Origin: Octopus sinensis
Lineage: Eukaryota
Reading direction: 5' to 3'
Assembly: GCF_006345805.1 (NCBI RefSeq)
Contig: NC_043004.1
Coordinates: 26,474,001 to 26,538,000 of the forward strand
Length of the DNA stretch: 64,000 bases
The notes under the pieces were generated by a model. That model did no database searches. It worked only from the letters and a program-made list of their open reading frames with translations, and had not been told where the DNA came from. The translations under genes were made by a program, and so were the position numbers. Below are positions 1-64,000 of the stretch, piece after piece (position 1 is the first letter of the stretch; each line of letters starts with the position of its first letter).

Positions 1-238
1 AAACTGAAAAAAAAGCCGGTGCGCGTGTGTGTGTGTGGTGTGTGTGTGTGTGTGTGTGTGTATTGATTTGTTGTTTACGTCCTCGTAACATTAGCGGTTC
101 GCCAAAAAGAAACCGATAGAATAAGTACCAGGCTTTAAAAATATAAATACTGGGGTCGATTCATTCGACTAAAAGTTCTTCAAGGCGGTGTCCCAGCATG
201 GCCGCAGTCTAATGACTGAAACAGATAAAAGAAAAAAA
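1..238 (+). mobile_element. 3' half of tRNA-derived CORE-like SINE (family A)
   Basis: Shares tagcggttcg..gaccgatagaataagtac..ggggtcgat..ccagcatggccgcagtc..atgactgaaaca with the full copies at 30420, 36391 and 50683. Confidence 0.8.
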
Positions 239-636
239 GATGTGTGTATATTGTATATATTGTATGTTGCTTGGACGTCTACGACACTGCAAAGTTGGCG
301 CTCTAAACATGCTTTGTTATTGCCCTTGTACAGGGACATTCCAGAAGGATCTAGAATGGTTTATCACATGAAGTCTGGTTGATGATTAGTCCATAATTCG
401 GCTGCTCACGCAAACAAGGTGTTGCTACGCTGTGGTTTAAACTTCGCAGTCTGGCGACCTGGATTTGAGTCTTGCTACTGGCGTAATTTCGTTTTAAGTG
501 TATAAATTTTATACGGTTGTTGCGTGTGCATGTGCATATTCTGTGTGTGGTCGAGGAAGGGGTAGATCTGAAGGTAAGACTTTGTCTCATTATGTCTTTA
601 CCTTCTAAAAATAGTGGCTAAACTTTTTCATATTCT

Positions 637-975
637 GTCTAATCGGAGACCCTCTTCGGTCACGACACAGACCATGGGATTGCACCTAGAAAGTTACCCT
701 CTTAGACACAAGTCCGGGCGAGGTTGTTTATGGAAGACCAGCAGTCGCCCATGCATACCAGCCTCCCCTCTCCACGCCACCAGTGTTATCCCAGGGAAGG
801 ACAAAGGTCGATACAGCTTGGCACCAGTGACGTCGCAACTCATTTCTACAGCTGAGTGAACTGGAGCAACGTGAAATAAAGTGCCTTGCTCGAGAACACA
901 CCACGCAGCCCGGTCCTGGATTCGAGCTCACAACCTCACGATCGTAAGCTCGACGCTCTAACCACTGAGCCATGC
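637..975 (-). mobile_element. tRNA-derived SINE
   Basis: Minus strand starts gcatggctcagtggttagagcg (A box) ...gagctcgaatcc (B box), followed by the conserved SINE body tgttctcgagcaaggcactttatttcacgttgctccagttcactcagctgt. Confidence 0.75.
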
Positions 976-1277
976 TGAATAATAAAGGTGACATTGGACA
1001 GGAGGATAAAACAATCTCGAAAGGATAGGTGATGGTCATTGTTGGAGTAAGTTTGATGCTGGTGGAATGTTGAGTAGAGTTCAACATGAGCTACGTGATA
1101 GTATGATAACAACATTTATGATATTAATATCCACTAAAACACCTTGGTTGTTCGACGTGCTGGAAATGACAGTTAATTTCCCCTCATATCACACTTTAAC
1201 ATTTTACAAGGACTAATTGATATAGTCTCAAGTACTGAAGCGTATAAACATAATCCCCCTTCATCAGTTAAAGCTCA

Positions 1278-1362
1278 ACATCATCACCATCATCATCATC
1301 ATACCAGAGACACCTACGACGACGAAGACCACCACCACTACCACCACCATCACCACCATCAT

Positions 1363-1399
<37 letters not shown>

Positions 1400-1416
1400 G
1401 TTGCTGCTGCTGCTGT

Positions 1417-1474
<58 letters not shown>

Positions 1475-1490
1475 GCAGCTGCTGCTACTG
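1278..1490. repeat. Compound trinucleotide microsatellite (CAT/CAC/TAC/TGC)n
   Basis: Directly visible; explains the poly-Val ORF 1264..1584. Confidence 0.9.
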
Positions 1491-2256
1491 TTGTATATAA
1501 ATAAAAGTGAATGCCGAGTGAAGTAGTGAGGGAAAACGCAGTACGGAAGGTTAGGAGAAACAGTTCACTGACAGCAGACAACAACTTTACAAGAAAACGT
1601 AAACAAGTATGTTAACCTTGATTTATTTTGAACTCTCTCGCTCTCTCTCTCTCTTTCTCTCTCTCTCTCTATATATATATATTATATAATAAAATGTAAC
1701 AACAAAACTCAATATATATAATATGTATGTATGTCTGTAACGCTTACTGCTGTTTCAGGTGATTTGCCGAAATATTGATAGCAAACGCGCGCACGCACAC
1801 ACACTCACTCTCTCTCTCTCTTTCTCTCTCTTTCTCTCACCCACTCATGCACTGACGCATCTTGCGCAATATAACCGTCACGTGTGTATATATAATATAT
1901 ATATATATATTATATATATATATATATATATAATATATATATATATATTATGTCTTGAACGTATTAAGAATAAATGTGTATCGCGTGTGTGTGTGTGTGT
2001 GTGTATACATATATCGTTTAACGCCCGTTTTCCCATGTTGGTATAGCTGAACAGGGGACATATTTGAAACAGGATTTTGCAACCGAATGCTCTTCCTGCC
2101 CCCAACCCTTAAATATTTTACAAATAAGGTATTTGTTATTTCGAAGGCCATTCATAATTTCAAGGAGAAATATTAGCATATCTGGAAGTGTTGATATTCA
2201 CGCATAGTCCACACAATTCTTAATCTCACAACAAAGCATGTATCTCTCTTAAACTG

Positions 2257-2345
2257 GTTTTACTTGTTTCAGTCATTTGACTGCAGCCATACTGGGGCAC
2301 CGCCTTGAATTTTTGGTCGAATGAATCGATCCCAGTACTTATTTA
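2257..2345 (-). mobile_element. 3' fragment of SINE family A
   Basis: tacttgtttcagtcatttgactgcagccat..gcaccgcc is the reverse complement of the family A tail. Confidence 0.7.
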
Positions 2346-2669
2346 TTTATATATTTTTTAGCCCAGTATTTATACTATATTTCACTTAATTAACCCTGGT
2401 CGTGTTGATTCATTGTTTTTCTCTTTGCTTTCGTAAAAAAAGTATGTTTACCGTCATGGAGATTCTTATAGTAGTAAAAAGGAATTTTCAACTCCTTTTT
2501 CTAATTTCGGTATGTGGTGAAGCAGTTAGCTGAACCCTAATTATAATTATGTGGATAATTTTACCTATAAAGGTTATTTTAACGTACCGATCTACTTGGT
2601 AAAATTGTTAATTAATTGATTAATTAATTTGATTAATAAATTTTATCCTTCTATTATTAATTAAAAATG

Positions 2670-2705
<36 letters not shown>

Positions 2706-2899
2706 TTATATAAATAAGGATAAGATCATATCAAGTGGCTAGCATGGGAATAAAAACCTCATAAGTAATAATTATTAATAAAATTATAATAAAGGATATC
2801 TAAAAGATACCGCCAAGCTAGATATAGCAGTTAAAACTTTACTCTAAAACCACATCAAATATTCATACAGCACTAGGAGAGAAGACAAAGAGACAAAAT

Positions 2900-4600
2900 A
2901 AACTGGCATTTCATCTAATCTGCTCCTAATTAATTGGGTTATAACTCTTTCCGTAACTTTCAGCACCTGGTCCAAGGATTTGATACCTCTGTAATTGCTT
3001 CTAAGGCATTTCCCTTACACTTGTAGCAGCTTACAATAATGCCGTTGCACCAGCCAATGGGTATTACACCTTCCTGAATTACCTGATTAGCTATGCGGGT
3101 GACTAATCTGAATTCTACCTTACCAGATATTTTGAGCATCTCAACAGTGATTCCAGATGGATCAGGAGCTTTCCCTGTTTTCATATCTTTAATTGCCTAA
3201 TCTACCATACTGCTGTCTACTAGGATAGCTGGTCTCTCTGTTCGGTTCGCATGGAGGAGATTCCCTTTATCCTGTTCATTCTCCATATTCAATAGCCTTA
3301 TATAGTAATTCATTCGTGCCTCTTTCTTGTCCGCGTCACTAAGTGCAAGCATACCATTATCCATCTGCACACACTTCTCTCTCACAGTATCTCGATTCTC
3401 TCTAACACGCTGTCTAGTAATCCGGAAGACCTCAAGTCCCTGATCTTCATGCTGTAGGACATTGGCAAACGTCTTCCCTTCTGCTTCTGCCCTGATAAAC
3501 CTGGTGCCTAGCTTCCCTTTTAGCTTTCTGGTATAATTATTTGCTACCCTCTCTTTTCCATTTTTTCCACACTCATCCCTTCTTTTTTATGGCCCTGTCA
3601 ACGTCACTGTTCCATTACTATGTCATCCTTGGTCAAGTAGAGGCCTGACCACATATTTGGTCAGTCACCCGCAGTAGATTGTCCCGTAGGAACTTCCAGT
3701 CGTCGTTTAAGCCATATGTCTCTATCTCTTCCTCCTTCTCATCAAAGGCTTCATTAAGAATATCTCTAAAGCTCTGCCCATCTGAAGGATCCTTGAGCTT
3801 TCATAACCTTCTTTCTATATCGACTTGCATCTCTGGATCCTTCTGGTCCTAATCCTGAAGGCACTAACCACTAGCTTATGTTGAGTTGTACATTCTTCGC
3901 CCAGGACAGATTTCGTATTTACGGGCATACACTTGTCCCTGTGTTTGGTGAGGATGTAGTCAATCTGACTGGTGCGCCCACAGGATTGGTAATTGATCAG
4001 ATGGTTGGCCGGTTTCCTGAAGTTGATGTAGACCAGTAAACCACGAGTATCACAGAACTTCATCAGCCTTCTCCCTTCTTCATTTCTAGAGCCAAAGCCG
4101 TAGCCTCTTTGCGCACTTTGAAATCCTTCGATGTGTCTTCCAAAATGTTCATTAAATTCCCCTGTTACGATGTGAACGCCGTCATCTTTCATCGTTGAGG
4201 TAGTCCTCAGAAGAGATTCGTAGAAGTGGACCTTCTGAGTAATCTGCGAGTCCGGTGTGTGGAGCATATGCAGAGAAAACTGACATTGTTTCAGTAAACA
4301 AAGCTATTTTTAGCTTAATAATTCTATTACATACTCAGACTACCTCAATTACCTTATCCAACCATTACTCTGCTAGTAGAATACACACGCCACCTAAACC
4401 TCAATGTTGCCTACCCAGAAAAATTTGTATCTACGTCTTTTACTCGTAAGCAGTCTAGCTGAGGCTCCCCTCCATCGTACCTCTTGAACACAGCATATAT
4501 CTGCATATCTCCGCTCAAGCATTTCAACTATTTCATCAGCCTTACCCTTCATTGTATCAACGTTGACTGTAGCAGCTCTAACCTTGTGAAATTGAGGCGG
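2900..4600 (-). mobile_element. Degenerate RTE-clade LINE (APE endonuclease + start of RT)
   Basis: Fragmented ORFs carry APE motifs (IVTGEFNEHFG, FGSRNEEG, SQIDYIL, TQHKLVV) and the RT N-terminus (MKTGKAPDPSGITVEMLK, YKCKGNAL), with stops and frameshifts. Confidence 0.85.
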
Positions 4601-5727
4601 TTGGGGGATGTTTTCAGCTTCTGAAACGAAAAAGATCTTTGGAGTCGCATTCCTGGAAGCAGCGGGTCCTTGTGCTTGGTATGAATAACAATATTACGAT
4701 TGTAGTTTCAATTTCCTTTAGTCCCAAAAAACTGTTGTGAGTATGCACATACATTACAATTATTTGCACAGATATATGTCCATAGTCCTATGTACATGCT
4801 CATGGGTGGGAAAACAGATATAAACTAGCAGTATGTGCGCATCCGCTCGAGTTAGCATTACATAGGTGGCTGTGAGGGGTGAATAGGAGTTAAAAAAGGA
4901 TTTAGTTGATATCACACGACAAAATGTCCTTCCACGAAGTTTACTGGACTGAAAATGAAATTACTTGTCTATTAATAGAGATATATTCAATATCCATAAA
5001 GAGGGAATTAAACTTGACAGGAGTTGGAAGTTATTCGCCTATCGAATGAAAATAGAGAGATTACAACCATTCAACTAGATACGGAAAGAAAGGGAGAGAT
5101 AGAGCGTTTAACCGATGGCAAGCAGGGTGAAGGAAATCTTTTAGCAATTAAGCGATCACATAATTAAGGGCTGCAAAGGTCGAAGAAAAAGAAAAAGGAA
5201 AATATAATAGATAAAATAAATCAGTTTGCTTAGCTTATTGTTCCAGCATCGATCTTGTGTAAACAGGTCTCTACGAAGCACTTGCGCAGCATTGTAGGGG
5301 TTTTCTCGCGTATATGTACTCTGCCTATTCCAAGCAGTGTGATGTACATTCGATAAGGATGGGAGTGTGCTAAATTTCTATCTCTGTAGAATCTTAGTCG
5401 ATCAAATATGGGGGTCTATAAATACAAATGATCACGGCATCGTAGAATTTTAGAATTTGCCTTGCTATCCGAAAGGTTTGTAAGTTGATTAAATATCTAT
5501 TCTTCTCCATTCTTTCCTGTTTTCCTATGATACATAATATAATACACACAGACATATATAATATATACTATAATATACATATTATATATATATCTATATA
5601 TCCTATATGTGTGTGAGTGCGTGTATGTATGTATGTATGTATGTATGTATGTATGTATGTATGTATGTATGTATGTATGTATGTATGTATGTATGTATAG
5701 AGTGTTAGATGTGGTGTACAGAAACTG

Positions 5728-6010
5728 AATATTGAGAAAAAAGTCAGAATTTTGGAAAAATCTTTCTATTTCTTCATTGTTATTAGCGCTTTCGTTCGTT
5801 TCTCGAACTTGTCAAATAAAATTTTGTGAATGTACAAACAGCTTGTTCATTTATATAAGAGAAATGAGGGGGGGTTGGGGGGTAGAAGAAGAGAACATTG
5901 TTTTTGTTTTATATATCTGTTTTATAAAAATGAACAAGCTGTTTGTACATTCACAAAATTTTATTTGACAAGTTCGAAAACCAACGAAAGCGCTAATAAT
6001 ACTAAAGAAA
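5728..6010. mobile_element. Foldback MITE; the outer end of its right arm is displaced to 7286-7329
   Basis: ttattagcgctttcgtt..gaacttgtcaaataaaattttgtgaatgtacaaacagcttgttcattt is mirrored by aaatgaacaagctgtttgtacattcacaaaattttatttgacaagttc..aacgaaagcgctaataa. Confidence 0.8.
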
Positions 6011-6012
6011 TA

Positions 6013-6420
6013 TTAGGTTGTCCAGAAACTTATTGCGGTTTTTAATCTTTAAATTCAGATGCACATATCTTGCCTCAAACAAAACTTTATTAATCGAAAT
6101 AAAAACCATCAGAATCAACGCACTTTTACCAAAGCGAAACAAGTTTATTTATGCCAGTAGTGTAAACTTCCTGCGTTCTGGTGGCGATGAAGTCGTTGAA
6201 GGCGTGTTTGGCATCGTCTTGGTGTTTGAAGCATTTCTCACGCAGGAAGTTGTCGAGATGCTTGAAAAAGTGGTAGTCGGTAGGCGAGAGGTCTGGTGAG
6301 TATGGCGGATGAGGCAGAGTTTCGTAGCCCAATTCGTTCAACTTCTGTAGGGTCAGTTGTGTGACGTGCGGCGGAGCGTTGTCGTGGAGAAGAATTGGTC
6401 CTTTTCTATTGACCAATGCT
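6013..6420 (-). mobile_element. mariner (DD34D) transposon, 3' half with TIR
   Basis: ALVNRKGPILLHDNAPPH...LPHPPYSPDLSPTDYHFF; TIR ttaggttgtccagaaacttattgcgg preceded by TA. Confidence 0.9.
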
Positions 6421-6699
6421 CCTCCCACCTCCTTCCAAAAAGTTTGCCTACGAATTTCTTTGTAATCGTAATCTACACTGTTTGAGAGATATTTGTATAA
6501 AATTTTATTAAATTAATCTATAAGCGATTATTTGGTGAAAGTTTCGTTAAAAAGCATCCACTTTCTGGAAGTTATGAGGCAACAAAGTCGGTGGTGTGGT
6601 TATGCCTATTTTCAATAAAAGTTAACGTTAACTTCCGTTACATTTTCAAAGAATTAACGATTAAAAAAGCTAACTTTTCGATTAACGGTGCCTCCCTCC

Positions 6700-6735
<36 letters not shown>

Positions 6736-6741
<6 letters not shown>

Positions 6742-6975
6742 GGAACAGAGATCTAATGGATACAAAGTCATTTCTTAAATAATCAACCTATTCATATTGT
6801 TGGTGAATATGTTGATAGAATGTTTGATTTTCGACATAATATATTCATTGAAGAATTATCTTTTCAATGTTTAATATATAAAACCAGTGCATCTTGGATG
6901 AATATCCCTATAAGAGGTTTAAATATCCTCATTGTTGCTATATATATGTATAAATTCTGACGCCATTTTTTCTCA

Positions 6976-7017
<42 letters not shown>

Positions 7018-7250
7018 GGAACAGAGATCTAATGGATACAAAGTCATTTCTTAAATAATCAACCTATTCATATGTTGGTGAATATGTTGATAGAATGTTT
7101 GATTTTCGACATAATATATTCATTGAAGAATTATCTTTTCAATGTTTAATATATAAAACCAGTGCATCTTGGATGAATATCCCTATAAGAGGTTTAAATA
7201 TCCTCATTGTTGCTATATATATGTATAAATTCTGACGCCATTTTTTCTCA

Positions 7251-7255
<5 letters not shown>
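6736..7255. repeat. Near-identical ~245-nt tandem duplication separated by (TA)n
   Basis: agttagggaacagagatctaatgg...ttttttctcagtac occurs at ~6736-6980 and ~7012-7255. Confidence 0.85.
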
Positions 7256-7288
<33 letters not shown>

Positions 7289-7329
7289 TGAGAAAAATGG
7301 CGTCAGAATTTTGGAAAAAAAGTTTTTTA

Positions 7330-8213
7330 TTAGGTTGTCAAGAAAGTTCTTGCGGAATTTTTAATTTTGGTTTTAAATGATGTATTTTCAAATTAATTTT
7401 CGTTAAATTACTTTGACTTTATATATCATTTTAAAACCCGTTTTTCTGCTATATCTAATCGTGTTACGCTTTTTTTTTTTTTTGAATAATTAGGACATTT
7501 TTTCCGGAACATTGAATACAACATGGACAAAAAGCAAATTCGCACAATTTTCTTATTCTAGTTCAAGTTAAGCCGAAAAGCTTTTGAAACAGCTCGCGAT
7601 ATCAACGATGCGTTTGGCCCAGGAACCACTAATGAACGTACAGCACAATGGTGGTTCAAGAAATTTCGTAGCAGTGACGAGAGTCTTGAAGATGATAAGT
7701 TTAGTGGTCGGCCATCGGATGTTGACAGCGATCAACCAAAAGCCTTAGTCGAAGCCAATCCACGCACAGCTGTTCGAGAGCTTGCTTCTGAACTAGACGT
7801 AACATATACGACAATTTCCAACCACTTGAAAGAGATTGGAAAAGCAAAAATACTTGAGAAATGGGTGCCGCACGAATTGAACAACAACAACAAAAATTTA
7901 AAAAACGCCGTTTTGAAGTATCGTCTTTCCTTCTTTTACGTAACAAGAATGACCCGTTTCTCGACCGGATTGTGACTTGCGATGAAAAGTGGATTTTTTA
8001 CGACAACTGGCGACGCTCAGCTCAGTGGTTGGACGCCGATGAAGCTCCACGGCACTTCCCAAAGCCAAAGTTGCACCAAAAGAAAGTCATGACGACTATT
8101 GGTGGTCTGCGGCCGGTCTCATCCATCACAGCTTTTTGGATCCGGGCGAAACCATTACAGCGGAGAAGTACTGTCAGCAAATGTATGAAAAGCATAAGAA
8201 ACTCCGACAACAA
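7330..8213 (+). mobile_element. mariner transposon, 5' half with TIR (pseudogenised transposase)
   Basis: TIR ttaggttgtcaagaaagttcttgcgg after TA; ATG 7523 [58 protein letters not shown]. Confidence 0.9.
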
Positions 8214-8710
8214 AAGGAAAAAATTTTGAAATTTTTTTCAGTCCCACCATTCCCTCACCACCCCCAGTCCGAAATGATTTTGGCAACTTTAAAAATTTTT
8301 TCACAACCACTTAAAAGCTGTGAGAGAAACATTCGGTTTAAAAAAGAATTGTTAATAATTTCAGAGGAAAATGTGTGATTTAAGGGAGATCTGGTTGTTG
8401 TTTCTAGAACATCCCAAAACCTCTCTTCTCGTTTCTTTCTCATTCATACATCTATTGATATTTTTCAATATTTTCTCCCCCACCCACCCCATAAACAAAT
8501 TTTATGGAATAATGACGTTAAAGTAACACACATGTAATCCCATCCGAGCGAGGCTATGTTATGCATGTGTGTAAGAAAAAATACATCTAAAAACATCTTT
8601 AGTGTTCATATTAATCTGTCAAATGTAATGCTTATTTACTCACGTTATTGTGAATTATTCAGGTTCAAGAAGGGTGTCGACAATCTTTGCTTGTAACTTT
8701 TTAATCAATA

Positions 8711-9875
8711 TCTATAAAGCAGAAATGCGAAAAATTTGTTTGTCTCATTTTGGGATGGGAACGGTTTAAGGGCCGGTAGATGGGATCGGATTGGCTCCAA
8801 TATTTACAGGGACATGTAAAAAGAGGCGAGGAATTGAGTGGACTAGGTTAGAAACCCCTATCTCAAAAGCTATGGTTACTAGGGCAACAAAACCTACACT
8901 TTGACAAGTGTTTGTCGTTTCTCACTTTCGCATATCACCCTATCTTCCTCCGTCTCTCTCTTTTTTTCCTTCCCTCCACTTTCTCTCTATAACGACGTTT
9001 GACAGCTTCGCCGTCTCTCTTTCACTCTTTCTTCCACCACCACTATCACTGTATGTCTGTATCTATAGAGAGAAAGCGTTGACAGCCGCAAAAGTTTAAA
9101 TATTCCCGCCACAGGTCTGTTAGAACGGTGAATTATTACGTTGATACAAATTGGATTTTTATGTGAAAAGGGGTCTAAATGGGGCTGGAAGGGGATTAAA
9201 ATTTACAGGAGGGTGTGTTTAGGAATTCTCTGCTACATCAAGCTAAAAACTTTGCGCCAGCCTTTAAATCGTCAATGTATTGCCATCCGTCATGAAGAGG
9301 TTTTGAATGCCAGCCATAGGGAGTCTACTGTCGTGAGAAAGAATCACTTCAAAACTTGGTGTTTAGGAATTTTCTTTTACATCAAGTTCAAAATTTTGCG
9401 CCAGCCGTTAAACTACCAGTACGTTGCTGTCCGTCGTTAAGAAGTTTTGAATGCCAGCCATGGTGAGTCAACTATCCTCAGATTCTATCCCTTCAAACTT
9501 TGGTTTCCAATATTTTTTATTTTTATTCAGCTCGCAAGTTCGTCTGTCCCTTTTAAATGTTAGTGTTTTGCTGTCCGCCTTGAAGCAGACCTTTCCGTTG
9601 TCACTGCCTGATATTTATGATTGGTCTTTCAAAATATTTTCTTTCTCAACTTACTCAAGATCTTTTGTTGTTTATAAATGGGAGAGAGATAGATAGAGAG
9701 TAAGAGAAAGCGAGAGAGAGAGTCCGAGAGAAAGGAAGAGTAAGAGAGTGGGAAAGTGGGAGAGAAAGGAGAGAGAAACAAAGAGGGAGAATGTGTCGAT
9801 AAGAAACAGAAAGGAAGCAACAGAAAGTAACAACCACACCCTTACCCGCGCGTAGAGCGGGTTACGTTAAGCTAG
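8711..9875 (+). mobile_element. Non-autonomous Helitron 1
   Basis: 5' A|TCTATAAAG; 3' hairpin acccgc-gcgtaga-gcgggt (9844-9862) followed by CTAG|T. Confidence 0.7.
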
Positions 9876-10501
9876 TCTCTATATATAAAAGTGGCTTTGG
9901 GTCAAAATTGTGTGCACATTTTGCTACGTCAGAGGTTGGCGGCCAGGCCACTGGTCGGATCGAGCTGAAAATTGACACAGGCTTAGAAGGCGTGATGAGG
10001 CAGGGAATTGAGTAGGTTAAAACTCGCCATCTGGAAAGATGCGGTTGCTATGGTGAGAAGCGTGATTTTTATCAATTCAAGGGGGTTCTAAGCCTCTCCA
10101 GATTGGCGCGATTAGCATCTAACGTCCAACGGCATGCACTTTAGGCTGTTGTGCTTTATGATCGTGCATTTTGTCGCGAAATTCAGGTTACTAAGCAAAG
10201 ATTTTTCACTGTGAAAAAACGAGTGCTTTTTGCCCTCTTTTCTTTTAAATTTTTTTTCTGATCACATAGTAAGCCTTTTCAGGGAAAAAAATTACATCTG
10301 CATGTAGTCTACGTGAAATTTTACTGTTAAGGTCGAAAAAGTTTGAAAATTAAACAAATATGTTGAATTTTTCCTGGCACGTAACGCTTCAAATGACGTC
10401 ATCGCTGTGAGCTGCAAAAGCATTATCGATTTTTTTTTCACGGTTGTATAAATTTATGAAGCCAAAGCGCTAGCAAGCTCATGTAAGCTGCCGGTGACTA
10501 A
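9876..10501 (+). mobile_element. Non-autonomous Helitron 2
   Basis: Starts TCTCTATATATAAAAGTG; imperfect 3' hairpin cgctagcaagct..agctgccggtg followed by CTAA|T. Confidence 0.6.
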
Positions 10502-11435
10502 TCTTTTTATAAAAGTGAAAGGATTTTGTCTATTTATTTCTGCTGTCCACTTACGACGGTGATTCAACTGACTAGGAAAACTACGTATACGTGATGAATA
10601 TCCAATACCAAACTATCTTAATCTACATATTGAAACTGCATTAAACTATGGCAAGCTTACCTTTACCTATTCTGAGTTACTTGAAAGGTGATGTCCCCTT
10701 CCCTCTCTTCTGTTTGTTGATACCTTTTTTTACCTTTGATCCCGTTGTTTCACTTTAAGGGTGCTTCTTTACACATCCACTATGATATTTCAACTGCTGT
10801 CCATTGTTTCAAATACATTTCAGAATTGTCATTCTAGCTTTTTTTAAACACTCACATATGGATCGTCCCAAAGAATCAACCTTTAAATAAGAGTTTTGCT
10901 TCCACTAGCGAAAGCTATACGTATCTATCAGGAAGCTCCATACCAATTTAACTTTATGCAGCTTTCGTTGTTAGTTTATGTGCACGCTATGTGGGAAGAT
11001 AGAATGAAGGGGCTTTTGTTAGCTTTTCTCTCCGAAAAAAATAGTTCCCTTCCCTTTGCTGTTGAAAAAAATAAACTCGCAGAGGGGAAGTTACAACATT
11101 TTCCTTCAATTTCCTTACACCATTTATGTGGCTGTTTCTGACAATAAATTTCGCTTTCATGTAAAACAACTATATTTTGTAGTCATTATCTGTAATCTAC
11201 TCCCCAAACACTTCAGTAGCTCTTCTTTACATGGCTTGCAAACGTATATGTTCTATGATCATTAAAAGTGCAACGACCTCCACAATAACTAGCCTTCAAT
11301 TTGATTTTCCGTTCCTAGGTTAATCGGAAACAGCTTGCCGTGCTACACATAAACCTTCTCGGTAGTTCAATTATTTGGTGAAAAATATACCACGAAAGCA
11401 ACTTAAACCGTTCAAAGGACGGTTGCGTTTGCTAG
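10502..11435 (+). mobile_element. Non-autonomous Helitron 3
   Basis: Starts TCTTTTTATAAAAGTG; 3' hairpin aaccgt-tcaaagg-acggtt followed by CTAG|T at 11432-11436. Confidence 0.65.
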
Positions 11436-11769
11436 TTTTTTTACATACAGATTTGAAATTTTGTCAGTGAGTGCTTTATATATAACTGGTATATAGTTAT
11501 GTAATTTTAGCTGATCTTGCTGAGTAAATTTGATTTTTAAGGGCAGGTAAATTTAATTAACAGGTGTTAAATGCAATAAACACAAAAACTGAAATTCTTA
11601 ATGCACCTTACCTGTTTGATTTGTTACTAAAATTATCCCAGATGGCAACCGACAAAAATTTTGTGACTTTTCGAGATGAGGTACATTAATTTGAAAGAAT
11701 TAAAATTCAGGTATAACTCGTACAAGATTTTATTCTTTCGGTAAATATTTCGTACCTCGGTGTGGAATA

Positions 11770-11993
11770 AGTATGTTCTCATAAATGAAATATCTCCAGT
11801 ATTAAATAGGAAATATACATAGTAATCACACACCCATACCCACAGTTTATACTTATATACAGGTAGAATAGTTAGCGGGCTGTTATGTAAATAGATATAT
11901 ATATATATATGTGTGTGTGTATATGTGTATATGTATATGCACATGTATGTAGGCATATGGATATGAAAGTAAACAGATAGATATGGGTTATAT

Positions 11994-12026
<33 letters not shown>

Positions 12027-12392
12027 TGAAGACTAAAACACATGACCATATACACACACGCTTCACTTCACACAAGCACACATATGGAGACACACGTCCA
12101 CACATGGAGATACACATCCATATATACACAGTACATAATCACATACACACACACTCAGACATGCACACACAAGGAGACAGAGGTACACACACATGCAAAC
12201 ACAAACACACACATAAAAACATACAAACACATGAATATGCAGAATACATACATAGAAACGTATACACATACATATGTACATACGCACACACACATACATA
12301 CATGCATGTACACACTTGCATGCGAGCACACATACATGTGTATGCGCACACCTACTGACCTACACACATGCGAACAAACAAAAAGAACGCAG
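11770..12392 (+). repeat. CA/TA-rich interspersed repeat; inverted copy at ~54585-55400
   Basis: Shared blocks (aaataggaaatatac, ggtagaatagttag, ggagacacacgtccacac, gacatgcacacacaaggagacagagg, aacaaacaaaaagaacgcag) appear reverse-complemented at 54585-55400. Confidence 0.75.
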
Positions 12393-12564
12393 TTCTATAT
12401 TTAAGAGATAAGGAATTATCTACATTATTTACATCATTTACATTTGACGGATATTTGTCCTCATCTTGTTTGTTGTTAACACGCTTCGACTTATCTACCC
12501 TCCAGCCTTCATCAGGTGTCTTGGGGAAATTTCGAACTTGGGCTCTCATTCCTAAAAAAAGGGT

Positions 12565-12641
12565 GGGCTGCGGGCATATGTCGTAGTGGTTAAGAGCGCG
12601 GACTACTAACCCAAAGATTCGAGTTCGATTGTAAGCAGTGA

Positions 12642-12717
<76 letters not shown>
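12565..12717 (+). mobile_element. Short tRNA-derived SINE with (TAA)n tail
   Basis: gtcgtagtggttaagagcgcggactactaac..gagttcgatt (A and B boxes) followed by a long (TAA)n run; no intact cloverleaf. Confidence 0.6.
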
Positions 12718-12718
<1 letters not shown>

Positions 12719-13333
12719 TGCCCTGATGCAGTACATGCCCTGATGCAGTACATGCCCTGATGCAGTACCAGGCAGTGACTCTCATGGCTTCTGATCTTAA
12801 CTGATTGGAAGTGTTATCATGTACATTGTTTTGTCTTGGTATAAAATATGGGCTACAGCAAATATTCTGCTCAATACCACAGATTTGCTTGTCAGTTGTT
12901 TGACCTTAACCAGTTGAGCATGTCCCTTAGTGGCTGACGATATGTGCATCTCTGATCACGAGCAGAAGTAGTGGGGGAGCATCATAGCCATGTGTTGAGA
13001 AGGATTCTTTGGGGTTTGAATAATTCACCTCTGGAAACATGGGTGTTTCGTTCAACGTCCTTAAACAACCCTTATTCAGGGACCTTTTGAGCGGGATGGG
13101 TTACTCGATCTGAAGAAAATTCTAACTGGGCTCCACCTGCAAGGTCATGTGCTGTTTATCTTGATATGAGATCACCATGTCGCGCACATATGGTTGTGAT
13201 GCATGTGCCTTATGTACCCTTATCAGACGGGTAGTCATGATGGGTATACTGGGCTTCGTATATTTTACCCCAGTGTCACTTTGATGGCATGCTCTGCTCG
13301 CTCACTCAATAATAATAATAATAATAATAATAA

Positions 13334-13420
13334 TTCCAGGCTTACCATCCCTACAGGAAGTGCAAAAAATCGTATTAACTGGAACTGCTCATGTACTGAG
13401 AAGAGCACTATCGTTGTGAA
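13334..13420 (+). mobile_element. 5'-truncated R4/Dong-like RLE LINE C-terminus inserted at (TAA)n
   Basis: Frame reads PGLPSLQEVQKIVLTGTAHVLRRALSL*, the typical QK..L.GTAH.LR end of R4-clade ORFs. Confidence 0.65.
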
Positions 13421-13537
13421 AATAACATCCATCCATGAATTTATTTATTTATTAATTTTTAAATGTTTGTCTGAGGTGATTCATGTCGGACGGGTATGTT
13501 CGTTTTTTTAGTGCTTTCAAATCCAAATTAAGAAATG

Positions 13538-13600
13538 TTGAGCTGACGAAAGAAATGTCGAGTTTTAATTCGACTAATCTAGAAACGTGAGCGTTCTCAA
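13538..13600 (+). ncRNA. Type-I hammerhead ribozyme-like motif
   Basis: Stem I ttgag/ctcaa; core CTGACGA (13543-13549); extended stem II aga..gtcga/tcgac..tct with an A-A mismatch at its base; GAAA (13582-13585); stem III acg-tgag-cgt; GUU triplet. Confidence 0.6.
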
Positions 13601-14060
13601 ATAATCTTTGTACATGTGATATTTTGGTGTTTTCCCTCCATATCTACGTGAATTATTTTTGAGTAAACAAATCTGGGAGACTCTTCTTAAAGTAGTAGAA
13701 ATGGCTAAAAAAAACTTTTTGGCTGCTATTTCTAAAAATTTCAGTATGTGGCAAAGTAAATTATTTTACTGAGCCCTAATTATATAACGTTATATATATA
13801 TATATATAACGTTATATATATATATATATATATGACGCCATGTTGGATCGTTAGCCCCTACACGCAATTTTTTTCTCTCCTTGTTTCTTTTCTGTGTATC
13901 TTTCTATCGAAGAGCGTAGGCTTGAAACGTAAAAGACTTGTTTTATTTCTATTCCTGAGCGCCATACTAATACATTGTTTGTTTGTACTCCACCTGCCTT
14001 CGTCTTTTGTTTATTTTCGTAAAGAGGTGAGAGAGAATATATCAAATAAATATATATGTA

Positions 14061-14189
14061 TAGCTTGCTTAACAACCACATGGGTTCAGTCCCACTGCGT
14101 GACACCTTCGGAAAATGTCTTCTACTATTGCCTCGGGCCGACCAAAGCGTTGTGAGTGGATTTGGTTGACGGAAAGTGAAAGAAGCCCA

Positions 14190-14240
<51 letters not shown>
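14061..14240 (+). mobile_element. 5' part of SINE family A ending in (GT)n
   Basis: tagcttgctt..ggttcagtcccactgcgtg..ccgaccaaagc..gtgagtggatttgg..aaagaagccc. Confidence 0.75.
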
Positions 14241-14243
<3 letters not shown>

Positions 14244-14779
14244 GCACAGTAGAAAGAAAGTATGAGCAAGCAAACAACTGGTATCGGTTTAGATGATGGG
14301 ACTTATATTTTGAAACATAATTGTTGAGTTGTTACAACAAAGTAGTTAGGATTGTAAGAAAAAAAAAGGCATGCAGATAGTTTCTTACAGTTGTTTCCAG
14401 AATAGATACGCATATGGTGCATTTCCCAGCAAAGATAAGCTATCCATAAAGTAGCGGTTTAAGTATCTTCAAAGAAAAAAATGAGAGAGTGAAGTAGATT
14501 ATAAGTGGAGGGCTAGTGTGAGATATAAAGGACAGTAGAAAGAAAAAATAAGGTCGTAAATGTACAATAGTAGATAGAAACTCCTCACATTGTGAGTAAA
14601 AAACATGTAGATTTTAAAAGTTAGAGGAACATATAAGGTGCTGCTGGATGAACTAATGAAAGAGCAATAACACTTGAAATAAGCACATACACCCATTAAC
14701 TATTTTTTCAAATTTCAGTTGCATAGTTTACATAGATAGTTTCGTTTACGAAACTTTGTAACCTGCTGTGCTGGCTCTG

Positions 14780-14970
14780 AATATTCTGTATGAAATCTAT
14801 AACGACAAACCCAAAAGAGCTTGGAAACGTTGCATCCTCGAGAAAAACGAATTTGATTTTCGAAATTTGCGATCCAAAGAAAAAAATCGCCATAGATAAT
14901 GAAAAAATATAATTTCCTCCGAGAAATAATCCAACTTTTAGATCGACAACAGTTCTACTCTCGGTCTTTC
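14780..14970 (+). repeat. Unclassified interspersed repeat; second copy at ~57110-57250
   Basis: ttgcatcctcgagaaa.acgaatt.gatttt..ccaaagaaaa..gagaaataa..aacttttagatcg.caac is present at both loci. Confidence 0.6.
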
Positions 14971-15759
14971 ATCATCAATGTATCTCTTCATATATATTTA
15001 CCATATACTTTATTTACTCATATATTTACCATATACTTTGAAACTCACTCTAATTGTATATGCAACAACTTTCACGCATAACTTTCGTTTTGTTAAAATC
15101 TGTTCTTCTAACTTTTACTTTCATTTTATGACAGTTATAACGCATAAATCTTGCCTTCTGATTGTATAAAAATGATGAAACTTTAAACTTCTGTAACATT
15201 TTCCCAATTTTTTTCCGGAGTAAATGAATCCCAAACTCGGATTCAGTGTGAAAAAGTACATCTATATATTAAATTTGAAAATTTTTATTTAATTTTAAAA
15301 TTTCAAAATTTGTGACAAATTTGTCTTTCATTTTCTCTTGGTAAATTTCTTCACCTCTATAAAAAAAGTATATCGCGTATACTCTGTGTGTGTGTGTGTG
15401 TGTGTGGTGTGTGTGTGTGCGTGCGTGTTTTTCTCAATATGTGCGCATGCATGTGTGTAAGGAATTTCATTCGGGTAACAGTGATTTTTAAAATGGTTGT
15501 AAAAGATAATTTATGTTAATAGCATACTTTTGTTGGTAAACATAACTTTTACACACACACCCACACACACACACGAACTCACTTGATGCGGTGTAAAGTT
15601 AAAGATTTAAATAAATATTTGGCGGAATTCTGTTTAAGCACCCCATATAATCCCTCATATTTTGGTGGGAGGCGGAATTTTCAGAAAAGTTTTTGTGAAC
15701 TTGTGTTCTGGACACAAGAATTCATACGATTAGGAAAAAACATTTCTTGTTTGATTTCT

Positions 15760-17030
15760 GACTCCCAGCAATAGATAAAGAAAACATTGATAGATAACAT
15801 TGGAAATAGAATTTCAATGCTCTCTTCGAATTATGAGAGCTTCCAAAAACATGCTGACTACTACAACGAAGCATTAAGGAAGGCTGGATACAAGGAAGAA
15901 ATTAAATTCTATAATAAGAATAAAAATAGTAACAATTACACAAAATACAAAAACGTAAACAATCTAAATAATATTAATATAGGGAAAAACATAAAAGAAA
16001 ACGTAGACGGAAATAGAAATTTAAATAAAAATAAAAATAATAAGTATAGTAGTCATAATAGGGTAATACATCGTAATTTTATTGAATTCAAGAAGCTGAT
16101 AAAACACATAAAAACATAAAAAATACAAATGGAATAAAGAATAAGTATAGGATTGGATTAATGGGGAAGTATTTAAAATTAAATGAAAATTATAATTCAG
16201 ACCAAACTTTAAATAATATAGAAGATAATAACAATATTTGCTCAAATAAAGATACGAGGGATAATAATATAAATACAAGTAAAAATAAAACAATATGGTT
16301 GATAATCCCATATGGAACTCAAGTTAAAAGTAATATTATAAAAGAAATCACAAAAACAATAGAATCATTTATTATGAAAAACAAAAAATATATAGACAAA
16401 TTCTCTAAAAATAATATAGGAGTGGGATATTCTACTACCAACAATGTAGGGAACATCATCCCATCATTAAATAAGCATAGGTTGAATAAATATTACTACG
16501 ATAAATTAAATAAGCATCTTAATAGGAGGGTACTTTTTGAAGATCAAAATATTTGCAATTGTAGGGATAAAAACCACTGTAAGTTTACGGTAGATGTAAT
16601 GTAATGATGTAGTATATAAATGTGTGGTTTCTGTAAATGCAGATGGAAATGAAAAAAGCGAAATAAATAATACGGATATTGAAAGTTATCCAGATAGAAT
16701 GTATATTGGATCCACATCGAATAAAATTAAACAACGAATAGCAGAGCATAGGAATTCATTTAAAAATAAGAAACTAAATGAAATCGATAGGATTAAATAA
16801 AATCATTTGGAGGTTAAAGTCGAAAGATACTAAATATGAATTAAAGTGGGATATAAGCAAAACTAAATCGTATAGAATTGGGAATAGGTTATGTCTGTTA
16901 TGTACCCACGAATTCATGGAGATATGGGCCAACACGGGACGGGACTACTTAACGCTCAGGAGGAAAGAAAAGTAAAATGTAAACATAAACTGAAGTGTTT
17001 AATTAATAACGTCCAACCCTAAAATAAAGA
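15760..17030 (+). mobile_element. Penelope-like retroelement, 3' part (RT thumb + GIY-YIG endonuclease), decayed
   Basis: NRISMLSSNYESF..YYNEALRKAGY, KTIWLIIPY, CNCRDKNHC, DVVYKC...MYIGSTSNKIKQRIAEHRNSF (GIY-YIG), CLLCTHE; frameshifted. Confidence 0.85.
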
Positions 17031-17564
17031 AATAAATTTATGAACGTATTAGTTTAAATTAACTTACCATTCGATGTGGGGAGGTATAGTAGTGCGGCGA
17101 GTGTGAACAAAGGGTGGTAATAATAAGAAATAAAAGTAATGCCCCCATAATGCATTTATTTATTTCTTGCACCATCGTTACTCTTAAGATAATATGCTAA
17201 TTAAGTAATAGTTTAAAAGAAGCAGCAAGTATGTGGGAATATAGATATTTTCACCAAACGGTAGTTGAATGTTGGTTTTTCAGAGTGTACGGTGATGAGA
17301 TTGTGAGCTAAATTTTGTTGTTGCAAATTGTTGTTGAAAACTGTTATTTTGAATGTTGTATTAATTGTTGAATTTTTGAAAACTGTTTTGCTGCTGCCCA
17401 CTGTTGGGTATTACAATCTGAGACTTATATGAGAGCAGCAGGCAAAAGGCTGTCTGCCGATGCGTTGCAGTTGAAGGAAGTGTGAATTGAAAAAGAAAGT
17501 CTTAAGAAATATTTTGACAGCTTTAAAAAAGAAGGTGACTGTCTAAGAATCAGACCGCCGATAG

Positions 17565-18038
17565 ATGCAGTTCAAAATAATATATAGAACGTGGAATGTA
17601 GCCACAAAAAGAATTGAAGTGGCAGAAATAGAGGAGATAGAACAGTGTCTAGAAGAGATTAAAGATAGAACCACCTTCTACACTAGAGGGAGAAAGTACG
17701 CCACAGTTGAAGTACGCTTCGAAAACGAAGAAGCAAGAAGACATGCAACAACAGCATTAAGAACAACTAGGTGGGTACTCCTACCTACATACTGTGGTAG
17801 GCGAGCGGTGAGAGTTCGAATTAGTAAAGTACCACCGGAAATAGACATAGAAAGACTGGTAGCAGCAATTATATATATTTGTAAGGAAGAGGTAGATATC
17901 CTCAAGGTGGAGAAGTCTAACGATATTAACCGGTGGGGTTATGCAGTAGAAGTACTAATACACATAACCCTGCCAGATTTGCACAACATCTCAGAGGAGT
18001 TGGTATTCAGGCTATATGCCTATAATAAAGATTTCTAG
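17565..18038 (+). mobile_element. Putative ORF1 (Tx1/L1-like, RRM-type) fragment of a non-LTR retrotransposon
   Basis: 157-aa ORF with a VEVRF...VRVRISKVPPEIDIERL pattern resembling LINE ORF1 proteins; no splice context; abuts other TE pieces. Confidence 0.45.
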
Positions 18039-18853
18039 ATATTTCCGCTGAGCCTTGCGTTGTTAAGTTGAACTTAGCTTGAATTATGACCATGTTATAC
18101 AACGGTAGATTGAACATACATATTTTTACGACATTTGTTATACGATATTTTTACGGTATTTTTATGTTATTTTTTATATAGTTTTTATTCGAATATATAT
18201 TTCTTTGTCACCGTTTATTTATCATCACTATATTATATATTCTTTTCATTATTATATAATTTTCTTCATTCCTAAATATTATTAATTCATATGTATGTTC
18301 ATAGGCATAAGTCACGTTTGATTTTAGTTTTGTTAAATTTTTAATTTTTAATTAATCAAATTATGGCTTGCACGGCAAGGTTTGGCGAATTTATTGGCAC
18401 ATCCGCATGTTTGTTAGTTACATTCGTAAGTGATAAAATATAAAAATATAGGAATAGTAATAGAATTATAAAAAGTTATGGGGAGTCCTGATGATTGGGG
18501 TTGCAGTTAAGACATGTTTCTGAAAAAAATGAGACTGAGGGTCTCAGGAACGTTAAACGCACCTCATGAAACAGGTGTAGAAGAGAAAGTTGGAACTGAA
18601 ATAGTAAGTATTAAAATAAAATTCTATGAAACGGTGTGATGTATATTAGGATTTGATGAAGTGCATGGGGACTTCTATCTCTAAATGACATATATTTCCT
18701 TATCGAGAATAGTTCAATTTATTTGAATCCCTGTGACGCCGGAATTTTTATTCCCTAATATAAATATATATATATACATACACACACACACATATGTATA
18801 TGCATATATATATATTATATATATATATATATAATATATATATATATATACAC

Positions 18854-18884
<31 letters not shown>

Positions 18885-19032
18885 ATATATATATATACAT
18901 TATATATATATACATATATATATACATATATACATATATATACATATATATATACATATATACATATATACATATATATATATATATACATATATATATA
19001 TTTATTCATACATATATATATATATATGTATA

Positions 19033-19404
19033 TTTACTCTTTACTTGTTTCAGTCATTTGACTGTGGCCATGCTGGAGCACCGCCTTTAGTCGAGCAAGT
19101 CGACCCCAGGACTTATTCTTTGTAAGCCTAGTACTTATTCCATCGGTCTCTTTTGCCGAACCGCTAAGTTACGGGGACGTAAACACACCAGCATCTGTTG
19201 TCAAGCGATGTTGGGGACAAACACAGACACACAAACACACACGCATATACGACGGGCTTCTTTCACTTTCCGTCTACCAAATCAACTCACAAGGCTTTGG
19301 TCGGCCCGAGGCTATAGTAGAACACACTTGCCCAAGGTTCCACGCAGTGGGACTGAACCTGGAACCATGTGGTTGGTAAGCAAGCTACTTACCACACAGC
19401 CACT
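19033..19404 (-). mobile_element. Near full-length SINE family A
   Basis: Reverse complement of the 30420 and 50683 copies; tRNA head plus CORE-like ccttgggcaagtgt. Confidence 0.9.
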
Positions 19405-19449
19405 ATTTATTTATTTATTTATATTATTGTTGTTGGCATCCTTTTTGTC

Positions 19450-20320
19450 TCGGGAGACAATGGAGTTGCGCATAAAATAATCTAGTCCGGTTTTTACATT
19501 TCATGTCTTCATACATCTCCTGCTGTGGCTGTGTATTCCTATCCTAGACAAACACTTCCTTTGGCAGGTGCCGCAAGTGTAGCGAAGACTTTACCAGGCT
19601 CGTTGTAATGTCATAGTTTTTGTTGACATCTTTTCTTGTCTTTCCATTTCTTTTCTCTCCCTCTGTCACTCCTTTGTGTTCCCTCTTCTACGGTGCGTTG
19701 CCAATCTCCACGGTTGCTGGCAACTGCTTCCCAGTTGCTCTTGGCATGCAGACGTGAGAGATTGAACAGTTTCCCGTCACTTCTACTGTGCAGAAATACT
19801 CCATTATCTGATGTCTCAAAGGCATGTGACAGCAGCAGCGAGAAGATGCCAAATAATTTAGGTGCAAGGACACAACCTTGCTTTACCCCATTTTTTATTT
19901 GGAAGGCGGCTGATGTTGAACCATTGTGCTGTATGGTGCCTTGCATATCATCATGGAAAGATTTGATGATCCTCAGCAGCTTTGGTGGACATCCGATTTT
20001 TTGGAACAGGATGAAGAGGCCTTTTCTACTTAACAAGTCGAAGGTCTTTGTCAGGTCAATGAAGGCCATATATAATGGCATTTTCTGCTCTCTGGACTTC
20101 TCTTGGAGTTGGCATATGGAGAATATCATGTCAATAGTGATCTGCTTCTTCTAAAGCCACACTGCGATTCTGGATAAATTCGAGAAGCAAGCAGTTGTAG
20201 CCTGGACAGGATAACGCGAGCAAAGGTCTTTCCAACATTGCTGATAAGAGATATTCCACGGTAATTGTTACAATCACCACGGTCACCTTTGTTTTTGTAA
20301 AGCGTAATGATGTTAGCAGT
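19450..20320 (-). mobile_element. RTE-BovB-like LINE RT fragment, internally deleted
   Basis: MIFSICQLQEKSREQKMPLYMAFIDLTKTFD..GCPPKL..GVKQGCVLAP is fused directly to the C-terminal WEAVASNRGDW. Confidence 0.85.
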
Positions 20321-20486
20321 TCTTGGGGATATATATTTATGTATCTATACATATATTCATGTGTGGATATATATATATATATATATTTTTTTTTTTTAAT
20401 CCAAACGGGAAAACAAAAAAACAACAACAATGGAACAATTACAGTATTATTATTAATAGGCGCTCAGGAAATGGAAGCAGATATAT

Positions 20487-20563
<77 letters not shown>

Positions 20564-20669
20564 TATAACTATAATTATAATAAAGGATAAAATCATTAAT
20601 AATTTCACCAGGTGGTCAGTGCGGAAATAAAAACCTCATAGGTAAATTTTACAAAATATTTTATAATCA

Positions 20670-21215
20670 TATACATAATTATAACAAGAGATTGGCTTTA
20701 CATCTCACCACACACTGTAGAAATAGACACCAAAAGCCCCATTACCATCTTAAAATCTCTGAGAATAACACAGTATATTGTAGGAAAGCAAAATAAAAAT
20801 AATGAATCAACAACTTTTCGATTAACCGTGTACAAGATCCTGTTTCAAGCTTAAAGTAAAGAAATATTACTTACTGCTGTCATCAGTGACAGTATTCCAT
20901 AGCATAAATTTATGAGCATCTCAAAACATGCATGTGAGCTGCAACATTGCATAACCAATATCCATCTACACTCGTAGAAATGTACTGCAGAATATATTGC
21001 AGTATATTTCTGTGTGTGGATGGATACTGGTTATGTGACATCACAGCTCGCATGCATATTTTGAGATACTCGTAAATTTATGCTATGGAATAACGTCACT
21101 GATGACAGCAGTAATATTTCTTTACTTTAAGCTTGAAACAGGATCTTGTACACGGTTAACCTACAGCGCGTGGTGAGCCGTAAAGCCAATCTCTTGTTAT
21201 AATTATGTATATAAT
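20670..21215. repeat. Long inverted repeat (palindrome) between (TA)n tracts, with a hammerhead-like motif in each arm
   Basis: ttaaccgtgtacaagatcctgtttcaagcttaaagtaaag...(centre ~20993)...ctttactttaagcttgaaacaggatcttgtacacggttaa; outer arms tacataattataacaagagattggctttac / gtaaagccaatctcttgttataattatgta. Confidence 0.85.
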
Positions 21216-21239
21216 TGTAATATATATATATATATATTT

Positions 21240-22200
21240 ATTTATAATAAGAGTAGATCGTATACGAGTGGGTATATATTTGTAAAAAAGAAGTTTGAAA
21301 ACGCCACTATATTAGATAAATTTTAATTTTCTTATGAACTTTACATGTTTCGGTTCTTGAAAAAACGAACCTTATCAAAAATATTATTAAAAAATATTAT
21401 AAAAAGTGTAATGGAGAAGTTCATAATCGGTTCTAACTGGTCTCGAACCTTATTAAAAATATTATACAAAGTGAAAATTGAAAAGTTCATAATCGTTTCT
21501 TACTGTTAATCGCTATATTCCTGTTGAGTGTATTGAAGAAGTCCATTATTGTTTCTTGCTGGTATTAAAAGGAACCGCTTTTTTGTTACTTTGTGTTCCA
21601 ATGGTAGCAACAATAGCGATTTTTGGTCGTAATTTTGGTAACCTTGGTGGTGGTTGGGGTTGACTGTTGATCGTAGCAGCAAAGAGTGGTGGGTTCACTG
21701 GCACTGTTCCCTGACGTCACATAATTCCAAACCAATCAAAACCAAACTTCAACGAATACAAAGTAAAGACCCCCAACTGTATCCTGTAAGGAAATCAACC
21801 AAGTAGAACGACAAGTTTGACCACGGAAGAAAAACGTCATCAATTTTTTAACGAATCAAAATCAGATCTGCTCGTAGAAAAAAATTTTTCTTTATAAATT
21901 CATTTTTCCCTAAAACATACCACTGCAAGTGGGAGTGACTGTTTAAAGATCTGAGAAATTGTAATTCCACAATTGTAATTGTGGTAGAATTTCATTTTGC
22001 CTTTTCGGAAGACCAATGTTTTGTTTCAATATTCCTGGCCCAGGGTGTTCAAACTTGGTCTAAATTTTTTGATGAAATAAAGTTCTTTATTTTGGCGTTG
22101 GGTGAAGGTTAAGCTGTCACTGAATTTGTAAAGTGGGTAAGTTGTAAATTTCGGATTTTCATTTGTAGTACATCTATCTATGTGTCCGCTGACCGGTATT
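21240..22200 (-). mobile_element. Penelope-like element 3' end (GIY-YIG C-terminus + terminal repeat)
   Basis: Minus strand ~22050-22160 reads QRQNKEL.FIKKFRPSLN (R...E...I....P.LN motif); a degenerate hammerhead lies at 21338-21382; flanked by (TA)n. Confidence 0.6.
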
Positions 22201-22225
22201 TTCCGGTATTCAGGGTTTCTAATTT

Positions 22226-22314
<89 letters not shown>

Positions 22315-22687
22315 GTTTAAATATTTGTTGTGCAAGATTTTTTATGTGAAGTCGTGTGTTGAAATAGATATTGTTGTATTTAGGAATGGTCATTTTGCCA
22401 GTTTAGCCAATAAAAACACACGCACTATATATTTGGTGTTACTTTGTTTCAGTGTTATTTATTTTTTACATTAATCTTAATCTTATTTCGGCCAGAGTTC
22501 TTTCGTCACACTCCTGTGACCGCATCAGTGGTCCTTTGTTTTCTTCTTACTTATTTGTGTCTCTCCTTACTAACCGTCAGCCATTTTGTATTTCTATTGT
22601 ATGTCTTCATTTGCGCATGCTTATATCTCTATGTGCGTTTATGTTTATTTAGTGTGTGTATGTGGGGGATGCCTATAATATTTGTAT

Positions 22688-22940
22688 CTTCTTCAGGATA
22701 ATAATGCACCAATTCACACAGCTAAAGTTGTTACTGAATAGCGCAAGGAACATTCTAGTAAAGCTGAACATCTTACCTGGCCACCACAGACCCCAGATCT
22801 CAAAGTTATTGAATATTTATGGTGCATTTTAGAAAAACAAGTATGGAGGCGATATCCTCCACCATCATCACTACAAGAACAGGAGACTGTTTTAGCTGAA
22901 GAATGGACAAAAATTCCTTTGGAAACAATTCAAACTTTGC
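22688..22940 (+). mobile_element. Tc1 (DD34E) transposase C-terminal fragment
   Basis: QDNNAPIHTAKVV..WPPQTPDLKVIEYLW..LAEEWTKIPLETIQTL, with an internal stop. Confidence 0.8.
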
Positions 22941-22959
22941 ACAAACTTTGCATATATAT

Positions 22960-23165
22960 ATGTGACCGCGTGTGTACCGTTGGCGATTTTTTTCCCTCTG
23001 TCTTCCCTTCTCTGGATCTTTCCTTCTCCTATGTTTCCGACGAAGAGCTCCGCTCGAAACGTTAAACCCTCCTTCTTTCCTGAACGTCCAATAATACTAT
23101 ATTTGTTCCACGTCCTCGCATTGTTGTGTTTTTTTGTGCTTTCTTTCTTGTTTGGATTAACTATA
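22960..23165 (+). repeat. ~200-nt TA-inserted repeat; second copy at 52918-53125
   Basis: gtgacc.cgtgtgtaccgttggcgattt...gacgaagagctccg.tcgaa.cgttaaaccctcc...tttggattaactatata at both loci. Confidence 0.85.
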
Positions 23166-23809
23166 TATATATATTAATAAATGAAATAAAACATATGCAT
23201 ATATATAAACATATATGTACGTACCTACCTTTACATGTACATATACACGCATATATGAGTACAGGACACAAAAGGGACGTCGAACACAAAGAGAAACGAA
23301 AACATAGACACAAACCAAAGGAACTGGACATTTTTTTAAAAACAACAAAAAATGGAGTACAGGACAATTAACACAAAGAAAAAACCCCTTCTTCAGTCGC
23401 TATGGTTTCATCTACTCTACGTTTCGAAGGATAAAAGCGAGACGTATCTTCGACAAGAAACTTTCCTTCCTGCGAAAAGCAAATCAATTAAAATTCTGAG
23501 ATCTTTTCGCAGAGGGGTAAAAAATGGTAAAAAAATGGTAAAAAAACATATATTTATACACATGTATATGTATATATATGCATATATATATAAAAACACA
23601 TATATCTATATACATATATACATATATATAATAATATAAATAATATATATATGCATATATACATACATGTATATACCTACATATATATATTTATATACAC
23701 ATGCATATATAGGTACAGGACGTCAAAAAACATGAAAAACGAGAACATGAAAAACAAAAACACGGAAAACAAACTTTTTTTCGAACAACGAAAGAAAGAA
23801 ATAGAGAAA

Positions 23810-25400
23810 TGAGAAAGGCAGCTATTAAAGTTGATGATAGTATAACACATAAGGCAATTGAGAATATGAAGACATGGAAAGCCCCTGGACCATCAAGTAT
23901 CACTGCCAAGATGATTAAAAGATCAGACTGTGTGGGATAAGGCTTAGTCACTTGCATAGTTAATCAGGTTGTTCAGGAAGGTGTCATCCCCAAAGACTGC
24001 TGTAGTAGTATTATAGTTAGCTGATACAAAGGTAAAGGTGATATCTTAGATAGAAACAACAGAGGTATCAAGCTGCTGGAGCAGGTCATGAAAATTACAG
24101 AGAGAGAGTTATATCTCAACTGATTAGGGATAGAATTAAACTAGATGAAATGCAGTTTGGTTTTGTTCCAGGGAGAAGTACCACTGATGCCATCTTCATA
24201 GTGAGACAGTTGCAAGAAAAGTATCTGGCCAAAAGTAAACCATTGTACTTAGCCTTCGTTGACCTGGAAAAAACTTTCAACAGGCTTCCCTGCTCTCTTA
24301 TCCAGTGGTCTCTAGGGAAGCTAGGAGTAGAGGAGTGAATTCTTAGAGCAGTTCAAGATATGTACAGCAATGCTGTCAGTAAGGTAAGGGTTGTCCTTGA
24401 ATACAGTGATGAATTTAGTGTACAATTGGAGTTCACCAAGGATCAGTTCTTAGTCCACTCTTATTCATCATCATTCTCCAGTCCATACCAGAGGAATTCA
24501 AAACTGGATGCCCATGAGAATTACTATATGCTGATGATCTTGCTCTTATTTCAGAATCTAAAGCAGAATTGGAGACGTTCTGGATTTGATAGCAAAACCT
24601 GGAATCAAAGGGCCTTAAATTTAACTTAGCAAAGACTAAAGTTGTTGTTAACAAGAAAGCAGATAAGACTCTCCTTCCGTCGGGTAAATGGGCTTGCTTA
24701 ATATGCTTAATATGAAGGAAAGGAGTGGGACATAATTCAATTTGCTGCACCAAGTGTAACCTATGGACACATAAGAGATGCAATGGAATCATAGATGACA
24801 GATAAGGTCACTTTCATGTGTGGCAGATGCCCTGGAACAATAAGTACTAAGAGCACTAAGGCTCTCTTGAGGTAGTAGATAGTTTCTGCTATTTAGGTGA
24901 CCAAATTAGTAAAGCTGGTGGATGCTCTGAAAGTATTGTTTCTAGAAAAATAATAGAATGGAGGAAGATCAGAGAGCTCCTACTTCTGTTGCCACAAGAG
25001 GACTCTCTCTCAGAATGAAAAGCAGATTGTATGATGCTTGTGTGATAATGACTATATTACGTGGTAGTGAGACATGGGCTACGACTGCAGAGGACATGCA
25101 TAAACTGGAGAGGAATGAGGGTTGTATGCTCTGTTGGATTTGCAGCATCAGTGTGCATGGCTGACAAAGCACAAATGTGTAGAGAGAAAAGTTAGGCATA
25201 ATAAGAAGAATTAAATGTAGCAGACATGTCAAGTTTATGTGTGAAGACAGCTGTATTAAGAAGTGTCTGTCACTGAAAGTGGATGGTACCTGTGGAAGAG
25301 GGAAACCCAGGAAGTCATGAGATGAAGTGGTGAGGAGTGATCTTAGGATGTTGGGGCTCATGGAGGAAATGACAATGGACTGAGATGTTTGGTGATATGA
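23810..25400 (+). mobile_element. RTE-clade LINE RT domain, decayed
   Basis: MQFGFVPGRSTTDAIFIVRQLQEKYLAKSKPLYLAFVDLEK, GVHQGSVLSPLLF, LLYADDLALI, RLYDACV..GSETW, GRGKPRK; many stops. Confidence 0.9.
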
Positions 25401-26029
25401 GGTTCTAGAGAAGACCCGTCCACATCAGCAAAAGTGAGTGCTAGAAGAGTTGTGTCCCATTCACATGCCACATGTAACAACATTTCACACACCCTACTCC
25501 ATGAAACCGAACTACATGTCTTCCAAACAGCATCTTTCTCATCTTCACATTTCCTCTTCATAAACTATGATTGTGTTCCAATCCCCTTTCTTGCCCTCAC
25601 TGCCTTCCACCCAGGTTTTCACCAATCACTGCAATCCCCACCCTACTTGTGCCTTCTTGGCTACCTCTCTTTTCTTCACTCTTCCATCACATCTGTGCTC
25701 TGATCCTTGTTACTTGTGAGTATACCCTGGTGCTTCACCATCGCTCTCCTGCTCTCTCTTACACTTTTATTGCTTCCTACTCTCTGTCTCTCTTTCCTTT
25801 GGCTGGGTAGCCACGTACCTCCTCTACAACGGCATACCTATTCCTGCCCTCATTCATGGTCACTCTCTCTTACTTTCTCTACACATTTTCAGTGTTTATT
25901 GCTCCTGAGCATCTGCCACATACAAAAACTATCTTCCCAGTTAGCCTTCCTTTGATATTGCTGCACCTCTTATGTGTCCATAGCTAACACTGGGTACATC
26001 TTATAGAATTTTTATCTATGCCTTTTCTA

Positions 26030-26402
26030 CAGATCAAGCAGGGCCATCTACCTGAAGGGATTTGTGGTTTGCCTGCCTTCCTACTTTTTAGGACTTTGGT
26101 TTTAGCTAGGTTGACTCTAAGGCCCTTCGATTCTATTCCTTGCTTCCACACCTGAAACTTCTCCTCCAGTTCTGATAGTGATTCAGCAATCAGAGCAAGG
26201 TCATCAGCTTAGAGGAGCTCCCAGGGGCATCCTGTCTTGAATTCCTCCTTTATTGCCTGGAGGACTATGATAAATAGTAGGACTGAACCCTGGTGGACCC
26301 CAACCTCTACCTTGAATTCTTACCTTACTTACAGCATCCCTGTACATGGTTTGCACAGCTCTCACTAACCATTCATCTATCCCTAGTTTCCTCATTGACT
26401 AC
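26030..26402 (-). mobile_element. RTE LINE RT fragment
   Basis: MRKLGIDEWLVRAVQTMYRDAVSKVR, GVHQGS, GCPWELL*ADDLALIAESL. Confidence 0.8.
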
Positions 26403-28879
26403 CGGATAAGGGATCCAGCAGTCATTGTGGCAACACGTATTTGTTTGTTCTCTGTGGCCTTAAGGTACTCTTCTATAGCCAGCTCAAAACTTAACTCGTC
26501 CTGTCGAAAAGACGCTTGTCCTGACGTCCTGCTTTTGTTGTTATCCTTACCATTATTGTTTTTACGTATTTTGTATTCTTATTCGTGCTATCATTATTGT
26601 TTTTACGTATTTTTGTATTTTTATTCGTGTAACATCGTCCTTTTTCCATCCCTGTGTTGTATACATTCGAGGCTTTCTTCCAGGGAATCTAATGCGCTTG
26701 GCTTAGATTTCCCTTGGGGGCTGCCCAGATTGGAGCAATCTCAAGATTAATCAGCCGAAATTGCGAAGATGATCCGGTTCTTGACTGATGATTGAGGGCT
26801 TCGAATGACCCGTCCGTGTTTTTTGTGTCGTCTTCTGGGTGTTTCACGTTCTTGTCCCAGTTTGTATATTTTTTTTACTTTTACATATATATATATATAT
26901 ATATTCTTTCTTTTTGCTTCTTTCAAGTTTTTCCCTGTAACGGTTAACTTATTTCATACATACATGTCTTCCGAACAGTAAGTTATTAACACTAACTTGT
27001 CAGCAACAAGTTGAAAGACGATTCCGGGGGAGTGTAAACAAGCGCGCGCACACAAACACACATGCAGGCATATGTATGTACATGGATGTATAACAATGCC
27101 TTCTGTATGTATATACAAACAAACATAATTACACATGCATATACATATAGAAGCGTCTTCTTATGCAAGTATATTCTATTATAGACAGGCAGACAAATGC
27201 CTTGCGAGTGGAGTTGGTAGAGATTGAAAGGAGGCATTATATAAGTGTGTGTGTATGTGTGTGTGTGCATATAGTTATCTATTTATAGACAGCTTAATAG
27301 AAACATACATATATACATACACACACACACAGAGTAGGTATAGATGTCTGTGTAGATGTGTGTGTGTGTGTGTCCGTCCCCACTCCCTCTTCGCTCTATA
27401 TTTGCTTGTGTGTATAGCTATTGTTCAATTTCCTGCCTGCTGAGTGCCCTTCTAAGATTTGCCTTCAATGTTGTAGGTGGGGGAATTGTTGTTCTTTACA
27501 CCAAACCTTGTTTTCTCCCGTTATTTCTCTACATCGCCGGCGTAAGTATTGTCTAAGAAATACCAATGCTTTTTCATTTTTGCTTTCTACATTATTACAC
27601 AACAAGAGAAAATTATATTTCAAATTCCATTTCTCCACCAACATATTGATTGGGAATTTATAGAAATATACTCCGGCCTTTCTTTGCTACTACTATGATG
27701 TGTTCATTCATACATCAACAATGAATGGGTTGATAAAACGTGCTACTACTGTCCTCATGTTTTCATTCATATTTTATTCACACATATCTCTGTTGGACTG
27801 TTCATGTTGGTTGTGTAGTTGTGTATATAGCCATTATCATTTGTAATTCATTGTAAAAGTTGCTGTGTATAATCACCGGCATGTTTAATCGTGGAGATGG
27901 CTGTGTGAATACTCACCGCATGTGTAAACGCGGAGATAAGTAAATATATAGATCCTTCGTCGACTTCTATAATAACTACACCAATAGTAGAACCAACTGA
28001 ACATTTTTAAAGTTTTGTTCTTCCGAAGGGAAAAGGATAGGAAGCAGGACAAAAATGCAAAATAATTTTGGGGAAATAAAAAGTCTTTTCAGAATCAAAT
28101 TAATTTCTGTTGCGTGAGACAGAAGATTAGTAAAAAGAAAAAAGGGGAAAAAATAATAAGGAAAAAACGGAAGAGACTTTTCTTTCCTATGAAGTCTGGC
28201 ACTTCGAAAGGATAGTTTCCACTCCACCACCATCAACCTAGAATTACATTTGTAAATCATAGTAAAACGTCGAGTATTCCGCAGACACTTGTTCCCTTCA
28301 CATAATCTGCAGAATGAATCAACGCGACAAGACTGGCCATTGCGATTGCACACACCGTCCGTTTGTGGTTAAAAACAACGTTTATACACTCACATGTTTT
28401 CACTTGTCTGTTTACAATGTATGTATATTCTTATTTGATATGTATGCATACTGATATACTGCATAAATGTGCATCTTTCACGTGTAGAATTAATACATTT
28501 CGTGTTTTATTTTGCATCTTGTTGTGTACGTTCGTGTGTACACACACACACACACACACACAGAGTTTATATCCATTTAAAAGAAGAAAATGGAAATTTA
28601 GGAAGTTACTAATAGTTTAATGATAACAGTTTGTTATTAATTACTACAAATTGGTCATCTTCGGCTGTAAGAAGCGAAAATGAGCATTTTGTTAATAATA
28701 AACAATTATTAACTTCTTACTCTCTATTTTCTCTTCTTCTTTTAAATGGATATAAACTTTATAACTTTTATATCCATTGATATGATATACATATTTTAAG
28801 GAAATTCATTCCCCAAAATACTAGGTATTGAACTAATATTTCCTTGCATGTAACCATCCCCTCATGAGGTTAACATAGC

Positions 28880-28912
<33 letters not shown>

Positions 28913-28923
<11 letters not shown>

Positions 28924-29439
28924 CACATCATTGAAATATATTTTGATATATAATTTAAAAAAAATTTTAACTTTAATTTAAATATTTTAATTGGATTTTT
29001 ATATTTTATATTTTTTATATATTTTTTAATTAATTTTATTTCTATGTATTGGCTTATGATTTTCACTGTTTGATTTGCCTAGTAGTGGTTTTATCTCTAA
29101 TATAATATAATATATATATATATAATATATATACATGCATATATATATTATAATGATAATCCACATCATTGAATATATATATATATATTATATATATATA
29201 TATTATAATCCACATCATTGAAATATATTTTGATATATAATTTAAAAAAAATTTTAACTTTAATTTAAATATTTTAATTGGATTTTTATATTTTATATTT
29301 TTTATATATTTTTTAATTAATTTTATTTCTATGTATTGGCTTATGATTTTCACTGTTTGATTTGCCTAGTAGTGGTTTTATCTCTAATATAATATAATAT
29401 ATATACATGCATATATATATTATAATGATAATCCACATC

Positions 29440-29450
<11 letters not shown>
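28913..29450. repeat. Tandem duplication (~290-nt period) bounded by (TA)n
   Basis: ataatccacatcattgaaatatattttg...gtagtggttttatctctaatataat appears twice; the two ORFs in the track share an identical N-terminus. Confidence 0.85.
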
Positions 29451-29480
<30 letters not shown>

Positions 29481-29483
<3 letters not shown>

Positions 29484-29664
29484 CAACTTAAAAGTTATGG
29501 CCGGTCATGGAGTGACCATTGGTTTCGCATCTGGCGCTTAGCAGTGTAAGCGACTCAAACGGCTATGTACCTTCAGACATTTGAGTCTCACGAGCCACCT
29601 GTAATGCTTAATAGGTGCGAAATCGATGGTCACCTTATGACTGGCCATCATTTTTTGATTTCCT
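29481..29664. mobile_element. MITE with ~55-nt imperfect TIRs next to (TA)n
   Basis: atggccggtcatggagtgaccattggtttcgcatct versus aggtgcgaaatcgatggtcaccttatgactggccat. Confidence 0.7.
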
Positions 29665-29745
29665 AAAAATATATTACTGCTCCAATGCTTTAGAGTGTGT
29701 TTCCTTTTCGGATACATGAATTACTGACAATATATATATATATAT

Positions 29746-29925
29746 ATACTGTTGTGTCTGGGGAGAGACATTCTCTTTTGGTGCCTTATAATTTAACACA
29801 CTCCCGGTAAAATTTCCACTTATTTCTTAAAAAAAAAATTTTTTTAAAGTAGAAATTTTACCGGTGAGTGTGTTAAATAATAAGGCACTAAAAGAGAATG
29901 ACTCTCCCCAGACACAACAGAATAT
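29746..29925. repeat. Inverted (foldback) duplication of a TA-associated repeat
   Basis: ctgttgtgtctggggagag..gtgccttataatttaacacact..ccggtaaaatttc is mirrored by gaaattttaccggtgagtgtgttaaataataaggcac..ctctccccagacacaacag; the same family occurs linearly at 54400-54560. Confidence 0.8.
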
Positions 29926-29979
29926 GCTTCAACACACGAACTCATATAAAGAATCTTGCAAACCAAATCCCAAAAAACG

Positions 29980-30036
<57 letters not shown>

Positions 30037-30419
30037 GTGTGTGTGTGCGCATATGTGAATGGACATGTCCACACACCTCAAATAGAGGCATAACTATAGT
30101 TTGGTGTCCCTCACAAACTTACTCGTAATTTCCTTTAATAAATACGTTATTTAGATGAAATTTTACGCAGTCATATTTTCAATGATGTGGATTATGATTA
30201 TGATAGCGAAAATGAAAAATAATAATCTAAAATTTTTACTTTTTACTCTGAACGAAAAAAGGACCCTAACTTTGTAAACCATTCTTTACAACGTTCGTGG
30301 TGATTGCTTTCATTCATAACCAACATGAAATTGCAAGGAAACCAAATATATTTCTCGATTTACGTTTCACTGTAAAATATATCGGAATGTAATATTACTG
30401 AATAATGCAGACATATGTA

Positions 30420-30830
30420 GGCGCAGGAGTAGCTGTGTGGTAAGTAGCTTGTTTACCAACCACATGGTTACGGGTTCAGTCCCACTGCCTGGCACCTTGG
30501 GCAAGTGTCTTCTACTATAGCCTCGGGTCGACCAAAGCCTTGTGAGTGGATTTGGTAGACGGAAACTGAAAGAAGCCCGTCGTATATATGTATATATATA
30601 TGTCTGCGTGTGTGTGTTTGTGTCTGTGTTTGTCCCCCTAGCATTGCTTAACAACCGATGCTGGTGTGTTTATGTCCCCGTTACTTAGCGGTTCGGCAAA
30701 AGAGACCGATAGACTAAGTACTGGGCTTACAAAAGAATAAGTCCCGGGGTCGAGTTGCTCGATTAAAGGCAGTGCTCCAGCATGGCCGCAGTCAAATGAC
30801 TGAAACAAGTAAAAGAATAAAAGAATAAAA
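30420..30830 (+). mobile_element. Full-length SINE family A (tRNA head, CORE-like domain, internal TG/TA microsatellite)
   Basis: ggcgcaggagt.gctgtgtggtaag (A box)..gggttcagtccc (B box)..ccttgggcaagtgtctt..tail gactgaaacaagtaaaaga. Confidence 0.9.
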
Positions 30831-31002
30831 CAAACTGTTATGGATTTTATGTTGCTGAATTATGACTAATAGGTTAATGAGGTACTACTTGAGAACAGTG
30901 GTCCCGGTGCGCGCACTCGCACTAGCTAGTCCTGACTAGTCGATCTTTACTTTGTGTTTTTGTGTGTTATTTACTTTGTTTAAAAAATTATTTACTTTGT
31001 GT

Positions 31003-31432
31003 GGATCTTTTCGGTTTGAACGGCAGTTTTTAACATAATTTCTAGGTAACTAAAAAAGTTTAAACTTCGTATACTGGTAGAATGTGTTTATAAAACATCT
31101 TTTTCTCTTGGCTTTATTGAGAAAATTCTATAGTTTGTAAGATGTTTGTTGTTTTTTTTCTTCAATTTCTGCAATTTCAACCAATCACTGACGTCTATTG
31201 AGGTAAAAAAAAACATTCTGTGCTGTATGAATATGTCCCTCGTTTAAGAAACAGATTGGGTTTATTTACATTTGCGAAGAAAATAAGATACCCTTCCCCC
31301 CACCCCTAACCCTAACCCTAACTAACCCTAAAACAGATTGAAATGCAATAGATTGATACTAGGGTCATAATTATGGGTGACAATTTCATATGACACTGCT
31401 AGAAAAAACTGCCGTTCAAACCGAAAAGATCT
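31003..31432. mobile_element. Non-autonomous DNA transposon (Merlin-like termini) with internal (CCCTAA)n
   Basis: TIR gatcttttcggtttgaacggcagttttt / aaaaactgccgttcaaaccgaaaagatc; shares GGATCTTTTC and aacttcgtatactggtagaatgtgtt with the 53356-54398 element. Confidence 0.75.
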
Positions 31433-31439
31433 TCCAATG

Positions 31440-31920
31440 GATGTTGTAACTGACACCTTTATCTTTTAAGGACCATATATGACTGGATAATTTGGTCGTT
31501 TTCCTTTTATCCTAGTTCCTGAAGCTCAAGGTGTGATTACTGAACCTGACCTTGAAATTACCCTCTAAGGCCCACGTATTGCTTCGTCGAAACCGTGTCC
31601 CTAGTGGATATAGAGTCTACGGCTCCTTCATAAATGATGGTTTCGGACATGCAAGCTCCATTTAGCGGGCACAAATTTTTATCCCTGCATGAATAGCTGG
31701 TTTCATTTTGTGGTTTTTGTGTGTTGTGTGCGATTATATCTTTAAAAATTAGTAGTTGAGCTGAAACTGATTTTTAAGTTATGTCTGTTGAAGAGCTTTC
31801 TGTAAGTATGGTTGACTGGAAAATGTCTATCTATCAGTGCTAAAAAATACTTACCTATATTAAAGGTCACTTTGGGGAAGTAGGGAGGTGTGAACCAGAT
31901 AGTTTTCCTATTCCTATAAT
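31440..31920 (-). mobile_element. Penelope-like element fragment (linker + GIY-YIG)
   Basis: NRKTIWFTPPY..NIGKYFLALIDRHFPVNHTYRKLFNRHNLKISFS; SCRDKNLCPLNGACM. Confidence 0.8.
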
Positions 31921-32544
31921 AAATAAAAGGAAACATAGGAATAGGAAAGCTATCTGATTCACACACCCCTACTCCCCTGAAGTGACCTTTAATATAGGTA
32001 TTTCTTAGCACAATATATACATATATATATACATACATACATATATATATATTAAGGTATGTAGAAAAATACAACATGGACAAGAACGTATAACTCTTAG
32101 AAGACGATACAATAAACACGGACAGGACATTCGAAACCCTCAGTCTTCAGTCAAGAACCGGATCATCGTAGTAATTTCGGCTGTACATATATATATATAT
32201 ACATACATACATATACATACATACATACATACATACATACATACATACATACATCATACATACATACATACATACATATATATACATATACATACATATA
32301 TATATACATATACATACATACATATAATACATACATATATATTATACATACATATATATATATACTTACATACATATATAATATACATACATATATATAT
32401 ATACATACATATATATATATACATACATATATATATATACATACATACATATATATATACATACATACATATATATACATACATACATACATATATATAC
32501 ATACATACATACATATATATACATACATACATATATATATATAC

Positions 32545-32578
<34 letters not shown>

Positions 32579-32684
32579 TGTTCAAAAGAATAGTTCATGT
32601 TCCATGTACTCGTGCTTCGTACGTTTTGTTGTACACGTTTCATGAAGTCCTGTGCCCACATATGCATATATATATATATATATA

Positions 32685-33308
32685 CCTTCCTTCTTGTGAC
32701 ACTTGTGAAGACCTGTTGAGGCAAGTGAAAATCAAATCAAATCAAACCAAATCAAAATAGATGAACATCAATGGAATTTGTATCTTTGTGGTACCAGTGC
32801 CGGTGGCACATAAGAAAACCATCCGAACGTGGCTGTAGCCAGTACCGCATCGACTGGCCTCCGTGCTGTGGGCACGTAACAAACACCATCTGATCGTGGC
32901 CGTTCGCCAGCCTTGTCTGGCACCTGTGTTGGTGGCACATAAAAAACACCATCCGAGCGTGGCCGTCTGCCAGCCTCGTCTGGCACCTGTGTCAGTGGCA
33001 CATAAAATACACCATCCGAGCGTGGCCGTCTGCCAGCCTCGTCTGGCACCTGTGTCGGTGGCACATAAAAAACACCATCCGAGCGTGGCCGTCTGCCAGC
33101 CTCGCCTGGCACCTGTGTCGGTGGCACATAAAATCACCCACTACACTCTCGGAGTGGTTGGCGTTAGGAAGGGCATCCAGCTGTAGAAACACTGCCAGAT
33201 CTGACTGGCCTGGTGCAGCCTTCGAGCTCGCCAGACCCCAGTTGAACCGTCCAACCCATGCTAGCATGGAAAGCGGACGTTAAACGATGATGATGATGAT
33301 GATGATGA
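32685..33308 (+). mobile_element. RTE-related SINE with an internal 63-nt tandem array and (GAT)n tail
   Basis: The unit ggtggcacataaaaaacaccatccgagcgtggccgtctgccagcctcgtctggcacctgtgtc is repeated, followed by ggcgttaggaagggcatccagctgtag and aacccatgctagcatggaaagcggacgttaaacgatgatg; second copy at 42908-43268. Confidence 0.8.
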
Positions 33309-33321
33309 TATATATATAATA

Positions 33322-33503
33322 TTAATTAGAGACAAAACCACTATTTTGCAAATCAAACAAGGAAAGACTTAATCAATACATAAAAAAATTTTAATATAAA
33401 GTAAATAAATAAATAAATAAATACTTTATATTAAAATTTTTTTATGTATTGATTAAGTCTTTCCTTGTTTGATTTGCAAAATAGTGGTTTTGCCTCTAAT
33501 TAA
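33322..33503. repeat. Near-perfect ~80-bp-arm palindrome
   Basis: ttaattagagacaaaaccactattttgcaaatcaaacaaggaaagacttaatcaatacataaaaaaattttaatataaagta, then (aata)n, then its reverse complement. Confidence 0.85.
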
Positions 33504-33588
33504 TATTATATAATATTTTACTATAAAATGGATTCAATCCTAAATCTGATTTTTCCCTGTAAATTTGGATTTATTCCCTAATATTTAT

Positions 33589-33624
<36 letters not shown>

Positions 33625-33627
<3 letters not shown>

Positions 33628-33785
33628 CGACAGGCTTCTTTCAATTTCTGTCTACCAAATCCACTCACAAGGCGTTGGTCAACCCAAGGCTATAGTAGAA
33701 GACACTTGCTGGAGGTGCCATATAGTGGGATTGAACCTGCAACCATATGGTTGGTAAGCAAACTACTTATTGCACAGCCACTCCA
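33625..33785 (-). mobile_element. 5' part of SINE family A (CpG-decayed)
   Basis: gacaggcttctttca..ccaaatccactcacaagg..tatagtagaagacacttgc..ggttggtaagcaa..cacagccactcc. Confidence 0.8.
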
Positions 33786-34067
33786 TTCTTTTTATATATA
33801 CATTCACACACACAAACGCACACACATACATGTACATATACATACACACATACATTCATACATATGCATATTCATTCATACATACATGCATGTTTTTCAC
33901 TTTTCTTTGTCGGTTCACTGGCACCATGCCTTTTTTAGGGGACACATACACATGCTTTTAGAGACTGGTGTAGCTAAAGTAGAAAAATCTGCTTTACTTT
34001 TGCTTTCTTTTAATTCTATGAACTGTTGTCACTAAAGTGGAGAAAATCTTTAGTCATTTATCATTAA

Positions 34068-35140
34068 CCCTTTCGTTACCAAACCGCCCAAAGCCGCCCG
34101 AAAAAAATTTTGGTTAATGAGACCAAACTGCCCAAAGCCGCCCGAATTTACCTATTCATATTTAAATGAGAATATCAGAGCAAATCTCTTTAGTACATTC
34201 GTGAAAACACGTATTATACTTCGTAAAGAGTTCAACTACAGTTATGTACAATAATCGAAGTGTAATTTTAATTCCGTGAATTTTGGGAGATTTTTTTCCG
34301 AAATTTGTTCCTATTGTGTTTTCAAAATTTGTAATTCTGACAAAAAATGGATACGAATTTCATTATATCAAGCAGCGAGTCAGAATTCGAAGGATTTTCT
34401 ACTGAAGACCTTCATAAATCTAACTCTATGACTGAAAAAAAAAAGCATGTGGTATTTGATAATGAATCTGATGTTTCCTTTTCCGAAAGTGAAAACTGTG
34501 AATCCGAGATCGACAGCGATAGAGAAAATGAATTGGCACCCGAATGGAGTGAAAATTTAAAAACTATTTCTTTCGGTGATTTTTCTGAAGAAACTGGACC
34601 AAGTCACAGACTTTCCCAGAAGAGTAAAGCCTTAGACTATTTCTTTTTACTTTTTCAAATGAGCCTATTTGAAATCATTACGGCGGGAACGAACCGTTAC
34701 GCTAAACGTAAACAAAGCGAAAGAAACGATAGTTTGTGGTTTCCCACAACCTTAAATGAAATTAAGACTATTTTGCCATAAATATTATTATGGGTATCAG
34801 AAAGTTACCCAGAATAACAAATTCTATAGTAAAATTTTGTTGTATACCCAATTGTATAACCCATTTTCTATAGCGATGTTTGAACAAAATTTTAATAATT
34901 TTATATTTTGTTGAATTTACCTGTATCTACCTGCAATTAGAGTCACTTTGTGACAAAAATTATAGTATAGAATTGGTTGAGAATATTTCATTAAATTATC
35001 TTCCAAAAATCAGATTAATATATCGATAAATAAACAAGTTATAGTTGTTTAATGAAACCAGACTAAATTTATGATTACGTTAGAAATTAATTGAAACACA
35101 TAAGGGGTGTAATTTGGTCAGAAATATAGTAACGAAAGGG
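34068..35140 (+). mobile_element. Internally deleted piggyBac transposon
   Basis: TTAA TSDs (34064-34067, 35141-35144); TIR ccctttcgttac/gtaacgaaaggg; ORF 34347-34781 has an acidic N-terminus and ALDYFFLLF..TNRYA..WFPTTLNEIK typical of piggyBac transposases; no catalytic domain. Confidence 0.9.
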
Positions 35141-35960
35141 TTAAAGAGAATCCTTTACATTTTTTTAAGCAGTACAGATCTTTGTAATTTGAAAGGTAGC
35201 TCTACATGCAAGATTGCTGGGAAGTGGAGAGGGCTCCTTGTACTGATTGCACCATATCTTTCATAGAAAGGAGCTCTCAATATTAAAGGGAGGGGCCATT
35301 GTCCAGGGGAACCCAAGCTATTGCACCTTTGGCACCCCCATAAATCTGGCCCTGGTCTAAAAAGATCACAAACTTTGACCTTTACTTATTATGTCTCACA
35401 TTCACAGGTTTTATTTATCACCAAGAAAATACATTTTTTTTTGTATTGAAAATTAATCAAAACGAAGGTTTACATGTGCTTTTTAATACCAGAAGTAAAA
35501 AGAAATTGAAAAGAAGTTGTGTTTACTCCATGGGATGCGAGATGATTCTGCACTCTTACATACTGTTTTTTATGTATTGCTGAATGTGTTGAATAGAAGT
35601 AAGGCAAAAATCTAGCAAATGGTACTTAGGAATCTTTCTTCGAATCATTGCAAATGACCACAGAAGATGATATTTGAGTTAATCTATAAAATGAAACATC
35701 AAATTAAGCAAATATTTTCATTAAAGAGGTTGTTGAAGTGAAAAGTAAACAAAAGTTGACCCTTCACCATAGCAGTTTGTTATACATGGTCGTTATGAAA
35801 TACACCATATAATTTTGATATTGAAACAAATACCAGCTTGTATAATACTGTATATCTCTCAAGTTTAAACAAGATCCATTTCAAGTGTTGCAGCAGTTAC
35901 CTTCCATCCTGGTTGGTATATACACAGAATTAAAACAATGGATGTATGAGTTTGCTTTAA

Positions 35961-36180
35961 CCCTTTTGTTACTGTATTTATTTTGAGATGCTCTGTGTTT
36001 CTTTAATTACTTTAAATATAACAAATACTTTAGTAAAATAACTTTGTTATCATTCAGCTAGTGTTAGCAACATAAATTGTGACTAATGTTTGGTGGAAGA
36101 TTTTAATTGAAAACTTATGAAAATAAGACATTTGTACTACAGAGCCAGAGCCGGTTTCAGCCAGGTTGGTAATGAAAGGG
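35961..36180. mobile_element. piggyBac-type MITE
   Basis: TTAA|cccttttgttac ... gtaatgaaaggg|TTAA, related to the termini of the 34068 element. Confidence 0.85.
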
Positions 36181-36390
36181 TTAAAGTTGAGTTAGAAATC
36201 TCAGCTGAGCATCCTTCAGATCATTACAATTTGAATCAACAGATTTCCATTAAGCATTCATCCTAATTCTTACCTGGTTGTATCTTATTTTCACGACAGT
36301 TATGTCTGTCCTCAGTTTCATTAACTTTGTAACGCATTGGACTTTGTCCCATCCACATACACCACATAATTGTCAAAGAGGAAAACAATA

Positions 36391-36555
36391 GGCGCAGGAG
36401 TGGCTGTGTGGTAAGTAGCTTGCTTACCAACCACATGGTTTCGGGTTCAGTCCCCCTGCGTGGCATCTTGGGCAAGTGTCTTCTGCTATAGCCTTGGGTT
36501 GACCAATGCCTTGTGAGTGGATTTGGTAGACGGAAACCGAAAGAAGCCTGTCGTA

Positions 36556-36615
<60 letters not shown>

Positions 36616-36836
36616 CATATGTTTATGTGTCTGTGTTTGTCCCCCTAGCATTGCTTGACAACCGATGCTGGTGTGTTTACGTCCCCGTCACTTAGCGGTT
36701 CGGCAAAAAAGACCGATAGACTAAGTACTGGGCTTACAAAGAATAAGTCCCGGGGTCAATTTACTCGACTAAAAGGCGGTACTCCAGCATGGCCGCAGTC
36801 AAATGACTGAAACAAGTAAAAGATAAAAGATAAAGA
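36391..36836 (+). mobile_element. Full-length SINE family A
   Basis: Same head, core and tail as 30420-30830. Confidence 0.9.
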
Positions 36837-37546
36837 TTATTCATGAACCATGAGTCATTTCAAGTCTCTGATTAATAATCAACACCATCACTTTCAGTAT
36901 TACTGTCTGACCGCCCCCCCCTCTCACAAGGAAATCGCTGTCATTAAGTTCGCTGTCACTCTCAGGGGTCAGAATCTGATGTGCAAGTTTCATCTTCAAG
37001 TTATTCTTCCAGAATATCTACCAACTGATTAATATGTTGTCTTTATAAGATGATTGTACTAAATGATAAAAAGAAAATGAACTTAGTGCCACCTGAGAGC
37101 TAAACATGATAGGAGGTATCTGCTTTTATACATAAGTACACTTGATAACTTATCAAAACACTTGTAACACAATTAACAATTTTATCTTCCTTAGCCATCC
37201 TATCTGAATTTGTGGTAGTGTGTTAGTCCTTTCAAGTAGAAATTACATTGTATTACTTGTACTGTTATAAAAAGTTTATTAAATGCTAAAAATCTATAAT
37301 GGGCTTGCATATGCATTTATAGTCACATTTATACACTCACAGTTATACTTACACACATGCATACATATACACAGTTACATTTACACACATATACACATGT
37401 AGTCACATTTATATAAACACACATGCATGCACACACATACACACACACACATACATACATGTATACATATACTCACTCTCACACATTTGTGCAAATGGTA
37501 TCATGATTCTAATTCTGTAGTTTTTTTTTTTTTTTTTTCAGAAATT

Positions 37547-37889
37547 ATGAACAGTTATAGATATATACGGCAGTACACTGGTGCTGTGAAAGCTATTATA
37601 CTGGACTGGTCTGGCACAACACTTGACCGTTATGTAATGGCACCAGCTGTTGCATTTGTTGATGTCTTCAAGAAACATGGGGTCTCTGTATCAATGACTG
37701 AGGCTCGAGTGCCGATGGGTTTACGGAAGGATGCACACATCAAAGCATTAACAGAAAATGTTGATGTCAGACAAAGATGGAAGGAGGTACATGGAAGATT
37801 TCCTGACCAATCAGATGTTGATAAAATGTATCATGATTTCGTACCCTTACAACTCTCAGTTCTTTCCAAGTATAGCCAGTTACTTCCAG
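37547..37889 (+). CDS. phnX: Phosphonoacetaldehyde hydrolase (phosphonatase), coding exon 1
   Basis: Preceded by a poly-T tract + CAG acceptor (AG 37540-37541); ATG at 37547. Translation MNSYRYIRQYTGAVKAIILDWSGTTLD...EARVPMGLRKDAHI...LLPG contains HAD motif I (D20; DWSGT vs bacterial DWAGT) and the phosphonatase cap loop PMGxxKxxHI (M57, Schiff-base K61, H64), with the same spacing as B. cereus D12/M49/K53/H56. Ends at the donor CAG|GTAAGT (GT 37890-37891), phase 1. Confidence 0.93.
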
Positions 37890-38252
37890 GTAAGTGTGGA
37901 TCAAGCTCTCATCTTTTACATTGAATGACACCTTAGATTCTCAACTGTCACCTCCTCCAAGCTGGTATGTTAACTCCTCTCAATTACCAAGTGATGGTAT
38001 TAGACAAGGTGTTAAGTCTCTCTCTTGATGACCAGGTGATTGTGTTAAGTCTGCTTCCCAAAGACTGGGTTGTATGTTAGAACTACCAACATTTACATCA
38101 TCTCACAGTGCAAGTATCTTTTTTAAATGTATCTGTGACTGTAAACCTCTTAGCTGAAAAAAACCCCCTTTGAGGTTAAGAAGCCAGTGAAGACATGGCG
38201 TCTTGTTGGTTATCCAATTGAAAGGGTGATGCGAAATGATTGCAACCTTTCA

Positions 38253-38403
38253 GGTGCAATGGCCCAGTGGTTAGGGCAGCGGACTCACAGTCATAGGATT
38301 GTGGTTTCAATTCCCAGACCGGGCGTTGTGAGTGTTTATTGAGTGAAAACACCTAAAGCTCCACAAAGCTCCGGCGGGGGATGGTGGTGAACCCTGCTGT
38401 ACT
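38253..38403 (+). mobile_element. 5' part of V-type SINE (family B), in the phnX intron
   Basis: ggtgcaatggcccagtggttagggcagcggactcac..gtgtttattgagtgaaaacacctaaagctccac matches the head of the minus-strand copy at 38885-39189. Confidence 0.75.
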
Positions 38404-38410
38404 AAACGTA

Positions 38411-38804
38411 GGCATAGCAGTGGCTGTGTGGTAAGTAGCTTGCTTACAAACCACATGGTTCCGAGTTCAGTCCCACTGTGTGGTACCTTGGGCAAGTGTC
38501 TTCTACCGTAGCCTCAGGCTGACCAAAGCCTTGTAAATGGATTTGGTAGACAGAAACTGAAAGAAGCCCCTCGTATATATGTATATATGTGTGTGTATAT
38601 GTTTGTGTGTCTGTGTTTGTTCCCCCCAACATCGCTTGACAACCGATACTGGTGTGTTTATGTCCTCGTAACTTAGTGGTTCAGCAAAAGAGACCGATAG
38701 AATAAGTACTAGGCTTACAAAGAATAAGTCCTGTGGTTGATTTGCTTGACTAAAGGTGGTGCTCCAGCATGGCTACAGTCAAATGACTGAAACAAGTAAA
38801 AGAG
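38411..38804 (+). mobile_element. Full-length SINE family A (CpG-decayed), in the phnX intron
   Basis: Family A sequence with many CG>TG/CA changes. Confidence 0.9.
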
Positions 38805-38884
38805 TTTGACCTTAATCCATGTTAGCTTCTGGTCATTTGGTATAATGATTTCAAAGGTAGTTATTATTAAATAATGGTAATATA

Positions 38885-39189
38885 TTTGTTTGTTCCTTCT
38901 CGAGCCATGCCTGGCTCATAAGGGCCAGTTTCCTGGTTTCTTGGCGTATAGGTTCCCCACCTGAACGGGACGCTGGTCCGTCACAGGTGAGCTGCAAGAT
39001 GCAGGAGAAAAGAGTGAGAGAAAGTTGTGGTGAAAGAGTCAGCAGAAGTTTGCCATTACCTTCTGCCGGAGCCGCGTGGAGCTTAGGTGTTTTCACTCAT
39101 AAACACACACATCGCCTGGTCTAAGATTCGAACCCGCGATCTCTCGACCGTGAGTCCACTGCTCTAACCACTAGGCCATGTGCCTTCAC
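38885..39189 (-). mobile_element. Full-length V-type SINE (family B), in the phnX intron
   Basis: tRNA head ggcacatggcctagtggttagagc..gggttcgaatc; V-domain-like cacctgtgacggaccagcgtcccgttcaggtgggg..gaaaccaggaaactggccc. Confidence 0.75.
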
Positions 39190-40998
39190 GGTAATATATT
39201 TCATCTCAGTGGATTATATTGACTTCAGTATGTGGTTGAATCTCTGTGGAATGTAATACAAAGTAGACTCCAGCAGGATTTGAATTCAGAATATATAAAG
39301 AGGCAACTAAATGTTATTATACATTTAGATAGTCAATCTAAGATTTCAATCATTGTGATAATAAGGATTTCTATCAGTAGCACCAATTTGTAGGAAGAGT
39401 ACTAATTAAGACATCCCTAGTACTTGCCTGCTCTAAATTTTGTTGACCACAGAAAACTGAAACATAGAGCAGCTCACCATAGCTTTATTTCAACTCAGAG
39501 TGTAGAAGATAGTAACTAAATTTGGTAAGGTACTTTTCTGTAATAATTCTAATTGCCACTGCTTTCTTTGTGGTAATTGTTCCATTTGTTGCAATTTGAA
39601 CCAGGCCTCTAGAATGAAGATTTCCATGACCTGTCCATGCATCATTACTCTCTATATGTCTCCATGATGCTGAAAAATTATTCCTAAATCTCAGTCATTT
39701 GATAGCTTTTGCTGAACTTTGAACCCATACATAACTTCTTACATTCATGCAAGTTCAGCATCAATAACAACTATTTTGTGTCTGTCATTGATTAGTTTCA
39801 GATCACTGGACAATAATTGTTCTAACATTTCAGCTTCCTGAAATAGCTGGAAACTTATTTGAATTTTTGCATGTAATGTTTGGTACACTATTTTATTGTC
39901 CATTTGTCAAACTCAAACACTTTAGGGTCCTTATGTCCAAAGCAGCTGCCAGACTATTTCAGATTTGACATCATTGGCTGGAACTTGCCCATAGAAATAG
40001 CATATGGCAACCTACTTTATAACAATTCAGACAGGACTTGTAGTGCGTAACTGTTGTCTTGCACGTGTTTTTATTCTATAATGGCGGAGTACCTTCTCCA
40101 TGGTGAGAAAAGAATGAGTGATAGGAAGGAAACAAAGAAGAATCTGAGTAAATCTTGATGCAAGGGAAAACCAGAACAGAAGAAAATGCAGGTATTATAA
40201 CTGGTCTACTTTGGTTGTAGAAGTTGTCAGAAAAATTGCCAAGTATCCATACTTGTTATGGGGATCCAAGCTGATGTTTCTGTCAAGGTTTGGCTTTATG
40301 CTATCTCATAGTCTTTATAACAACCAGCCTTGCTGAATCCTACAAAATATCACAACATGGAAGTTGATTTGCCTACTCATTAGCTATTTATGTGTAACAA
40401 TCTCACACATGAGTGTTGTAGTTATTAATGGCAATAATCATTGCAAAGATCACCTTATGATATAACTGGTATTTGTATTTGTTTGTTCTTGAAGTATGGA
40501 ATACAAAATTTATCATGAACAGGTTTGAGATGAAAATATTATTGAAAGGATTAAAATTAAACTAAATATTTTAGTTTAATTCTTTTAATATTTAGTAAGA
40601 CATTAAGAGTGGGCACAACGGACACTCATTATTATAGGTGATTACAATAATGATGGTGATTATACTAATAATAGTAATTATAGTGATGTTGGTGGTAAAT
40701 ATGGCAATGGTAGAGATTCTTGTGATAATATCCAAATAAATAATGGCAACATTGATAAGGATTATTTTGGTAGTAATTATAATACTGAAAATGGTGTTGT
40801 TGGTGGTGTTGATGGTGGAAATGTTATGGGAACAATAATAATTATAATGATCGAGATAATGTTGATAATGTGACTTGATGATAGTTGGAATGATGGAGAT
40901 TATGTTGATGATGTAGATGATAATGTTTATGATAATGTTTAAGATTATAATAATGTTGATAATAACCCATATCAATTAGTAATTTCTTTCTTGCACAG

Positions 40999-41498
40999 GA
41001 ACTGCAGAGACAATGCAAAAACTTCGGAAAGACTTCAATATTAAGATTGGTAGTACGACTGGTTATGTACGTTCTATGGTGGATGTTGTTTTGGCAGATG
41101 TAGCAAAACAAGGTTTCACACCAGATGTTACAGTGGCTGGCGATGAAGTGATCAATGGATGCCGTCCCAAACCATTTATGATTTATCGTAATATGGATCT
41201 TTTAGATATTCATCCTATTGAATCTGTGATAAAAGTTGATGATACAGCTTCAGGTGTTGTTGAAGCACTTGAGGCTGGTTGTTGGGGTATTGGTGTGAGC
41301 AAATACAGTAACTATATGAACATTGACAGTCTTGAACAAGAGGCAGAACTCACTGAAGAGGCTCTTGAACAGCGTTTGGAACATTCACGAACTATCCTAC
41401 GTAACAGTGGGGCACACTATGTTATAGATTCTGTTGCAGATTTACCAAAAGTAGTTGATGATATTAATAGAAGACTAAGTCTGGGAGAAAAACCTTGA
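40999..41498 (+). CDS. phnX: Phosphonoacetaldehyde hydrolase (phosphonatase), coding exon 2
   Basis: Acceptor tttctttcttgcacAG (AG 40997-40998). G+GA restores Gly and the frame continues TAETMQKLRKDFNIKIGSTTGY...RPKPFM...IKVDDT...GAHYVIDS...LGEKP* (HAD motifs II-IV as in PhnX). Spliced CDS is 343+500=843 nt, i.e. 280 aa plus stop, with no disruptions. Confidence 0.93.
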
Positions 41499-41750
41499 CC
41501 TCTTATTGACTTTACTAACACAGAATGGTTTTGTTTTATGGTCTTTCATTTTATATCATCACTATATTCTTGTTCTGACAAACAGGATAAAAAAGATGAT
41601 TTGGGGTTTGTTTTTTCAAAAAGAATTTGTTTTCCATTTATTCTTTAATGAAGAAAAGGAAGAATGAAAAACTTTAGTTTTGTTTCTTAATCTCAGGAAT
41701 ATGTTTGACTCCAAAGAGTTGGAAGCATTTTTTACAAAAATTGATTTTCA

Positions 41751-41756
41751 AATAAA
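41751..41756 (+). promoter_or_regulatory. Candidate polyadenylation signal for phnX
   Basis: AATAAA about 250 nt after the stop, followed by T/GT-rich sequence; an alternative AATAAA lies at 42136-42141. Confidence 0.45.
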
Positions 41757-42907
41757 ATCAAACTTTATCTTTGTTGGTGAGTATCTCATTTAAACAAAAC
41801 TAATCTAAATTTAGATGAAACAAGTGTTTGCTCACACTTGTCATTATTCTCGATGGCGAGTTTTAACAAATTAACAAAAGTAAAATGAAATGCTTAAAAA
41901 ACGATTTAATGCTGTGCATGTATGTCTGTGCCTTTTTGCTTATGCATATCAGTAAAGGGTAAAAAAAAAAAATAATAGGTGCCTTATAAAGAGTTTCTTG
42001 AGATATTTTTTACTGTATGAACATTTCCTTATCAGCATTGCTATCATAAATATCAGTGAACCAGTGACTGGTATGTTAGAAACATATAACTAACATCTTT
42101 ATCATTCAGTAATTGCTATCTAAAACAAATATACAAATAAATATGCCTGATGATATAGGGTTGTCACTACGGCAATGACAATAAAATCTCAAGGAGGCCA
42201 GTAATGGTAGGTTAGAGGTTTACTTTATTTTGTTAGCTGTCAGTGATTAAGCTACTCAAGTTGGAAACTGTAATTGCACGAGGGTGAAAGGGTGAGAAGG
42301 TGAAACCCAAGTTCCACATAAGCAACTAATTGATTGAGGGTACATTAAGCGGGTATGTGCAAAGCTTTGTTAAACGGGAAAAAGCAAATATAATACAAAT
42401 TAAAACACAGGCCACATTTGTTACCTATATATATATGTCACTTCATATATAATACTCTTGGTTGGTGTCAGGGCATACAATGAAACAATATGAATGAGGG
42501 AACCCTTGCCATTGTCACAGTAACTTTCTAGGAGAGGGACACTGATACAAATTCTGTAGTTTCACATGCTTACCAGTCATCTCACTTTGGCCTGTCACTA
42601 GGTAATACTCATGGACACTCAGTAAGTGGTACTCAAGTTGTACTTGCATTCGCAATCCAATGACATGCAGATGTCTCTTTATGGTAACCTCATTTGTCGT
42701 TTTATCTACTAAAAGTCCTATGGTGATAGAAGAGTGGTGGCCTATGCAGACTTAACCAGTTGGAAGTACCACAGTAAATAACAACTTCTGTCTGTCACCT
42801 TTGATTCAAACCATGCAGATTTGCAACAGGGTGACAATGAGGAAGGACAAGGAGACAGAAACCATCTGTGAAGATGGAACAATCACCATGAATGTATATG
42901 TTTATAT

Positions 42908-43268
42908 GTATAAGAGAACCATCCGAACGTGGCCGTAGCCAGCACCGCATCGACTGGCCTCCGTGCTGGTGGCATGTAACAAACACCATCTGATCGTGGC
43001 CGTGCCAGCCTCGCCTGGCCTCCGTGCCGGTGGCACGTTAAAAGCACCATCCGAGCGTGGCCGTTCGCCAGCCTCGTCTGGCACCTGTGTTGGTGGCACA
43101 TAAAAAGCACCCACTACACTCACGGAGTGGTTGGCGTTAGGAAGGGCATCCAGCTGTAGAAACACCACCAGATCTGACTGGCCTGGTGCAGCCTTCGGGC
43201 TTCCCAGACCCCAGTTGAACCGTCCAACCCATGCTAGCATGGAAAGCGGACGTTAAACGATGATGATG
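42908..43268 (+). mobile_element. RTE-related SINE (same family as 32685), with fewer tandem units
   Basis: Identical 3' module ending ggacgttaaacgatgatgatg. Confidence 0.8.
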
Positions 43269-45091
43269 TATGTATGCATGCATGCATATGTGTGTGTGAG
43301 TAGTGAATGAGGGAAACTTGGTCTGCAATATCTGCAGATGTGTCTGTTTGTCAAGAGCTGAGCTCATTTGTCATCAGCAGAGCCACACATATAAAGTATA
43401 AATTTGAGTGCATAATGTTCTTAATGGTCAATGATGGGCTTCTTTGATTACTAGGGGACAGCCATCATCACATCATCAGTGTGGCAGCTAGATTTGGTTT
43501 GTTCTAGTGTAGCAAATATTGTTACTACTGCTGTCCAATATTATCATCTGCCAGCATTTCAAAAATTAAAGTTTACCAAAAATTTTAAAATTTGGCACAG
43601 TAATACGCTTGCCCAAACTGAATTGCTGGAGTTATTTCATTTTTTCCAGAAAAATGTTTTTAAAAAGTTATTGAGGTTTAAAGTTTGATCATTTTCTTCC
43701 TGTAGCAGGATGAGTAGCAAAGGATGTTGTTGAGGTAGCAGATGAAATAGGCATGTGGATGACATCAAAGTAAAACTGGGACAGCATCGGATTGTGGTTT
43801 AAATAATTTATTTAATCGACACTTGCATCTACGTGTTGTATACACAAGGAAATCCACTATATGACATTACCAACTTGCTTCGAGTTGGCGAAGTAAAAAA
43901 TAAACAGGAGAAATACTGTGTCAATGTGATGAGGTAGAACCGGGTCTGTTTTGTGTCTGTGTGTGCGTTGGTCATTCAGTTGTGTCTATTTATGTTCTGC
44001 TACTGTGTTTGGTCATTCATGCTGAATATGTGGTTCTGTGTTGGCTGCTTGACTGGTGCAAGTTAACTGCTGCCTGTCGACCATTTGCCTCTTGCTGGCT
44101 GTCTCTTGTCTCTTGACTGTTTGCCTGTTGATGGCTATCTCTGATTATCTGTCATGTCTGTGATTATATTTATAATGGTCATCCCGGCTAGAAGGAATGA
44201 CATAGTACGGGAGAATTTTCTACCTATGTAGGTCGCCTCCTGTCCACGTCAACCTTTAATGACACAGCTCAGATCGGTGGTCGGAGAGAAATCTATCCAT
44301 CATTTTTTGACAGGACATAGAATTTTTTCACGCTCCTGTTTGACCAGTGGTGGATCAGACGAGCGAGAATCTCTAGATCCGTTTTCTAATCTCAGCTCGG
44401 AAAGAGGAAGTGTTAGTTTTTACACTACTCACCTTCTAGTGAGGAAGCCTCAGAGATTGAACGATACAGATGCGTGTGATATTGAAAATGTGTGATTTTG
44501 TGTGTAATGCAGAAAAATGGGTACAGTGTCATTTACAAATGAATACATGTCAAAAATATATGAAACGAAAGAAATGAAAAAAAAAATGTAGAGCAAAAAA
44601 ATTAACGTTCAGTGTTGGTGTATGCAAAATATGTTAGGCAATATGTATATGCCTAGGCAGAAGCATAAATGTAATATGCTGTTTGTTGAAAGAGATTGGC
44701 AACTCTATTGATTACATGACCCATTAAAGGTCTAATAGAGGTAAGTTGTCTTTCAGTGGCGCGGAGAGCAAGTGATAGCACACATGAAAATATGAGTTGT
44801 GCAGGTGTGTGTAAGCATACAGGTGTGATATAGAGAGCAAAATATTTTCAAAACAAAGCAAAACATATGTACAGAGAAATGAAAATGTTTATGCAAAAAG
44901 TTCGTTGGTTAAATGTTCAGTCAGTTCAACTAGCAGAACAATGTTCATAAAAAAAAAATGTTTTTCGCTGATATAGACAAATGTTTTTTTATACAAAATT
45001 TTCTTTGCTTTGTTTTGATTTGTATGTAGGTGATGCAGAGTCACTTTGGTTATGTATGTGTAAACTGTTCATAGCCATAAAAAAATTGTTT

Positions 45092-46230
45092 TTATTTGTT
45101 GATGTGGACATTGTGGACATTTCCATTGAAATGATGGGTTGGTGAAGAGTTTGTACTTACTCGGAAGACTTGAACAAATCTTGCGGGCCATCGAACTGTT
45201 CTCCCCGATTTGGTGTGCCGGGGTTGTGCAGAATGTAAGGTGTTTGCGATGGGTGTAACTGAAGTTGTCGAGTCCGTTTGAGGAAGGGCGGGAACAGTCC
45301 TCTTCGACGAATGCTTTTTTTTAAGCGATCGACTGAGACAGTATTTCGTTTTCCTCCAAAATCGAGAACGAAATACTTTGTTTTTTTTTTTTATTACTTT
45401 GTAGGGCCCGGAATATGGTGGCCGAAGTTGAGAAAGTATTCCATCATTTTTAACAAAAACATACGTCCAAGTATTAATGTCCTTTCGGACATGTGAAGCG
45501 ACGTTCTGTTGTCTGGGGCCTGCAGGGGACAAATGTAACATAGATGTCCGTAAGCGGCGGACATATTTTTGCTGGGTCCGGAAAGTCTCATGATGAAACA
45601 GGGTCGATCACTTGTTCAGGTAAGGCAAGTGCTGTGCCATAAACCAGTTCAGCCGGAGTATGTCCAACTCTCTCCTTAACCGTGGATTGAATACCAAGGA
45701 GGATGAGTGGAAGATATTCCAACCAGTTGGAGCAGTCCGGATAAGCTTTTATAGCCGCCTTGAGTCGGCTGTGAAAGCATTTGACCATGCCATTTGCTGC
45801 GGGGTTAAACGCTGTTGTGCGAGTGTGTTTACACTCGAGGAGACGAGTCAGCTCGGTGAAAAGGTGAGAATCAAACTGATATCCTATTTCGTTGGTGATC
45901 GTCACGAAACGAAACACTAGCATTTTGGCGACAGTTTCCGTGGAAGTGTTCGATAGGAGAAAAGCTTCCAGCCAGCGAGAAAATCTGTCAACATAAGTGA
46001 GCAGGTGAGTGCAGTTGTTAAAAGGAGGCAAGGATCCAACGATGTCAACATGCACGTGTTGAAAACGTGCATCTGGAGTTGCAAATGAACCGATGAGAGA
46101 TTAAATGTGTCGGTGGACCTTTGCTTTTTGGTACGCGACGCAGATCCTAGCCCAATCACGAGTGACCTTGTTGATGTTGGGCCACACGAAACGGGTCGAT
46201 ATCAGCTAGGATGTGCTAGGGAATGCAAAG
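45092..46230 (-). mobile_element. Ty3/gypsy LTR-retrotransposon integrase, decayed
   Basis: RFVWPNINK..DWAR.C..QKAK, HVDIVGSLPP..VDRFSRWLEA, TTAFNPAANGMV..FHSRLK, GPY/F module LRPPYSGPYKVI. Confidence 0.85.
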
Positions 46231-46447
46231 CAGAGAAAAAGGCATGTCTGTGCTTCTGCGGTACGTAGAGAAAGCACAAGAATAAAATAATTTAAAATTA
46301 TAGTAACAAGTTCAACAATACCAGCAGTAGTAACAATATAATCCAGTGGTAAATCCAACGATAATTTCAGCACCAAGTACAAACAACGACCATAGTCTAT
46401 AACCGGAAGCAAGCTTCTTACCATACAGACATGCATACATATATATA

Positions 46448-46802
46448 TATTTCTTTACTGCCCACAAGGAGCTAAACATAGATGGGATAAACAAGGACAG
46501 ACAAAGGGATTAAGTTGATTACATCGACCCCAGTACGAAACTGGTACTTTATTTATCGACCCCGAAAGGATGAAAGGCAAAGTCGACCTCGGCGGAATTT
46601 GAACTCAGAATGCAGCGACAGATGAAATACCTATTTCTTTATTACCCACAAGGGGCTAAACATAGATGGGACAAACAAGGACAGACAAAGGGATTAAGTC
46701 GATTACATCGACCCCAGTACGAAACTGGTAATTTATTTATCGACCCCGAAAGAATGAAAGGCAAAGTCGATCTCGGCGGAATTTGAACTCAGAACGTAGC
46801 CG
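46448..46802 (-). mobile_element. Tandem dimer (~185 nt) of a Meta-domain-like SINE
   Basis: Two consecutive copies of ..tggtac.ttatttatcgaccccgaaag.atgaaaggcaaagtcga.ctcggcggaatttgaactcagaa; the minus strand reads gcctttcatcctttcggggtcgataaa..gtacca. Related pieces at ~53870-53915 and ~59480-59620. Confidence 0.7.
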
Positions 46803-47348
46803 CAACTTTGAACCAGAGACAAAGGGACAATGCATGCAGTGGAAACATCCCTCGTCACTTGCTTCAAAGAACGCCAAGGGTCGTTTCGTCTGCGGGGAAA
46901 GTGATGAACTCCATTTTTCGGGATGCAAGAGGCATTGTGTTTATTGCTTATCTTCAAAAGGACCACATCAACAATGCAGAGTACTGTGCCAACTCGCTGA
47001 GGCATTTACAAAAAGCTATCAAGAACAAATACCTCGGAAAACTGACGAAAGGGATCTTGTTTCACGAGGACAATGCTCCAGCGCACAAGAACTTGCTTTC
47101 AATGGCTACTGTGCACGACTGTGGCACTGAACTGGTTGATCAGCCTCCCTATTCTTCTGATTTGGCCCCATCTGAAAAACACTTCACTGGGAACCAATAT
47201 CGCAGTGATGATGATGTCATATCTACTGTTGATGTCTTTTCTGACGAAGATGAAAGATTGGGGCACGTGTTGAAAACTAAACCTCATTTGGTTACATTCC
47301 ACGAGAGTATCTTAATCGGCCTATGAACTTTTCAGCTGACCCCCCATA
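46803..47348 (+). mobile_element. mariner transposase fragment with 3' terminus
   Basis: SAGKVMNSIFRDARGIV..ILFHEDNAPAH..QPPYSSDLAPS. Confidence 0.85.
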
Positions 47349-48339
47349 AATACGTTATAATCCTGAGTGACAAGTTCACAGGGGAAACTAGAAGCCACTT
47401 TCGTCCTTGCTGGAAACAGCTGACACTTGTTCATAAAAACGGATAGGCACGTTTGGCATGCTATTAATTATAGGCCTTCCCAGCAAGAGTTGTCTTGTGC
47501 TAAACAACAGCAACAACAAATACGAAATGTTAGAACTAAGAAATTTTATTTCTTTCATATTAGTGAAGGAAAATTAAAAACTGAGTTTACGGTCCAGGTT
47601 CGGACGGCTGTGATACCGTCATCAATTAAAAGAACAATTAGCGATTTAGTTTTCTGATAAGTTACAAATGTAGAGCTGTTTAAAAATAGTTTGTTAGTCT
47701 CTGGCATATTGACTTCCAGTTTTAGGCCTTTAAGAGTAATCTCCCCTGACAAAAGAAATGAACTTATTTAGAAAGTAGCTTCCCATGAGGCAAGTTCTCT
47801 CCCTTGATTAATGGTTGAAATTGAAGTTGTGTTGACAAAGTTCCTTGATAGAATAGAGAACCGTTGTTCAAAATCAAAAGGTTTTGAGTGTCTAATCCTA
47901 AAAATGAAAAGTATTAGTTTATGCTGTTTTGTAAACAGAAAGTCATATGTTTGAAGGAAGCTGGTTATAATCCGTTTCTTTTTTTTTGACATCCGATTTC
48001 GTATGGTACGTATTACCAGAGGCAACAAATTTCAACTTTTCTTTTTGTTACCGAGACGTTAACTGCTGGTTCCTACCAAATTTCTGATACTAATTTCAGA
48101 TCTGATATCTAAATTTCAAATTTCTTGGTTAATATTAAGTATAACACCCAGCCTCAGATAGTAAAAAGACTTTTTAAAATATATTTTAGGTAATTAATTT
48201 ATGCAGGAATACCGAAAATCTTTTTTGCGATCTTGTATTTGACAAAAAATAAAATCCCCCCCCCTTTTTTTTGTTTTAACGTACTGATATTGCGGTTGCT
48301 TGACCAATAGACATGCTCAAATAGTTTAACTCCTTTAAG

Positions 48340-48700
48340 TTGTTTTTTATCTTCAAGACGTGTTACAACAGGAGGGTCTCTTGTACCTCCTGTGATTTGA
48401 CCCTTTACAGTGCTACTCTCCGTTCTCATGAAAATGACACTGCAGCTATTGAGTTTTTTCGCCAACACAGAGTTGTTCCTACTACTGTACATTGCCCATC
48501 ATGCAATTCAGCTTGCTTCTTTCGCGATGGGACAAACATATTCCGCTGCAGAAACGCTTTTCGCCTTTGCCGACATGTTGGAACTGATTGCGGATATTCC
48601 GTGTCTCTGTTTAAAAACACTTTCTTGGAGCGCACTCATCTACCTGCCAAACGACTGCACTAATTTCTATTGGAGGCTGCAACACTTTACCCAAGTCCAG
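48340..48700 (+). mobile_element. Merlin/IS1016-like transposase N-terminal Zn-ribbon fragment
   Basis: AAIEFFRQHRVVP..HCPSC...FRC....C...VSLFKNTFLE..HL matches the Merlin N-terminal pattern; no DDE domain is visible. Confidence 0.6.
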
Positions 48701-50682
48701 GATGATATTTCCTCTGACGAATAATCGGTTCGTTGTGGTAAATTTTGGTTTTCATATTCGTTTAATATACATTTTTAAAAACCCAATTAGACTTATTTTT
48801 TTGTTCGTTTAGGTGGCCGAATATTATACGTAATTCTAACGAATTTCTCTACCACATCCAGATTTTGTGTAATCGAAAACACTTTTTTCATTTATCGCGT
48901 TTTATGTTAAGCATACTTAGATAATTAGTGAACTGGAATGTCTTTACTCCTTTATTCTGGCTTAAAACAGACAACGGAATTCTGATGGTGGAGTTACCAT
49001 CCTTGCATTCAACCAAAGCGCCTTAATATTTTGTTGTTACTACCGACAGGCAACGTCCTGTTATTAAGTGAAACGTAGGTGTTTCCTCTTCCTTTGTTGC
49101 TTGTAGGATGACGAGTTCTCTTGTAGGAACCAACAATAATCTCCTGTGATATTTGGGCTAAAATTACCCTGGTATCTGTTTTCTACAACTGAGATCTGTT
49201 GGTGGAAGCGCTCACCGTGCTTGTCACTCACAGCCTCAAGGATGGCCTTGAAGAATTCAAGATGAGATGCATCTTCAAAGACATTCTGCATCCCACTTTT
49301 CATAAGATTTAAGCAAGTTTTCTTCGAGTTCATGGTGGCTTTTAACTTTGTGGTTTCCAAGAAAAGTTTTGACTGCAAAAATGTCTATGACTCTAGTTCG
49401 TTCTCATTTAGATTAGATGGAGACAATGCGTCGTGGATGACACTGTGAAAACGCCAGCTTCTAGCTTAGCATCTGTCAATATTTCTTTGAATTTATCTTT
49501 TAGATATTGGAAACCACCACTTTGATGATCCACACCCTTCACGAAAGTTTTCGTAAGGCCAAGTTTAATGAGAAGTGTTGGAAGATGTACTTTCTGAGGG
49601 TCCAGAAGTGCTGGGTGTTTCACACTATCTTTACCATGTTCAGTTCTAGACGGCCAAGCATGTTTTTAGCTGTGGTTCTTGTCATCTCTGCTGTTCTATA
49701 GATACAAAAGCACATATGTTTTGAGTAGCTCAGCTGCAACCCAAGAAGTAATGATACAAGTTTAAGGTTGCCACAGATATTACATATGTAGTCCTTATAT
49801 TTGATGAGCTTTAGTAGCAGTTCCATTGATTCATAAGTCTCATTAAGGCCAGTGGCATGTGCTGCAGTTATTGAAGGTTTTTCATTGCCGTTGTGCAGTA
49901 ATACATCTTTAAGGCTAGTTTTATGAGAGTCATGGCTCATAGCAGAAGCCAGTCCTTTCCACTAGGCTACTGATATCGTGGCAGAAACAAAAGTTTTCTT
50001 CCTGTAAGTCAAATGACGAAAACTGCAAATGGCGATGGCGGAAATGGGGAACTTTGGTGTGTGGCTGAAGAAAATTCCAATCGTGAAGTTTGGAATCAAG
50101 CAACTCTGCCTTTTCTTTTGGTAACTCCAAATCGTGTACTAAGTCACCTAACATCTGCTTGACTTAACAAAAGTGGGGAATTAGTTGCATCTGGAACGCC
50201 ATCTTTCCTTATTTCTATATCACTAGCAGAATTATCAGATGAACTGCTACCTATTGTCGTTACTGGGGGAACTGGTGGTGGATTTGTTTCATCATGTGGT
50301 ACTGGTTACATTGCTGGTTCGTAGTTTGGGTACATGATTTTTGATTCGTTTTTCTTTGGGAAACAAGCAGTCTTTGTTAAATAAAAATAATCATTGGAAT
50401 GATTTTTCGGCTCACACTAAACACGGAGACTGAGAACGGTCTGGCTTTTCTTTTGTCATTCATTCAAGCGATTAACATTACGTTATATTGTGCATAGTAA
50501 ATATATGGTGCCCAGTCCCTCTCTTGCTCTCCGAACTTACAGTCAACATAATACTTGTAGGCAAGTTTAATCATTGTTGTTATGTTTCTGCGTTGTGGCT
50601 TAGGTGTATATTGTCCACAGATATAGCAGAAGTTGTCTGGGTGATTTACATAAGCACAGGAGTTGTCTGGGTGATTTACATA

Positions 50683-51192
50683 GGCGCAGGAGTGGCTGTG
50701 TGGTAAGTAGCTTGCTAACCAACCACATGGTTCCGGGTTCAGTCCCACTGCGTGGCATCTTGGGCAAGTGTCTTCTACTATAGCCTCGGGTCGACCAAAG
50801 CCTTGTGAGTGGATTTGGTAGATGGAAACTGAAAGAAGCCCGTCGTATATATGTATATGTGTGTATATATGTGCGTGTTTGTGTGTCTGTGTTTGTCCCC
50901 CACCCCCCGAACATCACCTGACAACCAATGAAAGAAGCCTGTCGTATATATGTATATATATATATGTGTGTGTGTGTATGTGTGTCTGTGTTTGTCCCCC
51001 TAGCATTGCTTGACAACCGATGCTGGTGTGTTTAAGTCCCCGTCACTTAGCGGTTCGGCAAAAGAGACCGATAGAATAAGTACTGGGCTTACAAAGAATA
51101 AGTCCCGGGGTCGATTTGCTCGACTAAAGGCGGTGCTCCAGCATGGCCGCAGTCAAATGACTGAAACAAGTAAAAGAGAAAAAGAGTAAGAG
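50683..51192 (+). mobile_element. Full-length SINE family A with internal duplication, interrupting the Chapaev3 transposase
   Basis: Family A sequence; the tgaaagaagcc.gtcgtatatatg...tttgtcccc block is duplicated; host TAAGCAC is repeated on both sides. Confidence 0.9.
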
Positions 51193-51497
51193 TAAGCACG
51201 TCTATTTGATTGCATTTTAATTATCATACATTATCTGAATAAAACCCCCAAGAAACTTGTAAAATAATAATTATGATGTACAAAATCGAAAGAAATGCAC
51301 ACCGTAGTATAAAACAAATGCTATAAAAACACACAAGTTACCATAGCTTGTTACTTGCTTACCAGCTGGGAGTTTCTACAACCGCTCCACTTAACTGTTA
51401 CGTTGCGACTGACCGTTGATCCATTATCATGCTCTTGACTCAGTGTTACCAACTCGAGATAAATTTTATTAATCAAAATCGTGAGAATTTGTATATA

Positions 51498-52443
51498 TCA
51501 GGTCATCCCATAAGTTCTGTCCGAGTTTTGAATAAAGAAAACAAGTGATCAAACGTTATATTTAATTGAAATTGAATCCTCAATGTACTTTCCCTGATTA
51601 TCTATGATTTCCTTCCATCTATTTACAAGCTTTTTAATCTCATCAATGTAAAACTCTTTTGGTTTCAAAGCGAAGAACTCTAAAATATCACTTTCGACCT
51701 CCTCCTGGCTTTCGAAAGTTATGCCCCCCCCCCCCCAAATGATTCTGTAAACTACGAAACAAATGGTAGTCTGAAGGAGCAAGGTCGGGAGAATATGGTG
51801 GATGAGGAATTTTTCCCAACCAAGCTCTTCGATCTTCTGTGATGTGATCTTTGCAGTGTGGGGTCGCACACTGTCCTGATGAAACATCACTCCTTTTCGA
51901 TTCACTTTAAAAGCGGGTCTTTTTTTCTTCAAAGCTTCATTCAAACGCTCTAATTGTTGACAGTAGACTTGAGCATTGATTGTTGCATTAGGTGGTAACA
52001 ATTCAAAGTGAATTACTCCTTTGCAATCCCACCAGATAGAGAGAAGAACCTTTTTCCCATGAAGTTCCCTTCTCGGATTGAGTTCCCTTGTGATTGAACT
52101 TTTTCCTTTTTATCAAGCCACTGTTTACGACATTTAACATTTCGATAAAAGGTCCATTTTTTTCATTGAAGCATTCTTTCCCATAAACTGAGTGTATGTT
52201 TCGAGTCGCTTTGGCTGCAGAGTTTCGTTTTTTGTACTCATAAAGCATTATGTGCCTTAAATAGAAAGGGTTTTAATCAAAGAAATTTTAATTCTATTAT
52301 TCTGTAAAATAATATTTAATTAGTTTAAATGTACACAAAGGCATAAAAATAATTTTTAATTCCATTAGACATTCTCAAATACTATTAAATTTCATTCAAT
52401 TTTAAAAAAGGTAAAATCCGACATAGCTTATGGGAAAACCTGA
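51498..52443 (-). mobile_element. Internally deleted mariner nested in the Chapaev3 element
   Basis: TIRs tcaggtcatcccataagttctgtccgag / aatccgacatagcttatgggaaaacctga with TA on both sides; MLYEYKKRNSAAKATRNI, INAQVYCQQLERL, VMFHQDSVRPH. Confidence 0.9.
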
Positions 52444-52881
52444 TAGTCGGCAAACAGACAGTGCTTTAACTTTGAAAAGCAAGTTTTATATTATTGGCAT
52501 TAAGCCAATTAAAACCAAAATCTGGACGTGGTAGGAAATTTTACTAAGCGATTTACATTTTACACAAAATCTAGACGTGATAAAGAAAAAAAAATTAATT
52601 TTAGGTTTGAAATCATCATGCCGAAATTAGCTAGGAAAACCTATTTGGTCTTCTGCTACAAAATCTTTGTTGCCTAGTGTTATTCGCATTCGTACATCCT
52701 TTAACATATTCCTAAAAAATCTAGCACGATGAACTTCGGTATTAAAAGTCAGCTCAATATCGATTAGTTATGTATGTATGTATGTATGTATGTATGTATG
52801 TATGTATGTATGTATGTATGTATGTATGTATGTATGTATGTATGTATGTATGTATGTATGTATGTATGTATGTATGAATGT

Positions 52882-52920
<39 letters not shown>

Positions 52921-53355
52921 ACCACGTGTGTACCGTTGGCGATTTGTTTCCTCCGGCTTCCCTTTGGATTTTTCCTTTTCCTATGTTTCTGACGAAGAGC
53001 TCCGATCGAAGCGTTAAACCCTCCTTCTTTCCTTCCTTTCCTGAACGTCCAATAGCACTATACTTGTTCCACGTCCTCGCGTTGTTGTGTTTTCTCTTTG
53101 TGTTTTCATGTTTGGATTAACTATATATATATATATACAATATTTTGTACTGTTACATAAAAATCAATTATTTTGATTTCGAGGCAATATTTCCTTGCCA
53201 TTTCCTCATTAATTTAACAAATAGCTAACAGAGTCTTTAAATCCATTAGAAAATTAACTTTAAGAAATCAGTTAAATTTCTTCAAATTTAGTGTAAGCTT
53301 TTTAGAAGAAGATGAAATTAAAATTTCGTTTTTGGATTTGGTTTGCAAGATTCTT

Positions 53356-54398
53356 GGATCTTTTCTTTTTGATGGACGGAATTTTCTAGTTAACTAAACA
53401 ATTTGAAACTTCGTATACTGGTAGAATGTGTTAAAAGAAAACATCATTTTAAACAAAATAGAAAACAAAATTGTAATTCGTAACTTTAACGTAGTTTAAT
53501 TCTACGAATTTTAACCAATGAAATCGCAGCATTCGAGCTCAAACCATTTGCTGCGTCTAAAAACTCACACACACACGTCTTATTCATCCCTTCTCTCTTC
53601 TGTCTTCTACATGTGCTAGAAATAACAGCTATATCCCTTAAATCGATGAATTTCATCGCCCAATAAGAATATTAACGATATATTTTGAATATTTTCTTTA
53701 TTTTTTTTACCGAAAAGGCTTCTCCCATGGTTTTGAAGGGCCAGAAACAACAAAAGCAAAACAATAATATGCCTAAAGCGGTCTAAAAAATTGTGAAATA
53801 TTTTTTCATAAAAGGATGCCCCAGCTTGTCGGAGGCTGTGATATAAATTGGGAAAAAAATCCTCGACACTAGTGCGTAATTGGTACTTAATTTATCGACC
53901 CCGAAACGATGAAACATTGAACCCCCCTTCTGGTTTATTTACCTTTTGTGTAAATTTGTTGCGGCAAGGGGCAACTCACGAACGTGTATGTATGCTTGTG
54001 TGCATATGTGTGTGTATGTATATCTCCGTTTGGATGTGTGTACGCTTATATATTAATTACTATGTGCTTGTGCAAATGTATATGCATGTGTTTGAGAGAG
54101 AGAGAGTGACAGAGTGTGTGTGTGTGTGCGGCATGCGTCTGCTATGTTTCTTTATCAATATCGATAACGCAGCAAATGATTTGAGCTCAAATGCTCGGAT
54201 TTCATTGGTTAAAATTCGAAGATGCTGGGATTTCATTGGTTAAAATTCGAAGAATTAAACTACGTTAAAGTTACGAATTACAATTTTGTTTTCAATTTTG
54301 TTTACAATAATGTTTTCTTTTGACACATTCTACCAGTATACGAAGTTTCAAATTTTTTAGTTAACTAGAAAATTCCGTCCATCAAAAAGAAAAGATCC
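53356..54398. mobile_element. Non-autonomous Merlin-like element with ~180-nt TIRs and 8-bp TSD
   Basis: TSD AGATTCTT at 53348-53355 and 54399-54406; GG..CC termini; long TIR ggatcttttctttttgatggacggaattttctagttaactaaa...gaattttaaccaatgaaatc. Confidence 0.85.
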
Positions 54399-54584
54399 AG
54401 ATTCTTTATATGAGTTCGTGTATTGAAGCATATTCTGTTGTATCTGGAGAAAGTAATTTTTTTTGTGCCTTATAATTTAACACACTCACCGGTAAAATTT
54501 CCACTTATTTCTTATTTTTATTTTCCTAAAATTTTCGTTGCGTCTTGCAACCTTTTCAATAGTCTTGACCCTGTCCGTTATTTA

Positions 54585-55400
54585 CACTGCGTTCCCTTTT
54601 GTTTGTTTGTGCGCATGTGTGTTGGTCAGTGGGTGTGTGCCTATGCATTCATGCATGTACACACGCATGTATGTATGTATGTATGTATGTATGTATGTAT
54701 GTATGTATGTATGTATGTGTGTATGTATGTATGTATGTATGTATGAATGTATGTATGTATGCATGTGTGTGTATGTATATATATGTGTGTCTATGCATAT
54801 GTATATATGTATGTCTGTGTGTGCATCTGTATGTATGTATTTTGCATATTCATGTGCTTGCCTGTCCGTGTTTGTGTATTTTCTATGTATGTGTGTGTGT
54901 GAGCGTGTGTTTGTATATGTATGCACCTCTGTCTCCTTGTGTGTGCATGTCTGTGTGTGTGTGTGTTTTGCAACTATGTACCATGTTTGTATGTATGGAT
55001 GTGCATCTCTATATGTGTGGACACGTGTCTCCATATGTGTCCTTGTGTAGAGTAAAGTGTGTGTGTATATATGGTCATGTGTTTCAGTCTCCATTGGCGT
55101 ATCTGTGCTTGTCTGTTCTTATAACCAATGTACCTGTCCGTCTGTATGTTGATCTGTTTATTTTCATATCCATATGCTTACATACAAAAAACAAACATGT
55201 GCATACACACGCACTCACACCCACACACCCACCCACACACCCACCCACACACCCACCCACACACACACATGCATACATCTATCTACATAACAATCCACTA
55301 ACTATTCTACTCTACCTGTGTAAACCATGAGTATGGAGGTATGATATCTACAACGTATATTTCCTATTTAGTATTGGGGGAGTTTCATTTATAAGGACGT
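54585..55400 (-). repeat. Inverted copy of the 11770-12392 repeat
   Basis: Shares the blocks listed for 11770-12392, reverse-complemented. Confidence 0.75.
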
Positions 55401-55770
55401 ACTCCCGTATTTGTCTGACCCAACACTCAGACACGTATTTGTCTGACCCAACACACACACACACGCGCGCACAAACTTACACGTATGCTACGTATGTTTG
55501 TATCTCTCTTTCTTTCACTCTCTCTCTCACTCTCTGCCTCTCTCTCACTCTCACTCACTCACTCACTCTCTTCTCTCTCTACGTATGTATGTATGTATGT
55601 ATGTACGTATGTATGTATGTGTGCATATGTATATGTGTGTGTGTGTGTACGTGTATGTGTGTGTGTATACGCACGCACATGCACATACATGCATAAATGA
55701 ATGTGTGCGTGCGTATGCTTGTGTAAGTATGTTTTACAAAATACAATTGATACAAAGGGAGTACAAGAAA

Positions 55771-55802
<32 letters not shown>

Positions 55803-56249
55803 ACAACAATACTCTCATAATATGAAAAACAACAAAATTGTGTACGTCTTTCATTTTATTAGCAGCTTTTGTCAAATATTCTTTTGATGTAATAGTCGCC
55901 ATTTTGAAAGCTTCTTATTTTGTCATAGTGACTGATGTGAAGTATAAAAACATTTTCCATAAAATTCGGGCAGGTGAGCCGCAGAATGGTAAAAAAAAAA
56001 TTTTTAAATACGGTCTGTAAAAAAAATTGAAAGAAGTTAAAAAAATTTTGAAATACAAAATGTATTCAATAAAACTAGAATCAAAAACAATAGTTAACTA
56101 ACCAAAAGATAGATCTACATCGGTGTGTGTGTGTATGCGCGCGCTTGTTTTGTGTGCTTGTGTGTTGGTGTCTGTGTGTGTGTATATATGTATATGAATG
56201 GACTATAGCACACAACACATACACGCACGCACATATGTATATATGTATA

Positions 56250-56332
<83 letters not shown>

Positions 56333-56516
56333 GTAAATAAATGGTACAACGAGGCACCGATATTTACTGGAAAATAGCAATCGTAATAAATACGACGCTA
56401 TAGTATAGCTTCACTGCGTATATACTAGCAAAGACGCGTGTGTGCAACAAACATGAAAAAAATTTGTCTTACCTCTAGGAAGAACATCTGAAAAATGTAA
56501 AACCTAGAATCGGATA

Positions 56517-56587
56517 ATGCGGTACCGGTTTCAGACTCTTCAAATACGTTTGACAACGTAGATTTGATTTGTCTTCATCAGCAGCAT
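56517..56587 (-). ncRNA. Type-I hammerhead ribozyme-like motif (palindromic stem III)
   Basis: Minus strand: atgctg CTGATGA agac[aaatcaaatctacgttgtcaaacgtatttgaaga]gtct GAAA ccgg TA ccgcat. Intact core, 4-bp stem II plus extension, ACCGGT palindrome, GUA triplet, stem I 5/6 bp. Confidence 0.65.
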
Positions 56588-57549
56588 ATACCTGGACAAA
56601 ATTTCATATGTTGCCACATATGGAGTGAGTACATAAATGTGAAACAAAGTGGGAAAAAGAGTACTCAAATACCAGATGTAGAGTAATATGCTTTATTTAA
56701 AAGCGGCAGAAATATAACAAAAACTGTTACTCAGTGTTTCAGCTCCCGTTCGTCGGACAGTTTTGTTAAAATAGAACAGAAATAACGATATGATCAAAAC
56801 TAGTTAAAAGATACACCTTTAAAAATGGATTTATACGTATACACACACATACATATTTATATATATAGGTAGTGTTTATGGCACTTTAACGTGGGTGTTC
56901 TCTAAGAGATGACGATATTGCCGTTTTAACCTTAGGAAGACATCTCCTCCAGTTGGTTTATTCAGTGCACTTTCGCACTCGATATTGCAAGCGGGAGAGA
57001 ACTCCTGCCTCCCTAGCTTCAAGACCACCAGACAACGTGATTTCAATCCTTTTTGGATCTCTTCGGTGGTGGGCACTCTTTTGCGGGCATGGCTGTAGTC
57101 TAACCTCACTGACTTTGCATCCTCGAGAAACACGAATTCGATTTTCCAAAGCTGCATTCCAAAGAAAAGGTCGTCCATAAATTTTTTTAAAATGTTATGA
57201 GAAATAACATAACTTTTAGATCGTCAACTCTCCCAATCTCTATCTTTCACGACTATTAAAAAAAAAAAAATTTTTTAAGTTTCAGCTGTTTGATTAAATA
57301 TTTTTCTTTCCTTTTTTTCTGTCGTCTTCCTTTTTCTGTTTTTTTTTTCTTTCTTTTCGCCTGTTAAAGACTTAAAAACTGATGATGTCATTCCATCAAC
57401 GTGTGCACGCTACTTGCTCTCGTTCGTACTTTACGTTTGAATTTCTGAATTTTTATCACTTCTTATTTTGAACTTGACAAAGACAGACATACTGTTGAAA
57501 TATCGTTCAATAAAATATCTTACAATCGAATCGCACTCTTCGTCTTGAC

Positions 57550-57596
<47 letters not shown>

Positions 57597-57610
57597 TTAA
57601 TAATAATACA

Positions 57611-57906
57611 CAATCCTATCAAATATTACCAAAAATGAAGTAGATTGACAAGTTTAGTTTTTGAACCTGTGGAAGGCACTTGATAACAATGCCACTTTTT
57701 TTTTACTTCTGTATACCTTCTGTAGGAGTTACCTCAATCCTATCAAATATTACCAAAAATGAAGTCGACCGATAAGTTTATTTTTTGAACCTGCGGAAGG
57801 CACACTAGATACCGAAATAGCGTTCATTTGATAACAATGGTACTCTTCTATTTTTTGCTTCTGTATACCTTCTGTAGGAGTTACCTCAATCCTATTAAAT
57901 ATTACT
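57611..57906. repeat. Two-unit tandem repeat (~125-155 nt)
   Basis: caatcctatcaaatattaccaaaaatgaagt...cttctgtataccttctgtaggagttacct is repeated. Confidence 0.75.
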
Positions 57907-57979
57907 ACTACTACTAACAGCAACAACAACAACAGCAACAACAACAACAACAACAATAGTAATAATAATAATAATAATA

Positions 57980-58240
57980 AAAGAAATGGAAAAACTTTCA
58001 AAATTCAAAGGCTGGAAATAGAGGTAACCCGAATGTAGAGTCTAAAAAGAGAAACAATTCCTATCATAGTGGGCGCATCAGGCATGATAAAAAAATATTC
58101 AGACAAATGCATAACAAAAACACCAGGACTAACAAATATATATAGCATACAGAAAATAGCACTACTGGGCACGCACACATCCTACGAAAAACACTTTCAG
58201 TACAGTAAACTATAAGAGCATCACCGCAAATCACAATAAT
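57980..58240 (+). mobile_element. 5'-truncated R4/Dong-like RLE LINE C-terminus at (TAA)n
   Basis: EKLSKFK.LEIEVTRM..TIPIIVGASGMI..IQKIALLG.AHILRKTL* directly after a (TAA)n run. Confidence 0.75.
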
Positions 58241-58619
58241 AATTACAACGAAAGCATAAAAATGACCTTATGAAAAAATGTTTATAAAACTTTGTGCAAA
58301 ATATATAACAAAAAAATGTAAATCAGGAAAGCGAAGTATTGTGAAACCACAATAAAACTGTGCGTAATTGGATTTCTTTGCATAAAATATAAAACATAAG
58401 ATACTGAAAAACAGAAAATATATGAAAAGTAGATGTCGATGCAACAATCTATAGAATCTTCTCACATTGAATTCCTTTTCTGTATCATTAATTATGGTTC
58501 TTGTCTTCTGTCTCTTTCAATGTATGCTTGCACATCATATAATCTCATGTATGTTTCGAATAATTCTACCAAAAATGCCTTCATCGCATTTTAAACATTA
58601 ATTCGAGTTCTTTTACTCC

Positions 58620-59345
58620 AAACATAGTTCGTCTGCAGGCATCACTTCAATTAAAGCAATGATTCTGAAATATCAAATGAGATGGCGTGGTCGTATTGTT
58701 CGAATGGCGTATGAACGCACGCCCAAATAGCTGTTTTATGGTGAGCTTGCAGAGGGGAAACGCTATCGGTGTAAACCTAAAAAAAGAGGCTTAAGGACAG
58801 CATAAAGACTACCACGAAGTTACTTGGAATGGATCCAGATGACATAGAAACCCTTGCTTCCGATCGAGCTGGATGGCGAACAAAGGTGTGGAGTGGAGTG
58901 AAAGCGTTTGAAGAGGCCAGGATAACGCGTGCAAGACTCAAGAGAGATTTAAAGAAAAATCTTACGATCGAGAAGGTGAATCACTATGACCTTTTTGTGT
59001 GCACAGTTTGTGACAGACAATGTCTTTCTTTTGCTAGACTCAAATCTCATTTGCAGACCCATGGAAAACGAACCTCCACCAACTATTCTGAATATATGTC
59101 TGTGCACACCTTTCATGTATGCCATAAGGTCCCCAAATCTAACGGAGGCCTCAAAAGACATTTTAAGATACTCAAAGATCAGAACTTAACTGCAGCTCTT
59201 GGTGGTCCAAATCGAACTTGCAATCTATGTGGGTGTCTTTTCAAAACATTGTCTGGTTTAAAAAGCCATCAGACGCCATCATGGTTCTAAGGTGTGGGTA
59301 CAGGAGGTGGTCAATCTCTGCAGAAGGAGTAGATAACCACCATAT
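58620..59345 (+). mobile_element. RTE-like LINE 3' end with three C2H2-like zinc fingers
   Basis: MRWRGRIVRMAYERTPK*LFYGEL..GKR, IETLASDRAGWR, then CTVC..LKSHLQTH, FHVCH..LKRHFKIL and CNLC..LKSHQ. Confidence 0.75.
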
Positions 59346-59875
59346 ATATACATGTGTATGTGTGTGCGTGTGTGTGTGTGTGCGCACACACACATACACA
59401 CACAGACACACGCACACAGACACACACACAGACACACACACTAGTTTGCACACTTATATTTAGCACATTCGTGTACACAAAATGGTATTTACTTTATCGA
59501 CCCAAAAAAGTGAAAGGTAAAGTCGAGCCCAGGCGGCCTTTGAACTCAGAACGTAAAGTCGGAAGAAATTTCGTTAACCACTTTGTCTGTCGCGATAACG
59601 ATTCTGCCTCTTCATCGCCTTATTAAATATGAATATTGAAATAGAGTTTTATTAACATATAAGTGTGTCTTTATCCTAAACATTCTTGTCACATTTTTAA
59701 TTAATTCACATGCGTAACTTTGTGGTAGTATTTAATGTTATGATAACCGGCTACATCGGATGTAGCGACATGACTTGAGGATTGGTGAGTAAGTTTCCTT
59801 AGGAAGTAAACTGTTTCCTTAAGTGGTCAGCCACACGAAAACTGACCCAAGGCTCTTCAACTCAGAGAAGGAAAA

Positions 59876-60026
59876 AGGCGTGGCAGTGTGGTAAGAAGTT
59901 TGCTTCCCAGGCACATGGCTCCGGGTTTAGTCCCACTGCGTTGCACCTTTGGCAAGTGTCTTCTATCATTGCCTCGAACCGGCTAAAGTCTTGTAAGTGA
60001 ATTTGGGAAACGGAAACTGAAAGAAA
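59876..60026 (+). mobile_element. Diverged 5' part of SINE family A followed by (TAC)n
   Basis: ggcgtggcagtgtggtaagaag..gtcccactgcg..ggcaagtgtcttcta..cggaaactgaaagaa. Confidence 0.7.
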
Positions 60027-60038
60027 CTACTACTACTA

Positions 60039-60117
<79 letters not shown>

Positions 60118-60579
60118 GCTGCTGCTGCTGTTGCTAGTAGTAGTAGTATATATACAAAGAAAGTACTCTATCCGGTTAGAAATGAATATGATTTAATGTG
60201 CACTGTATCAAAATAAGAGCTACTAATAGTTTCTTGCCATTAAGGTACATGGTTAAGCAGGTTTTTATATCGTGTCTTGTGTCTACAAGCAGTCTCTTGC
60301 TCTGAGCACATGGTTTGTTCTATTTGAAAATCTAGACACTGGTAGACGAGAAAACAAAGTGAGATGAGAAGACAAAGGGTGAGTAAAAGTGAGAAAAGAA
60401 AAGAAAGGGAAGGAAAATATTAGAGTTACGCTTTCTTTGACCGTTGTTGTAGATTTATTTATTGAACGGAGAGGGGTAATTAGGCCACAAAATCACTGTT
60501 TACCACTTATCTCTCTAAAGTCTACATTTTAGATGTTTCATAGACCTAAACTCCCGTTCTTATAGGCCCTCCCCTAATT

Positions 60580-60775
60580 CTAAAAATAGACCATGGAAAA
60601 TAATATGGGTCGCATATCCCTTTCTCCCCAAATGTTAAAGCTAACGCAGGCAACAAGTTCCTGTCTTTTTTTTGTTTTTTAGATAGGCATTTCCCAGTAA
60701 ATCATAAATATTTTTAACAGGCACTCGATAAATATATACAGATTCTGCCCCAAATACGAAGAACATTATCACTCG
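60580..60775 (+). mobile_element. Penelope-like fragment
   Basis: Reads across frameshifts as KIIW..PFSPNVKANAGNKFL..LDRHFPVNHKY, homologous to 31440-31920. Confidence 0.6.
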
Positions 60776-60799
60776 TAAGCACTGTCAAGAGTACACTCC

Positions 60800-61250
60800 C
60801 AGTTCTGGTTTTGAGAAGCCTAACTTTTCAAGATTGGTATTTAGGCAGCATGTTGCATATCCCAGCGCTCCAACGATTGCAGGTATAAACCTGAACTTGT
60901 AATCTGGATAGAGTAACTGCAGTTTCTCAATAGTTCAACGTAAATATTTCCTTTTTCACTGATCTTCAGCTTTATGTTAACATCTGATGGGCAGCTGATT
61001 TCCACAACTGCACACAATTTCTCTTCTCTATCCCAAATCATTATATCAGGTCTCTTATATTTACATTTTATTGAGGTTTTGACTGGAACATTCCACCAGT
61101 ACTCTCTTTTATTATGAGTGGCTATGACTTCCACCATACTGTGGGCTCTTATTTCTTTGTCTCTGGGGTTAACCTTTCGACAGATCTCGTTATACAGTGC
61201 TCTAGCTACAACATCATGTCTCATCAGCAGATAATACCATGATGACATTA
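60800..61250 (-). mobile_element. RLE-type (R4/R2-group) non-LTR retrotransposon C-terminal fragment, copy 1
   Basis: YLLMRHDVVARALY (RHD motif), KRPDIMIWDREEKLCAVVEISCP (PD..D/E restriction-like endonuclease). Confidence 0.85.
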
Positions 61251-61455
61251 TTTGGTTTTATTTCAAGATTTCTTGCCAATAAAGAAAGGGCCGGTTTCTA
61301 ACCTACTTCCAAGGCTCCTTCATTGGAATTTCAACATCAACAACAGGATATTTTTGTTTGTATGCATTATGTTGTATGTATGTATGTATGTATGTAGTAT
61401 GTATGTATGTATGTATGTATGTATGTATGTATGTATGTATGTATGTATGTATGTA

Positions 61456-61851
61456 TGTGTTTATGTATTTATGTATGCAAGCATATGGGTAGAATTGTAT
61501 GTTTTGTTTTATGTAAGCATTCTCATGCATATAGTTGCATATCTAGACATGCTCATATTTAAATGTTGAATTTCTGGATAGTTTTACAGACTTTTACAGT
61601 TCCAGTGATGGATTGGATCTGTAGTCTTCGAATTAGTTTTCTCCTTTCTGGTTTTGAGAAGCCTAGTTTCTCAAGGTTAATATTTAGGCAGTGTGTTACA
61701 TATCCCAGGGCCCCAATAATTACAGGTATAAACCTGAACTTGTAATCTGGATAGAGTAACTGCAGATTTCTCAATAGTTCAGCATAGGTATTCTCTTTTT
61801 CACTAACCTATCCGCTGGGCAGCTAATTTCCACAACTGTACACAGTTTCTC
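61456..61851 (-). mobile_element. RLE-type LINE 3' end, copy 2, embedded in (TATG)n
   Basis: LRNLQLLYPDYKFRFIPVIIGALG..QSITGTVKVCK* plus 3' UTR; the DNA matches copy 1; (TATG)n on both sides. Confidence 0.8.
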
Positions 61852-62299
61852 TGTATGTATGTATGTATGTATGTATGTATGTATGTATGTATGTATGTAT
61901 GTATGTATGTATGTATGTATGTATGTATGTATGCATTTATGTATATGTGTTTATATATACACACATGTATATGTATTCGGTAATTTTTCTTATTAACAAT
62001 TTTTGTGTGCGGAGAGAGGGAAGAGGGGAAAAGAGTGACATGGTGATTAGGCTTGGATGAATTGCAATTTAATTTGACGCTTGTGTGCTTTGAACTAAGA
62101 ACGTAGATTTAACTCTCCTGCCTTCCACCACTTTGACATACATTTAAGATTGTAACAGGAACAGCGGTTCTTCTGAAAAAAAAAATGAATATCTTACAAG
62201 TCATTCAGTCACTGATAAAAAAAGCATTCACAAAAATCATTTAAGAAGCAACGCAACAAGGTATCCTGAGAGCAAACCAAGATCAATATTGGAATCAAT

Positions 62300-63950
62300 T
62301 ATGAAGAGAGGTTGTCAAATCAAAGATTAAAATTGTATCCAAGAATAAATTTAATGACTATTGAAATAACCTTCAGTTTGAAATATGGGTAAGTTGACAT
62401 TTATAGATTTAGGGTATCAGACATAAAAGTTGAAATTAATGTTATCGTTTTTTATTTTTTTTATATTAACTTGGGTTGGATAAAGTTGCAGTTTCATATA
62501 ATACCGCTTGTCTTGATTTTGCGTCTTGATTTCTTATGTAGAATTCAATATGCTAAGATTTGATCCCACCACTTCTCGTTAAGTAGTTCTTTGTCTTCCT
62601 TTGATGTCAATACTTTTATTGACATCATAGAACTTATGCAGCCAAGAATCACTGTCCATTCATATCCCTTATTCACACAATTATAGTTGTTTTTTTACTT
62701 TCAATGCCTAATTGGGGTCAACCGTTTTCTGCTCTGTTGTTCATGCAAGATAATGTGGAAAATCTAGTAGAACGTATTCATTTTACTCATTTCAGAAAAT
62801 TCCAATATCTTCTAACCATGCAGAACCTTTTATTACTATAGCTATTGTTTTGTCACTAAAACCAAGTTTAGTACCAATTAGTGCCTTTGGATAATCGTGA
62901 ACAGTACAAATCCTATTTCTTCTTCAACTATATTATTCACAGAAAGGTAAATGACTAATTTTCTTTCGTAAAACGTGGGAATATTTATAAATTATGCTAC
63001 CGGACAATTGATATTTCTGACTAGTTCATAATATATTTACCAATATATTATGGGGCAGTTGTAGAATTAGGGCCAAGCAACTGAACTTAACCTATCGGTT
63101 TTCATTCACAATTATAAATGTTCTTTCGGAATTACATCAGTAAAGTTGATGTGAAATACCATGCATGTCATACCATCACATTCCCTATATCTCGGTGTTT
63201 GATAACTACGTGTTGGTATTGCTTATAAATGTAATTTGAAATCTAGCATTTCGATTTAATAAACCTTCTTTTACAAGATAATTTAATAATAAAGATTTCT
63301 AAAATGTGTTAATATTACGAAGAAAAACACATTCAAGTTTGAATAAAGACATCAAGCAATAATAAGATAAATAACTACATTGACAAAATTGTAATAATAT
63401 CTATGAAATGAGAGAGAAGAATGCAATACAAACCAAGTATAGACTAATATCTCCATTAATGTAGTTAAATAAATCTAATAGTCTCCCCATTTATCCTATC
63501 GATGTAATAACATTACGTCGAGGGTTTTATAAGTTTGCATTAACAACAAAGATTTCTGCTAATGCATTCAATAATTTTTGCGTAGGATTTCTTATGTTTT
63601 CTACTTATTCTCCACGGTATTCTCGCACTTGAATTTCTTCCACTATTTTTTCCCTTCATTCTATTTTTTTTTATTTTCACTTATTTTCTTGGTTATTTGC
63701 TTTCTACACTATCATCGTTTTCTGTTATTGTTGATGTTGTTGTTCTTGTTTCTTGCTTTAGAGAAATTGTTATTCTTGACGTCTATTTTTACAAAATATC
63801 TGGTTGTAGGAAGAGATTGATGCTGATAGCTAGAACGCTGAAAGAAAACTTATTTGCTCAATTATTGGTGCCAACTTTGATAAATATATAAGAACCACTA
63901 TATTGCATATTTGGCAACATGTTCATGGTTATCAATGTGACACATGGTTC
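62300..63950 (-). mobile_element. Highly decayed Penelope-like reverse transcriptase
   Basis: Scattered minus-strand remnants resembling PLE RT motifs (LDV..L.TSI ~63500-63530, LGP.L ~63065-63080, LPFL ~62940-62955); heavily frameshifted. Confidence 0.4.
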
Positions 63951-64000
63951 TAAGCTGGAATTCTACCAAAAGACAGCTCTTTTATTTTTGGATATTCAAT

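Follow-up and report, generated by a model that had tools for sequence, protein, structure and literature searches.

A spliced, single-copy octopus gene predicted to encode a phosphonatase, from a subfamily with likely lateral transfer between marine bacteria, giant viruses and eukaryotes

Structure and expression of the octopus phnX gene

We analyzed a 64,000-nucleotide stretch of the Octopus sinensis genome (the window), which carries a phnX gene with two coding exons (37547-37889 and 40999-41498) that join through GT..AG sites into an 843-nt frame encoding 280 amino acids. The gene and its surroundings comprise the following features:

37521..37541, + strand: splice acceptor preceding coding exon A (polypyrimidine T-tract plus CAG, ending at 37541)
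37547..37889, + strand: coding exon A, encoding residues 1-114 and the first base of the G115 codon, with HAD motif I and the cap residues M57, G58, K61 and H64 (TIGR01422 positions 1-101)
37890..40998, + strand: phase-1 GT..AG intron of 3109 nt, splitting the codon of G115 (splice joint in the RNA-like runs, none in the DNA-like run)
38259..38375, + strand: SINE-like repeat with an A-box-like motif at 38260 and an inverted copy at 39065-39179 (window self-comparison, read depth)
about 38406..38805, unstranded: high-copy interspersed repeat, likely a SINE, matching at least 8 further places in the window (window self-comparison, read depth)
39065..39179, - strand: inverted second copy of the 38259-38375 repeat, 80% identical (window self-comparison)
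40999..41498, + strand: coding exon B, residues 115-280 plus TGA, with GSTTGY, R170-P and K193-V-D-D-T (motif IV, DDxxxG form) (TIGR01422 positions 104-251)
41499..41821, + strand: 3' UTR as covered by RNA-like contigs, with AATAAA at 41751

The original prediction had proposed this spliced frame from the DNA letters. Among the GT..AG combinations lying no more than about 5 bases from the predicted sites, only 37889/40999 left the frame open, the other pairs being ruled out by in-frame stops, and the product shows 0 differences from RefSeq XP_029640286, the Octopus sinensis phosphonoacetaldehyde hydrolase. A contig joint that skips the 3109 nt, with GT..AG ends, was observed in 3/3 RNA-like runs (X1, X2 and X9) and was not found in X15, a larger DNA-like run; "RNA-like" and "DNA-like" are a tool's guess, none of the runs being recorded as RNA. 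At the 3' side the contigs end at 41707 (X9) and 41821 (X2) or extend beyond 42500 (X1), positions that in contigs cannot show the true RNA end. Given that an acceptor ends at 37541 and that RefSeq isoforms carry 3 to 4 additional N-terminal residues, at least one further exon probably lies upstream of the ATG. A candidate for it at 33747, a single match from one pattern search, lies inside a repeat and was not accepted.

The intron repeats have further copies in the window at 76 to 92% identity, and read depth over them is very high in all four runs. They had been called SINEs, a label we keep only as likely, since the repeat at 38259-38375 has an A-box-like motif but gave no match to the B-box pattern. 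The gene lies on a chromosome-scale contig (C8), has a GC3 of 28%, and is single copy, with one match among the three candidates scored in the genome and no second copy found, searches of large genomes giving lower bounds. Its protein is 58 to 66% identical to bacterial genes, which might suggest that bacterial or viral DNA contaminated the assembly; the splice junction refutes this, and the spliceosomal intron with its host repeats, the spliced contigs in three runs, the chromosome-scale contig with its GC3, and the orthologous genes of O. vulgaris and O. bimaculoides bring its probability close to nil. The gene is thus the host's own, as first proposed.

Family membership and predicted pathway

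To the TIGR01422 model (equivalog, PhnX) the whole protein scored 299.1 bits against a cut-off of 220, while the score for the "PhnX-like" family TIGR03351 (73.4 bits) was below its cut-off of 218.9. Exons A and B searched singly gave no Pfam family. All the motifs stand where they had been placed beforehand: D20, M57, K61, H64, GSTTGY (132), RPKP (170) and KVDDT (193). Aligned to Bacillus cereus PhnX with an offset of 8, D20 corresponds to D12 and K61 to K53. Motif I reads D20-W-S-G-T, keeping the nucleophile Asp and carrying Ser at the +2 position, at which HAD phosphomonoesterases have an Asp general acid. The phosphonate-binding Thr and Arg and the metal ligands are present (T134-T-G, R170, K193, D195-D196...G200); motif IV metal ligands take the form GDxxxD or DDxxxG, and the DDxxxG of the octopus also occurs in 3/7 classical outgroup rows. 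Residues D20, G23, T24, M57, G58, K61, H64, R170, K193, D196 and E203 are invariant, that is, identical in all ingroup rows covering the position (56 to 58 of 58).

The AlphaFold model of the protein (pLDDT 92.8) has its cap helices at 28-109. In Foldseek, the first 8 matches were all PhnX chains (best E 2e-26, TM 0.92) and non-PhnX HADs began at E 6e-12 with 16 to 22% identity; a search of the ESM Atlas returned PhnX clusters alone. The solved enzymes of B. cereus (PDB 1RQL, 1FEZ, 2IOH) and Oleispira antarctica (3IRU) have the same HAD core and helical cap (TM 0.75-0.92), with the nucleophile and Lys in register and the M, G, H, R, K and D residues in common, but differ from the octopus protein in having DWAGT for DWSGT and lacking a 1-residue insertion ahead of RP. 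These two differences set the whole mollusc subfamily (37 to 42% identical to classical PhnX) apart; additionally, a Tyr of classical PhnX is mostly Phe in the subfamily, whereas Octopus retains it as Tyr137. The solved chains are 36 to 40% identical to the octopus protein, a distance that counts against a functional assignment. All the sequence and structure tests applied place the product in the PhnX family rather than among other HAD phosphatases, as had been suggested, with catalysis being predicted.

The partner enzymes that the original prediction suggested seeking have matches in the same genome. PhnW is encoded by an open frame on C11 (53542286-53543362; 458.6 versus 400.8 bits), PEP mutase by a five-exon match with an EDKx5NS motif, and phosphonopyruvate decarboxylase (Ppd) by six exon matches. 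The N-terminus of the PhnW looks similar to a mitochondrial presequence. Unlike bacterial PhnX genes, octopus phnX has spliceosomal introns and no operon, phnX (C8) and phnW (C11) not being adjacent, as is expected for an animal. Bacterial genes of the same subfamily lie within 5 kb of phnW at 13/15 GTDB loci and at 23/62 metagenome loci, many of the latter being too short to tell. By analogy with B. cereus PhnX, PhnW would turn 2-aminoethylphosphonate (AEP) into phosphonoacetaldehyde, whose aldehyde would form a Schiff base with K61; D20, which with D196 would coordinate Mg2+, would then attack the phosphorus and break the C-P bond, and hydrolysis of the phospho-aspartate and the imine would release phosphate and acetaldehyde. 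We are largely confident that this spliced single-copy gene encodes a working PhnX, likely degrading the animal's own and dietary AEP, and that its subfamily was likely passed laterally.

Catalysis and flux direction are what we infer from these data, and other functions have to be weighed. The protein could be a HAD hydrolase of another substrate that resembles PhnX, given its ∼40% identity to characterized enzymes, the Ser at motif I +2, and viruses that keep the gene without phnW nearby. This is quite improbable: all Schiff-base and metal residues are retained, the equivalog cut-off is passed, and the nearest bacterial relatives are linked to phnW. The enzyme might instead chiefly clear surplus phosphonoacetaldehyde, a reactive aldehyde from AEP biosynthesis, rather than recover phosphate from AEP. 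The genome holds the full biosynthetic set, and the substrate therefore arises internally; phosphate starvation would be unlikely in a predator; and dinoflagellates, according to passages of PMC13608971, are unable to use external AEP although they have phosphonate genes, so that possession of the genes is no proof of nutrient use. However, in bacteria the subfamily genes belong to catabolic operons that also contain phnW, transport genes and class-III aminotransferase genes, and since PhnW can in principle run in both directions, the two roles may coexist. We regard clearance as the chief role as somewhat doubtful. No assay of any animal PhnX, or of any subfamily member, was found in the literature searched, in which subscription journals and older biochemistry are thinly covered.

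Distribution and phylogeny of the subfamily

Orthologues were found in a chiton, 6 gastropods and 5 bivalves, 61 to 68% identical to the octopus protein where measured. RefSeq annotates the gene under automatic names ("phosphonoacetaldehyde hydrolase(-like)") in three Octopus species, O. vulgaris and O. bimaculoides among them, in many molluscs and in tunicates. The 58 to 66% identity to bacterial genes noted above is with phnW-linked genes from marine bacteria that have not been cultured, and the carriers form a patchy set of phyla (Pseudomonadota, Actinomycetota and Verrucomicrobiota). Subfamily members also occur in Alveolata, Rhizaria and tunicates, and the tunicates and protists carry a sister form, with a 2-residue insertion in the tunicate (Ciona, Styela) genes. 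The best 120 matches of the octopus exon included no named non-molluscan animal, the matches obtained included no named coral or Symbiodiniaceae sequence, and the mollusc-type half of the subfamily yielded no named protist. The intron site is not conserved, falling at G115 in Octopus versus after K66 in three other eukaryotic loci.

Giant viruses carry phnX as well. Major capsid protein genes adjoin it in L041, L074 and L080, and one of the viral copies shares 71% identity with bivalve proteins. Viral scans with the octopus protein (P0121) or P0077 as queries gave no match, while those with P0231 and with the alignment gave 2 and 7 loci, together 7 distinct contigs. The papers listed in the literature searched, with thin coverage of subscription journals, contained no mention of a giant-virus phnX. 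Low-GC relatives had been considered SAR11-type bacteria, which the inspected loci did not bear out: two have capsid and poly(A) polymerase genes, and some of the others have neighbors in common with the viral contigs. A search among longer proteins for phnX fusions gave 5 matches, none of them mollusc type; the EF-hand and K-channel fusions look like gene-model artefacts.

In a tree of 280 columns, molluscs and the subfamily bacteria form one clade (support 100/97) inside a grade of giant-virus copies (98/99), the nesting in the best trees being classical bacteria, (protists, tunicates, viruses), (virus grade, (molluscs + bacteria)). The outgroup branch is long and the root is placed on long branches; all trees omit L043 (504-kb contig, 42% identity), and the named-only trees omit the long-branched L037. 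In every tree the subfamily bacteria group tightly as a single clade (100/99), placed either next to the molluscs as their sister or within them, and the P0191 cluster, probably bacterial, takes a basal position in the subfamily. Approximately unbiased (AU) tests, run on named rows only, rejected a single mollusc-tunicate clade (p=1.1e-4 and 1.3e-4 in two runs), and hence, at the level of these sequences, a single animal origin of both genes. They did not reject mollusc monophyly (p=0.27 and 0.34) or monophyly of all bacteria (p=0.066 and 0.10), a constraint named after the tree was seen, and such values do not settle the direction of transfer. Molluscs and tunicates differ by the 2-residue indel; molluscs and subfamily bacteria have the same indel state.

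The subfamily has likely been exchanged laterally between eukaryotes, giant viruses and marine bacteria, and the route is what we infer from the tree. The original prediction took nesting inside a bacterial clade as the sign of horizontal transfer, a placement that no tree gave, and its choice between ancient retention and bacterial transfer was too narrow, with giant viruses branching next to the mollusc and bacterial clade. A possible account, which we tentatively place foremost, is that the subfamily existed early in eukaryotes and was carried by giant viruses, that molluscs or wider animals drew on this pool, and that a marine bacterial lineage took the gene from the animal or viral side into phnW operons. 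The nesting order, the capsid genes that show three loci to be viral, the bivalve-like viral copy and the patchy bacterial phyla all favor it; yet all-bacteria monophyly survives the AU test, albeit under a post hoc constraint, the mollusc-type half holds no named protist found, and the root depends on long branches. Viruses usually acquire genes from hosts, and the viral copies need not be donors.

Ranking next, and also short of probable, is acquisition of the gene by molluscs from a bacterium of the marine phnW-phnX clade, with introns gained later. This would fit the joint, indel-sharing clade, the unrejected grouping of all bacteria, the basal P0191 cluster, and intron sites that vary by lineage, as late gain would give; against it, the molluscs never nest within the bacterial clade, and the next branches outward are giant viruses, then protists and tunicates. 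Vertical descent of an ancient eukaryotic gene as two paralogues with many losses would account for the spread from Alveolata and Rhizaria to tunicates and molluscs, and hidden paralogy could explain the separate placement of molluscs and tunicates. We consider it unlikely given the rejected clade, the indel, the best 120 matches, the differing intron sites and the one copy in Octopus. To the tentatively preferred eukaryotic and giant-virus pool we add, with much reservation, that the phnW-phnX operon of the uncultured marine bacteria may use a phnX from animals or their viruses, and that the viral phosphonatase may be an auxiliary gene freeing phosphate from host phosphonolipids.

Relation to known phosphonate systems

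Phosphonate breakdown is commonly treated as microbial, and molluscs are major AEP producers. With a full host gene set for making and cleaving AEP, a closed C-P cycle within an animal becomes testable; phosphonates in eukaryotes were called cryptic in a passage of a 2023 review (PMC10574752). The gene itself was already annotated in RefSeq, and a haemocyte proteome table of the snail Biomphalaria lists PhnX-like and PhnW-like proteins (PMC6281880). Coral (anthozoan) PhnX has been published as a horizontal acquisition, from dinoflagellates (PMC4878875; bioRxiv 10.64898/2026.05.06.723128). Like the octopus gene, it is animal encoded and expressed, with PhnW alongside and AEP degradation proposed; the passages available mention no assay, and a figure legend of the preprint places the coral clade apart from "the other Metazoa." Judged against text passages of that preprint, the subfamily tree is new, as is the finding from sequence comparison that the mollusc subfamily is closer to phnW-linked marine bacterial genes than to classical PhnX. 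An AEP biosynthesis locus (Ppm-Ppd/AEPT core) has been described in one NCLDV MAG (PMC8942020), likewise placing phosphonate genes in a giant virus, but that locus is biosynthetic, and the passages available do not mention a catabolic phnX. If the nesting holds, it would represent a rare case in which bacterial operons gained a metabolic gene from eukaryotes or from viruses of eukaryotes. In ocean surveys, phnX reads of the mollusc-type subfamily may be bacterial, giant viral or eukaryotic, and counting them all as bacterial would mislead.

Gene structure and expression of octopus phnX

The octopus gene for phosphonoacetaldehyde hydrolase (PhnX) is a real, expressed host gene that is already annotated. 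Its coding sequence comprises the following features:

37547-37889, + strand: phnX coding exon A (sequence, splice-pair test)
40999-41498, + strand: phnX coding exon B (sequence, splice-pair test)
Between exons A and B: phnX intron, 3,109 nt, phase 1, GT..AG (sequence, spliced contigs)

Only this splice pair yields an open frame, and the 280-amino-acid product carries all the motifs of the original prediction at the expected positions. It matches RefSeq XP_029640286 (isoform X3 of Octopus sinensis phosphonoacetaldehyde hydrolase) at every residue and differs by 1 residue from the O. vulgaris record and by 16 from that of O. bimaculoides. The predicted 37889/40999 junction was recovered in assembled contigs of all three RNA-like runs, with GT..AG ends (from three studies and under two organism labels; that these runs are RNA is a software guess), and was absent from the assembled contigs of the DNA-like run. 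The spliced contigs, the high-copy repeats within the intron and the location on a chromosome-scale contig exclude contamination, as had been argued from the sequence for a bacterial source; the gene is single copy in the octopus genome. A further 5' exon, which a search did not find, is suggested both by a splice acceptor at 37541, ahead of exon A, and by RefSeq isoforms that are 3 to 4 residues longer. At 37622 in exon A, two RNA-like runs (X1 and X2) show a C>G difference, likely an allele, with no matching DNA run. By eye, the remaining ORFs of ≥150 amino acids in the window (1-64000) resemble simple repeats or the decayed remains of LINE, integrase and mariner-like transposons, with no other host gene evident among them.

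Predicted function and the AEP pathway

By every available test of sequence and modeled structure, the octopus protein is a PhnX family member, with its activity predicted. Against TIGR01422, the PhnX equivalog, it scores 299 bits, above the cut-off of 220, and it falls below the cut-off of the PhnX-like family (73 versus 218.9 bits). Best matches to non-PhnX HAD phosphatases would have counted against the original prediction; with the AlphaFold model (pLDDT 92.8), the top 8 Foldseek matches were all PhnX chains (best TM, 0.92), and other HAD enzymes ranked below them at 16 to 22% identity. Aligned with Bacillus cereus PhnX, D20 falls on D12 and K61 on K53, and across 58 subfamily rows the covered positions show no change in the nucleophile, the cap Met/Gly/Lys/His, Arg170, Lys193, Asp196 or Glu203. 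In bacterial PhnX, the Lys forms a Schiff base and the Asp attacks (PMC10574752); by analogy, the octopus enzyme would follow the same mechanism.

The octopus genome also matched all three pathway partners named in the original prediction. The 2-aminoethylphosphonate (AEP) transaminase PhnW, above its family cut-off, is a single-exon ORF of 418 amino acids on C11 (L002:1360-2616, genome G000). Its first 45 residues (5 R/K, 1 D/E, 11 S/T) resemble a mitochondrial presequence; such an extension is absent from octopus PhnX and frequent in protist PhnX. PEP mutase has five matched exons on C20, including the EDKx5NS motif. Of the six matched pieces of phosphonopyruvate decarboxylase (Ppd), the last exon lies on C11, on the same strand as phnW and 161 kb away (G000:C11:53542286-53705023; L002, L013, L044-L060), and the others are on unplaced contigs C12383 and C10791. 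Since the interval contains two assembly gaps, the unplaced pieces may belong there, and phnW and Ppd possibly form a two-gene AEP cluster; the long ORFs in between are only transposon-like. Given these genes alongside PhnX, the octopus can be expected to make AEP and cleave phosphonoacetaldehyde. The net flux may serve either to recover phosphate or to remove surplus aldehyde; in dinoflagellates, external AEP goes unused despite the presence of phosphonate genes (PMC13608971).

Distribution of the PhnX subfamily

That animals encode C-P cleavage has been proposed before. Anthozoan PhnX was tabulated as a transfer from dinoflagellates in 2016 (PMC4878875) and again described as transferred in a preprint of 2026 that includes PhnW and expression data and, in one legend, sets corals apart from other Metazoa (bioRxiv 10.64898/2026.05.06.723128); PhnX-like and PhnW-like proteins were listed in a snail hemocyte proteome (PMC6281880). 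What is new is a PhnX form common to molluscs, a marine bacterial clade and giant viruses and far from classical PhnX. The literature searched, with most subscription journals outside it, yielded neither an assay of an animal PhnX nor a report of giant-virus phnX; an AEP biosynthesis locus has been reported in one NCLDV MAG (PMC8942020).

Named orthologues occur in chiton, limpets, abalone, Batillaria, Gigantopelta, scallop, and venerid, mactrid and unionid bivalves, at 61 to 68% identity to octopus PhnX (11 measured), versus 37 to 42% for classical PhnX (7 rows). The range of this mollusc-type form may include further animals or protists. Its sister form, distinguished by a 2-residue insertion, is found in Perkinsus, foraminifera, an acantharian, Plasmodiophora and the tunicates Ciona and Styela; the tunicate proteins (P0245 and P0242, respectively) are of protist type, apparently a separate acquisition in chordates. 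A gene model of the bdelloid rotifer Didymodactylos (P0192), probably merged, fuses a K-channel with a PhnX domain of classical type that lacks motif I; this is the third lineage of PhnX in an animal assembly.

Fourteen GTDB genes at 58 to 66% identity to octopus PhnX belong to uncultured marine Alpha- and Gammaproteobacteria and an acidimicrobian, and phnW lies within 5 kb of phnX in 13 of 15 such bacterial loci. Both subfamily forms occur in giant viruses (7 IMG/VR contigs matched), adjoining NCLDV major capsid protein genes in contigs L041, L074 and L080. Intact PhnX is encoded on giant-virus contigs L036, L037/L042, L038-L041, L074 and L080, as well as L090, L095 and L107, in some cases next to poly(A) polymerase genes; in L036, Arg replaces the motif I Gly. 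More divergent is the PhnX-like gene of a 504-kb viral contig (L043:5986-6780; 42% identity to the octopus protein).

Origin and introns

One tree (IQ-TREE, LG+G4; 51 rows of named or context-classified sequences, classical PhnX as outgroup) united 10 molluscs and 15 marine bacteria (100/97), with the bacteria as a single clade inside this group (100/99). Nine viral or virus-like rows formed a grade around it (98/99), outside which lay protists, tunicates and three more viruses. Further trees recovered the mollusc-bacteria grouping; a mixture-model tree without the outgroup placed two viral rows among the molluscs, unstarred. In AU tests, whose constraints were picked after the trees were seen and whose outgroup branch is long, a clade of molluscs plus tunicates was rejected (p = 1.1e-4 and 1.3e-4), while single clades of all bacteria (p = 0.066 and 0.10) or of molluscs (p = 0.27 and 0.34) were not. 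The tree therefore contains at least two separate animal PhnX lineages, and the nesting within bacteria by which the original prediction would have recognized transfer was not seen for molluscs, although the donor is not fixed. The best tree suggests, without proving, that phnX moved from eukaryotes or viruses into bacteria. That molluscs drew phnX from a eukaryote/giant-virus pool, and marine bacteria their phnW-phnX operon copy from animals or their viruses, is a tentative scenario that we consider rather unlikely.

The octopus intron lies at G115, apparently as in two close relatives. Three eukaryotic metagenome loci with mollusc-type phnX (L120, L121 and L122) have an intron after the K66 codon, a site absent in Octopus, and further sites lie near residues 129, 136 and 168. 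These differing positions fit late intron gain.
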